Shown: in pieces, positions 1-64,000 of the stretch
Layout of the letters: each line of letters begins with the position of its first letter
Numbering within the stretch: the first letter of the stretch is position 1
Assembly: GCA_963827155.1 (NCBI GenBank)
Contig: CAWGZV010000003.1
Coordinates: 226,436 to 290,435 of the forward strand
DNA length: 64,000 nt
Reading direction: 5' to 3'
From: an uncultured Chloroflexia bacterium
Lineage (GTDB): Bacteria > Chloroflexota > Anaerolineae > Anaerolineales > UBA4823
The notes under the pieces: model-generated
Database searches by the model: none
What the model saw: only the letters and a program-made list of their open reading frames with translations
Told to the model about the DNA's origin: nothing
Translations under genes and position numbers: made by a program

Positions 1-1
1 A

Positions 2-178
2 ATCATCGCGGTGGAGCGGGGTCAGAATGGGTTCGGCTATGACCCAATTTTCCAGCTTCCTGGTATAGGAAAGACGATGTCTGAGCTGAGTATGGCGGAG
101 AAGAACAAGTTGAGCCACCGAGCCAGAGCGGCACTTGCAGTAGTCCCCCTGCTGAAGGAATACCTAGCAAATCGTTAA
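2..178 (+). CDS. rdgB: 3' end of RdgB/HAM1 non-canonical purine NTP pyrophosphatase (partial)
   Basis: Manual translation from base 2 gives ...[11 protein letters not shown]...[11 protein letters not shown]...*. GFGYDPIF and SHR are HAM1 signature motifs. Confidence 0.9.
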
Positions 179-220
179 GGAATGCTTGCATCTCCGGGGG
201 AATCAGATATCATCTAAAGG

Positions 221-1976
221 ATGAGCAGAAATGGGTATTCCGCTCCGCTGGATTGGATCGTCATCAGCGCTCGCTGGGTTTTCATCCTAGCAGTGAGTTT
301 TTGGATGATATTAGATGGGGATTCGAATCGAGCAGCGGTGTTGATTTTAGCCCTAACCGGAATTGGGAATCTCGCTGTAATGGGAATTCTTCTTACTCGA
401 TGCTTTTTTCCTGAGCTGCGGCTGCTTTCGACTTTGGGTGATTTTATCATTGCCCTTGTCTTGTTTAATATTTCTATGGATGCCAGCAAGGAAATGATCT
501 GGCTGGGAGCTCCTGCCATTAATCACAGCGGCATTGTATTATCAATGGATCGGCGTGATCAGCGTTATTCTGGCGAACCTGGCAGTTCAAATCACTCTTT
601 TAGTATCCACGTACCGGCTCGAGCAGCGTTTTTTGACAATGGGGTCAAACATTTTTTTGTATTTGGTGGTTGGATGCGGTTTGGCGTATTTCAGCTTAAA
701 GAGTATGTATCCGGACCGATCTAGAAGAAGGGTCGAAAAAAAACAGCTCACACCTGCAGGAAAGAGGAGTTTAGAACGCCGCCAAACACTCTACGACTTG
801 ATCTCGCAATTAAGCTCCACGCTGAATTATCAAAAAGTTCTGGAGACTTCACTGGACTTGGGCTCGATTGCACTGGCAGAGATCGGCGCTCCGGTTGAAA
901 AGCTGGCCAGTGCTGTGCTGCTATTTATCGATGAGCCCTCGAAGCCTCCAGAGATGCGGATTGCAACGGCGCGTCATCTGCTAAACTCGGATCGGACGAT
1001 CATGCTGGCAGGAGTACGCGGACTCTTGGCGCAGGTGATTGAAAATGGAGCTGCTTGTGAGATAAAAGAGCCGAAGAACGATCCTGAGCTAGGCCGGCTG
1101 ATCGCGCTGCATGCAACGCGTTCAGCCTATGCCCTGCCGCTGCGCACTGGATTGGATACCTATGGGGTGCTGCTTTTTGCCCATCCGGATTCAGATTTCT
1201 TCCTGCCAGAAAGATGTGAAGTGCTCGGAATTATCTGCAACCAATCCACAATCGCAATCCAAAATGCGCGCCTTTACCAAGAGCTGGAGAAAGAGAAGAA
1301 CCGGATGATGGAAATCCAGGAGGAATCGCGCAAAAAGCTGGCGCGCGACCTTCATGATGGACCTACCCAGTCAATTTCGGCGATAGCAATGCGGATCAAC
1401 TTCACAAGGCGTTTGATGGATCGAGATGCGAAATTAGCCGCGGACGAGCTCTTCAAAATTGAGGACCTGGCTCGAAAAACGACAAAAGAAATCCGGCACA
1501 TGCTTTTTACCCTGCGACCGCTGGTGCTGGAATCCAAAGGGCTGATAGCCGCTCTTGAATTGATGGCTCAAAAAATGCAGGAGACTTATGACCAAAACGT
1601 GGTCGTCAGAGCAGATCCGCAAGTGGTTGAACAGCTTGGAGCCGGGAAAGCCGGAGTTATCTTTTACATCATAGAAGAGGCAGTCGCTAATGCCAGGAAA
1701 CATGCCTCTGCGAAGCATATCTGGGTGCGTCTGAAATTACTTCACGATGGCGTCTGCTTTCTGGAAATTGAAGACGATGGGATTGGTTTCGACAGCCGCC
1801 TTGTAGACGCCGGTTATGATAGTCGCGGGAGCTTGGGCATGATCAATCTGAAAGAAAGGACCGGTCTGATCAACGGCATTCTGAATATCGATTTAACGGT
1901 TGGTCGCGGGACGTCAGTGAAGGTACTAATCCCCTTAAACGATGAAGCCGCAGACCGCATTCATCGAAGGGGCTGA
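221..1976 (+). CDS. Membrane-bound GAF-domain sensor histidine kinase (HisKA_3/NarX-DegS type), frameshifted near 520-535
   Basis: The hydrophobic N-terminus (221 frame) continues in ORF 534-1976. That ORF has a GAF region, H-box ESRKKLARDLHDGPTQ, N-box EAVANARKH and G-boxes DDGIGF, GSLGM and GRGT. Confidence 0.85.
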
Positions 1977-2024
1977 TCCTCTCATGGTTGTGATTCGAAA
2001 ATAATCAATAAAGCGAAAAGTATA

Positions 2025-2795
2025 ATGCCAATCAGCGCGAATATTTATTACCATTATTATGAAGGCAGCAAGCCCGGGTATCGACCACCAGTCGTATTGA
2101 TCCACGGGGCAAGCGGAAACCATCTTTATTGGCCGGCCGAGATCCGGCGCCTGCCTGGATTCAGAGTCTTTGCACCAGACCTGCCTGGACATGGAAAATC
2201 AGGCGGGAGAGGCTTTCAATCGGTTGAAAACTATGTTGAGCCTCTGGTTGGTTGGCTGGATGAGCTTGGGATTTACCGGATTGTGGTGGTAGGGCATTCG
2301 ATGGGCAGCGCAATTGCTCTGATGATTGCTTTGAAATATCCTGAACGTCTGGAAGGTCAGATTTTGATCGGCGGTGGGGCACGATTGAAAGTTGCTCCGA
2401 AACTGCTTGAATTTGCCGAGAGCCCGACTACCTGGAGGAATGCTGTCCATTTGATTGTTGATTGGTCTTTCAGCGCGCAAGCGCCGGTGCGGTTGAAAGA
2501 GCTTGCCGAGAAACGCATGGAAGAAGGTCGCGCAAGCGTGCTGCTTGGTGACCTTCAAGCCTGTTCCGCGTTTGATTTCACCGAGCAAATTGACCAGGTT
2601 AAAACACCCACGCTGATATTGTGCGGCGCTGAGGACCGCATGACCCCCATCCGCAATTCCGAATATTTAGCTGAGAAGCTCCCGGACGCGAAACTCGAAC
2701 GAATCAGTGGGGCTGGGCATATGGTCCAGCTGGAGCAGCCGGAAACCGTCGCCAGCAAGATCCTGGAGTTCTTAACGGGGATCCAGTATCATTGA
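2025..2795 (+). CDS. Alpha/beta fold hydrolase
   Basis: HG oxyanion motif (LIHGASG), DLPGHG, nucleophile elbow GHSMG, acid in GAEDRM, His in AGHM. Confidence 0.9.
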   Translation: MPISANIYYHYYEGSKPGYRPPVVLIHGASGNHLYWPAEIRRLPGFRVFAPDLPGHGKSGGRGFQSVENYVEPLVGWLDELGIYRIVVVGHSMGSAIALMIALKYPERLEGQILIGGGARLKVAPKLLEFAESPTTWRNAVHLIVDWSFSAQAPVRLKELAEKRMEEGRASVLLGDLQACSAFDFTEQIDQVKTPTLILCGAEDRMTPIRNSEYLAEKLPDAKLERISGAGHMVQLEQPETVASKILEFLTGIQYH

Positions 2796-2804
2796 CTGGA
2801 TCTC

Positions 2805-2833
2805 TTGTCGAATCTATTCTGTCGTGGTATATT
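2805..2833 (+). promoter_or_regulatory. Sigma70-type promoter for tRNA-Val/thrS
   Basis: TTGTCG (2805-2810), 17-nt spacer, TATATT (2828-2833) with an extended -10 TG. Confidence 0.65.
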
Positions 2834-2845
2834 CTTTGGACGTTC

Positions 2846-2919
2846 GGGCGGATAGCTCAGTTGGTTAGAGCACTGCGTTGACATCGCAGAGGTCGTAGGT
2901 TCGAGCCCTATTCCGCCCA
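2846..2919 (+). tRNA. tRNA-Val(GAC), CCA not encoded
   Basis: Acceptor stem GGGCGGA/TCCGCCC, D-arm TAGCTCAGTTGGTTAGAGC, anticodon arm CTGCG-TTGACAT-CGCAG, T-loop GGTTCGAGCCC. Confidence 0.97.
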
Positions 2920-2932
2920 CTCTAGACCCAAA

Positions 2933-3192
2933 CGCGAAGATCGGGACGAGTAGCCAGAGCCATTTCCAACAGGGAATGGAGACCTGAGATTGAGAGCCTC
3001 CATCGGTTTATGACTGGCGAAAACCCCCCGTGAGCGTGACCCAGAAAAGGTAATTGGCGGCGAGCCAATTCTTGAGTAAGGCGAACGGTTGACCCCGTTA
3101 TCAGTCCTTCAGAGATACCCCTGCGGGGGTAATCTGGGTGGAACCGCGTGAGTGAGCATCTCTCGCCCCAGGATGGGTGAGAGTTTTTTTTA
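2933..3192 (+). promoter_or_regulatory. T-box riboswitch (Thr, specifier ACC) with intrinsic terminator
   Basis: T-box AATCTGGGTGGAACCGCG (3131-3148). Stem I has AGTAGCCAG...CTGGCGAAA followed by ACC (3023-3025). Terminator CTCTCGCCC...GGGTGAGAG plus T-run (3160-3191). Lies upstream of thrS. Confidence 0.93.
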
Positions 3193-3209
3193 TGAAAGAG
3201 GTGAAAGAG

Positions 3210-5000
3210 ATGGCCGAACAGAGGAATCCCAAATATGAAGAAAGCGATCTTTACCGCATCCGCCATTCCACTGCACATGTGATGGCACAAGCGGTGCTTG
3301 AGATATTCCCAGAAGCCAAATACACCATCGGTCCGCCAGTGGAAGATGGTTTTTACTATGATTTTGATCTGCCTCGCAACCTGACCCCAGAAGACTTAAC
3401 CGATATTGAAAAACGGATGCGATCGATTATATCTGGATCCTATGAATTTAAACGCGTTGTGGTCTCAGCCGATGAAGCTCGCCAGATCTTCAAAAACCAA
3501 CCCTACAAGCTGGAGCTGATCGATGGTCTCGAGCAGGGCGGAATGGATGAATACGGGAATCCGCTGGAACAAAAGGTGGAAATCTCAATATACAAGCACT
3601 CCGATTTCGTGGACTTATGCCGCGGACCTCATGTGGACAGCACACAGATGATCAACCCTGATGCTGTGAAGCTGATGAGTATTGCCGGAGCATATTGGCG
3701 CGGTGACGAGCACAATCCGATGCTGCAGAGAATTTACGGCACGGCCTGGCATAACCCGGACGAGTTAGAAAACTACCTCTGGAAGCTGGAAGAGGCCAAG
3801 CGCCGAGACCACCGCCGATTAGGGCGAGAGCTGGATTTGTTCAGCGTCTCTGATGATGTAGGCTCGGGATTGATTTTGTGGCATCCAAAAGGCGGGATGG
3901 TGAGGAAGATTGCTGAGGACTACTGCCGGCTCGAACACGAGAAGGGCGGATACGATTTCGTCTACTCGCCGCATATCGGCAAGGCCAACCTCTGGGAAAT
4001 CAGCGGGCACCTGGGATGGTATCAAGAGAACATGTATGCACCCCTTGAGATCGACGGGCAAGCTTATTATCTCAAGCCGATGAACTGCCCATTCCACATC
4101 GAGATCTTCAAGAGCCGGATTCGATCTTATCGCGATCTGCCTCTGCGGTTTGCAGAGTGGGGGACGGTCTACCGCTATGAGCGCTCTGGAGTGCTGCACG
4201 GCTTGCTGAGGGTGCGCGGCTTCACCCAGGATGACGCCCATCTTTTCTGCCGTCCAGACCAGATGGCGGAAGAGATTGATCGCGTTTTGGAATTCAGCTT
4301 GAATATCTTGCGAGCCTTCGGGTTCAAGGAGTTCCAAGCGTATCTTTCGACCAGGAATCCTGAAAAAGCAGCCGGATCCCCCGAGATGTGGGAGGCGCCG
4401 ACAGAAGCTCTCAGAGCATCTCTGATACGCGAAGGGGTCCCGTACCAGATTGATGAAGGTGAAGCCACTTTCTACGGTCCGAAGATTGACATTAAGATGA
4501 AGGACGCATTGGGTCGGGAGTGGCAGCTGAGCACGATCCAATTCGATTTCAATCTGCCGGAGCGTTTTGAGTTGGCTTATATTGGCGAGGATGGTCTCGA
4601 ACATCGCCCCTATATGATCCACCGAGCTCTGTTAGGGTCGATGGAGCGTTTTATGGGTGTTTTGATCGAGCATTATGCCGGGGCTTTTCCAGTCTGGCTG
4701 GCACCAGTGCAGGCAGTCCTGATTCCGATCGCAGACCGGCATCTGGAATATATCCATCAAGTGGCAGATCAGCTGAAAGCTGCCGGGCTGAGGGTGGAGG
4801 TCGACGACCGTTCAGAACGGATGAATGCTAAGATCCGGGATGCCCAGAAGATGAAAGTGCCTTACATGCTGGTGGTAGGCGATCAGGAAGTGAACCAGGG
4901 GCAGGTTGCATTGCGCATGCGTTCGGGCGAGAACCCGGGAGCGATCTCGATCGAAGCCTTCCTTGAGAAAGCTGCCCAGGATATTCGCGAGAAGGTTTGA
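3210..5000 (+). CDS. thrS: Threonine--tRNA ligase
   Basis: HSTAHVMAQA, DLCRGPH, RDHRRLG, KPMNCP, YRYERSG, RVRGFTQDDAH, FYGPKID, HRALLGSMERF. ATG 3210 follows GAGGTG. Confidence 0.98.
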   Translation: MAEQRNPKYEESDLYRIRHSTAHVMAQAVLEIFPEAKYTIGPPVEDGFYYDFDLPRNLTPEDLTDIEKRMRSIISGSYEFKRVVVSADEARQIFKNQPYKLELIDGLEQGGMDEYGNPLEQKVEISIYKHSDFVDLCRGPHVDSTQMINPDAVKLMSIAGAYWRGDEHNPMLQRIYGTAWHNPDELENYLWKLEEAKRRDHRRLGRELDLFSVSDDVGSGLILWHPKGGMVRKIAEDYCRLEHEKGGYDFVYSPHIGKANLWEISGHLGWYQENMYAPLEIDGQAYYLKPMNCPFHIEIFKSRIRSYRDLPLRFAEWGTVYRYERSGVLHGLLRVRGFTQDDAHLFCRPDQMAEEIDRVLEFSLNILRAFGFKEFQAYLSTRNPEKAAGSPEMWEAPTEALRASLIREGVPYQIDEGEATFYGPKIDIKMKDALGREWQLSTIQFDFNLPERFELAYIGEDGLEHRPYMIHRALLGSMERFMGVLIEHYAGAFPVWLAPVQAVLIPIADRHLEYIHQVADQLKAAGLRVEVDDRSERMNAKIRDAQKMKVPYMLVVGDQEVNQGQVALRMRSGENPGAISIEAFLEKAAQDIREKV

Positions 5001-5010
5001 AAGAACCGAT

Positions 5011-5055
5011 GAAGCGGCGGACAGCGGTTTTTGCCTTCGTCTGCCGCTTCAATTT
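5011..5055 (+). terminator. Hairpin after thrS
   Basis: GAAGCGGCGGAC...GTCTGCCGCTTC inverted repeat with only a short U-tract. Confidence 0.55.
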
Positions 5056-5076
5056 GAAGGTTGGATGAGCGTTTTG

Positions 5077-5105
5077 TTGACGATTTGCATATTATTTGGT
5101 ATCAT
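5077..5105 (+). promoter_or_regulatory. Sigma70-type promoter of infC-rpmI-rplT
   Basis: TTGACG, 17-nt spacer, TATCAT with an extended -10 TG. Confidence 0.7.
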
Positions 5106-5157
5106 CCCTCGGCGTGTAAAAATCGAATGTTAGCAGGAAGCCTGAAAGGAGCAAGTT

Positions 5158-5685
5158 ATCAGCGCAATAAATTATCGGGTCAATGAAGCAGTTCGCGTTC
5201 CACAAGTCCGCCTGATCGGAGCGAATGGTGAGAATGTTGGGGTTGTTTCGATCGACGAAGCCCAGCAAATGGCTCGGGATGCCGAGCTCGACCTGGTCGA
5301 GGTGGCACCAACCGCCGATCCACCGGTCTGCAGAATTATGGATTTCGGGAAATTCATCTACGAGCGGGCGAAGAAAGAGCGCGAAGCCAGAAAAGCACAA
5401 ACGAAAATCGAGGTTAAAGAAATTCGACTAAGACCCAAGACAAACGAACACCACCGGGATTTAAAAGTGCGCGATGCGCGCCGATGGTTGGAAGGTGGGA
5501 TGAAGGTCAAGGTGCGAATTCGCTTCAGGGGACGTGAGATCAGCTATCCTGAAATTGCCCTGACGGACCTGAAAGAGGTGGCGGAAGATCTTTCGGATAT
5601 CGCCATCGTCGAGCAGGCTCCCGCTTTGGAAGGCCGAACGATGCTGATGGTGCTGGCGCCCGGTAAAGTTATCAAAAAGAAATAA
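5158..5685 (+). CDS. infC: Translation initiation factor IF-3, non-canonical ATC start
   Basis: The frame extends upstream of 5269 with conserved YRVNEAVRVPQVRLIG. SD AAGGAG (5146-5151) lies 6 nt before ATC. Also LDLVEVAP, PPVCRIMDFGKF, KVKVRIRFRGRE. Confidence 0.95.
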   Translation: MSAINYRVNEAVRVPQVRLIGANGENVGVVSIDEAQQMARDAELDLVEVAPTADPPVCRIMDFGKFIYERAKKEREARKAQTKIEVKEIRLRPKTNEHHRDLKVRDARRWLEGGMKVKVRIRFRGREISYPEIALTDLKEVAEDLSDIAIVEQAPALEGRTMLMVLAPGKVIKKK

Positions 5686-5778
5686 AACTCCTGCGCTGAG
5701 CTGTTCCGACAAACTCATTTTTCAACATCCGCGGATGTGCGCAAGACCCGCGGAATTTTGTGTGAAAGGAGAATTACT

Positions 5779-6015
5779 GTGCCTCGTAAGCAAACGGATG
5801 GGAAGTATAAGATCAAAACGCATAAGGCTACTTCGAAGCGTTTCAGGGTTACGGGCTCGGGGAAGCTGATGCGGACAAAAATTGGCAAAAGCCACCTGCG
5901 CCGACGCAGCTCCAAGCGGACCAAGCGCCTGTTCAGCGAAATGCTGCCGGTGAAGGGACGCGGGATCGTCAAGACGGTTCACCGTCTGGCGCCCTATATG
6001 AGCAAGAACGATTAG
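5779..6015 (+). CDS. rpmI: 50S ribosomal protein L35
   Basis: KIKTHKATSKRFRVTGSGK...GKSHL. GTG start after AAGGAG. Canonical position between infC and rplT. Confidence 0.93.
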   Translation: MPRKQTDGKYKIKTHKATSKRFRVTGSGKLMRTKIGKSHLRRRSSKRTKRLFSEMLPVKGRGIVKTVHRLAPYMSKND

Positions 6016-6154
6016 CTGCCTGATTGCGTTGACTGGTGGGTGTGGACTCGTGGAGGACATACCCGATATTCACCAAATTTAGAAAGTTGCGACTGCTGGG
6101 TGTAATAACAGGTAGCTAGACTGCCGGCGCCCAGGGGATCGCAGGAGGAATGAA

Positions 6155-6514
6155 ATGGCTCGTGTAAAGACTGGACCGTATCGTCGCCAACACCATAAAA
6201 AGGTCCTCAAGATCACTAAAGGCCAGTTTGGCACCCGCCACCGCTTGTTCCGGCGAGCCAATGAGGCGATGTTAAAAAGCCTGTGGTATGCCTATCGCGA
6301 CCGCAGAGCGCGCAAGCGTGACCTGCGCAGATTGTGGATTGCCCGTATCAATGCAGCGGCAAGGCAGAACCAAACCACTTACAGCCGGCTGATGCACGAT
6401 ATGAAAGTTGCAAATATTGCACTAAACCGCAAGATGCTCTCGGATCTGGCTGTGCGCGATCCTAAAGCATTTTCTGCCGTGGTATCACTGGCAAATTCAG
6501 CCCAGACCAAGTAA
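6155..6514 (+). CDS. rplT: 50S ribosomal protein L20
   Basis: MARVK...YAYRDRRARKRDLRRLWIARINAAAR...LNRKMLSDLAVRDP. Confidence 0.98.
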   Translation: MARVKTGPYRRQHHKKVLKITKGQFGTRHRLFRRANEAMLKSLWYAYRDRRARKRDLRRLWIARINAAARQNQTTYSRLMHDMKVANIALNRKMLSDLAVRDPKAFSAVVSLANSAQTK

Positions 6515-6532
6515 TTCGTCAGGATTGGAACC

Positions 6533-6578
6533 AACGGGATGGCATTTCCTGGAAGCAGGCGCCATCCCGTTTTCATTT
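6533..6578 (+). terminator. Intrinsic terminator after rplT
   Basis: AACGGGATGGC...GCCATCCCGTT followed by TTCATTT. Confidence 0.7.
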
Positions 6579-6643
6579 CCAGGGCTCCAGAGTCTGATCG
6601 CCATTTTCGGTATAGTATAATTTCTCCGAAAGTGGAGGCAGGC

Positions 6644-6999
6644 ATGCCCAGTGAAAAGAATCACAATTTGATACCGGCGCGAGGCGGCGTATTTAATGAT
6701 CTTGCCCTCCGCATAAAACTAATCATGCGGCTGATTGGAGACCCTCGGGTAAATCCTCTTTAAAGCTCCTCCCAATTGGGGCGCTTCTTTATCTAATTAT
6801 CCCAGACTTTGTGATAGGACCGATTGATGATGTTGCGGTGATCTGGTTGGGAAGCTACTTGTTTGTCGAGCTTTGTCCACCCGATGTAGTGAAAGAGCAC
6901 ACAGATGCGCTAAGACTGGAATTGGGCGGCGAACGGCGGGAACCTGATACACCTGGCGATGAGGTCATCGAGGGGGAATTTTGGGAGAAAAAAGATTAG
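6644..6999 (+). CDS. YkvA/DUF1232-like small membrane protein, frameshifted near 6760
   Basis: Joining the frames gives RLIGDPRVNP..KLLPIGALLYLIIPDFVIGPIDDVAVIW. The YL..PD...G.IDD pattern is typical. SD GGAGG precedes ATG 6644. Confidence 0.7.
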
Positions 7000-7057
7000 C
7001 AATTCCCAAAGCGCACATCCAGTGAACGTTTTGCTCCACGCTAAGGTATCATTTAAT

Positions 7058-8450
7058 GTGAAAGCCGGCAGCATATTCCTGGTCTTTATCCTGGTCTCGT
7101 GCAGCAGCCTGGACCGAGGGGCATCACCTGGCACAGCGACACCATATCCTACCGCGCAGGTTGTGCAGGGATTGACGGTTGAGCCTCCGACTGCCAAACC
7201 TCCGGCAGAACAGATCCTACCAAGCGAGCCACCGGGTCCATTTCTACCAACCATGACAAACCAGCCGTCTAATTCCACCCCGGTAGCGGCTGCGACGCTC
7301 TTGCAGCCTTCATTGACTGCGCTGTCACCGCCTGCGCTTGCGCCGGACGAGTTCCCCGATCCAACGACGGCTGTTTGGACGCCGATCGCGGCAGGGCTGG
7401 AGAAACCGAACGGACTTGCAAGCCCACGGGATGGATCGGGGAGGTTATTTATCCTCGAGCAGACTGGTCGGATCCGGATCTTGCGGGATGGTCTTTTGGA
7501 GCCGCAGCCTTTTCTCGACCTCAGCGATCGAATCACAAGCGCTGGTTTTGAACAAGGACTGCTTGGTCTGGCTTTTCATCCCGATTACGCCCAAACCGGC
7601 TTCTTCTATGTGAACTACACTAATCTGAATGGGGATACAGTAATTGCACGCTACCAGGTATCTTCTCAGGATCCCAACCAGGCAGAGAGAAATAGTGAAG
7701 TCAGGCTTCTGCAGGTAGATCAGCCTTTCGCGAAATCACAATGGGGGCGAGGTAGCCTTTGGTCTGGATGGCTATTTATATCTGGGTCTCGGCGACGGTG
7801 GCTCTGCAGGAGACCCGCAGAATAACGCCCAATCTCTAAACTCTCTGCTTGGGAAAATTCTGCGGATTGATGTGACCGGCAGTGAATCATACAGGATCCC
7901 CCCTACCAATCCGTATGCGCTGGGAGGCGGACGCCCGGAGATTTTTGCTTATGGGTTGCGAAACCCCTGGAGGTTCACATTTGACCCTTTGACAGGCGAT
8001 CTCTTCATTGGGGATGTCGGTCAAAACGCCTGGGAAGAGATCGATACCCTCTCAACAGAACAGATGCAGCAAACAATCCCTGGTGCGGCTTTCAACTTTG
8101 GTTGGAGCTTCTTTGAGGGCAATCACCCTTACAATGGACAAGCGCCTCCGACGATGGAGCTGATCGCTCCGATTGCCGAATACGGGCATGAGCTCGGCTG
8201 TTCAATTACCGGGGGAGTTGTTTACCGAGGCAGCGAACTGCCGAGCTGGCAGGGTGTCTATCTATATGGGGATTACTGCAGCGGTAATGTGTGGGGACTT
8301 AAGAAGTTTGCAGATGGAACCTGGGGACAAAAGCTGCTGTATAAAAACGCGGGTCGAGTCACATCCTTTGGTCAAGACGAAACAGGCGAGGTCTACCTGG
8401 TGGATCAGGATGGAATAATATCAAAGCTGTCTAATCAACAAAGCCAGTAA
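7058..8450 (+). CDS. PQQ-dependent sugar (glucose/sorbosone) dehydrogenase family lipoprotein, frameshifted near 7733
   Basis: Lipobox LVSC and Pro/Thr linker. EQGLLGLAFHPDY; QPFA|NHNGG is restored by removing one A. Also GLGDGG, GKILRID, YGLRNPWR, GDVGQ, GDYCSG. Confidence 0.88.
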
Positions 8451-8455
8451 GAAAA

Positions 8456-11054
8456 ATGGAATTAAAACCAAAAAAACACCTCACAGCGTTCGATCGGGAA
8501 AAGCGGCTGAACGGCATGTTTTTCGGCCTGATCGCCGGATTTTGGTTGGGGGTAGGAATTTGGGGGATGGATGCGATCTCGCTTGCCTCAGCGCATGGCG
8601 ATCTACCCTGGTTGAAATTCTTGATTGGAACCCCACTCCTGATGATCATCGGGGCTTTAGCCGGCTGGCTGACGGCTTTCTTCGATCGGGCAGCGCTTGG
8701 TGTCCTGTTCTGGCTGCTGGCTTCGGTTGGGATTGTATGGATCGCCAGCCACATGCCGTTTGAAGGGCTTTCCTGGGCGATCGGAGTGCTCGACCACAAC
8801 TTCGCCGGGCTGGAAATCTACCCATTTGTTGAGAGCGCCCGGATTTGGATGAGCTTGCTTTATGTCGTCGTGGGCGCCATCACCGCAATTGGCGGAGCTT
8901 TTGAGGTATTCTTCGTCGAAGCAGCGACCAGCGCGGAAAGTCATTTCAGCCGGTTCATCAAGCTGGCAAGCTGCCTGATCATTTTCATCCCAATCGGGCT
9001 GGCAGTGGACAACTTGATCAACAGCTCATTAAGAAATCCGGTCCTGGGAGTTGACGACTTGGTCCAGATAGGATTGCAGGCCCGGACAGAAAACATTCCC
9101 AAGGAACAGCAGCGCCAAATGGGGGTGAGAAAATTGACTCCTTTTCAAGGTTTTCTCACCAATCCATATCGGATTATCCTGGGCACTTATGATCCTGAAA
9201 CGCTCGACGAATTGACCATCTATATCAATTTTTCAGGAGATTGGGGGATGTGCGCCGCGATTGGCGTCCAGCCTATGGTTTGTCATATAAGCTCGGAGCG
9301 CTATCTGTAACAAGCTCGCCTGCCTTATCAAGAACGGCTCTGTGGAGAGCTGTCATCTTAAGTTGGAAGAAGGGATCTCCCCTCCACCGAAGGAAACCTT
9401 TGAGCTATTAGATCAAAAATCCCTAAATTACGGAATCATCGGACAGCGCGGAACTGCTGTGATCGTGATTGCAGAGGACAGCCAGGGTGATCAAGTGAAG
9501 TGCCTGCTGCGCGAGGCCGGGGATATATACCTGGAATCGTGCACACCGGTCACAAGGCAATCGTTTGATCCGATGCCGCTGCCTCCAACCCCGACCTCAT
9601 CCGCTCCAAAGGCTGAACCAACGCAAACGGCAGCAGGTCCAGCCGAAATGACCCCTCAGGCTGCGCTGATAGACCCAAAGCAGCTCGAACTGCCGGTTCT
9701 GGACGGCGCTCCGAGATACCAAATTTCCCTCAACCTTTCAGATGACCTGGTTTCCTTTCAAGGAAAGGCCGAAGTAGAGGTGACTAATCGAACTGGGGCA
9801 GCGCTCTCGGAGCTGTATTTCCGCCTGCTCCCAAACGGTGACAGCAGCTATGGAAATGGTGGGCTGAAAGTGCTCCAGACCAGCATTAACGGTATGCCTG
9901 CAGAGACCGAGCTTTCTGCAGAAGACACCGTGCTTAATATTACCCTGCCGGATGGGCTTGAGCCCCTGGAAATGGTTCGGGTAGGTTTTCAATTCATTGG
10001 TGAGGTTCCCGTAGATTTCGGCGGAGGTCAGACCCCGGCAGGCTACGGGATTTACAACTACTCTGACGGCGTGCTTGCTCTTTCAGGATGGTATCCGATA
10101 TTGGCAGTATATGATGATCAGGGCTGGAACCTCGACCTACCTTCAGATCTCGGGGATTCGGTTTACAGCGAGACCGGTATATATCAGGTGAAACTTGAAA
10201 TGCCGGCTGGGACGCTTTCAGCAGCCAGTGGGGTGGAGGTAGACCGCCAGGAAGATGCAGGTCGCGTTAAAATTCGCTTCGAAGGTGGACCTGTGCGAGA
10301 TTTCTTCCTGGTCATCAGCCGAACTCTGAACGACCTCAGCGAACAGGTAGGCAGCGTTCAGGTGAATTCGTATTTTCAACCAGGGAGCGAAGCCGCTGGT
10401 GAGCAAGCGCTTTCGGTTGCGGTTGAATCGCTTAAAATTTTCAATGAGAAGTTTGGCGAGTATCCCTATCGGGAGCTGGATGTTGTTGCCGCACCGATGC
10501 GAAATGCGTTGGGTGTTGAGTTCCCGGGTATTGTCTTAATCGGAGCAAATCTTTATGATGCACCAGAAAAGCCTGAATTCAGCGTCTCGATCGCCCATGA
10601 AGTCGCTCATCAATGGTGGTATGGTGTGGTGGGGAACGATGTCTTTGATGAGCCCTGGCTTGATGAAGCGCCCACAACTTACAGCTCCAGCCTTTACTAT
10701 GAGTACGCGCTAGGTCCGGAATATGCGCAGGGTTTGCGCCAGTACTGGCAGGACCGATACGACAGGATACTAAGCGAAGGAGGGGACGATTCGATTACCG
10801 CGAGCCTCCCCCATTTCGAATCCCTCAACCGCCCGGCAGTCTACGGAGCGGTCGTTTACACCAAAGGCGCGCTGTTTTTCCAGGCGTTGCGTGAAGAGAT
10901 TGGTGACGAGGCTTTTTTTAAGGGGATGCAGGATTATTATCAAACAGAGTTCTTCAACATTGCCCGAACCGACGACCTGCTGGACGCGTTTGAGCAAGCA
11001 GCCGGGCGACCTTTGGATGATTTTTACCAGGAGTGGTTGAAACTGAAACCCTGA
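8456..11054 (+). CDS. Multi-TM membrane domain fused to an M1-family zinc aminopeptidase, frameshifted at about 9308
   Basis: Removing one T at 9308 joins the TM ORF (8456-9310) to ORF 9342-11054. Motifs GVEFP, AHEVAHQWW-(18 aa)-WLDE and VYTKGA. Confidence 0.8.
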
Positions 11055-11055
11055 A

Positions 11056-12070
11056 ATGAAAACTATAAAATCCGCGATCAATTTCTTTTCGAAAATTCTT
11101 GTCCTCCTGGTCCTGACGAGCTGTGGGGTACTGCGCTCTGCTCTGCCAGAGCCAACATCAACCGCCGGGCTGCCATCGCCTGCAGTCACATCTGAACCGA
11201 TTCGCGCGACTGAGGCAGGCACGGCTGATCCTGTGGTCTTGCCGGCATTCACTCAATTGCAACCGAGCCCGACAGCACTCGAAGAGATCCGCTTTGCAGT
11301 AATTGGGGATTACGGTGAGGGGAATTAGGGTGAGCTTGAGGTCTCAAACCTGGTAAAGAGCTGGACGCCAGATTTTGTTATCACGGTTGGAGACAATAAC
11401 TACCCAATCGGATCGGCTGAAACGATCGATCAGCGAGTGGGCGAGTATTATCACGAGTTTATCTACCCCTATCGCGGCAGCTATGGGGCAGGCGCCGATC
11501 GCAACCGCTTCTTCCCTTCCCCAGGCAATCATGATTACGACAGCTTCCTGGCACAGCCCTACCTGGACTACTTCGAGCTGCCGGGGAACGAGCGGTATTA
11601 TGATTTCACTTGGGGTCCAGTATATCTTCTCGCATTAGACAGCGATTTCGCGAACGCCAGATGGAGTCTCGCAAGTCTCTATTCAGGCTCAATGGGCGCA
11701 GGCCCGCCTGGCAGAATCGAAAGCAGCCTGGAATGTGGTCTATTTTCATCATGCCCCGTATTCATCGGGTTATCACGGCCCAACGGATTGGATGCGCTGG
11801 CCGTTCGCCGAATGGGGCGCATCGGTCATCTTCAGTGGGCACGATCACGTGTATGAACGGCTGATGATCGATGGGATCCCCTATTTCATCAATGGTTTGG
11901 GAGGCGGTCCAATCTATGCTTTTCTGGGGAACTCGGAAGGCAGCCAATTTCGCTACAACGATGATTATGGGGCGTTGCTCGCGACCGCTGATTCGCAGCA
12001 GATGTCCTTCGAATTCTATAATCGGGATGGTACTTTGATTGACAGCTACCAGGTCACCAAAAACCCCTGA
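11056..12070 (+). CDS. Calcineurin-like metallophosphoesterase lipoprotein (acid-phosphatase-like), in-frame TAG at 11326 and frameshift near 11650
   Basis: Lipobox LTSC. Motifs GDYG, VGDNNY, PGNHDY, FHHAPYSSG and SGHDH are spread over three ORF pieces. Confidence 0.85.
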
Positions 12071-12089
12071 AAATGTCGGAATTCCTATC

Positions 12090-12119
12090 TTGACAAGCGC
12101 CGTAAATCTATGATAAACT
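12090..12119 (+). promoter_or_regulatory. Sigma70-type promoter of the leader/GNAT operon
   Basis: TTGACA (12090-12095), 18-nt spacer, TG-A-TAAACT. Confidence 0.65.
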
Positions 12120-12160
12120 CTATCCGCTTAACCAAACCTTAACGAAAGGAGACGCACTCA

Positions 12161-12256
12161 ATGGAGAGCATGAAGAGCTACACATTCTGCAGCAGCCTCG
12201 CCGTTTTCAGCGGTGATGTTGATATGCCTTCTCGGAGTGCGCCTATCGATCGTTAG
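12161..12256 (+). CDS. Putative 31-aa leader peptide MESMKSYTFCSSLAVFSGDVDMPSRSAPIDR
   Basis: Strong SD AAAGGAG 9 nt upstream. Lies between the promoter and two terminators. Too short for the ORF track. Confidence 0.7.
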   Translation: MESMKSYTFCSSLAVFSGDVDMPSRSAPIDR

Positions 12257-12275
12257 ATCGAACTGCTGAACTGGT

Positions 12276-12318
12276 AACAGCCACGGTGCTCTCCAAAGCC
12301 CGTGGCTGTTTTGTTTTT
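12276..12318 (+). terminator. Leader terminator 1
   Basis: Perfect 11-bp stem AACAGCCACGG/CCGTGGCTGTT followed by TTGTTTTT. Confidence 0.85.
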
Positions 12319-12337
12319 ATCATTTCCTCTGCCATCG

Positions 12338-12374
12338 CCAGCCATGGGTCCGCTTAGTGGCTGGTTTTGTTTTT
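12338..12374 (+). terminator. Leader terminator 2
   Basis: CCAGCCAT/GTGGCTGG stem followed by TTTTGTTTTT. Its sequence resembles terminator 1. Confidence 0.8.
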
Positions 12375-12404
12375 CGAGTTGTTTTGGAAAAGATGGAGCA
12401 TGAG

Positions 12405-13262
12405 ATGACAGCGGCGGTTTCGTTCAACAATGTAACTAAGCAATTCCTGAAACCAGGCCCCTCACGTCGTGGTTGGTCCACCCGCATAAGCGAAAGGATC
12501 CCAGGAGCTGGTGTCTCGACTAAAGGGAAATTTTCTGGATTAGGGACGCAAGGACTGATGGAAGAAAAGCTGGCGATCGACCATCTAACCTTCACGGTTC
12601 ATGAAGCTGAGATTTTTGGAGTAGTGGGACAGTCAGGCACAGGAAAATCGACACTGATTCGCCTTGCTGCAGCGCTTCTTCAACCTGATGAAGGCGATGT
12701 GCGTGTGTTTGGCTTCAACACAATCCGCCAGCCAAATCAGGTGCAGCACTGGATAAACCGCTTCTCCATAGGCGCCAGCTTTCTCAAGCAGCTTTCTACA
12801 ATTGAAAATCTCATACAGGCAGCCAGGATGGCAGGTATATCGACGGGCGATGCACTTCTCCGGGCAGAGAACCTTTTGAAGAAATTAGGGATGGATCAGT
12901 CTGCGATGCTGATACCAATGGAACAGCTGAGCGAAGCTATGCTTCAGCTGGTGACTTTCACCCGGGCGATAATTTCACGCCCGCGACTGCTGCTGTTGGA
13001 CGACCCGGCCTACGGCTTGGATGCCGATTCTGGGGCTCGGATGATGAAGTTGATCCATGGATGGCGAGCTGAAACTGGAGGGACGGTAATTATTACTGGA
13101 AGGCGGCTCCAGGAAATGTCCCTGATTTGTGATCGGATCATAAGTATTCAGGATGGCGGCATCGGCGGATTAGATGCTCCCGAAGTTTTGGATATCCAGC
13201 TGCCCCTTTCTGCTCAGATCCAGACAAAACCGGTGGAAGCTCTTACGCTAGAAAGTGAATAG
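12405..13262 (+). CDS. ABC-type ATP-binding protein with degenerate catalytic motifs, no adjacent permease
   Basis: Walker A GQSGTGKST intact. Signature reads LSEAM, Walker B LLLLDD, H-loop ITGR. Confidence 0.8.
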   Translation: MTAAVSFNNVTKQFLKPGPSRRGWSTRISERIPGAGVSTKGKFSGLGTQGLMEEKLAIDHLTFTVHEAEIFGVVGQSGTGKSTLIRLAAALLQPDEGDVRVFGFNTIRQPNQVQHWINRFSIGASFLKQLSTIENLIQAARMAGISTGDALLRAENLLKKLGMDQSAMLIPMEQLSEAMLQLVTFTRAIISRPRLLLLDDPAYGLDADSGARMMKLIHGWRAETGGTVIITGRRLQEMSLICDRIISIQDGGIGGLDAPEVLDIQLPLSAQIQTKPVEALTLESE

Positions 13263-13276
13263 GAGAATTGAGAATT

Positions 13277-13841
13277 ATGACAATCAGCGAACCGCTTTTC
13301 GTTGGAGAAAAGATTACCCTTAGCGCATTCGACTTCGAACAAGACCCCCTTGTCGAGTTCTGGCTGGACACACGACGCAGATTTTATGCGCATGCTGAGC
13401 CTGGACATGGCAATGCCTATGTCTCCCGGCCAGGTCAGGAAGCGATATGAGGGTATCGAGAAATCTCAGGCAGACGATGCCGACAGCTACTATTTTCAGG
13501 TCAGGCTGAACGGCGAGCAGAAACTAATTGGATTTGGTGAAATCTACGGGATTGAATGGTCCAATGCAGCCGGATTTATCCGTCTGGGAATTGGAAACCA
13601 GACCGACCGCCGGAAAGGATATGGGAGCGAAATCATGAAGCTGCTGCAGAAATTTGCTTTCCACGAGTTGAATCTTTACCGTCTGACAGCATTAATAGCG
13701 GGCTACAACCAACCCGCAATCAGGCTCTTCAAAAAAAATAGATTTCAGGAGGAAGCTCGCTCCCGGCAGGCAATCCTCCGCTATGGTCGCCGATGGGATC
13801 TGCTGATATTTGGGCTTCTGGTGGATGATTGGGTTGGCTGA
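13277..13841 (+). CDS. RimJ/RimL-family GNAT acetyltransferase, frameshifted near 13348
   Basis: LFVGEKITL...GIGNQTDRRKGYGSE...FAFHELNLYRL...YNQPAIRLFKK. Confidence 0.85.
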
Positions 13842-13867
13842 TATTTCGAAAGTAAGGAGGTTGCAGA

Positions 13868-14452
13868 ATGGAGGATCTATTTCGCGGTGAACTTGTGCAC
13901 CTGGTGGCAGAAGATCCGGAAACGATAGCCGAGTCATTCAGCCGCTGGTCGAATGACTCGGAATATACGCGCCTGCTGTTCAGCGGTGTGACTTACCCCC
14001 GATCGAAGAAATCGGTCAAGGAGTGGATAGAAAAACAAAGAGAGAAGAACCCGCCGGAGTTCCTTCTTTTCATGATCCGGCGTCTCGAAGATGACCGACT
14101 GATCGGTGAAATTGGTTTAGACGGAATAAAATGGAACCACGGTACCTGCTTTGTCGGGATCAGCATTGGAGAGCGAGAGATGTGGGGCAAAGGTTATGGG
14201 ACGGATGCGATGCGAATTATCCTGCGTTTCGCCTTCACGGAGCTCAATCTGCACCGAATTTCACTGGATGTTTTTGAATACAACCCCCGCGCAATCCGCT
14301 CTTATGAAAAAGCAGGTTTTGTGAGCGAGGGTCGTGTGCGAAGTGTGCTGAACAAAGAGGGCAAGCGTTGGGATTTTCTTTTTATGGGGATCCTTAAAGA
14401 TGAGTGGGCCGCTCTGTACAAACCCGATTTGGAGGAAGGATTGGTGAAATGA
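13868..14452 (+). CDS. RimJ/RimL-family GNAT acetyltransferase
   Basis: GISIGEREMWGKGYGTDAM...FAFTELNLHRI...NPRAIRSYEKAGF. Confidence 0.92.
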   Translation: MEDLFRGELVHLVAEDPETIAESFSRWSNDSEYTRLLFSGVTYPRSKKSVKEWIEKQREKNPPEFLLFMIRRLEDDRLIGEIGLDGIKWNHGTCFVGISIGEREMWGKGYGTDAMRIILRFAFTELNLHRISLDVFEYNPRAIRSYEKAGFVSEGRVRSVLNKEGKRWDFLFMGILKDEWAALYKPDLEEGLVK

Positions 14453-15507
14453 ATGAGTTCCTAAAGGAGCACCAAGACTATTTCGATTTTGCTGCAATGC
14501 TGCCCGCAGGTTTCCAACTGCGCGAGGCCAGGTCTGATGACCTCGAACAGGTTGTGGGTTTACTCAATTCAGCTTCACACGATTTGCATGGGATTGATTC
14601 ATTCTCAATCGCGGAAATTGCTGGGGATTGGGAGCGGCCGGGCTTTAATCTGAAAACGGATTCGCAGGTTGCAGTGGCGCCGGACGGCATCATAGCGGCT
14701 TATTTTGATGTATACGATATCACCGAGGCCCATGTCCAGATGAACTGCTGGGGTCAGGTGCATCCGAATTTCACAGGGATGGGTCTTGCATCGGCGCTCT
14801 TAGCCTGGTGTGAAATGCGCTCGCGCGCCTCAGTATTAATGGCTCCACCAGGCACTAGGGTATCGCTCAATATAAGCACCCACGCGATCAACCAAAAAGC
14901 GATCCGAGTGCTGGAGCACTGCGGATTCAAACAAGTACGGCGAAGCCTCAGGATGGTCATTGAGCTGGATGGCATCATCCCTGAAGCTGAATGGCCTCCT
15001 GGGATCACAGTGCGGGAGTTCGTGCTTGGACAGGACGACGAAGCGATTATCCAGACCTTGAAAGAGGCATTTGCCGATCACTGGGGGGCGGTGGAGCAAT
15101 CTTTTGAGCTGACACTGAAGCGCTACCGCCATTTCTGGGCGACGGATGAAGTATTCGATCCTTCGCTATATTTCCTGGCGGTAGACGATGAACAGATCGC
15201 GGGAGTCAGCATGTGTTACAGTAAAATCGAGGAAGATCCCCTGATGGGTTGGGTTGCAAGCCTGGGGGTTCGAAGACCCTGGCGCCGTAAGGGCGTTGGA
15301 TTGGCGCTGCTCCGGCATTCTTTCCGGGCTATCCAACTGCGCGGGCAGCGGCGGGTAGGCCTTGGTGTGGATGCTGAGAACCTTACCGGTGCGACGCGAC
15401 TCTATGAGCGTGCCGGGATGCATTCTGATCCGAATTGGGAATGGCGCATTTTTGAAAAAGAGCTGCGACCTGGAATCGAGATAAGCCGGCAATCATTGGA
15501 GGAATAA
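14449..15507 (+). CDS. Tandem two-domain GNAT acetyltransferase (MshD-like architecture)
   Basis: Two acetyl-CoA motifs: VHPNFTGMGLA and VRRPWRRKGVG...GATRLYERAGM. ATGA overlap with the upstream gene. Confidence 0.88.
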   Translation: MNEFLKEHQDYFDFAAMLPAGFQLREARSDDLEQVVGLLNSASHDLHGIDSFSIAEIAGDWERPGFNLKTDSQVAVAPDGIIAAYFDVYDITEAHVQMNCWGQVHPNFTGMGLASALLAWCEMRSRASVLMAPPGTRVSLNISTHAINQKAIRVLEHCGFKQVRRSLRMVIELDGIIPEAEWPPGITVREFVLGQDDEAIIQTLKEAFADHWGAVEQSFELTLKRYRHFWATDEVFDPSLYFLAVDDEQIAGVSMCYSKIEEDPLMGWVASLGVRRPWRRKGVGLALLRHSFRAIQLRGQRRVGLGVDAENLTGATRLYERAGMHSDPNWEWRIFEKELRPGIEISRQSLEE

Positions 15508-15513
15508 GGAGAT

Positions 15514-16131
15514 ATGAAAATTAAGGCGGTGATCTGGGATTTGGGAGGCGTTCTGGTGCGGACGGAAGACGGTTTGCCGCGGCAGCAGCTGGCAGAGCGA
15601 TTGAAGATCTCGCGGACGGAATTGGAGCAGATTGTCTTCGGAGGGGCATCGGGGAAGCAGGCGCAAAAAGGGGAGATTACCAGCACTCAGCATTGGGAGA
15701 ACATCCGCAAGGTGTTTGGCATTCAGGTCAATGAAGTGAAAGCTTTTCAGGAGGAGTTCTGGGGAGGCGATGTGGTGGACTACGAGCTTATCGATCATAT
15801 CCGTGGCTTGAAGCGCCTTTCCTACACGACCGGGCTGTTGAGCAACGCATTCTCGGACTTACGTGAATATGTGAGCATGGAATGGAAAATTGCGGATGCA
15901 TTTGATCAAATGGTGATTTCGGCGGAAGTTCGATTAATGAAACCAGATGAGCGGATTTATCGACTGGCAATCAATCGATTGGATGTGCAACCTGGCGAAG
16001 CGGTCTTTATCGATGACATGCTAGAGAATGTCCAGGGGGCTCGAGCAGCGGGGATGCACGCCATCCAATTTCAGAGCCGAACTCAGGCGCTTGAAGACCT
16101 TGATAATATGCTGAATGGGAGGCTGTCGTGA
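15514..16131 (+). CDS. HAD-superfamily phosphatase (subfamily IA)
   Basis: WDLGGVL, LLSN, MKPD, FIDD motifs I-IV. Confidence 0.92.
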   Translation: MKIKAVIWDLGGVLVRTEDGLPRQQLAERLKISRTELEQIVFGGASGKQAQKGEITSTQHWENIRKVFGIQVNEVKAFQEEFWGGDVVDYELIDHIRGLKRLSYTTGLLSNAFSDLREYVSMEWKIADAFDQMVISAEVRLMKPDERIYRLAINRLDVQPGEAVFIDDMLENVQGARAAGMHAIQFQSRTQALEDLDNMLNGRLS

Positions 16132-17537
16132 GCAATTCTAGTCTGACATCTTTGAGCCTGGGCGAGGCAGTCCGTCTGATCAAGGTAAAGAAGCTGTCCC
16201 CGGTCGAGCTTACCAACGCCTATCTCAGCCGGATTGAAGCGCTGAATCCGAATTTGAACTGCTTCATCACCGTCACGGCAGAATTGGCGCTAGAACAGGC
16301 TCGCCAGGCAGAGGTGGATTTGATGCGGGCTGAGACCGGCAGCGGTCCATCACTGGGTTTGATCTATGGGGCGCCGCTGGCGCTGAAAGATCTCTTTGAG
16401 ACCGCGGGTGTACGAACAACAGCCGGTGCAATTTTCCATAATGAGAATATTCCAGAGCGAGATTCAGCGGCTTACCAGAAACTGCGCAGCGCCGGAGCGA
16501 TCCTGCTTGGGAAAACCAACCTGCATGAAATCGCATTGGGTCTCACCAGCGTAAATCCCCATTATGGAGCGGTGAGGAACCCCTGGTACACAGAGCGGAT
16601 TGCTGGAGGCTCGTCTGGCGGTTCAGGCGCCGCGCTGGCAGCCAGATTGTGCGCTGGATCGCTTGGAACGGATACCGGAGGCTCCATTCGTGTGCCGTCC
16701 GCGCTGTGCGGGATTGCAGGGCTCAAGCCGACAAAAGGCCGGGTGAGCTTGAGGGGAGTTATCCCCTTGAGCTGGAATCTGGACCATGTCGGTCCTATGG
16801 CGCGAAACATTGAAGACCTGGCGCTGCTGCTGCAGGTAATCGCCGGTTACGACCGGGAAGACCCAGCCTCGATCGATGTCTCGGTTCCTAACTATCTGGA
16901 TGGTCTTCGGGGTGGCGTTAAAGACTGGCGAATTGGGCTGGTTGATGACTCCTTTTTTCAGAAGACGGAGGAAGCAGTCCGGCTGCTTGTCAACCAGGCG
17001 GCGGCTGTGTTCGATACCCTCGGGGCATCGGTAGATCTCACCGGCTTCCCAGGCGCGTATCAGGCGGCGCTGGCGAACGGGATGATGACAACAGCAGACG
17101 CGGCAGTCTACTACTCCGATCGCTTGAAGGGTCAACCAGACGACCTGGGTGAAGATGTGCGCCAGCGCTTAAACATGGGTGCTGACCTGAGTATCAGCGA
17201 TTATATCCGGGCGCGTCGCAGCCAGGTCCTCCTCAGACGGCAGTTTGAGGAGTTTTTTGATCATTTTGACATCCTGCTTACGCCTACGACACCTGTCGCC
17301 GCGCCTCCAATCTCAGGACCTGACGCGATCGAGATGGCGGGGGTACTGACACGCTACACCGCTCCGTTCAATCTTACCGGTCTGCCGGCAATTTCTATCC
17401 CTTGCGGTTTCACGAGCGAGGGTTTACCTGCAGGTCTTCAGATGATCGCCCCGCCATGGCAAGAGGCCAGGCTGCTTCAAGCGGCTTTTGCTTATGAATC
17501 AGCAACTGAATGGCACAGGTTGGAACCTGAAGTATGA
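16128..17537 (+). CDS. Amidase-signature family enzyme
   Basis: LKDLF, GKTNLHE, GGSSGGS, GTDTGGSIRVP, GLKPT, FNLTGLPAISIP. Confidence 0.92.
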   Translation: MSNSSLTSLSLGEAVRLIKVKKLSPVELTNAYLSRIEALNPNLNCFITVTAELALEQARQAEVDLMRAETGSGPSLGLIYGAPLALKDLFETAGVRTTAGAIFHNENIPERDSAAYQKLRSAGAILLGKTNLHEIALGLTSVNPHYGAVRNPWYTERIAGGSSGGSGAALAARLCAGSLGTDTGGSIRVPSALCGIAGLKPTKGRVSLRGVIPLSWNLDHVGPMARNIEDLALLLQVIAGYDREDPASIDVSVPNYLDGLRGGVKDWRIGLVDDSFFQKTEEAVRLLVNQAAAVFDTLGASVDLTGFPGAYQAALANGMMTTADAAVYYSDRLKGQPDDLGEDVRQRLNMGADLSISDYIRARRSQVLLRRQFEEFFDHFDILLTPTTPVAAPPISGPDAIEMAGVLTRYTAPFNLTGLPAISIPCGFTSEGLPAGLQMIAPPWQEARLLQAAFAYESATEWHRLEPEV

Positions 17538-18787
17538 GGCGAATGGATGCTTACCAGGTCTACCTGATCCAGGAGGGGGCGACTTCGCTGTTGATGTCAA
17601 TGATTTTCACCGCCAGCGCGATCTACCAGGTAACAATTGTAGGACTGACGCCCTTACAGCTTGTCCTGGTTGGGACGACTTTGGAGTTGGCTGCATTCTT
17701 GTTCGAGGTGCCGACCGGGGTGGTCGCCGACGTATACAGCCGCCGGCTTTCGGTGATCATTGGGATGCTGCTGATTGGTTTCGGTTTTATTATTGAAGGC
17801 ACTTTTCCATCCTTCTGGCTAATTCTTGGCGCACAGGTCTTATGGGGATTGGGATACACCTTTACCAGTGGGGCAACCCAGGCCTGGATCAGCGATGAGA
17901 TCGGCGAGGTGGAAGCCGGAAAGGCGTTCCTACGTGCCAATCAGGTCGGCAACTTGATGGCGCTGGTGGGGATCGGAGTTGGAATATTGATTGGAAGCCT
18001 GGCGATCAATCTGCCCATCCAGATTGGCGGTGCATGTATGGTGTTTCTAGGGATTTTCCTGGCCTGGAAAATGCCTGAGATGGGTTTCAAGCCGATCGCC
18101 CAGCCAGGTCACAGGGGGTGGAAAGAAATGCGGAGTACTTTCACGAATGGGCTTGGGATTGTGAGACGAAGTCCAGAACTGCTGACGATTCTAAGCATTG
18201 GATTGATCTATGGATTATACAGCGAAGGTTTTGATCGGCTGTGGACCAAGCACATCTTAGACCAGTTTAGCCTGCCGCTTGCTGGAATATTGCAGCCAGT
18301 CTTTTGGTTGGGTCTGATCCGAGCGGCTGGTCTGCTGTTGGCTACTGGGGCAACGGAGCTCCTGCTTCGCAAGGTGGATACAGCCAGTTTTCTCAGCATT
18401 GCGAGGATGTTGAAAATAATCACTGTATTTATAATTGGGGGACTATTCGTGTTTGCGATCGCGCCTGGTTTTCTTGTTGCAGCAGCGGCTTATATCCTCA
18501 TATATGCTACCCGGAATATCATCGGGCCGATCTATACTGCCTGGGTCAACCAGGGGCTTGATTCGCGGGTCCGGGCGACAGTGATCTCGATGAGCAACCA
18601 GGTAGACGCAATCGGGCAAATTGCGGGGGGACCGGTCTTGGGGTTGATCGGCAGCCTGGTCTCTGTCCGGGCAGCACTGCTTGCCTCGAGCTTCATCCTG
18701 ACGCCGGCCCTGGCGCTCTATGAGTACGCCATCCGGCGGAGAGGCGAGGCGGTTAAGGAAGTTGATGGACAGGCTCCGGCTATGTGA
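17534..18787 (+). CDS. MFS efflux transporter, TetA(P)/Tet(40)-like family
   Basis: 12-TM MFS. LTPLQLVLVGTTLELAAFLFEVPTGVVADVYSRRLS, AQVLWGLG and YSEGFDRL closely resemble clostridial TetA(P) as I recall it. Confidence 0.8.
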   Translation: MRRMDAYQVYLIQEGATSLLMSMIFTASAIYQVTIVGLTPLQLVLVGTTLELAAFLFEVPTGVVADVYSRRLSVIIGMLLIGFGFIIEGTFPSFWLILGAQVLWGLGYTFTSGATQAWISDEIGEVEAGKAFLRANQVGNLMALVGIGVGILIGSLAINLPIQIGGACMVFLGIFLAWKMPEMGFKPIAQPGHRGWKEMRSTFTNGLGIVRRSPELLTILSIGLIYGLYSEGFDRLWTKHILDQFSLPLAGILQPVFWLGLIRAAGLLLATGATELLLRKVDTASFLSIARMLKIITVFIIGGLFVFAIAPGFLVAAAAYILIYATRNIIGPIYTAWVNQGLDSRVRATVISMSNQVDAIGQIAGGPVLGLIGSLVSVRAALLASSFILTPALALYEYAIRRRGEAVKEVDGQAPAM

Positions 18788-19746
18788 TGAATTCCATCCG
18801 CCCAGCCGCCTGAAGGACGAACAATGCGTCCAGGGTGACGAATGGGTGCATGTGCAGCTTGCTCGTCCCGCCCCAATCGACGGGGGTGCAGCCGCGCCCG
18901 GTTTGCTCCGAGACCCGGTAAAATTTTGCGTCGGCTGGAAAACCGCCATCCGGCAGCCGACGCGATTCCAGCAGATCCAAGGCATCGGTACAGCGCGCCC
19001 TCATGGATAAAACCCGTTTCTGCCATGACCTTTAAAGCCGAAAGAATATCATAATGCCAGTAGCTTGGGTAATGAAGCCGCACGAACGATGCATCCATTA
19101 CCTCGCCATCGCGCAGGCGTTTGAAAAGTCTGCGCTTTAGAAACACCTCAGCAGCGTGTTGGGCTGCCTTCAAAGAGACCTCGCTTCCAGAAATCCGGGC
19201 ATGCAGGGAGAGAGCTCGGAATGGTAGAAGACTCTCGTTATAAGAGGAGTTGGCTGCTTCGGGATGTCTGTCGCAGTTCCAACCCCTGTCAGGCCACTGC
19301 CAGGCTGCCAGGCGGCGAGCCAGCTCATCACAGCGCTCATCTGCTAATCCGAGAGAGAGCAGGGAGTACAGCGCATTCGCCTCCTGTGAAGCGCAGCGCC
19401 GCACTCTTCCGGATATGGTCTTTATCTGCTGGTAATGACTTTCACTCAACAGCCAGCCAAGCACCTGTTCGCGAAGAGGGATCAAGCTGAGGTCGCCAGC
19501 AGGATACCCTAGCTCAGCCAGCAGCGCCAGCACCCAATGGGCGCCTTGCCATTTGGCGTAAGCGTGGTGCGGAATCCTGCCATCCTGTCCGCGTTGGGAG
19601 AGCAGTGTCCGAACGAAATACAATTCAGGGATGCGTTCGCGGGCCCGGCGGATCTGTTCATTCTCAGCTCCAGGCTGGAGTTTCAGCGTTTTAAATCGGA
19701 TAACCGGGTCATCTGATGCAAGCAGCCGGTCGAGGATTTCCATCAT
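18780..19746 (-). CDS. Hypothetical protein with terpene-cyclase/prenyltransferase-like repeats, frameshifted near 19000
   Basis: YAKWQGAHW, WQWPDRGWNC and YPSYWHYDIL. The C-terminus DALDLLESRRLPDGGFP lies in ORF 18780-19004. Confidence 0.6.
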
Positions 19747-19919
19747 CAAATCCCTTCGTAAACTCACAAGACGGATTGTCAATTTTCTATTCGGAATGGG
19801 AATTTCTTTCGCCATTTTATCATTCCAATTAAGCTGGACAATCCAAATTATTATTAGGCAAGAGTTTAATGAGATTTCTTAAATCCATTGGGATTGCTCA
19901 GGTGTAAAATTACCGGATT

Positions 19920-20501
19920 ATGGAATTCCACCCTGTGACACCCGACCGCTGGAAGGACCTGGAGAAGCTGTTTCAAGGGCACGGCGCGCCGGGCTACTGC
20001 TGGTGCACCTACTGGCGAATCCCTGCCAGCGAATACAGCCGGCTGGACAGCCCAGGGCGAAAGCAAGTTCTCAAGGAAACGGTTGATTTTGGGGTTCCCG
20101 CAGGGATCCTGGCTTATATGGATGGCGACCCTGTGGGTTGGTGCTCTATTGCCCCCAGGGAGACTTATGCCAGGCTGGAGCGATCGAAGACGATCCCAGC
20201 GAGTGCGGTGCCGCGCACCTGGGCAATCACCTGCTTCTTTGTGCTGCGCAGCGCCCGACGAAAAGGACTGATGCTTGATCTGATCTGCGCCGCACTGGAT
20301 TATGCCAAATCAAAGCGGGCGTTGTACGTAGAAGCCTATCCGGCGATCCCGGGGGTTAAAGAGGATGGAGGACCTGACTATCAAGTCAGCTACCGCTTTA
20401 TGGGATTCGCCTCTACATTTGAGAAAGCAGGCTTCAAAGAAGTGAGCCCGAGCGGCAGCAAGCGACCGGTATTTCGCTACAGTTTAGAAGGTGCGGAGTG
20501 A
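19920..20501 (+). CDS. GNAT-family acetyltransferase
   Basis: CWCTYWR, PVGWCSIAPRE, ITCFFV..ARRKG, VEAYP, FEKAGF. Confidence 0.88.
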   Translation: MEFHPVTPDRWKDLEKLFQGHGAPGYCWCTYWRIPASEYSRLDSPGRKQVLKETVDFGVPAGILAYMDGDPVGWCSIAPRETYARLERSKTIPASAVPRTWAITCFFVLRSARRKGLMLDLICAALDYAKSKRALYVEAYPAIPGVKEDGGPDYQVSYRFMGFASTFEKAGFKEVSPSGSKRPVFRYSLEGAE

Positions 20502-21079
20502 CTATTGGATCCGCGACCAGTGCGGAAGCGATCACCCTGGGGGTAATCGCTGACACGCACATTCCCGACCGGCGACCGGCGCTCGATGGGCGCATCCTGC
20601 CGCTATTCCGTGAGCGCGGCGTAAAAGCAATCCTTCACGCCGGAGATGTTTCTGTCCCTGCGGTGCTGGAAGAATTGAGGAAGGTAGCTCCTGTTTATGC
20701 TGTCAAAGGAAACCGCGATTGGATCTGGCTGCGGAATTTACCCGCTGAACAAAACCTGGTATTTGGAGGCGTGAAGATCGGTATGGCGCATGGTCATGGA
20801 GGGTGGCTGAATTACGTGCTCGATCGCCCGGTGTTTATGGTTCGCGGCTACTACCACTCCCGGCTCTTGCCACGTCTCAAAGCCCGATTTCCGTCCGCCC
20901 GGGTGATCGTTTTTGGGCATGGACATCTTTCACTAGTCAAATGGAAGGATGATCAGCTCTACTTCAATCCTGGATCGCCTCATTTCCCAACCAAGAAAAA
21001 TATTACACCCAGCCTCGGCTTCCTGCATATTCGAGAAAACGGTGAAGTGGATGGGGAGATCGTTTTTTTACCTTATTGA
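20498..21079 (+). CDS. YfcE/MJ0936-family metallophosphoesterase
   Basis: ADTH, HAGD, KGNRD, HGH, FGHGH, FNPGS. Confidence 0.9.
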   Translation: MTIGSATSAEAITLGVIADTHIPDRRPALDGRILPLFRERGVKAILHAGDVSVPAVLEELRKVAPVYAVKGNRDWIWLRNLPAEQNLVFGGVKIGMAHGHGGWLNYVLDRPVFMVRGYYHSRLLPRLKARFPSARVIVFGHGHLSLVKWKDDQLYFNPGSPHFPTKKNITPSLGFLHIRENGEVDGEIVFLPY

Positions 21080-22024
21080 TCAACGGATGGATTCTGTTGC
21101 TTCGGCATACACCGGGGTATTCCATGAGCGGTAGGCAGGCAGGCGACCGCAAACCGCATCATCGAACAGCTGGCGAAGCCGGGTAGTGATCGGACCCATC
21201 AGCCCACTTCCAACGGGACGATAATCGATACGGGTGACGGCGGTAATCTGGGCGGCAGTGCCGGTCATGAACAATTCTTCACACAGGTAGACCTCTGTCC
21301 GGTCTATTGGGCGTTCGACAACCTCGATCCCAAGCTCTTTAGCTAACAGGTCTATGGCTGTTCGGCGGGTAATTCCTTCCAGAATGTTTTCGGTAATGGG
21401 TGGTGTAATGACTGCCCCGTTTCGAACCATGAAGATATTCATCGCTGAGCCTTCGGAGACATGTCCTTCCTGGGTCAGCACCAGGGCTTCGTCAAAACCG
21501 GCGCGGACCGCGTCCGTTTTGATCAAAGCGGAATTGGCGTAGGCGCCGCTGATCTTACCGCGGGCTGGGATCATGTTATCGTCCACCCGCCGCCAGGATG
21601 AGATGGTCACATGGGCGTTTGTATCGTTGGTGATGTAGCGCTCGAATGGGATCGAGACAATGGAGAGCTCAGCGTGCAAGTCATGGAGCCTCACCCCGAT
21701 GACTTCATCGCATTTATAAGCCAGGGGTCGGATATAAGTGTTGCATCGATAATCTTCTTTCCTGACCAATTCTAATGTGACCTGGATCAAGTCATCTGGG
21801 CTCTGGTCGAATTCCATTAACATCAAGCGGGCTGAATTCAGGAACCGGCGAAAATGATCGGCTGCCCGAAATAGGTAGAGCTGTTCCCTTTCTGAATTCC
21901 AATAAGCCCGCAGCCCACCGAATGCAGCAGTACCGTAATTAAATCCATGGGTTAAGACCCCTATTTTTGCTTCAGAATAAGGCACTATCTTGCCGCGAAA
22001 ATACGCATATCTGGGAAGATCCAT
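21080..22024 (-). CDS. ilvE: Branched-chain amino acid aminotransferase (PLP class IV)
   Basis: THGFNYG, YIRPL, GKISGAYANS, GFDEAL, EGSAMNIF, ILEGITR, GTAAQI. Confidence 0.93.
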   Translation of the reverse strand: MDLPRYAYFRGKIVPYSEAKIGVLTHGFNYGTAAFGGLRAYWNSEREQLYLFRAADHFRRFLNSARLMLMEFDQSPDDLIQVTLELVRKEDYRCNTYIRPLAYKCDEVIGVRLHDLHAELSIVSIPFERYITNDTNAHVTISSWRRVDDNMIPARGKISGAYANSALIKTDAVRAGFDEALVLTQEGHVSEGSAMNIFMVRNGAVITPPITENILEGITRRTAIDLLAKELGIEVVERPIDRTEVYLCEELFMTGTAAQITAVTRIDYRPVGSGLMGPITTRLRQLFDDAVCGRLPAYRSWNTPVYAEATESIR

Positions 22025-22268
22025 TCTGACCTCTCATTGGGTTCTTGGTAGGTAAATTCGGGCAATGAAATGGCAATTCAACAATGTCCTGATCGATTAT
22101 AACATCCTGTCTTTATGAGAGGACCTCCCGGGATTCCCGATAAAATCTTGAAGGGTTTCATAATCGAACGGTTAAGAGTATACTCACTGCTGATTTTCCG
22201 ATCGCGACCCTTTTTCTTTCATAAAGTGCGCCGCCGGATATCTTTTTTGGATGGAGATGTCATTCACT

Positions 22269-23174
22269 ATGAAGCGTGCAGTCAGCATCAGCATCGGGTC
22301 GTCGAAGAGGAACAAAGCAGTGGAAGTGGACCTCTTGGGAGAGAAGATATCCATTGAAAGGATCGGAACAGACGGGGACATGGAAAAAGCCGCCCGGCTT
22401 TACGAGGAGATGGATGGCAAAGTCGATGCTTTTGGGGTAGGGGGCGCAGATCTGGGTTTGCAAGTTGAGGATCACTGGTACCCACTCTACTCGGTTCAGC
22501 CGATGGTCCGGTTCATTAAGAAAACTCCAGTGGTTGATGGCGCCGGGTTAAAAAATACATTGGAAAATAAATTAGCTGGCTTTATCGACGCACAGATCGG
22601 CGGCTACGTCTCTGAGCGCGGCAAGAAAGCGTTTATCGTCAGCGGTGCCGATCGCTGGGGGATGTCGACTTCGTTTCTGGATCACGGTTATGAGTGCGTC
22701 TTTGGCGATCTGATGTTTGGGCTGGGATTGCCATTCTCTGTCAAATCCAAACAGAGCCTGAAACGGCTGGCCAGGCTGCTGCTGCCGGTTGTTGGCAGGG
22801 TGCCATTCGAATGGGTGTACCCTACTGGAGAGAAACAGGAAAAACGCATTCCGAAATGGGAGCGGTATTATGAGTGGGGGACGGTCATCGCAGGCGACTG
22901 CCTGTATGTCAAGCGCCATCTGCCTTTTCAGCTTGAAGGTAAAGTGATCGCCACGAATACCACAACTGCTGCCGACGTGGAGATGTTCCGTTCAACCGGG
23001 ATTAAATATCTGGTGACCAGCACGCCGGTATTGGAAGGGCGCTCCTTTGGCACGAATATGATGGAAGCGGCCCTGGTCGCCGTCTCTGGTAAAGGCCGAA
23101 AGCTGACTTATGAAGAGCTCAACGAGCTTCTGGACCGGCTTGGTTATGGGCCGCAACTGCAGACTTTGAATTAA
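22269..23174 (+). CDS. Conserved protein of unknown function (family often labelled 'quinate 5-dehydrogenase')
   Basis: MKRAVSISIGSSKR...ERIGTDGD...PVVDGAGLKNTLE...GRSFGTNMMEA. Family recognised from memory; the function label is unverified. Confidence 0.6.
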   Translation: MKRAVSISIGSSKRNKAVEVDLLGEKISIERIGTDGDMEKAARLYEEMDGKVDAFGVGGADLGLQVEDHWYPLYSVQPMVRFIKKTPVVDGAGLKNTLENKLAGFIDAQIGGYVSERGKKAFIVSGADRWGMSTSFLDHGYECVFGDLMFGLGLPFSVKSKQSLKRLARLLLPVVGRVPFEWVYPTGEKQEKRIPKWERYYEWGTVIAGDCLYVKRHLPFQLEGKVIATNTTTAADVEMFRSTGIKYLVTSTPVLEGRSFGTNMMEAALVAVSGKGRKLTYEELNELLDRLGYGPQLQTLN

Positions 23175-23254
23175 TTAATTCCTCATTTAAATCTTTCAGA
23201 AGGAAATCTACAAGGGTTTTCATCCAAAGAAAAAAACAAGCGTGGAGAGAAACA

Positions 23255-24035
23255 ATGGACGCACTAGTCATTGCGGGTGGGATATCTCAACCGGAAGATC
23301 CACTTTATCCCTTCACCCAAGGCAAGCCAAAGGCGATGCTGGGTATCTGTGGAAAGCCGATGGTCCAGTGGGTGCTGGATGCGCTTGACCAGGCGAAAAA
23401 GGTGGACCGGATTATTATCATCGGCATGCCGCCGCAGGAAGTCTTGCACTCCGAGAAGCTGGATCGCTATCTGCCTGATCAGGGAAGTATTCTTGAAAAT
23501 GTGCGCACCGGGGTTCAAAAATACCTGGATTTAAACCCTGTTGACCGACACATCGCAGTCGTTTCATCGGATATCCCAGCGGTTAAGCCGGAACATGTGG
23601 ATTGGGTAATCGAGACGGCGATGCAGACAGATCTGGATGTGTACTATAACGTGGTTCAACAACCCGTGATGGAAGCACGCTTCCCAGGCTCGAAATCGGT
23701 CCTATGTTCATCTCAAAGATATGGATGTCTGCGGGGGTGATTTAAACGTCCTTCGGGCAAGCATTGTAACGAAAGATAGCGCTTTCTGGGAAAAGGTCAT
23801 TGCCTCGCGCAAGAATGCCCTGAAGCAAGCATCCATGATCGGTTACGGCACGCTTCTCCTCCTGCTTTTGCGCCGGCTCGATCTGGAATCGGCAATCAAG
23901 CGAGTCACCAAACGAGTTCACATGAGTGGGAAAGCGTTGATTTGTCCGTACGCTGAGATCGCTATGGATGTTGATAAACCACACCAGCTGGAACTGATGC
24001 GAAGCGCCTTGTGCGGAGGCGTGCAGGAAGGCTGA
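23255..24035 (+). CDS. MobA-like NTP transferase (nucleotidyltransferase), frameshifted near 23697
   Basis: LVIAGG, KAML..GKPM..WVLDAL, SSDIP. The second frame ends with AMDVDKP. Confidence 0.8.
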
Positions 24036-24580
24036 TGCAGCCAAAATCACAAATCGAAAAAATCCTCAGCCTGGATTTCAAAATTTCGCAACAGATGCGG
24101 GTGGCAGAACGTCAAGGAGCGCTGCGTACACTGGCAGTGCTCCTGGCGCATTCAGGCGATTCCTGGTTCTGGGGCATCGGCCTGGTGCTGATCTGGCTGT
24201 TTGGTTCTCCTGAATGGAAATACCGCGCCGCCTGGATGCTGGCAGGAATCCTGGTCACTGCGCTCCTGGTTTTTTCGATCAAGCTGCTGGTTAACAGAGG
24301 TCGCCCGGAGGGAGATTGGGGTGGAATTTACCGACGGACAGATCCACACAGCTTCCCATCAGGGCATGCCGCACGCGCCGCGATGCTGGCTGTTGTGGCA
24401 GGTATCGTCGGCCCGGAGTGGCTCCTGTGGCTGCTGCTGATATGGGCGCCGCTGGTGATGCTGGCCCGGGTCGCGATGGGCGTCCACTATCTGACCGATG
24501 TCCTGGCTGGAGCGCTGCTGGGGATCATGATCGGCTTTTGTTTCTGGTGGCTTATCCCGCAGTTTTCATCGCTTTTTTGA
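24035..24580 (+). CDS. PAP2-family membrane phosphatase
   Basis: K-x6-RP, SFPSGH and ARVAMGVHYLTD motifs. TGATG coupling with the upstream gene. Confidence 0.92.
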   Translation: MQPKSQIEKILSLDFKISQQMRVAERQGALRTLAVLLAHSGDSWFWGIGLVLIWLFGSPEWKYRAAWMLAGILVTALLVFSIKLLVNRGRPEGDWGGIYRRTDPHSFPSGHAARAAMLAVVAGIVGPEWLLWLLLIWAPLVMLARVAMGVHYLTDVLAGALLGIMIGFCFWWLIPQFSSLF

Positions 24581-25619
24581 AAAATTCAAGGGCTTCCACC
24601 GGGGTAGGATCCTGCTGATATCCCATTGCTAAATAGTAAGCCACATAGTCGCCCATGTGCAGGCAGGTCCACATCTGTGCGAGTGGATTGTCGCCATAGG
24701 CATCAATCGTATCGGTATTCAAACCTTGCTGCATAAAGACCTGGCGAGTGAGGTCGGCACGCAGGCGATTGCGGGGGTGATCGGAAGGGCAGCGCAGGAA
24801 GAGCGCCATCAGGCGGGGAAGCGTACCCTCCGGCTCAATGATGCCTGCCAGGGTGTTGTGATCGGCTTCTGGAAGAATCTCGAATTGTGCCCAGGTTTTC
24901 GAAAGCTCATTGATCTGGGTCTTCCAGCGGCGGGCAACCGGCGCCAGGATGCCGGAGCCGAAGACTGTTACCCAGCGACCCATTAATTGCCCGGCGTAGC
25001 GCTTGGCTGGATTGAGGGCGGCGGGGACTTGTGCAAAAAACTGCTCTTGCTGAAGCCGCATAGCGGCAACCGCCGAGCTTAATTCATCTGCCGGGTCTGG
25101 CAGCAGCTTCAAGCGAGTGAGAACAGCGAGCAGCAATCCAAATGAAAATCCAACCGCTGCCCGCGGTTGTCCTGAGTGGCTGAACTTCCAATGGGGTACA
25201 GCAGAAGCCAACGCCAGGCGTTCCAGCTCGCCGCCGGTGGAAATTGCCATTCGAATGCAGCCGCTCTCATGGGCGGCACGAAATGCTTCCAGAGTCTCTT
25301 CTGTATTGCCCGAATGCGATACAGCGATTACCAGCGTACCGGTTCCTTTTGCCCATGCGGGGAGCCCATAGTCGCGCTGAACCGTAATGGAGACTTCCCC
25401 GAAAGAAGCAGCGTAGGCAGCCACCAGGTCTCCCCCGATCGCAGAACCACCCATCCCAGCAATTACCACCTGCTGAATTCCTTGCCAATCGGGCAGCGTG
25501 AGTCTGGATCCTAAATCCCAGGCTTCTTCCAGCTGGGATGGAAGCGAGTCAATTTGTGAAAGCATGTGCTGCTGGTCGATCTGATCGATTGCGGCATGAT
25601 CGTCTAGGTTCATACTCAT
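24552..25619 (-). CDS. Bifunctional phosphoglucose/phosphomannose isomerase
   Basis: GMGGSAIGGD, SHSGNTEET, QPRAA, RWKTQINELSK, PEADHN. Confidence 0.92.
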   Translation of the reverse strand: MSMNLDDHAAIDQIDQQHMLSQIDSLPSQLEEAWDLGSRLTLPDWQGIQQVVIAGMGGSAIGGDLVAAYAASFGEVSITVQRDYGLPAWAKGTGTLVIAVSHSGNTEETLEAFRAAHESGCIRMAISTGGELERLALASAVPHWKFSHSGQPRAAVGFSFGLLLAVLTRLKLLPDPADELSSAVAAMRLQQEQFFAQVPAALNPAKRYAGQLMGRWVTVFGSGILAPVARRWKTQINELSKTWAQFEILPEADHNTLAGIIEPEGTLPRLMALFLRCPSDHPRNRLRADLTRQVFMQQGLNTDTIDAYGDNPLAQMWTCLHMGDYVAYYLAMGYQQDPTPVEALEFFKKAMKTAG

Positions 25620-25676
25620 TCTCCCGGGATATTTTTAAATGATTTTACGAAGAGGTAAAAGACACGCAGCCTTGAG

Positions 25677-26510
25677 TTAACCTTCTTCGTTTGCTTTCTG
25701 CTCCGCAATCAGGCGGTAGAGGCTGCGGCGAGGCCAGCCTGATTGGGCTGACACCGCACTGGCAGCCTGGGATGAGCTCATCCCGGAGGAAATAGCGGCA
25801 GAGAGCGCTTCTCGAACCTGCCTTTCACTCCAGGATATCTTTTCCGTGTTCCCGGAAACCACGAGTGTAACCTCGCCTTGAACGGGACCGCCGGAGAAAT
25901 GAGAAATGGCATCCCGAATATCGCCGCGGAAAATTTCCTCATAAAGTTTCGTAAGCTCGCGTGCCACTGCGATCCTTCGATCCCCCAACTCCGCTTGAAT
26001 GTCCGTTAGAGCATGGATCAACCGGTGCGGCGATTTAAGGAAGATCAATGTATAGGGTAATCCGGAGACAGTTCTAAGCAGAGATTTCCGTTCGGAAGAT
26101 TTCCGCGGCAAATAACCCAGATAAAGAAACGCGTCGGTTGGCAGACCAGAGGCGACCAGGGCTGAAATGGGGGCGCTTGGTCCAGGAATTGGACTTACCG
26201 GGAAACCTGCCTCCAAAGCAGCGCGAACCAGTTCATAACCGGGATCGTTCAAGGCGGGAGTGCCTGCATCCGACACGACCGCCACATCGCGGCTGGACAG
26301 CGCCGACAGAATTTCTCCGAGGCGGGTAATCTTGTTGTGCTCGTGGTAGCTGATCAGCGGGGTATAAATCTGGTAGTGACTGAGCAGTTTACGCGTCTGG
26401 CGAGTATCCTCTGCGGCGATAAGGGCAACATAATTCAGCACCTGCAGGGCGCGGGCGCTGATATCCTGCAGGTTTCCGATCGGCGTTGCGACCAGATAAA
26501 GCGTACCCAC
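25677..26510 (-). CDS. rsmI: 16S rRNA (cytidine1402-2'-O)-methyltransferase
   Basis: LYLVATPIGNL, AAEDTR, SDAGTP..DPG, PGPSA, ARELTKLYEE. Confidence 0.96.
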   Translation of the reverse strand: MGTLYLVATPIGNLQDISARALQVLNYVALIAAEDTRQTRKLLSHYQIYTPLISYHEHNKITRLGEILSALSSRDVAVVSDAGTPALNDPGYELVRAALEAGFPVSPIPGPSAPISALVASGLPTDAFLYLGYLPRKSSERKSLLRTVSGLPYTLIFLKSPHRLIHALTDIQAELGDRRIAVARELTKLYEEIFRGDIRDAISHFSGGPVQGEVTLVVSGNTEKISWSERQVREALSAAISSGMSSSQAASAVSAQSGWPRRSLYRLIAEQKANEEG

Positions 26511-26514
26511 CTTT

Positions 26515-27591
26515 TCAGGGAAGAGTCCAGGTATTTAACTGCAGGTTCAGTGTGCCAAATTCCTCGTTAAAGCTCATCATACGCAGCCAACCGTACAAGC
26601 CCTGATCCGTGCGGTAGCATATGTAGAAGCCCTGTGGGATATTACGCGCCGTAACAGATGCAGCTCCAACACCAACAGTCTGGCATTGAGAAAAAGAAGG
26701 GGCGCTGGTCCCGAAACCTGCCATTCCTGCATTGCCGATGGTGGTGACGATCAGGCGATCCTGGGCGTTCGGCTGGAGGCTGATGTCATCGCCGCCGCCG
26801 CTGTTCAGGGTGTTCGAGTCCAGGTTGAGGCGGTCGTTGCTCACCATCGTGTTCGAGCCGCTGACGAGCAAGGGCGGATTTGCCTGGGTGGTAGCGGTAT
26901 ATGTTGGCGTTCCAGGCGTACCGGTTACTGTCACTGTGATCGTGCCGCCCGTGACCACAATCCGAACCCAAAAAGGAGAGCTCCCGCCTGGACCAATGCC
27001 GAACCATGTTCCGGCTTCATTTTTAAGCTTCCAGTTACCCTGATAGGTGCCAGAGCCGTTTGGCGCCACCAAATCGACCGAGATATCCACGGTCTGCCCC
27101 GGTTCGACCGGCTTTGGGAGCGGCACGCTGTTTGGAGCGCTCATCGGTTCACCGGAGAAAACTGCAATGGAATAATTCTTGGACCAGGTGCAGGTGCCGG
27201 AATTCCGCAAACGCCAGACTTTTGTAAAAGATTGCCCTGGGGCAAACTGGGTGTCATCAGGGATGGTGACGTCAATCGGGACGCCGGCTTCAGCCTGATC
27301 GCACTGTTTTACAATCGTCGTGGGAGGTTTCGTGGGAGGAACTGCGGTGTTAGATGCCTGGACCGTATTGGTTGGGCTTGCCTCAGCAGGTGTATTCGAT
27401 GGCGCGATTGTTGGGGAAGCAAGAGGGGTTTGAAGCGCAGCTTCGGTCAGGCGAGCCTGAACGGTCTGATATGCCTGGGTAACATCTGGCGTCGGTGATC
27501 CTTCAGCTTGTCTTCCAGGCATGTTGCAGCTGGCGGACATGATCAAGACCGGCAGCATCATTAATGTCAAATAAAGAGTGGTCCTCTTCAT
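26515..27591 (-). CDS. Lipoprotein with NBR1-like Ig (FW) domain
   Basis: Lipobox SASC and Pro/Thr linker. [27 protein letters not shown]...[14 protein letters not shown]...YQGNWKL...FWVRIVV. Confidence 0.8.
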
Positions 27592-27794
27592 TTAGGTTCC
27601 TCTTTGGGTAGTTTGATCTTCAACCGCCGTGCCAGGACTCGGCGAGGCAACGGACAGCGGCGTCCGCAGCGGAGGCATTCAAGCCCTATATCCGCGCCCA
27701 TCCGATATATCCTCCAATCGAAGCTGCCGCATGGATGGGCTTTGCGAAGGCGTACTACGTCTTCGATATCCATTTCTGGAAGCACAGACGGCAT
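27588..27794 (-). CDS. DUF951 (YyzM-like) small protein
   Basis: [31 protein letters not shown]. Confidence 0.85.
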
Positions 27795-27921
27795 TATATC
27801 ACGGCAAAACACTCCGCTTTCCTGGGGCCGATCGCTAATTATGCTCCATAAACCGCCAGTAAATCAAGCTGGGGGGCAAAAAAACCTGGATGGTATAATT
27901 CCTGCCGGAGAACACACCTTT

Positions 27922-28572
27922 ATGTTCAATCTAGATCCACCAACCCTGATCGCCCGTCTGATCGTGCTGATTGTCGCCTTTACAATCCACGAGCTGGCGC
28001 ATGCGATGGTTGCGACTTACTTTGGCGACGAAACGCCAAGGATGAACGGCCGGTTAACCCTTAATCCCCTGGCCCATCTGGATCCGATGGGCTCATTGCT
28101 GCTCCTTTTTGCCGGTTTTGGCTGGGCAAAACCCGTGCCGATTAACCCCTATGTTCTAAACCGCCGCTCGTCTGCCGCAGTTATGTGGGTATCGCTTGCC
28201 GGACCGATGTCAAATATGCTGATGGCGGTCGCCGCTTCTATCCCATTTCAGCTTGGCCTGGTCACGCTGGCAGATGCCTATGCCCCGAACAGTGGGTTTC
28301 TGCCCACGCCGGGAAAAGTGCTGATCGAGTTCATTGCCATCAACCTGCTGTTAATGCTGTTCAACCTGATCCCACTTGCCCCGCTGGACGGCGAGAAGGT
28401 ACTGGATTATTTCTTGCCGCCTAATATGACCCGGGTGATGGATAACATTCGTCCTTACGGCCCAATTATTTTGCTGGTGCTGGTGCTCGTTGCCCCTATG
28501 ATCGGTTTTGATATCATCAGCTGGATCATTATGCCACCGCTGCGGGCGATGCTCGGTTTATTGGTGAGATGA
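27922..28572 (+). CDS. Site-2 protease (M50) family membrane metalloprotease
   Basis: [40 protein letters not shown]. Confidence 0.93.
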
Positions 28573-29090
28573 GCTTGTCAATAAGTTATCGCGCAAGCCA
28601 ATTTTGGAAAGCTCTGGCTGCAGTGCCTACTGAGACAGATCTGGGTATTGCAAAAGGGCTGCTGCCCCCAAAATTGATGGACCTTTTTTAAAAGTTGCAG
28701 CCGAGCGAGCAGGCTCACAGCATCCAGGTGTGCTCGCGGTTAATTGAAAACGGTCAGGAATCAAAAGATCTGCTTGTCGCGGCTCTGCTCCACGATCTTG
28801 GGAAAAGCAGGCACCCGCTGCACGCCTGGGAGCGGGTCCTGATCGTTATCGTAGAGAGAATGAGTCCGACCTGGCTCGAGCGGTGGGGCAAAGGGAATGT
28901 GCGAAGCTGGAAGCGCCCATTTGTGGTGGCAGCTCAGCATCCAGCATGGGGAGCAGAAATGGCTCAACAGGCTGGGGCCTCCGAACTAACTGTTCGCTTG
29001 ATTATTCGGCATCAAGAGGCCTGCCCGAATATTGAAACACCAGAAGATATTCTGTTGAGATGCCTTCAACAGATTGATAACGAAAGCTGA
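28569..29090 (+). CDS. HD-domain protein with in-frame TAA at 28689
   Basis: ATGA overlap start. YRASQFW...LF*KLQPSEQAHS...AALLHDLGK...HPAWGA. Confidence 0.75.
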
Positions 29091-29099
29091 GGGTCTGAA

Positions 29100-30083
29100 A
29101 TGACAATTCAAGTAGCGATCATTGGTACTGGACAGATTGGAGCTTCCTTCGGATTAGCTCTGGCAGGTAAGAAAGAATCGCTGGTGCGGGTAGGTCACGA
29201 CAAGGAAACGAAAATTGCTCAAAAAGCTGAGAAGCTTGGCGCCGTGGATCGAGTTGAATCAAATCTCCCCAGATCCGTTCGGGAAGCAGAGCTGGTCTTG
29301 CTGAGCATACCGATGGACCAGATTCGGGGGACGATCGAAATTATTGCCCCAAACTTGAAAGAGGGAGCAGTTGTGATGGAAACCGGGCTTGCCAAAGAAG
29401 CCGCAGCAGCATGGGCCAGAGAATTCCTGCCGCCAGATCGATATTTCGTCGGTCTCACCCCGGTGCTCAACCCGGCATTCTTGAATGAGACAGGCACGGG
29501 TATTGATGCAGCGCGAGCAGACCTTTTTAAGAACGGTTTGATGGGGATCACGGCGCCTGCGACAACCCATTCAGGTGCGATCAAGCTGGCGGTGGACCTG
29601 ACCCGCCTGGTGGAGGCTTACCCGCTTTTTGCGGATCCGGCGGAGATTGACGGCTTGATGTCATCCACCCACTTACTCCCGCAAGTCATGGCTGCTGCAC
29701 TCTTGAATATGACCATTGATCAACCGGGTTGGATGGAAGCCCGGAAAGTTACTGGGAGGATGTTCACCAAAGCCAGCGAGCCGGCTGCGCTTTACAGTGA
29801 TGCAGCCGCGGTCGGAGAAGCGGTCATCCTGAACCGTGATAACCTCCTGCGGGTGATTGATAATTTGATTGCCTCGCTGTACGAGTTTCGCGGATCAATT
29901 GAGGAATCGAATCGGGATGGGCTGCTGGAATTGCTTGAACGCGCCCGCATCAACAGAAGGACCTGGTGGGGTGAGCGGCTGCGGAGCGAATGGGCATACA
30001 ATTCGGCTTCGAGAGTAGAAATCCCAGAGAACCCAGGACTGATGAGCCGGTTAATTGGACTGGGCAGCAAGCAAAAGAAATAA
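29100..30083 (+). CDS. Prephenate/arogenate dehydrogenase-like protein (divergent)
   Basis: Rossmann GTGQIGASFG and TyrA-like layout, but the usual GHPM and EHD motifs read GLTPV and EID. Confidence 0.65.
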   Translation: MTIQVAIIGTGQIGASFGLALAGKKESLVRVGHDKETKIAQKAEKLGAVDRVESNLPRSVREAELVLLSIPMDQIRGTIEIIAPNLKEGAVVMETGLAKEAAAAWAREFLPPDRYFVGLTPVLNPAFLNETGTGIDAARADLFKNGLMGITAPATTHSGAIKLAVDLTRLVEAYPLFADPAEIDGLMSSTHLLPQVMAAALLNMTIDQPGWMEARKVTGRMFTKASEPAALYSDAAAVGEAVILNRDNLLRVIDNLIASLYEFRGSIEESNRDGLLELLERARINRRTWWGERLRSEWAYNSASRVEIPENPGLMSRLIGLGSKQKK

Positions 30084-30131
30084 TATCATCCATCAGAATG
30101 AGATCACCAATCGCCTGGAGAAGGGTAGAAA

Positions 30132-31316
30132 ATGAAACCAAAACTGCAGTGGATTGAAGAAGAGATCAAGAACCTCAAAGAAGCTGGTTTATACAACCAA
30201 ATCCGCACCCTGGGTTCTCCGCAGGGCGCCTGGCTGGTAGTCGATGGGATCCGCGTCCTGAATTTCTGTTCAAACAACTACCTCGGATTAGCTAACCATC
30301 CAAAGATCCTGGAAGCCGCCCGAAATGCGATGGAGAAATACGGGCTCGGACCTGCCGCCGTGCGCTCGATCGCCGGGACCATGGATCTGCACCTCGAATT
30401 AGAGCAAAGGCTGGCGGCTTTCAAACGGGTGGAGGCGGCGATCACGTTTCAATCAGGATTTAGTGCCAATGGCGGCACGATCCCAGCATTAGTTGGAAAA
30501 GAGGATGCAATATTCTCGGATGAGCTGAACCATGCCAGCATCATCGACGGATCCAGACTCTCAGGGGCGCAGATCATTCGTTATGCCCACTGCAGTCCTG
30601 AAGATTTAAAACGGGTCCTTTCTGAAAACCGCCTCAGCTTCCCACGCGCCCTGGTGATTACCGATGGGGTTTTCAGCATGGATGGCGATATCGCCCCGCT
30701 GGATAAGATTTATGAGGTTACCCAGGAATATGAAGCGATCTTGATGGTAGACGATGCTCACGGTGAAGGGGTTTTAGGCAGAGGCGGTCGCGGCATTGTC
30801 GATCACTTCAACCTACACGGAAAAGTTGACATCGAGGTTGGCACCATGTCGAAGGCGTTCGGAGTAGTTGGCGGGGTGGTCGCTGGCAATTCGCTGGTGG
30901 TGGAATGGCTGAGGCAGCGCGGTCGTCCCTTCCTCTTCTCTTCTGCGATGACCGTGCCAGACGTTGCCGCCTGCCTGGCTGCGATTGACCTGCTCGAAGA
31001 ATCGACCCAACTGGTGGATAAGCTCTGGGAGAACGCCCGTTATTTTAAGGCAGAGATGAAAACGATGGGATTCGATACCGGAAACAGCGCCACTCCAATC
31101 ACTCCCGTTATGTTAGGCGAAGCCCCACTGGCGCAGCAGTTCAGCCGAGATCTTTTTGAACGCGGTGTTTTCGGCATGGCAATCGGTTTCCCAACCGTGC
31201 CGCGCGGAAAAGCGCGCATCCGGGTGATGATTTCGGCATCCCACACGAAGGACGATTTGGATCAAGGACTGGATGCCTTCCGAATAGTCGGCAAATCTCT
31301 AGGAGTGATTGCATAA
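30132..31316 (+). CDS. kbl: Glycine C-acetyltransferase / alpha-oxoamine synthase (Kbl/BioF family)
   Basis: [55 protein letters not shown]. Confidence 0.85.
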
Positions 31317-31346
31317 GAAAAGAAGCCCGGCAGAATGTCGGGCTTC
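31315..31346. terminator. Hairpin terminator between convergent genes
   Basis: GAAGCCCGGCA-GAA-TGTCGGGCTTC. The A-rich tract on the left gives a U-tract for the minus-strand gene. Confidence 0.7.
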
Positions 31347-31371
31347 AGGTTAGATTTAGTTTTTATTGAGG

Positions 31372-31602
31372 TCAGGGGGTCTCTTGGAAGGGATCGATGG
31401 TTGGGTTAGTGCCAGCCCACGTGCAGCTTGGTCGTCCGTCCAGGTTGCAGTTCGTCCCTTGAGAACACCGGTGGGAGAGCACCCGCCCCATAGTATCGGG
31501 GATTAAGTCGGATGGGTACACTACCTGAGCTTCCAGGCTTACTTGCTGGTTCACATGATGGCAGTAACAGGTCTTCAGGACATCCCAGGTTGTTACAGAC
31601 AT
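31372..31602 (-). CDS. Small Cys/His-rich hypothetical protein
   Basis: GGAGG precedes ATG 31602. CYCHH...HRC...C...CTW. Ends at the terminator. Confidence 0.65.
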   Translation of the reverse strand: MSVTTWDVLKTCYCHHVNQQVSLEAQVVYPSDLIPDTMGRVLSHRCSQGTNCNLDGRPSCTWAGTNPTIDPFQETP

Positions 31603-31736
31603 AGAAACCTCCGCAGCATGCATTGTTAAGATTATACAATTGAGAAAAGACCGATCATAGTGTCAGGTGTCACAGAAAAAGTGGACAATTTACATCTTGT
31701 AAGATAGATGGACTAGAAAAATAGGCGAACCTAAGC

Positions 31737-31764
31737 TTGACATGCGGCTTTCCTCACGTATAAT
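31737..31764 (+). promoter_or_regulatory. Consensus sigma70 promoter of the peptide ABC operon
   Basis: TTGACA, 16-nt spacer, TATAAT. Confidence 0.8.
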
Positions 31765-31929
31765 CTAAGATACCTTTCAATTCTTATATCGAAAAATTTT
31801 TAGATAGAATTGGAAGTTACGCCGAAAGGAGGTGGTCACGCCGCTTGAAACAGCGTGGAGTTACCAATGGGTCCAATCCCATGGGTATCTGGATGATGAT
31901 CTACCATACAATCTTTTTGGAGGAGAACG

Positions 31930-33738
31930 ATGAAAAATAATAAGTTCTATCTTGTGGGGGTGTTCGTACTGTTATTCAGCATGGTTCTGGGCGCCTGCGC
32001 GCCGGCAGCCACCCCTGCACCAGCGACTGAGGCGCCTGCCCCAGCCGCGACCGAAGCACCTGCTGAACCCGCTGCAACTGAAGCGCCTGTAATGACTGAG
32101 GCGCCTGCAGCGACCGAAGCGCCGGTTATGACCGAAGCGCCCGCACCTGAGAAGAAAACCTTTATCTTTGGCCGCGGGGGCGATTCGGTTGGTTTGGACC
32201 TGGCGATCGTCACAGACGGTGAATCGACGCGGGTTGGTGGACAGATCCTTGAATCACTTTACACCTTCGCTCCCGGCACAACTTCTCCAGTCCCAGCCCT
32301 TGCGGAAGAATGCGTACCGAACGAAACCGCGACGGAATGGACCTGCAAGCTGCGCCAGGGTGTTAAGTTCCACGACGGGACAGATTTCAACGCCGATGCC
32401 GTGATCTTCAACTTCGACCGCTGGCGCTTCACTACCAACCCCAATCACTTCGAGTCGCAGGTCTTCGAATACTACGAGGCGATGTGGGGCGGCTTCGATG
32501 ATGCCAGCATCATCACTTCCGTCGAGAAAGTGGACGATTTCACGGTCAAGTTTGTCTTGAGCGCACCTCTCGCTCCATTCCTCGCAAACCTGGCGATGGA
32601 CTTCTTCGCCATCTCGAGTCCCAAGGCGATCTCGGACAATGGGGAGAAATACGGCACTCCAGCAGTTGGCGCAGTTGGCACCGGACCGTTTGTCTTCAAG
32701 GAGTGGGTGGAAGGCGATTCGATCACGGTTGAAGCTAATGAAGATTATTGGGGTGGGCGCGCGACTATCGACGAGATTGTATGGCGCGTGATCCCGGATG
32801 ACTCAGCCCGCTACCTGGCGCTCAAATCCGGAGACATCGATGGGCTTGAACAGGCGACAGCCGAGGATGTCACAGCGGCTGAATCGGATCCCGAACTGCA
32901 AGTAATTTTTGACGCCCCCTTGAATACTGCCTATCTTGCGTTCAACTACAGGGTCAAGGAACTGCAGGACAAGAAAGTCCGGGAAGCCGTTGCGCATGCC
33001 GTCAACTGGCAGGCAGTTGTTGAAACCTTCTGGGGTAAGTCTGGGATTGTCGGCAAGACTTTAATCCCACCTTCGATGTGGGGTTTCAATGATGCGATCG
33101 AACCTTGGAGCTATGATCCAGAGCTCTCCAAGCAGCTGCTGAGTGAAGCAGGCTTCCCGGATGGTCTGAGCGAGGTCACAATCGCCGAAGATATTCCGGA
33201 TGCGAGCGGGGCGGTAGTGTTCAAAGCTGGCGACAAGATGCCGCTGCGGCTTTACTACCTGCCGATCGCACGCTTCTACTTCCCATCTGGGAAAGAGGTC
33301 GCCGAAGCAGTTGCTGCTGACCTGGCAAAAGCCGGGATCAATGTTGAGCTCTACCTTGAAGGCGACTGGCCAACCTACCTCGGCGCCCGCCGTGAAGGCA
33401 GACTGGCTGGACTTTACTTCCTTGGCTGGGGCGGCGACAACGGCGATCCGGACAACTTCACCGGCTATTTCTTCAGCGGCGGTGCCGAGCCGATCACTCG
33501 TGAAGGCTGGTATCAGAATCCCGCCCTCGCCGAGCTGCTCAACAAGGCGCTGGTGACCCCCGGACAGGATGTTCGTGAGCCGATGTATAAAGAAGCGGAG
33601 CAGATGCTGCACGATGACGTCGCTCGGATCTTCTTCGCACACCAGGCGACCCCGATCCTCCTGGCGGCGTATGTCAGCGGATACCAGCCACAAGCGGTCG
33701 ACGCCGATAACTACAACCTGGTGGTTTTGAATAAGTAG
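31930..33738 (+). CDS. dppA: Peptide ABC transporter substrate-binding lipoprotein (family 5)
   Basis: Lipobox LGAC, TEAPA linker, LRQGVKFHDGT, GTGPF, GWGGDNGDPDNF. Confidence 0.92.
   Translation: MKNNKFYLVGVFVLLFSMVLGACAPAATPAPATEAPAPAATEAPAEPAATEAPVMTEAPAATEAPVMTEAPAPEKKTFIFGRGGDSVGLDLAIVTDGESTRVGGQILESLYTFAPGTTSPVPALAEECVPNETATEWTCKLRQGVKFHDGTDFNADAVIFNFDRWRFTTNPNHFESQVFEYYEAMWGGFDDASIITSVEKVDDFTVKFVLSAPLAPFLANLAMDFFAISSPKAISDNGEKYGTPAVGAVGTGPFVFKEWVEGDSITVEANEDYWGGRATIDEIVWRVIPDDSARYLALKSGDIDGLEQATAEDVTAAESDPELQVIFDAPLNTAYLAFNYRVKELQDKKVREAVAHAVNWQAVVETFWGKSGIVGKTLIPPSMWGFNDAIEPWSYDPELSKQLLSEAGFPDGLSEVTIAEDIPDASGAVVFKAGDKMPLRLYYLPIARFYFPSGKEVAEAVAADLAKAGINVELYLEGDWPTYLGARREGRLAGLYFLGWGGDNGDPDNFTGYFFSGGAEPITREGWYQNPALAELLNKALVTPGQDVREPMYKEAEQMLHDDVARIFFAHQATPILLAAYVSGYQPQAVDADNYNLVVLNK
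32002..32150 (+). repeat. Coding low-complexity repeat (A-T-E-A-P-A / T-E-A-P-V-M units) forming the lipoprotein tether
   Basis: Six TEAP units with degenerate codons. Confidence 0.85.
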
Positions 33739-33792
33739 CAGGATGCTCGCCTGTCGTGAGTGGAAACTGATGCCCCATTCATTACAGAATCT

Positions 33793-33827
33793 GCTGGGGG
33801 ATGGGTATTCCCATCCTCCAGCTTTTT
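33793..33827 (+). terminator. Internal terminator/stabilising hairpin after dppA
   Basis: GCTGGGGGATGGG-TATT-CCCATCCTCCAGC followed by TTTTT. Confidence 0.8.
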
Positions 33828-33900
33828 GGATATTTTGGTCTGTAAGTTAAAACCTTCATGATTACGACGAAGTAATCCAGATTCTAATCAGGAGGAGCAC

Positions 33901-34953
33901 TTGACCCGATATATCATTCGCCGGTTGATTTCTGTAATCCCTACTCTTATAGGGGTTACGCTGGTGATCTTCATGTTTCAGCGTTTGATCCCGGGCGATC
34001 CAGCGGTCGCAATGCTGGGAGAACATGCTGCAAAAGAAAACGTGGAACGAATCCGAGAACAGCTCGGTCTGAACCGACCCATGTTCTTGGATCGGGAAGC
34101 CCTCGTTCAGGGTGACTTTAAAAAGTTTTTTGACAGCCAGTACCTTCGCTATATGAGTCGGCTTGTGCGACTGGATATGGGAGAATCAATCCACCGGCGC
34201 GTCCCGGTGGCAGAAACCCTGGCAACCCGCTTCCCGGCTACAGTCGAGCTGGCGCTACTCTCGCTGCTGATCGCGGTATGTGTCGGTCTGCCGGTTGGGA
34301 TCATCTCTGCGGCTCGTCGCAATTCGAAGCTGGACGGCGCTACCATGGTCGGCTCGCTGATCGGGGTATCGATGCCCATCTTCTGGCTCGGGATCATGGA
34401 GATTATGCTGTTTGCTGTGATCTTGAAGTGGCTGCCTGCCGGAGGACGGATAAGCACCGGGATCGAGATCAAGTCGATTACAAACCTTTATCTGCTGGAC
34501 AGCCTCCTCACCTGGAATATCCCCGGTTTTATCGATACATTCCAGCATATCCTCTTGCCGGCGATAGCCCTGGCGACCATACCGATGGCTATCATCGCCC
34601 GCATGACCCGCTCGAGCATGTTGGATGTCCTTCAGGAAGATTACATCCGGACCGCAACCGCGAAGGGTCTGGATGAGAGGGTCGTGCTTTACCGCCACAC
34701 GCTCAAGAACGCTTTCCTGCCAGTGATCACAATCATCGGTATTCAGGCAGGGACATTGATGGCTGGTGCAGTGCTCACCGAGACGATCTTTGCCTGGCCC
34801 GGGATCGGTAAATGGGTTTACAACTCGATCCTGGCTCGAGATTACCCAATTGTCCAGGGCGGCACCCTTTTAATCGCGATTATTTTTGTATTTTTCAATC
34901 TTCTGGTCGATATTTCTTACGCCCTTCTCGATCCGCGTATTCATTATGATTGA
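33901..34953 (+). CDS. dppB: Peptide ABC permease
   Basis: PGDPA, RFPATVEL, SMPIFWLG, RSSMLDVL.EDYIRTA.AKGL, RDYP. Confidence 0.93.
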   Translation: MTRYIIRRLISVIPTLIGVTLVIFMFQRLIPGDPAVAMLGEHAAKENVERIREQLGLNRPMFLDREALVQGDFKKFFDSQYLRYMSRLVRLDMGESIHRRVPVAETLATRFPATVELALLSLLIAVCVGLPVGIISAARRNSKLDGATMVGSLIGVSMPIFWLGIMEIMLFAVILKWLPAGGRISTGIEIKSITNLYLLDSLLTWNIPGFIDTFQHILLPAIALATIPMAIIARMTRSSMLDVLQEDYIRTATAKGLDERVVLYRHTLKNAFLPVITIIGIQAGTLMAGAVLTETIFAWPGIGKWVYNSILARDYPIVQGGTLLIAIIFVFFNLLVDISYALLDPRIHYD

Positions 34954-34961
34954 GGCTTATT

Positions 34962-36191
34962 ATGGTTGAGGCAACTCCGGTAGATATTGAGGTGGTCGAT
35001 TTTGCAGTAAGGGCTCACCGCTCCTTATGGGTGGACGCCTGGCGCAGACTGATCTCCAGCAATACTGCCCGGCTTGGGATGTTTATTGTGGCGTTATTTG
35101 TGCTTTCGGCCACTTATGCTCATTTCTTTTGGGAATACAATCCAAAGACCGACCTGGACTATACCTTGAAGTTAAAACCACCTAATTTGCTGCCAACCGA
35201 GGAGGTACCTTCGGTCCATATTTTTGGGACCGACAAGTTAGGACGCGACGTGTTTACCAGAGTGGTTCATGGCGGCTGGAACTCGCTGCGGGTTGGTCTG
35301 GTAGCGGTAGCGATCTCAATGTTCACAGGGGTTTTGCTTGGCCTGTTGGCAGGATTCTATGAGAGTATGGAGATCACCCAATCTGAGCGCATTTTTCTCC
35401 AGGGGCTGGTTGGGTTAGGCATGGGACTTCTGCCAGCCTGGATCGCGGCACAGTGGTGGATGGCAGTGCTCTTCGGGATACTTGGCGTGGCATCGGTTTA
35501 TTTCTGGCGCTTTTGGAGCGGCAGCCCGAAAAGGATCGCGCTTTTTGGAATATTAGGATTGTTGATCGGAGGCGGTTTGGGTTATATGACTGCGCCGCTG
35601 GTGGGTCTGGTTTGTGGAATCCTGGGGCTTGGGATCGGCGCGTTTCTTGCCACGCCATCGAACGGCAAGTTTTTCTCGGATCTGGTGATGCGCGCGATGG
35701 ATATCGTCCTGGCTTTTCCAAGCTACCTGCTCGCAATTGCGATCGTTGCCTTTCTTGGACCTGGTCTGGAAAAAGGGATGATCGCCATTGGGCTTGTGGG
35801 CATCCCCATTTATGCCCGGCTGGCGCGCTCAGCGGTATTATCGGTTGCCCAAAAGGAATATATCCTGGCAGCGACTTCAGTTGGCGAAGGTCACGGACGA
35901 ATCATCTTCCGGCACATATTCCCAAATATCCTTTCACCCATTATTGTCCAGAGCACGATGGGCCTTGCAGCTGCGATCCTCGCCGCGGCAGCATTGGGTT
36001 TTCTTGGGCTGGGGGCGATCCCGCCTGAGCCTGAATGGGGGGCAATGCTGGGCGATAGTTATAAATATATGTCGAGCGGCTCCTGGTGGGTTGTACTCTT
36101 CCCAGGTCTAATGATCATGTTCAGCGTGCTGGGTTTCAACCTGCTTGGTGATGGGCTACGCGACGCCCTGGATCCAAAAATGCGCATTTAA
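34962..36191 (+). CDS. dppC: Peptide ABC permease with an internal hydrophobic insertion
   Basis: FGTDKLGRD, EYILAA..VG, RHIFPN, PEWGAML, FNLLGDGLRDALDP. Confidence 0.92.
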   Translation: MVEATPVDIEVVDFAVRAHRSLWVDAWRRLISSNTARLGMFIVALFVLSATYAHFFWEYNPKTDLDYTLKLKPPNLLPTEEVPSVHIFGTDKLGRDVFTRVVHGGWNSLRVGLVAVAISMFTGVLLGLLAGFYESMEITQSERIFLQGLVGLGMGLLPAWIAAQWWMAVLFGILGVASVYFWRFWSGSPKRIALFGILGLLIGGGLGYMTAPLVGLVCGILGLGIGAFLATPSNGKFFSDLVMRAMDIVLAFPSYLLAIAIVAFLGPGLEKGMIAIGLVGIPIYARLARSAVLSVAQKEYILAATSVGEGHGRIIFRHIFPNILSPIIVQSTMGLAAAILAAAALGFLGLGAIPPEPEWGAMLGDSYKYMSSGSWWVVLFPGLMIMFSVLGFNLLGDGLRDALDPKMRI

Positions 36192-36231
36192 TTAATAAAA
36201 CAAAACACGCTTTAAGTATCACAGGGAAATC

Positions 36232-37230
36232 ATGGCAGAATTTTTGATGGAAGTAAAAAACCTGCGTGTGCGCTTTCACACAGAAGACGGTATGGTGAAG
36301 GCGGTAAATGGGGTTTCCTACACATTGGAACCTGGGGAAATCGTTGGCGTTGTAGGGGAGAGCGGATGCGGTAAATCTGTACACGCCCTAGCGATCATGC
36401 GTCTGATCCAGATCCCGCCCGGTCAGATAGAAAGCGGCGAAGTCATATTTGATCAGCGCAACCTGCTCCAATTGACCGAATCGGAGATGCGTCAGGTCCG
36501 GGGGCGTGATATCTCGATGGTTTTTCAGGATCCAATGAGCTCACTAAACCCGGTTTATACGGTGGGATTCCAGATAATGGAAGCTTTAATGCTTCATAGG
36601 AGATTGGATAAGAAGCAAGCTCGCGATCGGGCAGCGGAGCTGCTGGATTTGGTGGGCATCCCGGGGGCGCGCCAGCGCCTGGATGATTACCCTCACCAGT
36701 TTTCTGGCGGAATGCGACAGCGTGCGATGATCGCCATGGCGCTTTCGTGCGAGCCGAGGCTGCTTATCGCTGATGAACCGACGACTGCTCTCGACGTAAC
36801 GATCCAGGCACAGATCGTTGACCTTGTGATGCGCTTGCAAGAAGAGTTGGGAATGGCGGTGATGTGGATTACCCACGATCTCGGGATTGTGGCGGAGATG
36901 GCACGGAAAATCAATGTAATGTACGCCGGGTACATCATCGAGCGCGGGCTTGCTCATGATATCTATAAGCAGACCCGCCATCCATACACCCTCGGTTTGC
37001 TTGGATCCCTGCCGCGCATTGATGAAGCTCCTGGTACGAAACTGGTTTCAATCCCAGGGCTGCCGCCAGATTTGGTATCTCTGCCGACGGGCTGCCCTTT
37101 TGCGGCGCGCTGTACTTATAAGATCGATCGCTGCCTGCTTGAAATGCCGCCGCTTGAAGAAACGGATGGCGTAGAACACTTGGCGGCATGCTGGCGCTGG
37201 GAGCTCCTGGCAGGGAGGGCTGCAGAATGA
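36232..37230 (+). CDS. dppD: Peptide ABC ATP-binding protein
   Basis: [37 protein letters not shown]. Confidence 0.95.
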
Positions 37231-38234
37231 GCGAAGAGCAAAAATGGCTTGTGCGCGTCCGGAATTTGAAGAAATATTTCCCAATTCACCAGGGAGCAAT
37301 CATTCAAAAACATACCGGCGATATCAAAGCGGTGGACGATGTCAGTTTTGATATTATCCAAGGCGAAACGCTTGGATTGGTAGGGGAGACAGGCAGCGGG
37401 AAAACCACTGTTGGGCGAACCATGCTTCGGCTTTATGAGCCTACGAGCGGGAGCATCCTCTTTGGAACTTCAGATTTATCGAAGATGGAAGGGACCGAGC
37501 TGCGCAAGATCCGAGCCCGGATGCAGATGATCTTTCAAGATCCTTATGCATCTCTCAACCCGCGTATGACCGTGGGCTCGATACTGTCCTCGCCTCTCGA
37601 AGTGCACGGAATTTGGAAAGGAAACCAGAAACGCGATCGGGTGGACCAGCTTCTGCAAATGGTGGGGCTCAATCCAGATTTTGTCAACCGGTATCCGCAC
37701 GAATTTTCGGGAGGTCAGCGGCAGCGGATCTGCATCGCCCGGGCGCTTGCTTTGAGCCCAGACCTGGTGGTATGTGATGAGCCGATCTCATCCCTGGATG
37801 TCTCGATTCAGGCTCAGGTTGTCAACCTGCTCGAGGCGCTGCAGAATAAACTTGGTCTGACATACCTTTTTATCGCTCACGATCTCAGCATGGTGCGCCA
37901 TATCAGCGACCGGATGGCGGTCATGTATCTTGGGAAAATCGTCGAGCTTGCCGATCGAAATGAGATTTACCAGCACCCGCTCCATCCATACACCCAGGCG
38001 CTGATGTCGGCAGTTCCGGTTCCAGACCCAGATATTGCCCGGAAGCGGAAGCGGATCATCCTTCAGGGAGATATTCCCAGTCCTGCAAACCCACCAGTGG
38101 GATGCAATTTCAATACTCGCTGTCCTTTCGCAAAAGAGGTGTGCTTCAAGGATGAGCCTGAATATCGGGAATTTAAAGCCGACCATTATGTTGCCTGCCA
38201 CTTTGCGGAAGATTTCCTTAGTTCACGTGGATGA
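37227..38234 (+). CDS. dppF: Peptide ABC ATP-binding protein
   Basis: [37 protein letters not shown]. Confidence 0.95.
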
Positions 38235-38293
38235 GTATTGACCGGATCCGGAGACACCCAGACCGCCTGAATGCTTCGAACCAAGAAAATGAA

Positions 38294-40087
38294 ATGAGCA
38301 AGCGGATTGTTTTCTTAAACCTGGTCACCCTGATTGCAACAGGGGCGCTGATCGCAGGCTGCAGCGGGCGCGGGCCGGGTCACGAGCCATCTGCATCGAC
38401 CCCTTCCAGCCAACCAGCTGCATCAATATCAGCCACTCCTTTAATTTCAGAAGACCCAACGCCAGTCACTGAGGGAAGCCAGACTGAGCCTACAAAAGCC
38501 TTCGTACCTATCTCCAGAAATGCAGTGGATTGCGCTTATGGTGGGGAATTTAAATCCATCCAGGCACTGAATGAGAAAACCGTCCGCTTCGAGCTTTGTT
38601 ATCCAGACGTAGCTTTCTTATCCAAGATCGCTTTTCCCTCCTTTGGGATCTTACCCTCCGAGTTCCTTGAAAGCACTGGCGGAGGCGGAAAGGACAGCCT
38701 GCTGCTTACTGCACCTGTTGGCAGCGGTCCCTATCAGGTCGAGAGCTGGACCCCTGGGCAAGAATTATCATTATCGGCATACCCTGGATATTGGGATTTA
38801 GATGCGGATTCTGTCCAAAAACTGATCTTTCGTTGGAATTTGGACGATTCCCAACGCCTGTTGGAGCTTCAAACTGGTACCGTTGATGGGATCGATGAGC
38901 CTAACCCCATGGATTTCGAGTCGATAAAAGCGGATTCCAACCTGGTTTGGGTATCCCGCGCTCCGCTGAGTGTTTCCTTCATTGGAATGAACAACACCTA
39001 TCCCCCATTTGATAATCAGCTTGTTCGCCAGGCGATCTCAATGGCACTGGACCGCCAGGAGATTTTGGAAACATTATTCCCGATTGGTTTCCAGCGTGCC
39101 GATTTCTTTACTCCCTGCGTAATCCCCAACGGATGCGTTGGAGAGCCCTGGTATGAATATGACCCGGTAAAAGCCCGGGAGCTGCTGACAGAAGCAGGAA
39201 TTCCAGATGGATTTGAGACGCAGATCTCATACCGCAGCGTTGTGCGCGGATATTTGCCAGAACCTGCCCTTGTGGCTGAATCAATACGGGCTCAGCTTCA
39301 GAAGAATCTGAACATTACGGCAAAACCCATTGCAATCGATTCCCCTCAATTCCTGCAGGCAGCGGAAGATGGACTGCTGCCTGGCCTGTTCTTGATGGGT
39401 TGGGGAGCGGATTACCCGGATGTCACGAATTTCCTGGACACCCACTTTGGCGCCGAGTTAACAAAAATGTTTGGAAATCCCTTTGATGATATCCTTGTCC
39501 CATTGGACCAGGGGAACAGCGTGGCGGGAGATGAAGCGAGGCGACCGTATTATGAGACTGCCAACAACGCCATTCGCCAGCATCTGCCAGTGATTCCACT
39601 TACCCACGGAGGCTGGGTGAAGCCAAATTCGTTGGCGCTGGCATTCCGCCAGAAGGTGGAAAAGGCTTATGCGGATCCATTTGGATTCGAGCGGTTCGCC
39701 GAATTTGCGCTGGACGGCCAGCCTGCAATGACGTTTATGCAGCGTTATGAGCCCCTTTCGCTGTACTGCGCAGATGAGACTGATACAGGTTCGCTTAGAG
39801 CATGCTCGCAGGTAATTGAACCCCTTTATCGATTTCAAATGGGTTCGTCGATAGTAGAGCCTGCATTGGCGGAGTCTTGCGAACCCAACCCTGAATTGAC
39901 AAGCTGGACATGCAGCCTTCGGCAAGGCGTGAGCTTCCATGACGGTTCGATTTTAGATGCGAACGATGTCGCTGTTTCGATGATTGCTCAATGGGATGCC
40001 GCCGATCCTTTGCATAAAGGTCGCACCGGTACTTTTGCTTACTTCAAGAGTTTCTGGGGGAATTTCTTAAACGCTCCTTTAAATTAA
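38294..40087 (+). CDS. Second family-5 substrate-binding lipoprotein, circularly permuted
   Basis: Lipobox IAGC. The GSGPY and GWGADYPD core precedes the LRQGVSFHDGS segment, which is normally N-terminal. Confidence 0.88.
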   Translation: MSKRIVFLNLVTLIATGALIAGCSGRGPGHEPSASTPSSQPAASISATPLISEDPTPVTEGSQTEPTKAFVPISRNAVDCAYGGEFKSIQALNEKTVRFELCYPDVAFLSKIAFPSFGILPSEFLESTGGGGKDSLLLTAPVGSGPYQVESWTPGQELSLSAYPGYWDLDADSVQKLIFRWNLDDSQRLLELQTGTVDGIDEPNPMDFESIKADSNLVWVSRAPLSVSFIGMNNTYPPFDNQLVRQAISMALDRQEILETLFPIGFQRADFFTPCVIPNGCVGEPWYEYDPVKARELLTEAGIPDGFETQISYRSVVRGYLPEPALVAESIRAQLQKNLNITAKPIAIDSPQFLQAAEDGLLPGLFLMGWGADYPDVTNFLDTHFGAELTKMFGNPFDDILVPLDQGNSVAGDEARRPYYETANNAIRQHLPVIPLTHGGWVKPNSLALAFRQKVEKAYADPFGFERFAEFALDGQPAMTFMQRYEPLSLYCADETDTGSLRACSQVIEPLYRFQMGSSIVEPALAESCEPNPELTSWTCSLRQGVSFHDGSILDANDVAVSMIAQWDAADPLHKGRTGTFAYFKSFWGNFLNAPLN

Positions 40088-40172
40088 TCCGTCTTTGGGG
40101 GATGCCTTTGACATTCTGCCCTGCACCGAATACAATGGATGGCAGAATGTTTGATTACTTCGTAGAAACCGA

Positions 40173-41309
40173 ATGAGCGCCTGGCCTGGAAAACTCATCA
40201 TTGGTCTAACCGGCAATATTGCCACTGGCAAAAGCGTGGTGCGCAAGATGTTGGAGCACCTTGGCGCTTACGGAATAGACGCGGATTCGCTGGCAAATCG
40301 AGCGATAGCAAAGGGATCGCCAGGTTTTGGGCCGGTCGTGGAGATCTTTGGAAGATGGATTCTAACCCCTGATGGTCAGATCGATCGACTTAAATTAGGC
40401 CGGTTGGTGTTTTCAGATGAGGAAGCGCTGGTGCAGCTCGAGGCGGTTATCCATCCGCTGGTAAGAGAAGCGATCGATATTTTGGTAAGGCGGTCTCAGC
40501 AGAATGTGGTTGTGATCGAGGCGATCAAATTGATCGAATTGGGTCTTGCAGGTCTGTGCGACTCGGTCTGGGTAACATATGCTCCACAAGACCAACAGAT
40601 CAAGCGCCTTACACAGAAGCGCGAGATGAGCGAATCCAACGCTCAACAGCGCATGTGTGCCCAATCGCCCCAGGAGGATAAGATCGCCAAGGCCGATGTA
40701 GTGATCCGCAATGAAGGCTCATTCGAAGACACCTGGAATCAGGTAGTGGCAGGCTGGTACCTTCTAATCCCTACAAAAGAAGAGGATGAAGCCAGGGCGG
40801 AAATTGCAGCCCCGACTGGTGCAATGAGCGTCAAGCGCGCCCGTCCACGCGAGGCAGCAGAGATTGCGGGTTTGATTTCCTATTTCAGCGACGGTCAGCG
40901 CACTCCCTCCCGCGACGACATTATGGCTGCCTTTGGAGAAAAAGCGTTCCTCCTGCTGAAGATGGATGGGCAGGTATTGGGGATGGTTGGCTGGAAGGTT
41001 GAGAACCTGGTGGCTCGGATAGACGATATCTATATAGACAGCAGCTTGAATTTTCCCGATGCGATGCGGGTGATGATGGGCGCAGTGGAACGATATTCAC
41101 GTGAGCTGCAGTGCGAGGTCTCATTGGTATTTCTTCCCGGCGAATTGGAAGACCAGGCGGCGGCGTTATTGGTGTTGGGATATCAACCCAAGAAAAGCAA
41201 AGATCTGGGGGTACGCGCCTGGGAAGAAGCCGCGCAAGAATTGATGCCGACTGGCTCGACCATGCTTTTCAAACAGCTGCGGAAAGATCGCGTCCTGCGC
41301 CCGGTCTGA
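40173..41309 (+). CDS. coaE: Dephospho-CoA kinase with an extra C-terminal (GNAT-like) domain
   Basis: IGLTGNIATGKS, IDAD, IDRLKLGRLVFSD, IHPLV, ADVVIRN, followed by about 170 extra residues. Confidence 0.9.
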   Translation: MSAWPGKLIIGLTGNIATGKSVVRKMLEHLGAYGIDADSLANRAIAKGSPGFGPVVEIFGRWILTPDGQIDRLKLGRLVFSDEEALVQLEAVIHPLVREAIDILVRRSQQNVVVIEAIKLIELGLAGLCDSVWVTYAPQDQQIKRLTQKREMSESNAQQRMCAQSPQEDKIAKADVVIRNEGSFEDTWNQVVAGWYLLIPTKEEDEARAEIAAPTGAMSVKRARPREAAEIAGLISYFSDGQRTPSRDDIMAAFGEKAFLLLKMDGQVLGMVGWKVENLVARIDDIYIDSSLNFPDAMRVMMGAVERYSRELQCEVSLVFLPGELEDQAAALLVLGYQPKKSKDLGVRAWEEAAQELMPTGSTMLFKQLRKDRVLRPV

Positions 41310-41332
41310 GGTCCGCAGGGGAGAAATAAGCC

Positions 41333-42217
41333 GTGTTTGAATTTCTGGATAATCTGGTAGCAAACCTGGCTTTCATATTCGAGCGCTTGAACTGGTTGAG
41401 CGCTCTGGATATTTTGCTGGTTGCTGCGGTTTTCTTCGCCGTTCTCTTGTCTGTGCGCGGCACCCAGGCTGTATTGCTGCTGAGAGGAATTTTTTTCTGG
41501 TCGTCCTGGTCGGATTGTTGACTTCGCTTGACGTGCTGCCGGCATTCTCCTGGTTGATGCGCACAGCCCTCCCTGCCCTGCTGTTTTCGATCCCGGTGAT
41601 CTTTGCCCCCGAGATCCGCCACGGACTGGAACGATTGGGTCGTGCCGGGGTCAGCAGACCGAACGGGCTTACTTCTGCTCACATGCAAGACACGGTGGAG
41701 GATATTGTCTCCGCAACCATGCGGTTAGCAGACCGCCAACATGGTGCTTTGATCGTGCTCCAACGGCGCGACAGCCTGAGCGAATACGTCCAGACCGGTG
41801 TGCGGCTGGATGCACGCGTGACCCCTGAGCTTCTGCTCCAAATTTTCTACCCCAACACGCCCCTGCATGACGGTGCAGTTGTCATCTCGAATAAGCGCAT
41901 CCTTGGGGCGGCATGTGTCATGCCGCTTTCTGCCAGCGGAGTTCTCAATCCAACTCCTGAAAGGCAGATGGGTTTGCGGCACCGTGCTGCCCTCGGGATC
42001 TCAGAAGCCAGCGATGCCGTTGCTGTGGTGGTGTCTGAAGAAACCGGGCAGATTTCCATCGTCCAGGCTGGAAAAATGATCCGGCGTCTGGATAAGGACC
42101 GGCTCGACAACATCCTGCACGCCTTTTTCGATCGAGAGGAACGCGGTGGAACTCATCGGAATGGTCCAGAAAGTCTTGGTATATTTTGGGCAAAAACAGG
42201 AGAACGAACCCTATTGA
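41333..42217 (+). CDS. cdaA: Diadenylate cyclase CdaA, frameshift in the T-run near 41490
   Basis: N-terminal TMs (LDILLVA..RGTQA), IFAPEIR..LERLG, GALIV, TPLHDGA, GLRHRAALGISE, VVSEETG. Confidence 0.92.
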
Positions 42218-43551
42218 GACGGTCGATCTTTCACTGGCTGCGTGAGCACATTGGGACACTGCTTCTGGCTTTCGTGCTGGCGGTGGTCGTCTGGATTTCT
42301 GCTGTAGTCTCTGCAGATCCAAATGAGGAGCACACCCTCCGACCAATCCCGCTTCAGGTGACAGGATTGAATACCGATCTTGTGATCGTTGAAGAAATTC
42401 CAGATCAGGTTAGATTGACTTTGAATGCCCCAAAATCGATCTGGACAAAACTTAATAACGATCCATCGCTTGCGACCGCGTGGATCGATCTAACGGGGCA
42501 GGAAGCTGGTGACCACATCATCCCTGTCAAAACTAAGGTAGATATAAGCCCTTTCCGGTTTGAAAATGTTGAGCCTCAGACGCTCAATGTCCATCTCGAA
42601 CCGCTGGTGAAGCGACAGATCCCCATCCAGCTAAAGATTTCTGGAGAGCTTCCTCTAGGGTATCGAAGCGGCGATCCAACCGTCGAACCTGAGACTGTGA
42701 TGGTCTCCGGACCAAAATCATCCCTTGATCGAATCGAATCAGCACAAGTGGAAGTTAATCAATCCGGAGCAGTCGAGACAATCAACAGCCTGTTCCCGGT
42801 CAAATTTTTAGACAGCGCCGGACGGCAGGTGTCTGGGATGGATGCATCCTCGAACGAGGCTGCGGTAGTCCTACCGATTAACATCATGGGGAGATTTAAG
42901 AATGTTGCAGTCAAGGTAGTAACTACTGGTCAGGTAGCTAACGGCTACCGTTTAACCAACATCTCGCTTGCACCGCCCACCTTTACGGTTTTTTCGGAGA
43001 ACCCTGAGCTGATCAATGACTTGCCAGGATTTATTGAAACCCAACCAGTGGACCTGGATGGTTTGACAGACGATGCCTCTGTTTCGGTTGACCTGAACCT
43101 TTCAGACGATATTTCGACGGTAAGAGAGCCCAATGTGATCGTGCACGTAAGCGTGGCAGCCATTGAGGGGAGTTTCACCCTCAATCTGCCGGTTGAGATC
43201 GTTAATTTAGCACCAGATTTGCAGGCTGAAGTCTCGCCTCTAACAATCGATGTGATCATTGCCGGACCGTTATTTGTACTGGAACAGCTGTCATCAGACG
43301 ATTTCCGCGTTGTCGTTGATCTCAGCGGTTTGCCTCCTGGGGTATACCAGCGCACACCAATCATCCAGGTGGCGCCAGAACAAGTCCGAATACAGACCAC
43401 CCTGCCAGAGACGGTGGAAGTGTCGATCCAGTCTGCGGCTGCTACTTCAACCGTCCCAACGACTCCCCAGGCACCCGCCCAATCAACCCTCACACCGACG
43501 CCAATCTCCAGCTCCCAAGTTCCAAACGCCACAGCCACGACCCGTCCTTAA
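42214..43551 (+). CDS. cdaR: CdaR/YbbR-repeat regulator (in frame with cdaA in this assembly)
   Basis: LLLAFVLAVVVW TM anchor followed by repeated YbbR-like units (P..V.VSGP, VDLSGLPPG). AGGAG precedes TTG 42214. Confidence 0.85.
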   Translation: MRRSIFHWLREHIGTLLLAFVLAVVVWISAVVSADPNEEHTLRPIPLQVTGLNTDLVIVEEIPDQVRLTLNAPKSIWTKLNNDPSLATAWIDLTGQEAGDHIIPVKTKVDISPFRFENVEPQTLNVHLEPLVKRQIPIQLKISGELPLGYRSGDPTVEPETVMVSGPKSSLDRIESAQVEVNQSGAVETINSLFPVKFLDSAGRQVSGMDASSNEAAVVLPINIMGRFKNVAVKVVTTGQVANGYRLTNISLAPPTFTVFSENPELINDLPGFIETQPVDLDGLTDDASVSVDLNLSDDISTVREPNVIVHVSVAAIEGSFTLNLPVEIVNLAPDLQAEVSPLTIDVIIAGPLFVLEQLSSDDFRVVVDLSGLPPGVYQRTPIIQVAPEQVRIQTTLPETVEVSIQSAAATSTVPTTPQAPAQSTLTPTPISSSQVPNATATTRP

Positions 43552-43560
43552 GGAAATTCA

Positions 43561-44928
43561 ATGAAAAAACCTCTCGTTGCACTTGTCGGTCGTCCTAATG
43601 TTGGGAAAAGTACCCTGTTCAACCGCCTGGCAGGAGAGCGCCTGGCAGTGGTGGATGCAACCCCAGGGACCACCCGCGATCGCTTGATGGCTGAATCTGA
43701 TTGGAATGGGAAGTTTTTTGATATTGTGGATACCGGGGGGATAGATCCTGTGGCTGCTAGCGGAGGCAGGCAGCCATTATCCATTGGATCTGCCGATTTT
43801 ATTGAATCGATCCGCCTGCAGGCTGAAATGGCGATTGAAAATGCGGATGTTGTCTTGCTAATGACCGAAGCAGAAAATGGGGTCACTCCTGCAGATCAAG
43901 AGATTGCCCAGCTATTGCGCCGTCATCAGAAGCAGGTAAACGGCCAGCCCTGGCCGCCTGTGCTGCTGGTTGTCAATAAGGCTGACAGCGCTAACAGACG
44001 AGATATGGCTTACGAGTTCTATGAATTGGGAATGGGTGACCCATATCCAATCTCGGCGATCCATGGAACCGGAACGGGCGACCTGCTGGATGCGATCACG
44101 AACCTGCTCCCGGATAGCGAGGAGCAGGAAGAAACCGACAGCGTAAAAATCGCAATTGTGGGAAAACCCAACGCCGGAAAATCCAGCGTGCTCAACCGGC
44201 TGGTGGGGGTAGAGCGGGCGATTGTCAGCCCAATCCCTGGTACAACCAGAGATGCCGTGGACACGCAATTGGAGTATGAAGGGTTATCGATTACCCTGAT
44301 CGATACCGCAGGGATCCGCCGCAGAGGGAAAATCGAACCTGGGGTAGAAAAATACTCAGTGATCCGATCTCTCCAGGCAATCGAACGGGCAGATGTCTCG
44401 CTCTTAATCGTTGACGCAGAGAGCGGAATAACCTCTCAGGATACGCATATTGCGGGTTTTATCCTGGATGCCTGGAAGAGCGCGGTGGTACTGGTCAATA
44501 AATGGGATCTGATAGAAAAAACTACCTATACCATGAATGAATACACCGAACGAATCCGGCAAGAGCTCAATTTCATGGATTACGTGCCGGTTCTTTTCAT
44601 TTCGGCGCAAACTGGACAGCGGGTGGAGCGGGTGCTACCATTGGCGCTGCGAGTTCAAGAAGAACGGTTGGTGCGCCTGTCGACCTCCCAACTGAATCAG
44701 ATCTTGCACCGAGCTCAGGATGAACACCCGGCTCCATCACCCGGAGGGCGGCAGTTCAAAATTTATTACGGCGCACAAGTTCGCAACGATCCACCGACAT
44801 TCCTGATCCATGTTAATGATCCCGAGCTTGCCCATTTCAGCTATGTGCGTTATCTAGAAAACCGGATTCGCGAGGAATATGCTTTTGCCGGCACCCCAAT
44901 CCGCCTGGTTTTCCGACCCAGGCGCTGA
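43561..44928 (+). CDS. der: Ribosome biogenesis GTPase Der/EngA
   Basis: Two G domains (GRPNVGKS/DTGG/NKAD and GKPNAGKS/DTAG/NKWD) plus a KH-like tail. Confidence 0.97.
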   Translation: MKKPLVALVGRPNVGKSTLFNRLAGERLAVVDATPGTTRDRLMAESDWNGKFFDIVDTGGIDPVAASGGRQPLSIGSADFIESIRLQAEMAIENADVVLLMTEAENGVTPADQEIAQLLRRHQKQVNGQPWPPVLLVVNKADSANRRDMAYEFYELGMGDPYPISAIHGTGTGDLLDAITNLLPDSEEQEETDSVKIAIVGKPNAGKSSVLNRLVGVERAIVSPIPGTTRDAVDTQLEYEGLSITLIDTAGIRRRGKIEPGVEKYSVIRSLQAIERADVSLLIVDAESGITSQDTHIAGFILDAWKSAVVLVNKWDLIEKTTYTMNEYTERIRQELNFMDYVPVLFISAQTGQRVERVLPLALRVQEERLVRLSTSQLNQILHRAQDEHPAPSPGGRQFKIYYGAQVRNDPPTFLIHVNDPELAHFSYVRYLENRIREEYAFAGTPIRLVFRPRR

Positions 44929-45010
44929 TCACATCATTTCGGTAAGGATGAATGTACTCTCATCTTAAAACCTTGAAACGAGATAAGAGCGGTTTTATAA
45001 TCCTTAATCA

Positions 45011-45619
45011 ATGGAAAACGAATATTCAGATAATTCCTCATTAACCGAGATTGTATCCGAACAAGATACAATTCAGAAACAGGGACCTGGAATCTGGAGG
45101 TTTTTGCTGGATATCCTCGAGACCCTCGTGCTATCCGGGATTTTGTTCCTGGCTATCAATGCCATTTCTGCCAGGATTCGGGTTGACGGTTTCAGCATGG
45201 AACCAACCTTGCGGAACGGCGAATTTGTGATTGTGAATAAGCTAGCTTACCGCTTTGGCGAACCTTCGATAGGCGATGTGATCGTATTCCATTACCCGCG
45301 CGATCCTGCGCAGGAATACATCAAACGCGTCATCGGACTGTCCGGCGACCAGGTAAAAATCTCAAACGGCCAGGTAATGGTAAATGGTCAGGCAATCACA
45401 GAGCCCTATATTGCTGCTGCACCGCGCTATGACAGCGAGTGGTCGGTGCCAGAAAGCTCGTTATTTGTTTTGGGAGACAACCGCAACAATTCTTCCGACT
45501 CGCACAATTGGGGACCAGTTCCAATGGAAAATGTGGTGGGCAAAGCGTTGTTCGTTTATTGGCCTCCAACCGAGTGGGGATTGATCCAGGACCCGCTTTC
45601 TGTGAGCGCTGCGCCATGA
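45011..45619 (+). CDS. lepB: Signal peptidase I
   Basis: SMEPTL, YIKRVIG, GDNRNNSSDSH. Confidence 0.95.
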   Translation: MENEYSDNSSLTEIVSEQDTIQKQGPGIWRFLLDILETLVLSGILFLAINAISARIRVDGFSMEPTLRNGEFVIVNKLAYRFGEPSIGDVIVFHYPRDPAQEYIKRVIGLSGDQVKISNGQVMVNGQAITEPYIAAAPRYDSEWSVPESSLFVLGDNRNNSSDSHNWGPVPMENVVGKALFVYWPPTEWGLIQDPLSVSAAP

Positions 45620-45730
45620 GAAATAGATCGGTTGCGGGGAATGTGCTTTTAACTGGTAGATATATGCTGCTCATCAGCTTCAGAATTAATCGGCGCCTCC
45701 ATCAGTTTTCGGCTGGAAGGAGGTTTGGCT

Positions 45731-46024
45731 ATGCAAAGTAAGCAAGAAGAAGAATCAACTGTTCGGTACCACAATCTGTGTTCGGAATGCCAGACAGGTA
45801 TCCTGAGACAAGAATACCTGACGTATTACACCTGGCTGAATGATGAGCTGATTACGGTGCCAAATTTCCCAGCCTGGGTATGCGACGTTTGCGGAAGACG
45901 GGATTATGACGAGCGGGCAATCATGCGGCTGAATACGCTGCTCAGCTCAGAAGGGCGGCGCAGGAGAGTGAAGCGCGGCAGCGCCCAATCCAGCGCCGCA
46001 CGGGGAGACCGGCCAATTCCGTGA
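45731..46024 (+). CDS. YgiT-type zinc-finger protein
   Basis: CSEC...VPNFPAWVCDVCG. SD GGAGG. Confidence 0.8.
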   Translation: MQSKQEEESTVRYHNLCSECQTGILRQEYLTYYTWLNDELITVPNFPAWVCDVCGRRDYDERAIMRLNTLLSSEGRRRRVKRGSAQSSAARGDRPIP

Positions 46025-46047
46025 GCTTAAAATCCGACTGCTGAGGA

Positions 46048-46575
46048 TCAATCCAGAGTTGACTTCGCCCAAAACAAGCCGATCAGCGATTTTGAGTCCT
46101 GCAACCCCCCATTCTCTGCCAGCTTCAAAGCTTCGCGGGCAGGGATTTTTTCTAATTCCAACACTTCATCTTCATCCTGGGGGAGCGGCGACGGGTATAG
46201 GTCTCGAGCCAGGTAGACATGCATAAACTCGCTCGAATATCCTGGCGCCAGGTAAAATGTCCCTAGTTTCGTGAATAGATTTGCCCCCATCCCGGTTTCC
46301 TCGCGGAGCTCACGTTGGGCGCACTGCAGCGGATCTTCACCGGGTTTGGCTACACCAGCCGGAAGCTCCAGAAGGTAATCTTCAATTGGCTGGCGATACT
46401 GGCGAACGAAAAGGATATTTCCTTCCTCGTCAATAGGTAGAATTGTGACCGAATCAAGGTGATCGATCACATCAACGATGACCTGTTTTCCATCCGGAAG
46501 TCGGAGAGTATCCTTTCTCACTGTGAATACTGGACCCTGATAAACAATTTCTCTTTGCAGCCATTCTATGGTCAT
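46048..46575 (-). CDS. NUDIX hydrolase (ADP-ribose pyrophosphatase-like)
   Basis: VRQYR, ELPAG..GE....AQRELREETG, YLAPG. Confidence 0.92.
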   Translation of the reverse strand: MTIEWLQREIVYQGPVFTVRKDTLRLPDGKQVIVDVIDHLDSVTILPIDEEGNILFVRQYRQPIEDYLLELPAGVAKPGEDPLQCAQRELREETGMGANLFTKLGTFYLAPGYSSEFMHVYLARDLYPSPLPQDEDEVLELEKIPAREALKLAENGGLQDSKSLIGLFWAKSTLD

Positions 46576-46602
46576 GGTTGAATCCTTGAAAAGTGTTTGC
46601 GA

Positions 46603-49050
46603 TTATTCGCCAGTAGGCACCCAGATATTCTTTACCTGGGTGGCATGATGCAGGAATTCATGGCCTTCACCTTCGCCCTGGCTGGTCCAATCTCTTGGGA
46701 GGCCGTAACCGACCCAGGTGCGCTTCATATTCGCAGCTGATTCAAATTCCACATGATAGCAGCCTTCGCTCAACCCGAAGTACCACACTGAGTCTACATC
46801 TTCGTGCTCAATTAAAGTCTTGGTCAGGTGGTCCCGGTCTCCGGTGACAATATTGACCACACCTGGCGGGACATCCGAAGTATCCAGCACCTGATAGAAG
46901 TCGGTTGCGGAGAGTGGGTGCGCCTGGCTTGGGATCATGATCACGGTATTCCCACGGGCGATGGCGGGCGCCATGAGCGAGACAAACGAAAGCAGCGGGA
47001 ATTCATCCGGGCAGGAAATTCCGATCACACCAATTGGCTCATTGATCCCCAGCGTTACACCGCGCAAAGTAGTCTCCTGCACCGTGCCGCCGTATTTGTC
47101 CGCCCAGGCAGCATAGCTGAACAGCCGCTCGATCGCGATTTCGACTTCATTTTCAGAGGAATTTATCGAACGTGCGGTCATCGCCTTGATTGTCCTGGCG
47201 AATTCGTTTTTACGCGCAGAGAGGTTTTCTGCGATGAAGTAAATGATTTGAGAACGGTTGTAGCCATGGCGCATCGCCCAACCTGGGTGGGCGGTATGCG
47301 CGGCGTGAGCTGCTTCGACCGCATCCCGGATATCTTTGCGGTTCCCATCTCCCACCTGTCCGATAATTTCGCCGTGCGGGTTGAGGACTGCGCAGGTGTA
47401 GTTCCCATCTGGACGAACTTGTTTTCCGCCAATGTACATCTTGGGTGTTCGGTCAATGTGCGGGATTTCTTTCCCATTTGCTCGAACGGTCCCGGGAAGG
47501 CTTGGTCGGGTGGGGGTATGCTCGCCAAATTTAGACTTGGAAGTGCGGTCTGCTGGCGGCGTAAAGCTGGGGTGAGGGCGATTTTGCCAGGCAGGACGCA
47601 GGTATTCGAACAAGCCCTCCCGGCCGCCCTCCCGGCCGAATCCGCTCTCACGGTAGCCGCCAAATCCGGAGGCCGCGTCAAAAAGGTTTGTGCAGTTCAC
47701 CCACACCGAACCGGCTTTGACTTTGCTGGCAACGTCCAAGGCAAGGTTGATGTTCTCGCTCCAGATGCTCGCTGCAAGGCCATAGCGGGTATTGTTTGCA
47801 AGCTCGATGGCTTCAGCCGGACTTCGAAATGTGAGGGAGACGAGCACCGGTCCGAAAATCTCTTCCTGTACAACTTCTGCTGCTGGATCCAGATTGGTGA
47901 TCAGTGTAGGTGGGTAGAAGAGCCCGCGATCTGGCAGGAGGATATCCGGCTGAAAGAGGCTGCCTCCTTCTCTGACACCCGTTTTCACCCAGTTGTCGAT
48001 CGTATCCCATTGGGTTTTGTCAACGATCGCCCCCATATCGATACATTTGTCAAGCGGGTCTCCGACTCGCATGTTTCCCATGCGGGTCTTCAGCTTTTGG
48101 ATGAACGTCTCGGCAATGTTTTCCTGCACCAGCAATCGCGACCCTGCACAGCAAACCTGACCCTGGTTGAACCAGATCGCATCAACGACCCCTTCGACAG
48201 CCCCATCCTGATCGGCGTCATCAAAAACGATAAATGGAGATTTTCCACCAAGCTCGAGTGAAAGCTTCTTCCCCGATCCTGCAGTTTGACGGCGCAGGAT
48301 TCGGCCAACATCTGTTGAGCCGGTGAACGCGATTTTGTCGATATCCGGGTGGGTGACGATCATCGTCCCAGCTTTGCTGCTGCCGGTGATCACATTGATC
48401 ACACCTGGAGGCAATCCGGCTTCTGCGACAATCTCGGCAAACAGGAGGGCGCTGAGGCGGGTATAAGAAGCTGGTTTGAGCACGACCGTATTGCCCATCG
48501 CGATCGCCGGCGCGATCTTCCAGGCGAGCATCAGCAGGGGAAAATTCCAGGGGATGATTTGCCCGATCACCCCGACGGATTGGTAATCGCTGAGCTCGGT
48601 TTGCATCAACTGAGCCCATCCGGCGTGGTAGAAAAAATGCCGGGCGAGCAGAGGAACATCGATATCGCGCGCTTCACGGAGCGGCTTTCCGTTATCCATT
48701 GCTTCAAGAACTGCCAACAGGCGGCTGTGCTTCTGGATATTCCGGGCAATGGCATAAAGATAGCGGGCGCGCACATGGCCTGGGGTTGTGCTCCAGGTTT
48801 GAAAGGCTTCACGTGCAGCCTGGACCGCCAGGTTCACTTCAGCTTCACCTGCCTGAGCTGTCTCAGCCAGGACTTCACCGGAGGCGGGATTGTAGCTCGG
48901 GTAGAAATCGGGATTGGCAGGCATGACCCACCGGTTGTTGATGAACAGTCCGAATTTTCGCCCATGATCCTCCAGCCAGGCGAAGGCGGCGGCAGGGGAT
49001 TCGGGTGCAGGACCGTAATCCATGGATTTAAAAATCTCTAACACGCTCAT
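46603..49050 (-). CDS. Extended two-domain aldehyde dehydrogenase (ALDH16-like)
   Basis: IPWNFP, FTGST, LELGGK, GQVCCAG, EEIFGP, followed by a second partial ALDH domain. Confidence 0.9.
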   Translation of the reverse strand: MSVLEIFKSMDYGPAPESPAAAFAWLEDHGRKFGLFINNRWVMPANPDFYPSYNPASGEVLAETAQAGEAEVNLAVQAAREAFQTWSTTPGHVRARYLYAIARNIQKHSRLLAVLEAMDNGKPLREARDIDVPLLARHFFYHAGWAQLMQTELSDYQSVGVIGQIIPWNFPLLMLAWKIAPAIAMGNTVVLKPASYTRLSALLFAEIVAEAGLPPGVINVITGSSKAGTMIVTHPDIDKIAFTGSTDVGRILRRQTAGSGKKLSLELGGKSPFIVFDDADQDGAVEGVVDAIWFNQGQVCCAGSRLLVQENIAETFIQKLKTRMGNMRVGDPLDKCIDMGAIVDKTQWDTIDNWVKTGVREGGSLFQPDILLPDRGLFYPPTLITNLDPAAEVVQEEIFGPVLVSLTFRSPAEAIELANNTRYGLAASIWSENINLALDVASKVKAGSVWVNCTNLFDAASGFGGYRESGFGREGGREGLFEYLRPAWQNRPHPSFTPPADRTSKSKFGEHTPTRPSLPGTVRANGKEIPHIDRTPKMYIGGKQVRPDGNYTCAVLNPHGEIIGQVGDGNRKDIRDAVEAAHAAHTAHPGWAMRHGYNRSQIIYFIAENLSARKNEFARTIKAMTARSINSSENEVEIAIERLFSYAAWADKYGGTVQETTLRGVTLGINEPIGVIGISCPDEFPLLSFVSLMAPAIARGNTVIMIPSQAHPLSATDFYQVLDTSDVPPGVVNIVTGDRDHLTKTLIEHEDVDSVWYFGLSEGCYHVEFESAANMKRTWVGYGLPRDWTSQGEGEGHEFLHHATQVKNIWVPTGE

Positions 49051-49077
49051 GGTTTACTCCGTTCGCTCAAAAGATGG

Positions 49078-49127
49078 CCATTCGCAGAATGTCCATTCGC
49101 AGAATGTCCATTCGCAGAATGTCCATT
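49078..49127. repeat. 15-bp perfect tandem repeat (CCATTCGCAGAATGT) x3.3
   Basis: Read directly. Each unit contains the inverted repeat CATTC-GCA-GAATG. Confidence 0.97.
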
Positions 49128-50088
49128 ATCCAATTGGCATGTGGTGGCGGGCAGCGTAATGACCGGTGAGGAAATGAGAAAGCTGGCGCTCCAGGTCAGT
49201 GAGCAGGCTGCTCGCGCCGAAGCGGAATAGATTGGGCATCAGCCAATCTTCCCCCAGCTCTTCCTTCATGAGCGACTGCCACTGCAGCGCCTGCTTCGCC
49301 TTACTGATCCCGCCGGCGGGTTTGAAGCCGACCTTATAACCGGTGCGCTCCCTGAAATCCCGGATGGCGCGGGCCATTACGAGGCTGACCTCCAACGTAG
49401 CGTTCGTGCTTTCTTTTCCGGTGGATGTCTTAATAAAATCCGATCCTGCCATCATCGCGACGAGGCTTGCCTGGTAAATCTGCTTGAGTGTCGCGAGCTC
49501 GCCGGTTGCCAGGATTGTCTTCATATGGACAGAGTCGCCGCATGTTTTTCGAAATTGGCTCAGCTCTTCATATAAAGCATCCCAATGCCCGGTCAAGACG
49601 TAACCGCGGTGAATGACGACATCGATCTCGGCTGCACCTGCTTCGATCGCCTGTTCGATTTCACCGATCCGTTGAGGCAGTGGGGTCTGCCCGGCAGGGA
49701 AACCTGTAGCAACAGAAGCGACCGGGATTTTCGTGCCCTTTAATGCCTCAACAGCATCTCGAACCCGGGAGGGGTAAACGCAAACGGCCGCAACAGTGAG
49801 CTCCTGACTAGCAAAGCCGAATGCTGTTCGCATATCCGGACGAATTGGCTGGCGTGCTTTTGCGCATAAACGCCCGATCCTTCCAGGGGTATCATCACCA
49901 GAGAGGGTGGTCAGATCGATACAGGAAATCGCCCGAAGCATCCAGGCAGCCTGCCAATCCTTCTTAATTGACCGCCGTCCTGAAAGCGTTGAGGTGCGGC
50001 GCTCCACCGCGCTGCGGTTCACACGAGCCTGAGCAATCCATCCCTTATCCAGGGGGATTCCCAGATTGCGTGAATGTTGTAATGCCAT
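49126..50088 (-). CDS. deoC: Deoxyribose-phosphate aldolase (long form)
   Basis: IDLTTL, AVCVYP, GFPAG, EIDVVI, FIKTSTGK, GFKPAGGI, RFGASSLL. Confidence 0.95.
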   Translation of the reverse strand: MALQHSRNLGIPLDKGWIAQARVNRSAVERRTSTLSGRRSIKKDWQAAWMLRAISCIDLTTLSGDDTPGRIGRLCAKARQPIRPDMRTAFGFASQELTVAAVCVYPSRVRDAVEALKGTKIPVASVATGFPAGQTPLPQRIGEIEQAIEAGAAEIDVVIHRGYVLTGHWDALYEELSQFRKTCGDSVHMKTILATGELATLKQIYQASLVAMMAGSDFIKTSTGKESTNATLEVSLVMARAIRDFRERTGYKVGFKPAGGISKAKQALQWQSLMKEELGEDWLMPNLFRFGASSLLTDLERQLSHFLTGHYAARHHMPIG

Positions 50089-50281
50089 AGCTAAATCCTT
50101 TTTATCGATGGTTCAATAATGATTGTTGTAGATCAGAATGAGGGACTGTGCAGCGCCTTCGAAAAATACGCTTATTCTCGTTCTGATTCACCCGTCAATA
50201 TGCTGACAAAGAAAGGGCAATAATAAATTGTACCAGGGTTTCTTTCTTGAATGAAGCAGCCACAGACCGTCGGTAAGCGTC

Positions 50282-50320
50282 AAAAAAGAGAGCAGCTTGC
50301 GAAGAGGCTGCTCTCTTTTT
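50282..50320. terminator. Bidirectional intrinsic terminator
   Basis: AAAAAAGAGAGCAGC...GCTGCTCTCTTTTT. Confidence 0.88.
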
Positions 50321-50349
50321 AGTTAATCGTATCAATCTCACCGGATATT

Positions 50350-51048
50350 TTAGGGTATTTGAAGAACCTGACCGGCAGTAATTGATCCATCTTCATCCAG
50401 CCCATTGACAAATATTATCGCGTTTGGATCAACATCACCGTATGCGCAGGCGATGGTATAAATCGTATCGTCGGAGCGTACAGTATAGGTGGCTGGATGC
50501 GGTCGAAGCGCCCGGCTGCCAGGGAAGCCACCCGTGTTCTGGGGGATGGTCAGAACCATGCCGTTGTAATAAACAGAGTAGGAAGTGAGTCCGTTGGTAT
50601 TCAAAAGCGCACCGGGATTGACATTGAACCGGCGTGCGATGCAATACGGAAATTCACCGGTATGCAGCGAATAGGATGAGGGAATCCCTGGAGTAGGGTT
50701 GAAGGTTAGGTTTGGAAGCGGCGTAGCAGCTATTGGAGGTTGGACCGCACCCTGATCAGTCGAGGAGGGTGCTTCTGCGGTTGTGGCTGCGCCGGGAGCT
50801 GCCGGATTGGATGTTTCTAAGGAAGACGGCACTGGTGTAGTAAGCCCTTGAGTTGCCACTGCGGTCTGTGTGGCAAATAGATAAATTTGTTCGAGAACGT
50901 CTGTTGGGCCTCCGATTGGCTCAGAGACGTCCCCTTCAGCGGTCGACTCCGGTCCGGCAGTGCTTCCAGGGATTGACCGCTTACACCCAACCAGGCTGGT
51001 GATGATCAGTGCTGCAAGCAGAATTGCAATCAAGCGAAGGATTTTCAT
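50350..51048 (-). CDS. Lipoprotein with two LysM domains
   Basis: Lipobox LVGC and Pro/Thr linker. YSLHTGEFPYCIARRFNV and YTVRSDDTIYTIA...GQVLQIP. Confidence 0.85.
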   Translation of the reverse strand: MKILRLIAILLAALIITSLVGCKRSIPGSTAGPESTAEGDVSEPIGGPTDVLEQIYLFATQTAVATQGLTTPVPSSLETSNPAAPGAATTAEAPSSTDQGAVQPPIAATPLPNLTFNPTPGIPSSYSLHTGEFPYCIARRFNVNPGALLNTNGLTSYSVYYNGMVLTIPQNTGGFPGSRALRPHPATYTVRSDDTIYTIACAYGDVDPNAIIFVNGLDEDGSITAGQVLQIP

Positions 51049-51367
51049 TATTTTGCTCCTTGTTTCGATCATTCCCGCCAAGTTCTTCCGGGCTTTGTGT
51101 CTCGCTTCATGCAGGTAATTCAAGGTTCGCAAATCTCATTGCATTGATACTAGCATAAACCAGGTATTGCGTCAAGTTATTGAATGTCCCATGCCACCAG
51201 ATCAGGCGATAATCGGTATTGGCGTCGCCGGTCGAAATTCTGTGATGGATTGTCATTCAGATGCAGCCATTGTTATTTAAACCTACGCTTAATACATTCA
51301 GGCTGTATGTGTCAAATCAGGAAGATGCAATTCTCATACCATGCTGTGAGAGTTTGATCCTGTAGAT

Positions 51368-52552
51368 TTATACGAGATTTGCCAATGCTCCTTGGATTCT
51401 TCTCAAGCCTTCCTCGAGCAATTGACGAGGGCATCCGAAATTTAGACGTACAAATCCCTGCCCGCCATTTCCGAAGATACTCCCGTCATTAAATGCTACA
51501 CGAGATTTCTTAAGGAAGAATTCGCTATAGCTGCCCACGATACCGCTTTGGCGGCAGTCCAGCCAGGCGAGATAGGTTCCTTGGGGGGCCCAGACCTTGA
51601 TTTGAGGAATTTCCTTTTGGATATAATCGACCAAGAAATCGCGATTCTGCTCCAGATAGGTCAGGAGCTGTTCGAGCCATTCTCCTCCTTCCTGGTAGGC
51701 GGCCAGGGCCGCTTGAAGGCCCATCAGGTTGACCCACGGAACCAGCCCTTTCCTGGCTTTAATAAAACGCTCGCGCAGCTCACGGTTTTGGATGATAGCA
51801 AATGAGCACTGCAACCCAGCTAAATTATAGGTCTTGCTGGGCGCCATCAATGTGACGGCGTGCATGGAAATCTCAGGATCCAAGGCAGCGATTGGGGTAT
51901 GCGAGTTCCCATTATAGATCAAATCACAATGAATTTCATCAGAGCAAATCAAAACCCCTTTGCGGAGACAGATTTCGGCGGTTCGTTCCAGCTCCTGGGC
52001 GCTGAAGACTTTACCTACCGGATTATGTGGGTTGCATAAGATGAAGAGTTTGGTATGAAGATCCATGCCCTTTTCGAAGAGATCCCAATCGACGCCGTAG
52101 GATCCATCCGAAAAATGGGTGAGCTCCATTTCCTGGCTCAGGCAGCCAGTCTCGCTGGGGGCGTGCAAGATTGGGTGGTAAACAGGGGTTTGGAAGAATA
52201 CGCCACCGTTTGGAGACGCGAAGGCATGGCAGGCAAGGTTGAAACCAGTCACAACTCCGGGCAGAAACAGGATGTCCTCTGGTTGAATGACCCATTTGTA
52301 GCGATCTCGTATGCGCTCAACCAGGGTAAGGGTTAGTTCTGACATTAGGTCAGTATGTTGGGTCGTGATCTCGGGATAACCGAACACGCCGTGGTCGACG
52401 CGGCAGTGAAGCGCCTGGATTACCGGTTCTGGCGACCGAAAATCCATATCGGCTACCCACATCGGAAGCACCTCTTCCGAGTAGGCGTGCCATTTCAAGC
52501 AGTCGCTGTCCTGGCGGTCTATGATTTCATCGAAGTTGTATTGAATAGACAT
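51368..52552 (-). CDS. MalY/PatB-family cystathionine beta-lyase / C-S lyase
   Basis: PMWVADMDF, LCNPHNPVG, SDEIHCD, APSKTYN, RLNFGCP. Confidence 0.92.
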   Translation of the reverse strand: MSIQYNFDEIIDRQDSDCLKWHAYSEEVLPMWVADMDFRSPEPVIQALHCRVDHGVFGYPEITTQHTDLMSELTLTLVERIRDRYKWVIQPEDILFLPGVVTGFNLACHAFASPNGGVFFQTPVYHPILHAPSETGCLSQEMELTHFSDGSYGVDWDLFEKGMDLHTKLFILCNPHNPVGKVFSAQELERTAEICLRKGVLICSDEIHCDLIYNGNSHTPIAALDPEISMHAVTLMAPSKTYNLAGLQCSFAIIQNRELRERFIKARKGLVPWVNLMGLQAALAAYQEGGEWLEQLLTYLEQNRDFLVDYIQKEIPQIKVWAPQGTYLAWLDCRQSGIVGSYSEFFLKKSRVAFNDGSIFGNGGQGFVRLNFGCPRQLLEEGLRRIQGALANLV

Positions 52553-52693
52553 ACGGCTCCTGTCGATAAATGATTTATTCGGATTCGCTAAGAATTTCTA
52601 AGCTGACAGCATTATAGAGTTAAAAATCAGACAATGTGCAAGATTCATCTCCGGGAAGCGTACATTCCATTTATCCATTAACCCACTTTCCTA

Positions 52694-53644
52694 ATGGCGT
52701 CGCCTTCAGAAGAAGCCCAAAACACAACTGCTCAAGTCAAGATCCGCCGCGAGAGGGTGACCGCAGATGCGAGTTTTCTGCTCGTAGCGCTGATCTGGGG
52801 AGGCGCATTTGTAGCCCAGAGGATAGCCGCCCAGGAGGTAGGTGTCTTTATTTTCAATGGGCTGCGTTTCTTGATCGGTGCGGCTGTGGTATTTCCTCTA
52901 ATAAAATTTTCCCCAAAGCGAGACAAGCAGCCAGCGGACGCGCCGCAGCTTAAGCTCCATACCACTGCAGGTCTGATTCTTGCCGGTTGCTTGCTTGTCC
53001 TAGGCTCCGGCTTTCAACAGGCAGGGCTTAAATATACAAATGCAGGGAATGCCGGTTTTATCACGGGATTATACGTTGTTCTCATCCCCCTGTTCCTGGC
53101 GGTCTTCTGGAGGCGCAAACCCAGACCAGTGATCTGGCTGGCAGCTCTTATGGCTGCGATGGGCTTGTTCTTGCTGAGCACAAATGGATCGATGCAATTT
53201 CACCAAGGAGATGGGTTGGTGCTGATCAGTGCAGTTTTTTGGGCGCTGCATGTTATCCTCATCGAATGGATGGTCCAGCGTATGGATATCCTCAGCTTTG
53301 CGGCAGGACAATACCTGATCTGTGGGATTATCTCACTCAGTTTGGGGCTGCTCATCGAAAACCATTCTATGAAATCACTGTTAGATTACGGCTGGGTCAT
53401 CCTTTATACAGGTGTTTTTTCTGTCGGGCTGGGGTATACCCTGCAGGCATTTGGTCAGCGCCGTGCGCCTCCAGCAGACGCAGCGATCATCTTAAGCATG
53501 GAGGCAGTGTTTGCGGCGCTGGCTGGCTGGTTTATTCTGCAAGAAACACTTTCTCCAATACAAATGGTAGGCTGCGGGATCATGCTGGCGGGGATGCTGA
53601 TTGCTCAATCAGAGGCGGTCTTAACAAGGCGCAGGGGTAATTAA
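52694..53644 (+). CDS. DMT/EamA-family transporter
   Basis: 10-TM duplicated EamA pattern: IWGGAF, AGFITGLYVV, SMEAVFA. Confidence 0.9.
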   Translation: MASPSEEAQNTTAQVKIRRERVTADASFLLVALIWGGAFVAQRIAAQEVGVFIFNGLRFLIGAAVVFPLIKFSPKRDKQPADAPQLKLHTTAGLILAGCLLVLGSGFQQAGLKYTNAGNAGFITGLYVVLIPLFLAVFWRRKPRPVIWLAALMAAMGLFLLSTNGSMQFHQGDGLVLISAVFWALHVILIEWMVQRMDILSFAAGQYLICGIISLSLGLLIENHSMKSLLDYGWVILYTGVFSVGLGYTLQAFGQRRAPPADAAIILSMEAVFAALAGWFILQETLSPIQMVGCGIMLAGMLIAQSEAVLTRRRGN

Positions 53645-55215
53645 TGTATGTACTTTGGGATTTCATCAGATTTCAGAAGCTGGTCTTGATTTTGGCGGTG
53701 GTAATGGTGTCGTCGTGCAATTATCCGGGGTTCTCGATGACTTCCTCAAACCAGTCAGTTGATGAAATCCGGCAGACCTTAGACGCGATCTCGATATCGG
53801 ATGCTCCGACAGATTCCCCGCCCGAAAGTAATCCACTTGCGACAGTCCCACTGCAAGCAACCCCAAGTCATGCTGAGTATACTGCTCCCATGCCCGGAGG
53901 CGCGCCGCTTGCCGGTCTCGAGAGGATTCAATATATCTCTCAACCAGGGGATACGCTTCCAGCGCTGGCGCGGCGCTTCGATATACCGCCGAATGCGATT
54001 CAGTCTTCAACCGTCTTGCCTTCAGAAAGTCTCATCCCTCGAGATCTGGAGCTGTGGATCCCAAACCGGGTGGGAAGTCCCCCATTTCCTGAAGCCCTGA
54101 TACCTGACGTGGAGGTGATCAACTCAATTTCGGCTGAAAACTTTGATGTGACTGCAGAAATCAACAAACATGCAGGTCGTCTCAGTACTTTTGTGGATAT
54201 ATCGCAGCGCGAGAAGCTTCTGGCTGCACAGATCATCCAGCGGGTTGCGATCGAATCTTCAATCAACCCGAGGCTCTTACTGGCGTTGATCGAACAGCAG
54301 TCGGGGTGGGTGACGGGGAAGATCAACGAGCGCGGGGATGAAAAATATCCTCTGGGATTTCATGTCAGCGGCTCGGAAGGACTGTATCGAGAGCTTTTGA
54401 TCGCCGCGACGCATCTGAATGCCGGTTATTACGGCTGGCGCGATGGCTCGAAAGTCCAGATCCAGTTTCTGGATGGGACCACGGCGCGTCTGGATCCGCG
54501 CTTGAATGCTGGCACCGCCGCTCTACAGAATATGTATACCAAACTCTATCGGAAAGACCAATGGTATGCAGCGCTTTATGGTCCGGGAGGATTTCTGGAT
54601 GTCTACCACCAGCTATTTGGAGATCCGTGGAAATTGGCAGCCCAGGCTGGCGAGATATATCCAACGGATTCGTTTCAGCCTGCGCTCGAGCTTCCTTTTA
54701 CTCTAGGAGAGCGCTGGAGTCTGACCGGAGGTCCCCATCCATCCTGGAAGACTGGCAGCCCGCGCGGAGCGTTGGATTTTGCACCGGTCACCGGTGAGCC
54801 AAGCTGCTCAGTTTCGTATACATGGATTTTGGCGCCTGCTTCTGGTGTTGTGGCGCGCTCTGAAAGAAACGTGGTTGCCCTCGACCTCGACGGAGATGGG
54901 AAGGAGCAGACCGGCTGGGTGATCGTATTTATGCATGTGGCAGACCGCGATCGGGTTCCGGCAGGCATGCAGGTGAATCTTGACACAAAACTTGGGCATC
55001 CTTCCTGTGAAGGCGGAACGAGCACCGGATCGCATGTGCATGTTGCCCGAAAATTCAATGGAGAATGGATTGCGATTTAGGGACCGTTGCCATTTGATTT
55101 AAGCGGATGGCAGGCGTTCGCCAGTGAAAAGAATTATCAGGGGGGGATGGAGAAAGATGGTCAGCAAGTCGTCGCTAGCCCAGTTGGGCCTCGCACCTCG
55201 ATTGTTGTTCGTTGA
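53644..55215 (+). CDS. LysM + M23-like peptidase lipoprotein with in-frame TAG at 55078
   Basis: LysM QPGDTLPALARRF; M23-like H-x-ALD, FMH and GSHVH. The frame continues GPLPFDLSGW... to TGA 55215. Confidence 0.75.
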
Positions 55216-55234
55216 GCCAAAAAAAGATTTTTTA

Positions 55235-56452
55235 CTACGGAGAACTCGAGCTGAGCTCCTGCAAAATTGCCCAGGTGTAACGAGCTGCATTCTCGAGAGC
55301 TTCTGGGCTAATATGCTCGAGGGTATCTGACATCTGGTGCCAGTGGGCGCTTGGGGAGTTGGCGCCTGGAGTGGAAGCGCTATAAGACCCATTCGCGGGC
55401 ACGGCGCAGAGGGTCAGCGCTGCTAATCCGCGCTGGGTAGCGACGAGTGCATCGGTGTAAGCCAGACCGGCTCCTGAAAAGACTTCCAGCTCTGGGAGGC
55501 AACCGCGACCTGCCGGGCGATGTCCAAGGCGCGCATGTGGGTTTTGTGCTTGATCATCAGTCCATCTGAGGTCAGAAATTTCAGCCTGCCAGAGCCTACC
55601 TGGTCAAGGATAATATAAAATGTCTTGTCCCCCAAATCCGCTTCATGCGCATCCAGATATGCCCGCATCCCATAAGCCCACACTTCCTCACAGCCGGTAA
55701 AGGCAAAATGCACTTCGAGATTCGGCAATGGAGATTTATTCAGCATCCTCGCCACCGCCAGCAAGACCGCGGTCCCAGAAGCATTATCATTTGCGCCAGG
55801 CGAGTAAGGTGTGAAATCTGCGTGCAGGCACATTGCCAAAGCAAAAACCTGGATCGGAACCAAAAGGATACCAAGCCATCGGACCGTTCCCCAATTCAGC
55901 GCCAATCCCAAGGTATAGCCTAGCGCCCCTAGTCCCATGCTGAACAAAGTCAGTCCGATCAGCAGACTGAAGGCTTTCTGCCATTTATCTGAGGAATAAA
56001 AAATTGGGGTCCGGTGTGAATCGAGATGGGCACACAGCACTACCCGCCCTTGGGGCTCCCCTGAAGCTGGGATAAGTCCGCTGACGTTTTGACTTCCCGA
56101 TCGCGGCAGGAGGCGTTGCAGCCAGCTCGACTTAAGATTGGTTTCGACCAGCATGCCTCCAAATCCCAGCGCGTTAAAGCAGCGCGGCGAGAAAGGTTGC
56201 GCCTACCCCGGGGAATAACAGGCTGGATATGGAGCCGGTCAGCGCTAATCCGAAAGCCAATCCAAAAGGCCAGTAGGTCGAAGGGACTGCCAAGAACTTT
56301 TCCATTTGCACGTCGAGGACCCCCAACAACCGCATCCGTTCGGCAATCCACTCCCCAGCTTTGCGTTCTTCTTGCGTGCAGCTTCCTCTCCCCCCAATAT
56401 CCTGGGATAATCCCTGGATCGTATAGCGCATCATTTCGTCCAAGTCTTGCAT
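55235..56452 (-). CDS. M28-family aminopeptidase with TM inserts, frameshifts near 56170 and 55495
   Basis: CAHLDS, GANDNASG, GCEE. The alternative frame carries YTDA and HWHQMSDT and ends at TAG 55235. Confidence 0.8.
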
Positions 56453-56566
56453 GGTTATACATTACTACCGCATGCATGGAAAATCAAGGTTATTTGAGGC
56501 AGAATAATGTTTTTGTAAGGCGTAATCTGGTATAACTGGGCGAAATCGAAGAGTAGATGAGGCAAT

Positions 56567-57620
56567 ATGACCGATCGAGGCGTGCTTGACCATTATCGCA
56601 AACTATTAAAATATACCTGCCCACACCGGTAATGTAACCCTCTATGAAGGAAATACGCCGCTGATCCCGGCCCCAAAGCTGGTGGAAGAGCTTGGAGGAG
56701 GTTTTGAGCTCTGGATCAAGTTTGAAGGAGTAAACCCAACCGGCTCATTTAAGGACCGCGGCATGACAGTGGCGATCAGCGAGGCATCAGGACGAGGAGC
56801 GAGAACAGCAATTTGCGCTTCCACCGGGAATACAGCCGCCTCTGCCGCAGCATACGCGTCACGCGCCGGGATGGAGTGCATCGTCCTGATCCCTCAGGGT
56901 AAAGTGGCGGCAGGGAAGCTTGCCGGTGCAGCGGCATACGGCGCTCAAGTGATCCAGGTGGAGGGTTCATTCGATGACGCCCTGGGGATGGTTGTGGAGA
57001 TCACCGGGTCGCGGCCGATCGCGCTGGTCAATTCACTAAATCCTTATCGTCTGGAGGGGCAGAAGACTGCCGCCTTTGAGATTTGTGATCGGCTTGGGAG
57101 GGCGCCTGATTGGCTGTGCCTGCCCGTAGGCAATGCCGGAAACATCACTTCCTACTGGATGGGGTTTCAGCAATATCAGGCGCTGAAATCCACAGGAGTG
57201 CCGCATATTCTGGGAGTCCAGGCTGCAGGTTCGGCTCCGCTGGTATTAGGCCGCCCTGTCGAACATCCGGAAACGGTTGCGACTGCAATCCGAATTGGTC
57301 GACCTGCCCGCGGTGAGCAGGCGCTTCAGGCGGCGGAGGAATTAGGCGGAAGGATTATCGCTGTCGAAGATCGTGATATCCTGAAGATGCAGAAAATGCT
57401 GGCGTCAGAGGGAATCTGGGTCGAGCCGGCTTCTGCGGCTGGAATGGCAGGCCTTGCGGAACAAATCCAATCCCGGCAGGTTGAGCTTCAAGGCAAGCGA
57501 GTGGTGGCAGTTTGCACCGGGCATGGGCTGAAAGACCCGGATGCAATCACCAGGCAGATGAGCCCACCTAGAGTACTTCCGGCTGAAGTCAGAGCCTTGG
57601 AAGACCTTCTTTTTGGATAG
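56567..57620 (+). CDS. thrC: Threonine synthase, frameshift near 56610
   Basis: TLYEGNTPL, EGVNPTGSFKDRG, CASTGNTAAS, PVGNAGN, ETVATAIRIG, TGHGLKDP. Confidence 0.93.
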
Positions 57621-57633
57621 CGGAATCCCAACC

Positions 57634-57662
57634 TTGACGACTATCCATGAGGCTGATATAGT
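57634..57662 (+). promoter_or_regulatory. Sigma70-type promoter of the aspartokinase leader
   Basis: TTGACG, 17-nt spacer, TATAGT with an extended -10 TG; ends 7 nt before the leader ATG. Confidence 0.75.
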
Positions 57663-57669
57663 TTCGCCT

Positions 57670-57753
57670 ATGTTCCAGGAAAAGCTGATCCACACAATCG
57701 CATTCGCGTTGACTACCACTCCTATCAAACAGGTAGGGCGCTGCCGCGGCTGA
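57670..57753 (+). CDS. Thr/Ile-rich attenuator leader peptide MFQEKLIHTIAFALTTTPIKQVGRCRG
   Basis: 4 Thr (3 consecutive) and 3 Ile codons. Followed by an antiterminator/terminator pair and then aspartokinase. Confidence 0.8.
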   Translation: MFQEKLIHTIAFALTTTPIKQVGRCRG

Positions 57754-57782
57754 TCCAGGATCAGATCGAGAGATACATGCCA

Positions 57783-57809
57783 GCGCCCCGAAACTATCGG
57801 GGCGTTTTT
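57783..57809 (+). terminator. Attenuator terminator
   Basis: GCGCCCCGA-AACTA-TCGGGGCGT followed by TTTT. The 5' arm can alternatively pair with GGGCGCTG (57736-57743). Confidence 0.85.
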
Positions 57810-57845
57810 CTTGAAGGGAATTCAGGAAGAATCCGGGAGGTTTTT

Positions 57846-59300
57846 ATGGGAATAGATTCTGACCAGAATAACGAAAATGAAGCGGGCTCTCGCCGGACAC
57901 TGGTGATGAAATTTGGGGGAACCTCAGTGGGCAGCAGCGAGGCAGTGAAGCAGGTTGTGAAGATTGTGAGCGCAGCACAGCATGAGTGGCCGCGCCTGGT
58001 GGTAGTGATTTCGGCGCTCTCGGGTGTCACAAACCGGCTGCTCGAAAGCGCCGTGAAGGCAGAAGGGGGGGACATCTCGCCGGCTGATTCGGCGCTGACC
58101 TGGATGCGGGATGAGCACAAAACGATCCTGGAAAGTCTGGTAGGTGAACCTCTCGTTAGAAAGCAAGTGATGGATGAGGTGGAAATTCTGCTGGCAGAGT
58201 TCGCCAGCCTGTGCCGGGCGATTAGCGTACTGGGGGAGGCAACCCCACGCGCCCTCGATGCGGTTGCTTCGCTTGGGGAAAAGATGAGTGTACGCCTTTT
58301 AGCAGCCGTGCTTCAGAGCTCGGGTATACCCGCTGCGCCAGTCGAGGCTACTCAATTGATCTTGACGGATGATTGCTTTCAATACGCTCATCCTGATTTA
58401 CGAGCTACCCAAATTCAAACCCGGCTGGTGCTTGATCCCATCCTGGACGAAGAGATTATCCCGGTTGTGACTGGCTTTATCGCCTCTACCCCACAAGGAG
58501 CTACAACAACGCTTGGGCGAGGAGGAAGCGATTTTTCGGCAGGCGTGCTTGGAGCAGTGCTGCCCGCGGACGAGGTCTGGATCTGGACGGATGTCGATGG
58601 GGTAATGAGCGCTGATCCGCGGGCGGTGCCAAACGCGCGCACGATCCCTACGCTGACATACCGCGAGATTGCCGAGCTGGCGTATTATGGCGCCAAGGTG
58701 CTCCATCCCCGCACGATCCGCCCGGTGATTGAGGCTGGCATCGGTCTGCGGATCTGCAATACCTTCAACCCATCCAATCCGGGGACCTGGCTGGTGAGCG
58801 ATGGCCCGCGCGTTCGGAATGGCGACGTGAAGGCAGTGACCGCAATCCGAGACCAGCGTTTGATCACGATCGAAGGAAGAGGAATGCTAGGTGTGCCGGG
58901 TGTGGCAGCTCGTGCCTTCGCAGCGGTAGCATCGACCGGCACAAGCGTACCGCTGATCACCCAGGCTTCTTCGGAGCAGTCGATCTGCTTTGCGGTGCCC
59001 ATCAGCGCCGGGGACAAGGTGATCGATGCATTGAATGATGCTTTTTCTCTCGAGCTCGTCCGTAGAGATATTGATCGCATCTGGGCCTCCCAGGAAGTCG
59101 TGATTGTGACTGTCGTGGGTGTAGGGATGATCCACACGCCTGGGATTGCCGGGCGCGTTTTTAGTGCTCTTGGAAATGCCGGTCTGAATGTGATTGCGAT
59201 CGCCCAGGGCTCCTCAGAAGTATCGATCAGCCTGGTTGTCGACGCGCAGGATGCCGACGAGGCTATTCGAACCCTGCACAACCTGATAGTGCCTCAATAA
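57846..59300 (+). CDS. lysC: Aspartate kinase with two ACT domains
   Basis: VMKFGGTSVG, TTLGRGGSDFSA, WTDVDG, GAKVLHP, QASSEQSI, QGSSEVSIS. Confidence 0.93.
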   Translation: MGIDSDQNNENEAGSRRTLVMKFGGTSVGSSEAVKQVVKIVSAAQHEWPRLVVVISALSGVTNRLLESAVKAEGGDISPADSALTWMRDEHKTILESLVGEPLVRKQVMDEVEILLAEFASLCRAISVLGEATPRALDAVASLGEKMSVRLLAAVLQSSGIPAAPVEATQLILTDDCFQYAHPDLRATQIQTRLVLDPILDEEIIPVVTGFIASTPQGATTTLGRGGSDFSAGVLGAVLPADEVWIWTDVDGVMSADPRAVPNARTIPTLTYREIAELAYYGAKVLHPRTIRPVIEAGIGLRICNTFNPSNPGTWLVSDGPRVRNGDVKAVTAIRDQRLITIEGRGMLGVPGVAARAFAAVASTGTSVPLITQASSEQSICFAVPISAGDKVIDALNDAFSLELVRRDIDRIWASQEVVIVTVVGVGMIHTPGIAGRVFSALGNAGLNVIAIAQGSSEVSISLVVDAQDADEAIRTLHNLIVPQ

Positions 59301-59311
59301 GGTGAAGACAG

Positions 59312-60457
59312 ATGGGAAATCTTTTGAAATCTTATGGACGGGCAGCAGTCTCCGATTTTCTGGGAGACCGGATCGTCTATCGTAATTTACAGCCCTATGA
59401 TCGCAGCCTGCCGGGGTTCGACCAATTACGTCTGGAGCTGAATATGCCAGGCGAGAATCTCCCACGCAAGAATGAAGCGGGATATGCCCGGGTGATTGCT
59501 GAGCTGCTCAAAGAATGCCGCAAGCAGGATTCTCCTGGGGGGCAGCTCGAACGGCTCGTTTTCGTCGGAGATACGCGTTTGCTGGATGGGACTGCATACG
59601 CCAATCTTTGCCGGGTTAGCGGGTGGTCTGGGCAGGCATTCATCGGCGCTGAAGATGATCAGCCGGCTTCGCTCATTCAGGAACAGGGTGAAAAAGGTCT
59701 GGCTGTTTTGCTTTCAAACCGCTGGGCTGCGCTGGAAACCTTTGATGAGCACTGCCGCTTGCAAAGGATGCCAATTGAGGAAGGAACGGCGGTAGTGATC
59801 GACCTGGATAAAACTACAATCGGGGCACGCGGCCGCAACGGACAGGTGATCGATGAGGCGAGGATGCAGGCGGTGGAGGAGACCGTCTCGGGGTTGTTGG
59901 GATCCGGCTTCGATAAGCAAAGATTTACGGCTGTCTACCAGCCGCTGAACCAACCCGAATTTCATCCTTTCACTGCAGATAACCAGGATAACCTGGCTTA
60001 TGTTTGTCTGATCCTGGGTTGCGGATTGTTCGAGTTCGGTGAACTTGTAAGGCGAGTGCGTATGGGGGAAATGGAGTCCTTTGTGGAATTCATCGATGAG
60101 GTGGAAAATAGAAAAGGTGAGCTGAGCCTGGAGCTGCGGCAAATCCACCAAGAGATCATCGAGCGAGTTCGCAGCGGCGATCCAACACCGTTCAAAGCAT
60201 TCCGAAGGAATGAATATATTCTCACTGTGAAAAGGTTTGGCTGCCTAGATGATTCGGCGCCAGTGGCAGAGATGCTAAATCAGGAAATCGTGATCACCCA
60301 AGAGGTGAGACGGATGGCTGAAATTTGGCGCGAGCGCGGCGCGCTGCTCTTTGGGCTTTCGGATAAGCCAGATGAAGCTTCACTTCCAACAGCAACATTA
60401 GCGGAAGGCGGTTCACAACCGCTCCATCGAGCCGTCACCCATGCTGTCGGCGAATAG
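59312..60457 (+). CDS. Hypothetical protein with HAD-like motifs in permuted order
   Basis: PRK, FVGDTRLLD, VIDLDKT, FGLSDKP. Starts 11 nt after aspartokinase. Confidence 0.7.
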   Translation: MGNLLKSYGRAAVSDFLGDRIVYRNLQPYDRSLPGFDQLRLELNMPGENLPRKNEAGYARVIAELLKECRKQDSPGGQLERLVFVGDTRLLDGTAYANLCRVSGWSGQAFIGAEDDQPASLIQEQGEKGLAVLLSNRWAALETFDEHCRLQRMPIEEGTAVVIDLDKTTIGARGRNGQVIDEARMQAVEETVSGLLGSGFDKQRFTAVYQPLNQPEFHPFTADNQDNLAYVCLILGCGLFEFGELVRRVRMGEMESFVEFIDEVENRKGELSLELRQIHQEIIERVRSGDPTPFKAFRRNEYILTVKRFGCLDDSAPVAEMLNQEIVITQEVRRMAEIWRERGALLFGLSDKPDEASLPTATLAEGGSQPLHRAVTHAVGE

Positions 60458-60560
60458 CCGTCATGAACCCGGGTGATATAATTCGCCTGTTTGACCTCAG
60501 ATTTTCACAAATAAGCTTATTTTAATTAAATTCGACCTGCATTGCGAAAGGAAGGATGAT

Positions 60561-60935
60561 ATGGATCCCGAAAGAAAACCTTCCGACAATAAAGATGAAG
60601 AGGAACTGCCGGTACAATGGAAGCAGATCCAGGGCGCAGTGTGGCTGCTTGGATTGGCGCTGATCGCCTGGCAAGATTGGTGGTGGCCGGGAATCCTGGT
60701 TTTGGCCGCAATCAGCGGTCTGACCCAGGCCGGAATCCAAATGTATATATCGAGGCAGGCTGAAGCCGGCAAGCACGAAATCCAGGATCAGGAGCTTGCC
60801 CGGGAGCGCGGCGAATGGCTTCCGGATGTCTGTCCGAACTGTGGCGGTCCGCTGAGTGTAGCCTCCGTTCATTGGAGCAGCCCGAATACTGCTGACTGCC
60901 CATACTGCAAGGCTAACCTGAAGAAGCGAAATTAA
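60561..60935 (+). CDS. Small membrane protein with C-terminal zinc ribbon
   Basis: AVWLLGLALIAWQDWWWPGILVL hairpin; CPNCGG...CPYC. Confidence 0.75.
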   Translation: MDPERKPSDNKDEEELPVQWKQIQGAVWLLGLALIAWQDWWWPGILVLAAISGLTQAGIQMYISRQAEAGKHEIQDQELARERGEWLPDVCPNCGGPLSVASVHWSSPNTADCPYCKANLKKRN

Positions 60936-60958
60936 TAATCACAAAAAATGAAGAGGGT

Positions 60959-62215
60959 ATGATGTCATCAATCAATGTTTCTCCGGTTTGGAGCCGAACT
61001 TTTCCCCTGACCATCGCTTACGGCGAGGGTTGCTACATCTACGATACCGATGGAAAGAAGTACCTGGATTTCACATCTGGGATTGGTGTGACCAACACCG
61101 GGCATTGCCACCCAACGGTGGTCGCCGCGGCGAGAGAGCAGATCGGTAAAGTGATCCATGCCCAGGTCAATAATTATTACCATCTCCCTCTTCTTTCTCT
61201 CACCGACGCAATGCTGACGATCGTCCCTGATCCTTCCTTTGACTGCTTCTTTTTCACTAATTCTGGCGCAGAAGCGATCGAGAGCGCGATGAAGCTGGCT
61301 CGCCATGCGACTAAAAAACCCAACTTGATCACCTTCCAGGGGGCATTCCATGGACGAACAAACCAAACCATGGCGGCTGATACCGGCAGCACGATCTACC
61401 GGGCAGGGTATGCCCCGCTCGCTTCAGGGATTTTCGTCGCGCCATATCCTTATTCCTACCGTTATGGCTGGGATTCGGAAACGACCAGCCAATTTTGTTT
61501 GAACGAGCTGAGACATATGCTCTACAGCCAGACCGCGCCGTCTGAAACGGCTGGGATCTTAATTGAGCCGGTGCTGGGGGAGGGCGGCTACGTTGTCCCA
61601 CCGGTCTCGTTTATGCAAGGGCTGCGGGCGATTTGCGATGAATTTGGACTGCTCCTGATCCTGGATGAAGTCCAATCTGGATTTGGCAGGACAGGAAAAT
61701 TCTTTGCGGTTGAGCATTTTGAGATCGTGCCGGATATTATTACGGTCGCCAAAGGGATCGCCTCGGGTTTCCCGCTCTCGGGAGTCATGGCACGGCGAGA
61801 ATTGATGGAGAAATGGGTTCCTGGCAGCCATGGGGGCACTTTTGGCGGGAATGCAGTCTCGTGCGCAGCCGCGGTTGCCACAATCGAGGTCCTGAAGGAT
61901 GGTTTGGTCGAGAATTCGGCTCGGATGGGGGCAATTTTGATGGCAGGATTGAAGAAAATTCAGCAGAAATATCCGATCATTGGCGATGTGCGCGGATTGG
62001 GATTGATGATTGGGGTCGAATTTACCAATCCCGATGGGTCTCCAGGCTCTCAGATGAGCGACGCGGTGAAGATGCGCTGCATGGAAGATGGATTGCTCTT
62101 ACTGCAGTGCGGGACATACCACCAGGTCATCCGCTGGATCCCCCCGCTGATTGTCAATGAAGGACAGATCGCAACCGCTCTGGAAACTTTCGAAAAGGCG
62201 GTTGGGCTTGGCTAA
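60959..62215 (+). CDS. Class III PLP aminotransferase (4-aminobutyrate aminotransferase-like)
   Basis: YLDFTSGIG, NSGAEAIE, FHGRT, EPVLGEGG, DEVQSGFGRTG, AKGIASG, HGGTFGGN. Confidence 0.92.
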   Translation: MMSSINVSPVWSRTFPLTIAYGEGCYIYDTDGKKYLDFTSGIGVTNTGHCHPTVVAAAREQIGKVIHAQVNNYYHLPLLSLTDAMLTIVPDPSFDCFFFTNSGAEAIESAMKLARHATKKPNLITFQGAFHGRTNQTMAADTGSTIYRAGYAPLASGIFVAPYPYSYRYGWDSETTSQFCLNELRHMLYSQTAPSETAGILIEPVLGEGGYVVPPVSFMQGLRAICDEFGLLLILDEVQSGFGRTGKFFAVEHFEIVPDIITVAKGIASGFPLSGVMARRELMEKWVPGSHGGTFGGNAVSCAAAVATIEVLKDGLVENSARMGAILMAGLKKIQQKYPIIGDVRGLGLMIGVEFTNPDGSPGSQMSDAVKMRCMEDGLLLLQCGTYHQVIRWIPPLIVNEGQIATALETFEKAVGLG

Positions 62216-62332
62216 TCCCAGGCGCTCGCGATTTCCCGGTTGAGCAAATTTGAGGACTCCATTTATTGATGTCTGAGACGGATTTGCAGATGATTTCCTC
62301 GTAAGCGCAACCTTTATTGATGGGATTATTAG

Positions 62333-62977
62333 ATGGTTGAGATTTTTCAAAATGTTCTGCTAGGGATCATGCTTGCCGCGCCAATTGGTCCGGCTGGAGT
62401 GGCAGTAATCCAGAGCGGGCTGCGTTGGGGATTCCGGGTGGCGTTTCTCACTGGTCTTGGGATCACGAGCGCCGATCTGACTTACATGCTCATCGTCTAT
62501 TTTGGGCTGGCGAGTTTTATCGGCATCCCTTTGGTCAAGATCATGATCTGGTTCATGGGTGCGCTCGTGCTTTTCTACCTGGGTTACAAGAGCGTGCAAT
62601 TAGGCGGAAAAAACCTCGATTTCAATGGGGGGATGGCTCAAGACCAGCGAAAACCTTTCCTGGTGGGCTACCTTGTGAATATCTCTAACCCGATTGCAGT
62701 CGTTTTTTGGCTGGGGATTTTCGGCTCGCTGATCACCGCTCCATCGGTATCTCCTGGACAGGAACCGGCGTCCGGCATACCGGACCTTTTGCGGGGTCTG
62801 AGCATCCTTGCGGGCATCCTGGCGTGGCACACAAGCATGTCCATCCTTACAAATTGGGGGAAACGATATGTGAATGAAAAAAGCGCCAGGATCATATCGA
62901 TTGTTGCAGGATTGGTACTTTTTGGTTTTGGGATTCGCTTTGCTTATCTGGCGATCCGCGCCCTTTTAGTGTTGTGA
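62333..62977 (+). CDS. LysE-family amino acid exporter
   Basis: AAPIGP...G.RWG, LFYLG, NISNPIAVVFW. Confidence 0.9.
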   Translation: MVEIFQNVLLGIMLAAPIGPAGVAVIQSGLRWGFRVAFLTGLGITSADLTYMLIVYFGLASFIGIPLVKIMIWFMGALVLFYLGYKSVQLGGKNLDFNGGMAQDQRKPFLVGYLVNISNPIAVVFWLGIFGSLITAPSVSPGQEPASGIPDLLRGLSILAGILAWHTSMSILTNWGKRYVNEKSARIISIVAGLVLFGFGIRFAYLAIRALLVL

Positions 62978-63023
62978 ACCAAAGGATGCTGCTCACAGCA
63001 ATACACGAGGAGAAAGGGAAAAC

Positions 63024-63446
63024 ATGAAAACACCGAAAATGTTCCCGGAGGAAATTCTCTCCGCCCACACTCCTGAGGTCAAGCTGCTCACTGAGATGCT
63101 GCGAAGGCTGATCTTGGACGAAGCGCCAGAGGCAGTGGAGAAAGCATACCCGGGATGGCATGCGATTGGATACACCCATCCGAAATCCGGATACTTTTGC
63201 GCAATTTTCCCGCTGGAAGATCGTATTCAGCTTGCATTCGAGTACGGTGTCTTGCTGCGTGATCCTGCCAGGCTGCTTATTGGGCAGGGTAAACAGGTGC
63301 GCTATTTCGTGATGCAATCCGCCGCCGATGTATTAGAGCAAGAGATCCGAAGCTTTATCAAAAAATCGCTTGCACTTCCAGAATCGCGAGCAGTTAAGCT
63401 GAGCTTGATCGAAGCCTCAGCCAGGTCTGTGAATGAAGATGACTGA
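63024..63446 (+). CDS. DUF1801 (YdhG-like) protein
   Basis: LRRLILDEAPEAVEKAYPGW...G..LRDPARLLIGQGKQVR. Confidence 0.75.
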   Translation: MKTPKMFPEEILSAHTPEVKLLTEMLRRLILDEAPEAVEKAYPGWHAIGYTHPKSGYFCAIFPLEDRIQLAFEYGVLLRDPARLLIGQGKQVRYFVMQSAADVLEQEIRSFIKKSLALPESRAVKLSLIEASARSVNEDD

Positions 63447-63693
63447 GATCGATCAGAGTCTAACCTCTGGGTGAGTATTGGACCACCTTGCTTCGGCTGT
63501 CCAGCTCCTGGCTTATGGATGAGGCTGCTACTCAGAGAGCCACTCCGCATAAAGAAAAATCTTTTGGCTATGATATAATCTCGTTCACCCATAAATGGGG
63601 TAATGTGTCATAGCCGCCAGATCCATATTCGGACAGCGGTCTTTTTCTTACTAGTTCCCAATCCGGGAATTGGAATAGGACAGGATAAAGAGG

Positions 63694-64000
63694 ATGGATG
63701 TAAAATTATACGTTGGGAATCTTCCTTTTTCGACGACCGAGGAAGAAATTCGCGCCCTGTTTGAGCAGGCGGGGCAGGTGGCGGCTGTGGATCTAATCAA
63801 GGATCGTGACACAGGTAACTCAAAGGGTTTTGCCTTCGTAACTATGGGTTCTCAGACCGAGGCGGAGAAGGCGATCAGCATGTACAACGGATACAGCCTC
63901 GGAAATCGAGAGATTAAAGTCAATCCTGCCCGTCCGCGTGAAGAATTGGGGCGCGGTGGTTATGGTGGCTCTCGATCGAACCAGGGGTTTGATCGCCGCC
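63694..64000 (+). CDS. RRM-type RNA-binding protein with Gly/Arg tail (3'-partial)
   Basis: Manual translation: MDVKLYVGNL (RNP2)...DRDTGNSKGFAFVTM (RNP1)...IKVNPARPRE..RGGYGG. Confidence 0.95.
   Translation, partial: MDVKLYVGNLPFSTTEEEIRALFEQAGQVAAVDLIKDRDTGNSKGFAFVTMGSQTEAEKAISMYNGYSLGNREIKVNPARPREELGRGGYGGSRSNQGFDRR

What the first reader, a model, noticed from the sequence alone, without database searches (positions are those of the whole stretch)
12090..12405. Leader peptide with an interlocking double-terminator attenuator
Seen: a promoter, a strong SD, a 31-codon ORF (12161-12256), then two sequence-related terminators that share CAGCCAYGG...GTGGCTG plus a TTTTGTTTTT tract. The loop of terminator 1, TGCTCTCCA (12287-12295), is the exact reverse complement of TGGAGAGCA (12162-12170), which covers the leader start codon. 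A nested helix is also possible (TTCAGCGGT 12206-12214 with ACTGCTGAA 12262-12270). The 3' arm of terminator 1 (GTGGCTG) can pair with the 5' arm of terminator 2 (CAGCCAT). Inference: ribosome occupancy of the leader decides whether terminator 1 folds, and breaking it frees the strand that also disables terminator 2. That would make a two-lock switch sensing translation. The peptide has no amino-acid run, which suits drug or stress sensing better than starvation sensing.
Basis: partly seen in the sequence, partly recalled or inferred. Interest (0 to 1): 0.85.

Follow-up and report, generated by a model that had tools for sequence, protein, structure and literature searches.

The report
Translation-sensing leader with relayed double terminator
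This is a real, widely conserved control region in Anaerolineae bacteria: a tiny translated leader plus two linked stop signals that probably switch on transporter, ribosome-protection and acetyltransferase genes when protein synthesis is impaired.

Summary
Promoter, Shine-Dalgarno site (SD), 31-codon uORF, two sequence-related terminators (T1, T2) and the 9-nt complement all lie where stated.

The element is one copy of a conserved leader family. A covariance model hits 132 of 137 genomes of the window's family and 43 of 150 sampled genomes of its class. It hits none of about 135 genomes sampled from other classes of the phylum. Rfam has no match.

Comparison of 92 copies corrects the wiring:
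- The conserved partner of the T1 loop is a 10-nt box (GGAGUGCGCC, 12234-12243) at the 3' end of the uORF, not the start codon.
- The same box also pairs with an anti-box between SD and AUG.
- Both pairings keep complementarity through compensatory changes.
- The uORF is kept in nearly all copies, in all three frames relative to the box, and stops 4-29 nt after the box start. So translation matters, not the peptide.

Downstream genes are ABC ATPases, ABC-F proteins, exporters and GNATs, with single RsgA and RIO cases.

Most likely it is a ribosome-dependent transcription attenuator of the vmlR/bmrCD type. It is a new variant of a known kind. No experiment exists.

The parts
12090..12119 (+). 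Sigma-70-type promoter: TTGACA, 18-nt spacer, TG-extended TAAACT. The transcription start is inferred near 12126.
   Evidence: 10 of 12 positions match. By regex, a TTGAC[A/C] lies 120-170 nt upstream of the box in 16 of 17 first copies; the 17th (L024) has one 119 nt upstream.
12145..12151 (+). Shine-Dalgarno site AAAGGAG of the leader ORF
   Evidence: An SD-like motif followed by ATG within 3-15 nt is present in 91 of 92 copies.
12151..12159 (+). Anti-box (GACGCACUC here; family consensus GGCGCACUYC) between SD and AUG. It pairs with the box to form helix P1, the inferred anti-antiterminator.
   Evidence: The minimum-energy fold pairs it with 12235-12241. P1 has 79.8% of cells paired, and 6 of 10 pairs show changes on both sides. 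The within-copy duplex is -16.8 kcal/mol against -15.7 permuted, with 0 of 2000 permutations reaching it.
12161..12256 (+). Leader ORF (uORF), 31 codons, stop TAG at 12254-12256
   Evidence: The frame set by SD+ATG is open up to the box in 90 of 91 copies, against 29 and 35 of 91 for the other two frames. The frame relative to the box differs between copies.
12162..12170 (+). Specific to this copy.
12193..12221 (+). Hairpin P2 inside the uORF (CCGC...GCGG type). Possibly a pause hairpin. Weak evidence.
   Evidence: mean z = -0.91, and 48% of 92 copies have z below -1. Stem changes were seen by eye.
12234..12243 (+). Box GGAGUGCGCC, the switching strand. It pairs either with the anti-box or with the top of the T1 5' arm plus the T1 loop.
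   Evidence: Invariant in the 17 BLAST-found copies. 31 of 92 copies carry variants, and their partners carry matching changes.
12246..12261 (+). Small hairpin P3 that holds the stop codon. Weak evidence.
   Evidence: mean z = -0.41.
12277..12318 (+). Terminator T1: hairpin 12277-12309 and U-tract 12310-12318
   Evidence: The helix has 99.8% of cells paired, and 6 of 8 pairs show changes on both sides, in 52 copies.
12285..12294 (+). Top of the T1 5' arm plus loop (GGUGCUCUCC), complementary to the box. This is the inferred antiterminator partner. The window copy has one U-U mismatch.
   Evidence: The window duplex is -17.3 kcal/mol.
12299..12308 (+). T1 3' arm, the relay strand, complementary to the T2 5' arm at 12339-12348
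12338..12374 (+). Terminator T2: hairpin 12338-12364 and U-tract 12365-12374. It has the same stem type as T1 and an unrelated loop.
   Evidence: A second terminator is present in 74 of 92 copies.
12405..13262 (+). Regulated gene: a single-domain DrrA-like ABC ATPase. SD GGAG at 12395-12398. An in-frame ATG at 12393 is also possible.
   Evidence: Pfam ABC_tran 4.3e-20. The best NCBIfam match is drrA, at 145 bits, below its cut-off of 312.
13302..15507 (+). Three GNAT acetyltransferase ORFs on the same strand, probably co-transcribed: 13302-13841, 13868-14452 and 14404-15507.
   Evidence: Pfam Acetyltransf_3 and Acetyltransf_1. In at least 15 other copies the ATPase is followed by a GNAT with the N-terminal sequence of the class here called GNAT190; judged by eye, no Pfam scan of these.

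Best explanation
The region is one copy of a conserved, cis-acting, ribosome-dependent transcription attenuator. It controls the ABC ATPase/GNAT operon downstream.

One strand, the box at the 3' end of the leader ORF, has two alternative partners:
- the anti-box in the SD-AUG spacer, giving helix P1, an anti-antiterminator;
- the top of the T1 5' arm plus the T1 loop, giving the antiterminator.

Three states are inferred.
1. No ribosome on the leader. P1 forms, T1 and T2 fold, and transcription stops.
2. A ribosome runs to the stop codon, which lies 4-29 nt after the box start. It covers the box, T1 and T2 fold, and transcription stops.
3. Ribosomes are stalled or queued at the beginning of the leader ORF. 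They cover the anti-box while the box stays free. The box captures the T1 5' arm and loop as they emerge, so T1 cannot form. The unpaired T1 3' arm then captures the T2 5' arm, so T2 cannot form either. RNA polymerase reads into the operon.

The signal would therefore be impaired translation in general, from ribosome-targeting antibiotics or other translation stress, and not shortage of one amino acid.

Shown here: the parts, their conservation, the conserved complementarities, the conserved ORF, and the gene content.
Inferred: the order of events, the polarity (stalling turns the operon on), and the nature of the signal.
For: 1. Conservation.
- BLAST finds the region in relatives.
- Covariance model R1 hits 132 of 137 genomes of the window's family, including 46 of 46 high-quality genomes and 55 of 55 genera. 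Each has 1-5 copies, and 150 matches are listed with 102 more unlisted.
- R1 hits 43 of 150 other genomes sampled across the class.
- In the phylum sample it hits 9 of 12 same-order genomes, 0 of 3 genomes of other orders of the class, and 0 of about 135 genomes of other classes.
- A pattern scan of one genome per species gave 28 true copies among the 80 loci listed. 27 carry Anaerolineae or Chloroflexota-type record titles and 1 is titled Bacteroidota.

2. The leader ORF is real, but its peptide is not conserved.
- SD+ATG is present in 91 of 92 copies.
- That frame is open up to the box in 90 of 91 copies, against 29 and 35 of 91 for the other two frames.
- The stop lies +4 to +29 nt from the box start in 88 of 91 copies.
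- The frame relative to the box is A in 63 copies, B in 25 and C in 4 (plus three read by eye).
- No residue dominates, and identical-residue runs are at most 4 long.

3. Box pairing with the T1 5' arm and loop.
- Within-copy duplex -17.7 kcal/mol, against -16.0 when partners are permuted between copies (0 of 2000 permutations reach it) and -8.6 with shuffled partners.
- In the 31 copies with a variant box: -17.0 against -14.3, 0 of 2000.
- Compensating pair types at box position 2: G-C 62, U-A 8, A-U 3, C-G 1. Position 4: G-C 81, with C-G 1 and U-A 1. Position 7: C-G 84, with U-A 1 (examples).

4. Box pairing with the anti-box.
- Within-copy duplex -16.8 kcal/mol against -15.7 permuted (0 of 2000) and -9.9 shuffled.
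- 6 of 10 pairs show changes on both sides.

5. The switch in folding.
- The nascent RNA was folded up to the end of the T1 loop, with the start region masked as a stalled ribosome would mask it. The box then pairs with T1 in 82 of 88 copies.
- With the antiterminator enforced, the T1 3' arm pairs with the T2 5' arm in 69 of 71 copies.

6. The relay.
- Within-copy T1 3' : T2 5' duplex -17.8 kcal/mol against -15.2 permuted, 0 of 2000, n = 74. This is comparable with T2's own stem at -18.2.
- The GUGG-type and ACGG-type stems go together in T1 and T2 of one copy.
- This stem type occurs only twice in the window's genome, both times as T1 of the two copies.

7. Cis evolution. Paralogous copies in one genome carry different boxes and T1 stems, each with its own matching partner (L145 against the window; L181 against L211).

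8. Gene content. First downstream genes among 92 copies: DrrA-like ABC ATPase 34, ~190-aa GNAT 16, ABC-F 9, TMD-NBD exporters 9, double GNAT 7, unassigned 16, no ORF 1. One ABC-F scores above the cut-off of NCBIfam NF000355, ribosomal protection-like ABC-F (437 against 380). Of six scanned among the 16 unassigned, one is an RsgA GTPase, one a RIO kinase, one an MFS transporter, two are ABC-2 permeases and one a GNAT protein.

9. The same logic has been shown experimentally for vmlR (abstract) and bmrB-bmrCD (abstract).
Against: - No experimental or transcript-end data exist for any copy.
- At equilibrium and without any mask, the nascent RNA already prefers the antiterminator in 53 of 88 copies and P1 in only 27. 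The anti-box would therefore have to act kinetically.
- In the window copy the antiterminator takes only 2 nt of the 10-bp T1 stem and has a U-U mismatch. In 40-50% of copies it does not extend beyond box position 10. T1's lower stem could then still form as a pseudoknot.
- Copies were collected by sequence or model similarity. Conservation of the box, P1 and T1 is therefore partly due to how they were found.
- The permutation controls ignore phylogeny.
- Function is untested for every downstream gene, including the permease-less ABC ATPase and the GNATs in the window.
- 18 of 92 copies lack T2, so the relay is not essential to the family.
Confidence: 0.65

Rival explanations
1. Same parts, opposite polarity. 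Active translation of the leader melts P1. After the ribosome leaves, the box is free to form the antiterminator, so the operon is on while translation works and off when no ribosomes load. This would be a translation-coupling check.
For: The box has two conserved partners. Without a mask the antiterminator is the equilibrium choice in 53 of 88 nascent RNAs. The stop codon lies close to the box.
Against: A ribosome at a stop codon 4-29 nt after the box start should cover the box while T1 is being made. The gene content (ABC-F, exporters, GNATs, RsgA) matches genes that are induced by translation inhibitors in studied systems (abstracts). Two tandem terminators suggest a tightly closed default state.
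Confidence: 0.13
2. The T1 loop pairs with the start-codon region (12162-12170 with 12287-12295), so a ribosome at the AUG directly decides whether T1 folds.
For: An exact 9-nt complement exists in the window. Equal or longer complements arose in 11 of 5000 shuffles. Compared with the same-genus copy L011, one base differs on each strand, and both differences add a pair (by eye).
Against: Among 88 copies only the window has a complement longer than 5 nt. The median duplex energy elsewhere is -3.25 kcal/mol, against -11.0 in the window. The conserved and covarying partner of the loop is the box. At most this is a lineage-specific addition.
Confidence: 0.07
3. A riboswitch-like or protein-binding leader. 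The invariant box, the T1 loop and the shared T1/T2 stems are recognition sites for a ligand or an RNA-binding protein, and the ORF is incidental.
For: The box and flanks are conserved more strictly than base pairing alone needs. T1 and T2 share stem sequences.
Against: - The ORF with SD is kept in 90 of 91 copies, against about a third for the other frames.
- The stretch between the AUG and the box varies in sequence, and the AUG-to-box distance ranges from 39 to 85 nt.
- Paralogues in one genome carry different boxes and stems, each with matching partners. This argues against one shared trans factor.
- No Rfam family reaches its threshold. The best match is 25.3 bits against a gathering score of 55, on the opposite strand.
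Confidence: 0.08
4. The T1-terminated leader RNA (about 190 nt), or its peptide, is itself the product and acts in trans, as described for the attenuator RNA rnTrpL and peptide peTrpL. This is not exclusive of cis attenuation.
For: Several copies per genome share box-like sequences that could pair with each other's anti-boxes and loops. One metatranscriptome contig of 206 nt covers only 12075-12280. The precedent comes from titles and abstract openings listed.
Against: The peptide is not conserved and is read in three frames. The contig starts upstream of the predicted transcription start, has depth 2.7, and could be DNA. The structural genes start right behind the terminators, which is what a cis element needs.
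Confidence: 0.05
5. An independent small-protein gene, such as a bacteriocin or RiPP precursor, with its own terminators next to an exporter.
For: A strong SD, a short ORF and a neighbouring ABC gene.
Against: There is no conserved peptide, and three reading frames are used over the conserved nucleotides. The conserved features are RNA pairings. Downstream genes include GNATs, ABC-F, RsgA and RIO. The window shows no promoter for the downstream gene.
Confidence: 0.02

Closest known systems
vmlR leader of Bacillus subtilis (Takada et al. 2022, PMC9226507; abstract read)
   Same: A uORF in the leader. Stalling on it prevents an anti-antiterminator, an antiterminator forms, and an intrinsic terminator is bypassed. 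The regulated gene is an ABC-F, as in 9 of 92 copies here.
   Different: - No Rfam family matches.
- Here the anti-antiterminator strand lies in the SD-AUG spacer and the switching strand at the uORF stop.
- Most copies have two terminators linked by a strand relay.
- The same leader precedes five recurrent gene families, plus single RsgA, RIO, MFS and ABC-2 permease cases.
- The host class is Anaerolineae.
bmrB-bmrCD attenuator of B. subtilis (Reilman et al. 2014, PMC4191407; abstract read)
   Same: Translation of a short upstream ORF is required. There are three alternative stem-loops. Induction is by antibiotics that target protein synthesis. The regulated gene is an ABC exporter of the TMD-NBD type, as in 9 of 92 copies here.
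   Different: Per the section headings, the bmrB terminator lies within its coding region. Here the terminators follow the uORF. There is no double terminator, and no known family-wide conserved box.
ermK and mef/mel(msrD) leaders (review passages in PMC5418344)
   Same: Transcription attenuation in which antibiotic-induced stalling in a leader ORF favours an antiterminator.
   Different: Those sense macrolides through particular leader peptides. Here no peptide is conserved. From memory only, ermK has two terminators in its leader. The original paper (PMC208150) is not held, so this is unchecked.
Classic amino-acid operon attenuators (trp, his, leu, pheL)
   Same: The logic of four successive strands (1:2, 2:3, 3:4), with a ribosome at the stop codon masking strand 2.
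   Different: There is no run of regulatory codons. Strand 1 lies upstream of the AUG. The downstream genes are not biosynthetic.

Membership tests
Ribosome-dependent transcription attenuators of resistance/translation-stress genes (vmlR, bmrCD, ermK, msrD type) | Short ORF with its own ribosome-binding site in the leader | tested here: met
   SD+ATG in 91 of 92 copies. The frame is open up to the box in 90 of 91, against 29 and 35 of 91 in the other frames.
Ribosome-dependent transcription attenuators of resistance/translation-stress genes (vmlR, bmrCD, ermK, msrD type) | Intrinsic terminator between the leader ORF and the structural gene, with no separate promoter | tested here: met
   The T1 helix has 99.8% of cells paired, with double changes in 6 of 8 pairs. 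U-tracts are present. In the window 30 nt separate the T2 U-tract from the ATG, and no promoter-like site lies there.
Ribosome-dependent transcription attenuators of resistance/translation-stress genes (vmlR, bmrCD, ermK, msrD type) | Mutually exclusive anti-antiterminator, antiterminator and terminator structures | tested here: met
   The box pairs with the anti-box or with the T1 5' arm and loop. Both pairings exceed permutation and shuffle controls and keep pairing through compensatory changes. The overlap with the T1 stem is only 2-5 nt, so exclusivity is inferred, not shown.
Ribosome-dependent transcription attenuators of resistance/translation-stress genes (vmlR, bmrCD, ermK, msrD type) | Read-through induced by ribosome stalling on the leader ORF | not testable with these tools
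   Only masked-fold modelling was possible. The one RNA run found is contigs only.
Ribosome-dependent transcription attenuators of resistance/translation-stress genes (vmlR, bmrCD, ermK, msrD type) | Downstream gene counteracts translation inhibitors | tested here: inconclusive
   One ABC-F scores above the NF000355 cut-off. The exporters, GNATs and the window's DrrA-like ATPase are assigned only at family level.
Amino-acid biosynthetic operon attenuators (trp/his/leu type) | Run of codons for the regulating amino acid in the leader peptide | tested here: not met
   No residue exceeds 11.3% of the variable part, and identical-residue runs are at most 4 long, in 88 peptides.
Any described RNA family (Rfam 15) | Match reaching the family's gathering score | tested here: not met
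   The best match is flg-Rhizobiales at 25.3 bits against a gathering score of 55, on the opposite strand.

The most novel reading that the evidence does not exclude
One portable leader wires a class-wide translation-stress regulon in Anaerolineae, comprising ABC-F, exporter, permease-less ABC ATPase and GNAT genes, with RsgA and RIO each found in one copy.

The leader opens two tandem terminators with a single sensing event, by a strand relay. The antiterminator frees the T1 3' arm, and that arm then disarms T2. This gives a very low basal level with full inducibility.

I found no description of such a relayed double terminator in the searches.

Because every copy in a cell shares related box sequences, terminated leader RNAs might in addition cross-talk in trans.
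Probability: 0.45. Interest if true: 0.8.

Novelty: new variant of a known kind. Interest (0 to 1): 0.68.

Why it matters
Leader-ORF attenuators that sense ribosome-targeting drugs are known mainly from Firmicutes and Actinobacteria, one gene at a time. Here a single recognisable leader is found in 132 of 137 searched genomes of one family and across its class. It sits in front of several gene families that plausibly protect translation or remove drugs.

- It gives a sequence handle for predicting the translation-stress or antibiotic response of abundant but poorly cultivated sludge and sediment bacteria.
- It marks genes of unknown role, namely the permease-less DrrA-like ATPase and the ~190-aa and double GNATs, as candidates for that response.
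- It offers a natural test case for a two-terminator relay and for sensing that depends on where the ribosome sits rather than on the peptide.
- It is also a candidate new RNA family for Rfam, with more than 300 members detected.

Tried and rejected
- Rfam with permissive E-values: 7 weak matches and none near its gathering score.
- The simple terminator scanner missed T1 and T2 because its loop limit is 8 nt.
- RNAalifold on the MAFFT alignment A2 recovered only T1, because the 5' part and the loops are out of register. I therefore used a covariance-model alignment and per-copy duplex mapping with permutation controls.
- I did not build a second model for the antiterminator, so its pair counts come from my own script and not from the count of structure pairs.
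- Hairpins P2 and P3 are only weakly better than shuffles, with mean z of -0.91 and -0.41. They are reported as weak.
- RNA evidence: one metatranscriptome run was found, holding 0.07 of the sampled words. Its single 206-nt contig covers 12075-12280 at depth 2.7. It starts upstream of the predicted transcription start and may be DNA, so it is not used as evidence for transcription or termination.
- A generic-terminator explanation for the T1/T2 likeness is rejected. The GCC[A/G][C/T]GG...CC[A/G][C/T]GGC stem followed by a T-tract occurs only twice in the 4.9-Mb genome, both times as T1 of the two copies.
- A small-protein or RiPP reading is rejected because three reading frames are used.
- Literature: no paper holds Anaerolineae + leader peptide + attenuation. 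The 5 papers with Anaerolineae + riboswitch are unrelated, judged from titles and abstract openings only. The search for two terminators + leader peptide and related terms listed nothing with a relay, again from titles and abstract openings only. Supplements were not consulted.
Full report
**What is in the window**

Reading 11700-12900 confirms every item of the observation.
- Promoter: TTGACA at 12090, an 18-nt spacer, and TG-extended TAAACT ending at 12119. It matches 10 of 12 positions and is one of only two promoter-like sites in 11000-17000.
- SD and uORF: AAGGAG at 12146-12151, then a 31-codon ORF at 12161-12256.
- T1: hairpin 12277-12309, followed by TTTGTTTTT.
- T2: hairpin 12338-12364, followed by TTTTGTTTTT.
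- The whole leader folds far better than shuffles: -104.8 kcal/mol, z = -4.29, 0 of 200 shuffles as good.
- The 9-nt complement between the T1 loop (12287-12295) and the start region (12162-12170) is exact.

Downstream genes:
- a single-domain DrrA-like ABC ATPase (ATG 12405 to 13262);
- three GNAT acetyltransferase ORFs;
- a HAD hydrolase;
- an amidase.

No permease follows the ATPase. Only 30 nt separate the T2 U-tract from the ATG.

Rfam has nothing. The best match is 25.3 bits against a gathering score of 55, on the other strand.

**It is a conserved family**

BLAST of the 316 nt against 40 relatives found the region in three same-genus genomes. Its 3' half (uORF end plus T1) was found in many other genera. 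I took 16 loci from those hits.

All 17 copies share the following:
- the promoter;
- an SD of the form GAAAGGA;
- a motif GGCGCACUYC between SD and AUG;
- an invariant GGAGUGCGCC near the end of the short ORF;
- a T1 with a conserved loop (GGUGCGCUCC);
- a second terminator with the same stem but an unrelated loop. In 16 of the 17 it ends in a U-tract. In L024 it is degenerate, and my scripts did not detect it.

Where the printed extract reaches the structural gene, it starts within about 10-110 nt of T2.

It gave 28 further copies with a T-tract. 27 are in records titled Anaerolineae, Anaerolineales, Anaerolineaceae or Chloroflexota-type, and one is titled Bacteroidota. The 52 other loci are chance matches in GC-rich genomes without a T-tract.

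I built a covariance model, R1, from the 45 copies. Its hits were:
- 2 copies in the window's own genome;
- 132 of 137 genomes of its family, including 46 of 46 high-quality genomes and 55 of 55 genera, with 1-5 copies each. 150 matches are listed and 102 more are unlisted;
- 43 of 150 other genomes sampled across the class;
- in a phylum-wide sample, 9 of 12 same-order genomes, 0 of 3 from other orders of the class, and 0 of about 135 from other classes.

The model's sensitivity limits what "not found" means in the last group.

After removing identical copies I worked with 92.

**The ORF is kept, the peptide is not**

I used a rule that ignores reading frames: the first ATG 3-15 nt after the first SD-like motif. 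Results:
- 91 of 92 copies have SD+ATG.
- That frame stays open up to the box in 90 of 91 copies. The two other frames are open in 29 and 35 of 91.
- The stop lies +4 to +29 nt from the first base of the box in 88 of 91 copies.

Yet the ORF enters the invariant box in different frames (three copies read by eye):
- 63 copies read ...RSAPVDR*;
- 25 read ...SECAC*;
- 4 use the third frame.

The N-terminal parts are unrelated. No residue exceeds 11.3%, and no run is longer than 4. So the nucleotides of the box are conserved as RNA. What is conserved about the ORF is that a ribosome starts at a fixed place and stops just behind the box.

**Two partners for the box**

The box, often extended by CUGU, is complementary to the top of the T1 5' arm plus the T1 loop. 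It is also complementary to the anti-box between SD and AUG.

| Pairing | Within-copy mean (kcal/mol) | Partners permuted between copies | Shuffled partner | In the 31 copies with a variant box |
|---|---|---|---|---|
| Box : T1 5' arm + loop | -17.7 | -16.0 (sd 0.18; 0 of 2000 reach the observed value) | -8.6 | -17.0 vs -14.3 (0 of 2000) |
| Box : anti-box region | -16.8 | -15.7 (0 of 2000) | -9.9 | -16.7 vs -14.6 (0 of 2000) |

Per-position partner tables show compensating types:
- box position 2 with its T1 partner: G-C 62, U-A 8, A-U 3, C-G 1;
- position 4: G-C 81, C-G 1, U-A 1;
- position 7: C-G 84, U-A 1;
- positions 5 and 8 switch between G-U and Watson-Crick pairs.

Examples are visible:
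- GUAGUGCGCC with GGCGCACUAC;
- GUACUGCGCC with GGUGCAGUAC;
- GAAGUGCGCC with GGUGCGCUUC.

On the model-fitted alignment of 52 copies:
- P1 has 79.8% of cells paired, and 6 of 10 pairs show double changes;
- T1 has 99.8% of cells paired, and 6 of 8 pairs show double changes;
- the slid controls give 33-48% of cells paired.

Paralogues in one genome differ in box and stem, and each has its own matching partner. Examples are the window against L145 and L181 against L211. This fits cis pairing and not a shared trans factor.

The start-codon/T1-loop complement is real but private to this copy. Among 88 copies the window alone exceeds 5 nt. The median duplex energy elsewhere is -3.25 kcal/mol, against -11.0 here.

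In 5000 shuffles of the window's leader, a complement of 9 nt or more arose 11 times. So it may be a lineage-specific addition or a coincidence. It is not the family's mechanism.

The window's T1 loop (GCUCUCC instead of GCGCUCC) has one U-U mismatch with the box.

**The relay**

A second terminator is present in 74 of 92 copies by a strict rule. By gene class:
- ABC ATPase copies: 32 of 34;
- ~190-aa GNAT copies: 16 of 16;
- ABC-F copies: 7 of 9;
- exporter copies: 2 of 9.

The T1 3' arm pairs with the T2 5' arm at -17.8 kcal/mol on average. T2's own stem is -18.2. Permuted partners give -15.2 (sd 0.29), and 0 of 2000 permutations reach the observed value.

Stem types go together. 10 copies have GUGG in both terminators and 28 have ACGG in both, while only 1 copy combines ACGG with GUGG.

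The stem is not a common terminator of this genome. It occurs only twice in 4.9 Mb, both times as T1 of the two copies.

When the antiterminator is enforced in a fold, the T1 3' arm pairs with the T2 5' arm in 69 of 71 copies. T2 has no other conserved competitor.

**Model and its weak points**

I folded the nascent RNA up to the end of the T1 loop:
- Without a mask, the box pairs with the anti-box in 27 of 88 copies and with T1 in 53 of 88.
- With the start region masked, as by a ribosome held at or near the AUG, the box pairs with T1 in 82 of 88 copies.

I therefore propose that ribosomes stalled or queued early on the leader hide the anti-box and leave the box free to block T1, and through the relay T2. 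With no ribosome, P1 forms. With a ribosome at the stop codon, the box is covered. Both of these states let the terminators fold.

This is the logic shown experimentally for vmlR (abstract) and bmrB-bmrCD (abstract).

The weak points are:
- P1 is not the equilibrium winner, so it must act kinetically.
- The antiterminator overlaps the T1 stem by only 2-5 nt, and by 2 nt in the window, so a pseudoknot with a shortened T1 stem is conceivable.
- The polarity is inferred from gene content.
- All collections were made by similarity, and the permutation tests ignore phylogeny.

**Gene content**

First genes behind the 92 leaders:

| First downstream gene | Copies |
|---|---|
| DrrA-like ABC ATPase | 34 |
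| ~190-aa Acetyltransf_3 GNAT | 16 |
| ABC-F | 9 |
| TMD-NBD exporters | 9 |
| Double GNAT | 7 |
| Unassigned | 16 |
| No ORF found | 1 |

- Some of the 16 unassigned are mis-picked ORFs.
- Six were scanned: one RsgA GTPase, one RIO kinase, one MFS transporter, two ABC-2 permeases and one GNAT protein.
- One ABC-F passes NCBIfam NF000355, ribosomal protection-like ABC-F, at 437 against a cut-off of 380.
- The ATPase is followed by an ABC-2 permease in 9 loci. In at least 15 loci, as in the window, it is followed by the ~190-aa GNAT (N-termini compared by eye).

**Verdict**

This is a real, conserved, unannotated leader family. It works most likely as a translation-sensing transcription attenuator. 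That kind is known, but the architecture is new: an anti-box in the SD-AUG spacer, a box at the stop codon, use of any reading frame, and a relayed double terminator. It also occurs in a class where I found nothing published. Nothing here has been tested experimentally.

Noticed in passing
L145:1501-1671 (own genome, contig C2 598273-598443, minus strand; outside the window): A second copy of the leader in the same genome (59.5 bits). Its box is GGAUUGCGCC and its T1 loop is changed to match. It has a single terminator, and by its N-terminal sequence a TMD-NBD ABC exporter gene starts about 45 nt after T1.
   Followed up: partly
window 11056-12070: The upstream calcineurin-like metallophosphoesterase is split over several overlapping ORFs in different frames (11056-11328, 11437-11856, 11735-12070). 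This could be frameshifts or a decaying gene.
   Followed up: no
window 13302-13841: The first GNAT behind the ATPase lacks the usual N-terminus of its homologues (SLFEG..GPIDHEKDPE) and starts at a TTG. It may be truncated or frameshifted. The next two GNAT ORFs overlap (13868-14452 and 14404-15507).
   Followed up: no
window 12405-15507 and loci L010, L011, L014, L102, L146, L148 and others: A DrrA-like ABC ATPase with no permease, directly followed by GNAT genes, recurs in at least 15 loci. In 9 other loci the same ATPase is followed by an ABC-2 permease. The role of the permease-less form is unexplained.
   Followed up: partly
L186:1742-2758 and L191:1842-2774: In other Anaerolineae the same leader precedes an RsgA ribosome-biogenesis GTPase (Pfam 1.2e-50) and a RIO-domain kinase (2.6e-33). 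This links the leader to ribosome-related genes beyond transport and acetylation.
   Followed up: partly
L009 (same-genus genome G004): Its uORF differs by a 1-nt frame shift from the sister genome's copy (L010). It runs for 58 codons through T1. This may be an assembly error or a broken copy.
   Followed up: no
L085, about 110 nt after T1: The ABC-F gene behind this leader has a stop at codon 7 (MSILNC*). It may be a frameshift or a pseudogene.
   Followed up: no
window 12075-12280: A 206-nt contig of a sediment metatranscriptome matches only this stretch, from the promoter to the T1 5' arm, with 4 differences at depth 2.7. It is too weak to interpret.
   Followed up: partly
window 12127-12143: A direct repeat TTAAC-N5-6-TTAAC lies right after the predicted transcription start. 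It is kept in several genera, and its role is unknown.
   Followed up: no

Follow-up and report, generated by a model that had tools for sequence, protein, structure and literature searches.

ThrB is an ATP-dependent homoserine kinase that acts directly, without a phospho-enzyme intermediate. Replacements for it have been described: ThrH of Pseudomonas aeruginosa is presented in bioRxiv 10.1101/2024.10.14.618325, citing Singh et al. 2004, as a HAD-family phosphoserine:homoserine phosphotransferase, and HomK/ThrB2 (BT2402, TIGR02535), whose role was confirmed by rescue of thrB::kan, is thought to use a phosphate donor other than ATP (10.1101/2024.10.14.618325; PMC9026213). The same preprint names homoserine kinase as one of four steps behind most of the remaining amino-acid biosynthesis gaps in prototrophic prokaryotes, and gives thrB as missing in 16 of 208 prototrophs (bioRxiv 10.1101/2024.10.14.618325). 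Here we describe a candidate for this step, ORF X, encoded in a 64,000-nucleotide stretch of DNA from an uncultured member of the Anaerolineae (hereafter the window).

The X locus

An initial annotation of the window placed X 11 nt after a threonine-attenuated aspartokinase (AK), with thrC nearby. The ORF is present, the AK ORF ends at 59300, which leaves the 11-nt gap, and thrC lies upstream of AK (Table 1). The thrC frame is disrupted in the window by one extra base at 56608, which contigs from two runs, belonging to two studies, do not have. Threonine attenuation is likewise supported by a promoter-like site, a leader ORF with a run of threonine codons, and a terminator. Because the listed start of the AK ORF overlaps this terminator, the true start is probably ATG 57846 or 57906. 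An Rfam search of positions 55000-62500 returned no family at E ≤ 1. Of 43 related loci, 10 carry a leader ORF with a threonine run upstream of AK, compared with a frequency of 2.3-3.9% for such ORFs in random 510-nt windows; the Thr leader is missing in the other 33, and a looser start-codon rule recovered none in 10 loci from families f5, f8 and f16.

Table 1. Features of the X locus (positions are those of the window; residue numbers are those of X)
Feature	Coordinates	Strand	Description
Threonine synthase thrC	56567..57620	+	Upstream of aspartokinase
Thr-attenuator-like leader	57634..57814	+	Ahead of aspartokinase
Promoter-like site	57634-57662	+	Part of Thr leader
Leader ORF, 27 codons with T-T-T run	57670-57753	+	Part of Thr leader
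Terminator hairpin and T run	57782-57806	+	Part of Thr leader
Aspartate kinase (AA_kinase and two ACT domains)	57777..59300	+	Listed ORF
ORF X, 381 aa	59312..60457	+	Conserved protein without named family; candidate homoserine phosphotransferase/kinase
P51-R52-K53, HAD motif III-like lysine	59462..59470	+	Just ahead of helix 56-73, which runs into strand 81-86
G86-D87...D92, HAD motif IV-like (GDxxxxD)	59567..59587	+	End of strand 81-86; presumed Mg2+ ligands
D164-L-D166-K167-T168, HAD motif I-like (DxDxT)	59801..59815	+	End of strand 159-164
All-helical insert, residues 177-341	59840..60334	+	Between motifs I and II, where the HAD C1 cap sits
Strand 345-349, then S350-D351-K352-P353, HAD motif II-like serine	60344..60370	+	S350 at strand end

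Searches of Pfam and NCBIfam with X gave no match at E ≤ 1, including to the models for ThrB (TIGR00191), ThrH (TIGR02137), SerB (TIGR00338), HomK/ThrB2 (TIGR02535) and thrB_alt (TIGR00938), and whole-protein phmmer against the PDB gave none at E ≤ 10. The family is large, with more than 3,263 matches and a relative in at least 583 species genomes, and our full-text literature search found no description of it. For the analyses below we aligned 72 members with 27-66% identity to X.

Motifs and predicted structure of X

Within X, the initial annotation had recognized HAD-like motifs in the order III-IV-I-cap-II. The corresponding strings are PRK (51-53), VFVGDTRLLD (83-92), VIDLDKT (162-168) and FGLSDKP (347-353). 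In the alignment, 38 columns are conserved at 90% or above, and these include P51, R52 and K53, G86, D87 and D92, D164, D166, K167 and T168, and S350, D351, K352 and P353; the motifs are thus conserved features and not chance strings. The hydrophobic strand and DxDxT of HAD motif I are both present (VVIDLDKT, 161-168), and the motif III lysine and motif IV are placed as in HAD proteins, whereas the chain order departs from the canonical I-II-III-IV.

An AlphaFold model built from the alignment (pLDDT 97.3, pTM 0.93; pLDDT 36 from the single sequence with no alignment) agrees with this assignment. D164xD166 is presumed to provide the phospho-aspartate nucleophile and the general acid/base, and is followed in the model by two bridge residues that may correspond to the flap hairpin. 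The helical insert, of about 165 residues, carries its own set of positions conserved at 90% or above: R184, T221, D223-N-Q-D226, T292, F297-R298, E301, T305 and E331. The motif residues are predicted to lie at strand ends, as they would in a single HAD-type active site, which is compatible with the structural expectation of the initial annotation that the motifs converge.

From these motifs, their placement on the secondary structure, and profile and structure matches that are weak and short of statistical significance, we infer that X is a circularly permuted HAD-superfamily protein. The top PDB profile match is the HAD hydrolase 2hcf_A (E 0.17), recovered in three pieces in permuted order, and all named language-model neighbors of X belong to HAD families (scores 0.76-0.77). 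Residues 159-379 of the model were aligned by VIA-align to the HAD phosphatase 6iah_A (Z 6.6, rmsd 4.0, 151 residues aligned). When compared by hhalign with the genome's own HAD_2 paralogues (sets of 7 and 6), both native and column-permuted, X matched in short pieces (P 0.009-0.19, reaching about 0.01 per piece), which are collinear in the permuted profile. Foldseek found no match to the model in the PDB at E ≤ 0.001, VIA-align run on Foldseek's top 999 chains returned generic Rossmann-like rows only (Z ≤ 7.3) with no HAD listed, and a search of the ESM Atlas with residues 153-381 alone gave no usable match. The permutation proposed in the initial annotation is supported by the motifs and their placement, while the fold and profile searches (Pfam, NCBIfam, Foldseek, VIA-align, hhalign) stop short of proving HAD ancestry.

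A different ancestry would make X a flavodoxin-like or CheY-like (2-1-3-4-5) phospho-aspartate enzyme of independent origin, whose HAD-like motifs arose by convergence. The best VIA-align score (Z 7.7) belongs to generic Rossmann-like proteins, above that of 6iah_A, and sequential aligners generally return Rossmann-, periplasmic-binding-protein- and methyltransferase-like matches over residues 49-356 (Z ≤ 7.7), with no HAD model of Pfam or NCBIfam matching; moreover, by reasoning, the CheY-like order would result if a 3-2-1-4-5 sheet had its last two strands placed first. However, convergence would have to account for the joint conservation of the hydrophobic strand with DxDxT, a possible flap, a cap at exactly that point, hhhGDxxxxD and the strand-end serine, as well as for the HAD identity of the best profile match and of every named language-model neighbor, and for the alignment of a HAD phosphatase over S1-cap-S2. 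X also differs from CheY-like receivers in having no Pfam Response_reg match, and in carrying DxDxT and the large helical insert after the nucleophile strand. We consider convergence unlikely. As a full-text literature search for circularly permuted HAD proteins found none, X may be the first HAD protein described with a circularly permuted catalytic core.

Genomic context of X relatives

To catalogue the neighborhoods of X, related loci were retrieved with a 14-row alignment as the query. The linkage to the threonine pathway seen in the window extends well beyond it: 68 of the 80 top-ranking related loci carry AK, asd or thrC within 6 kb of the X relative (thrC in 56, AK in 48, asd in 42), and 7 of the 12 loci with no pathway neighbor have short flanks. 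The gene directly upstream is asd in 34 of these loci and AK in 12, and thrC follows X on the same strand in 33 and is convergent in 15; the typical order is AK-asd-X-thrC. The downstream genes that were checked are true thrC (TIGR00260, 227 and 214 bits), asd directly precedes X in each of six loci examined in three further families, and one complete genome appears, from its coordinates, to have the order AK-hom-asd-X.

X is also found fused to AK, in proteins of 841-896 aa that form seven 90%-identity clusters (25 member sequences). JGI names these fusions 'bifunctional aspartokinase / homoserine dehydrogenase 1'. This name is wrong, as their C-terminal half is X; in the one fusion scanned (P0123), this half has no Pfam match and so is not a homoserine dehydrogenase. 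Such fusions, together with the 11-nt adjacency in the window, could also be expected of a non-catalytic regulatory partner of AK. That role is very improbable for X, whose catalytic-type residues are invariant, which follows asd more often than AK, and which almost never shares a genome with thrB.

Distribution of X and the missing homoserine kinase

The initial annotation noted that the window contains no thrB. This holds for the whole genome (4.94 Mb, 94.9% complete), in which hom and thrC are present and no protein exceeds the thrB cut-off (best 30.8 bits, against 168); searches for thrB_alt and ThrH likewise found neither in this genome. Each of the five further X-positive genomes tested carries both hom and thrC. 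Neither asd nor argC was found in the window's genome, so either the pathway or the assembly is incomplete.

Two other proteins of this genome were considered as stand-ins for ThrB and rejected. The only HomK/ThrB2-like match (C3:46165-47373) proved to be a genuine iPGM (NF003160, 562 bits; cut-off 468), and its orthologues also occur in 7 of 10 thrB-positive genomes from the taxonomic order of the window's genome. The SCO1664-family protein encoded beside hom (TIGR03843) exceeds its cut-off in 111 of the 201 phylum genomes, thrB-positive ones included, and was not found in either X-bearing genome of family f8.

In the phylogenetic profiling that the initial annotation suggested, X and thrB show complementary distributions. 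In a sample of 201 genomes from the phylum, X was detected in 17 and thrB over cut-off in 137, with no genome having both; ThrB2 exceeds its cut-off in 19, all of which lack X, and thrB_alt in none. In a class-level sample of 251 genomes, 121 have X and 75 have thrB, and a single genome (G396) has both (Fisher P 2e-26, a value that overstates the case because related genomes are not independent). The switch can be seen within single families: seven of eight f65 genomes carry thrB and the eighth carries X, with similar splits in families f60, f62, f70 and f100.

Some genomes have neither gene. These number 56 of 251 in the class sample, and about 25 of the 201 phylum genomes have none of X, thrB and ThrB2. 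In the window's own family, no sampled genome has thrB, and X was not found in two of five tested. The existence of such genomes means that an unseen analogue of ThrB could serve the X-bearing genomes too, in which case X might be a HAD-type phosphatase in or beside the aspartate pathway, with a controlling or repairing role toward O-phosphohomoserine, beta-aspartyl phosphate or some damaged phosphoester. Phosphatases make up most of the HAD enzymes, and DxDxT with the second Asp, as retained in X, is their usual form. We nevertheless regard a phosphatase role as unlikely, since it would leave unexplained the near-perfect exclusion between X and thrB, the presence of X at the thrB position in AK-asd-X-thrC operons, and the replacement of one gene by the other inside families.

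A more specific phosphatase role, as the SerB-like phosphoserine phosphatase of X-bearing genomes, was prompted by the lack of canonical SerB in four of the five such genomes tested, and by the phosphoserine phosphatase activity of the HAD enzyme ThrH. However, TIGR00338 is over cut-off in only 2 of the 201 phylum genomes, both of which have X; the lack of SerB is thus a feature of the whole phylum and does not follow the distribution of X, and on this ground we reject the assignment. X is moreover linked to AK, asd, thrC and the Thr leader, and not to serA or serC, which leaves a SerB role highly unlikely.

Proposed function of X

The known enzymes for converting homoserine to O-phosphohomoserine are missing from the window's genome, and X is linked to thrC, hom, asd or AK. 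On the basis of comparative genomics, namely neighborhood, fusions, the Thr leader, complementary distribution and the pathway gap, we consider X to be probably a non-orthologous homoserine phosphotransferase or kinase. The initial annotation had offered either the ThrB step or dephosphorylation of a pathway intermediate; thrB exclusion and pathway linkage support the former, and the latter is less well supported.

X would thus replace ThrB in the window organism and in roughly half of the genomes sampled from its class, and would supply O-phospho-L-homoserine to threonine synthase. The catalysis, substrate and product that we infer for X can be outlined along its chain, in which a segment with the lysine of motif III and the acidic pair of motif IV would come first, followed by the DxDxT strand, the large helical cap and the serine strand of motif II. 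Asp164 would be phosphorylated by a donor, giving an aspartyl-phosphate intermediate, with Mg2+ bound by D87 and D92 and the phosphate held by S350 and K53. The cap would then shut over the site, keeping water out and orienting homoserine, whose gamma-hydroxyl would receive the phosphoryl group with D166 as acid/base.

The phosphate could come from ATP, from phosphoserine (as with ThrH) or from an acyl phosphate. The last of these raises a doubtful, more specific scheme, in which X would be an acyl-phosphate:homoserine phosphotransferase using beta-aspartyl phosphate made by the adjacent or fused AK. If it were true, one kinase would charge both the carbon skeleton and the later phosphorylation, at a net ATP cost equal to that of ThrB, and a new core-pathway reaction would be carried out by what is maybe the first described circularly permuted HAD enzyme.

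Should the homoserine phosphotransferase or kinase assignment hold, X would fill the thrB gap in about half of the sampled genomes (121 of 251) of a widespread and mostly uncultured class, the Anaerolineae. It would also end false calls of threonine auxotrophy in metabolic models of these bacteria, and correct the 'aspartokinase / homoserine dehydrogenase' label on AK-X fusions.

Comparison with known systems

On the structural side, the HAD_2-type C1-capped phosphatases (2hcf, 6iah) resemble X in their DxDxT, S/T, K and GDxxxD motifs and in the helical cap that follows the nucleophile strand, whereas X is permuted, has a much larger cap and is undetected by HAD models. The AK-X fusions recall ThrA and MetL, in which AK is likewise joined to an enzyme acting later in the same branch, although the partner in the scanned fusion is X rather than homoserine dehydrogenase.

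With respect to function, X shares with the GHMP kinase ThrB (TIGR00191) the proposed step and an operon position ahead of thrC, with no relation in sequence or fold. HAD-type catalysis is proposed for both X and ThrH, each offering an alternative to ThrB that would give O-phosphohomoserine without a GHMP kinase. X differs from ThrH in lacking a TIGR02137 match, in its III-IV-I-cap-II motif order as opposed to I-II-III-IV, and in its size of about 380 aa with the helical insert. It also lies in thr operons, excludes thrB and appears to be the main pathway enzyme, and was not found as a multicopy suppressor. HomK offers a parallel in genomic behavior, with an iPGM-like, alkaline-phosphatase-like metalloenzyme fold unrelated to X and a separate set of phylum genomes (19, against 17 for X, with no overlap). 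HomK is, as proposed for X, a non-orthologous replacement of ThrB, and both have a complementary phyletic profile and linkage to thr operons.

Homoserine kinase gap and gene neighborhood

The genome that carries the window (G000; 4.94 Mb in 3 contigs, 94.9% complete; window at C3:226436-290435) encodes hom and thrC and none of the known types of homoserine kinase: thrB stays below cut-off (best match 30.8 bits), and neither thrB_alt nor ThrH, the HAD phosphoserine:homoserine phosphotransferase of Pseudomonas, was found. The best match to HomK/ThrB2, the iPGM-like homoserine phosphotransferase (166 bits vs a cut-off of 446), is a true iPGM (562 bits vs 468); within the order, 7 of 10 thrB-positive genomes have an ortholog of it. 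Looking in thrB-positive kin is important, since a HomK from Dehalococcoides has in the past been classed as iPGM (bioRxiv 10.1101/2024.10.14.618325). A SCO1664-family protein (TIGR03843), encoded at the hom locus (C2:532147-533893) 22 nt 5' of hom on the same strand, was likewise rejected: 111 of 201 phylum genomes, thrB-positive ones included, have it over cut-off, and it was found in neither X-bearing genome of family f8. Searches for asd and argC with TIGR00978, PF02774 and, by tblastn, the Asd of three relatives were all blank. In most relatives asd stands between the genes for aspartate kinase (AK) and X, the unnamed protein described here; G000 keeps AK, hom, thrC and X, and the blank for asd/argC may mean either that they fall in the 5% the assembly lacks or that the gap is real.

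The gene encoding X was placed by the initial annotation 11 nt after a threonine-attenuated AK gene and near thrC, and both statements hold: the order is thrC-AK-X, AK comprises AA_kinase plus ACT domains in Pfam/NCBIfam, thrC matches TIGR00260 at 268-284 bits, and promoter-like, leader and terminator elements precede AK (see table). Rfam returned nothing over the leader region. Among related loci, leader ORFs with a threonine run were found 5' of AK in 10 of 43, vs 46-78 of 2,000 random 510-nt windows; none was seen among 10 loci from families f5, f8 and f16. Near its 5' end, within an A-rich run (56600-56612), thrC carries a frameshift. Base 56608 is missing from the contigs of two sequencing runs, each from a different study, and because dropping it restores the 350-aa ORF we attribute the break to an assembly indel, not a pseudogene. 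X itself differs at four places between the window and contigs of public runs. Two differences are synonymous; the others, D116N (three runs; 59657) and L273Q (one run; 60129), fall on no conserved motif residue. The zinc-ribbon-like protein still follows X in 5 of the 80 related loci, each of them from a close relative.

Features of the X locus (window coordinates)
Feature	Position	Strand	Description
thrC	56567-57620		single 350-aa ORF, without extra base 56608
thr-attenuator-like element	57634-57814		between thrC and AK
Promoter-like site	57634-57662		10/12 matches
Leader ORF	57670-57753		27 codons, T-T-T run
Terminator hairpin	57782-57806		10 bp, T tail
ORF X	59312-60457	+	381 aa
Zinc-ribbon-like protein	60561-60935		124 aa, C-terminal CxxC pair; downstream of X
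Class-III aminotransferase	60959-62215		downstream of X

Distribution of X relative to thrB

Across the phylum sample of 201 genomes, X was detected in 17 (the same by single protein and by profile), over cut-off thrB in 137, ThrB2 in 19 and thrB_alt in none. The thrB tally takes in three unpublished genomes (G038, G145 and G173), which are thrB-positive without X and on which alone no claim is made. None of the 17 X-bearing genomes has thrB or ThrB2. In the class sample of 251 genomes, X occurs in 121 and thrB in 75, and a single genome (G396) has both; the sampled genomes are related and not independent, and Fisher P values for this exclusion are descriptive only. By our count from the tables, about 25 of the 201 phylum genomes lack X, thrB and ThrB2, and 56 of the 251 class genomes have neither X nor thrB. 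Near-complete genomes are among those without thrB and X, which may be auxotrophs or hold yet another homoserine kinase analog.

Replacements between X and thrB occur inside families. In family f65, thrB is present in seven of eight genomes and X in the eighth; f60 has thrB in 4/8 and X in 1/8, f62 has 2/8 and 1/8, and f70 and f100 each include one genome with thrB and one with X. Within the window's own family, thrB was found in 0/19 genomes vs 10/12 in sister families, and X in three of five genomes tested besides G000. All five other X-bearing genomes tested encode hom and thrC. SerB (TIGR00338) is over cut-off in just 2/201 phylum genomes, both X-bearing; X therefore does not track a serine gap, and the phosphoserine phosphatase of the phylum must be supplied by a family other than canonical SerB.

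Operon conservation and AK-X fusions

To compare operon context, the flanks (up to 6 kb) of the best 80 related loci were searched with the window's proteins. AK, asd or thrC lies nearby in 68 (thrC in 56, AK in 48, asd in 42), and 7 of the other 12 have short flanks. Directly upstream of X stands asd in 34 loci and AK in 12; thrC is downstream and codirectional in 33 and convergent in 15, and AK-asd-X-thrC is the common arrangement. Those genes 3' of X that were checked score as true threonine synthases (227 and 214 bits vs a cut-off of 167). In the six loci checked from three further families of the phylum, asd always lies immediately 5' of X, and one complete genome shows an apparent AK-hom-asd-X order from coordinates. 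In a minority of loci the gene 5' of X is an unrelated dCTP deaminase. Some AK-asd-X-thrC operons feature small ORFs of 119-160 aa between X and thrC (L097, 7137-7619; L111, 7148-7981), without an NCBIfam match.

AK and X are fused in seven clusters (P0271-P0276 and P0123; 25 member sequences, 841-896 aa long). JGI calls six of these 'bifunctional aspartokinase / homoserine dehydrogenase 1'. The C-terminal half of P0123, the one scanned, has no Pfam match, and is therefore X, not a dehydrogenase.

X family and its predicted fold

X has no match in Pfam or NCBIfam at E≤1, nor among PDB sequences at E≤10. Its family is both large and well conserved: more than 3,263 matches at E≤0.001 were found among 7,999 candidates scored, the best 120 being all 376-399 aa and, where named, 'hypothetical protein'. 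There are 335 clusters at the 50%-identity level. In one-genome-per-species contigs, 583 of 598 candidate stretches encode a relative, and the best 80 loci are titled mostly Anaerolineae, Anaerolineales, Thermoflexales, Ardenticatenales or 'Chloroflexota'. A divergent subfamily (P0226, P0247, P0248, P0251 and P0264; 30-33% identity) carries an N-terminal extension of 230-430 residues without a Pfam match; in the three sequences viewed, motif I reads DMDRT, DLDHT or DLDQT.

An alignment of 72 sequences (27-66% identity to X) has 38 columns conserved at ≥90%, including P51-R52-K53, G86-D87...D92, D164-x-D166-K167-T168 and S350-D351-K352-P353. Folding from the single sequence gave nothing of use (pLDDT 36); with the alignment, AlphaFold returned a model of very high confidence (pLDDT 97.3, pTM 0.93). 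In this model, the motif III lysine immediately precedes helix 56-73, which runs into strand 81-86 with GD...D at its end. DxDxT ends strand 159-164, the two bridge residues after it may form the flap hairpin, an all-helical insert (177-341) occupies the C1 cap insertion position, the conserved serine ends strand 345-349, and a final strand (376-380) lies near the C-terminus. Judged by predicted secondary structure, each motif is placed as in HAD enzymes, and X would be a HAD core read from another start point, III-IV-I-cap-II. The initial annotation had proposed exactly this order, and every residue it named is among those conserved at ≥90%.

Independent signals of HAD ancestry agree with one another, though they are weak. 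The top PDB profile match is the HAD hydrolase 2hcf_A (E 0.17), whose three matching pieces span motifs I, II and IV and follow a permuted order. In VIA-align the HAD phosphatase 6iah_A aligns with residues 159-379 of the model (Z 6.6, rmsd 4.0, 151 aligned), and named language-model neighbors are all HAD families (scores 0.76-0.77, a lead only). Against the genome's own HAD_2 paralogs, hhalign gives pieces at P about 0.01; with a column-permuted X profile the three become collinear. On the other side, Foldseek found nothing with the X model, and generic Rossmann-like, binding-protein-like or methyltransferase-like proteins outrank HAD in VIA-align (Z up to 7.7). A permuted core would be expected to give such rows with sequential aligners: by our reasoning, a 3-2-1-4-5 sheet whose last two strands are moved to the front becomes 2-1-3-4-5, a CheY-like order. 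We consider convergence on a HAD-like arrangement improbable, and descent of X from a HAD protein by circular permutation likely.

Proposed function

Comparative genomics supports the initial proposal that X may fill the ThrB step (homoserine to O-phosphohomoserine): both its near-exclusion of thrB and its linkage to thrC and AK, two of the checks suggested with that proposal, agree with it. X probably performs this step, and the parsimonious reading is that ThrC would receive its O-phosphohomoserine from X. A HAD-type ping-pong transfer through phospho-Asp164 is suggested by the conservation of DxDxT, the serine, the lysine and the acidic pair. The large cap, rich in conserved Arg, Asp, Asn and Glu residues, may hold homoserine and the donor and keep water out. 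Phosphoserine has precedent as donor in ThrH, and ATP in P-type ATPases. Beta-aspartyl phosphate is an attractive, speculative donor because AK-X fusions exist.

The GapMind 2026 preprint lists thrB, which 16 of 208 prototrophs lack, among four steps to which most of the gaps still left are traced; the available portion of its text does not mention Chloroflexota (bioRxiv 10.1101/2024.10.14.618325). A full-text literature search found no account of the X family or of a circularly permuted HAD, and we regard X as a new family, widely distributed and with a proposed new topology. Precedents in kind exist in ThrH, a HAD enzyme, and in the non-orthologous HomK.
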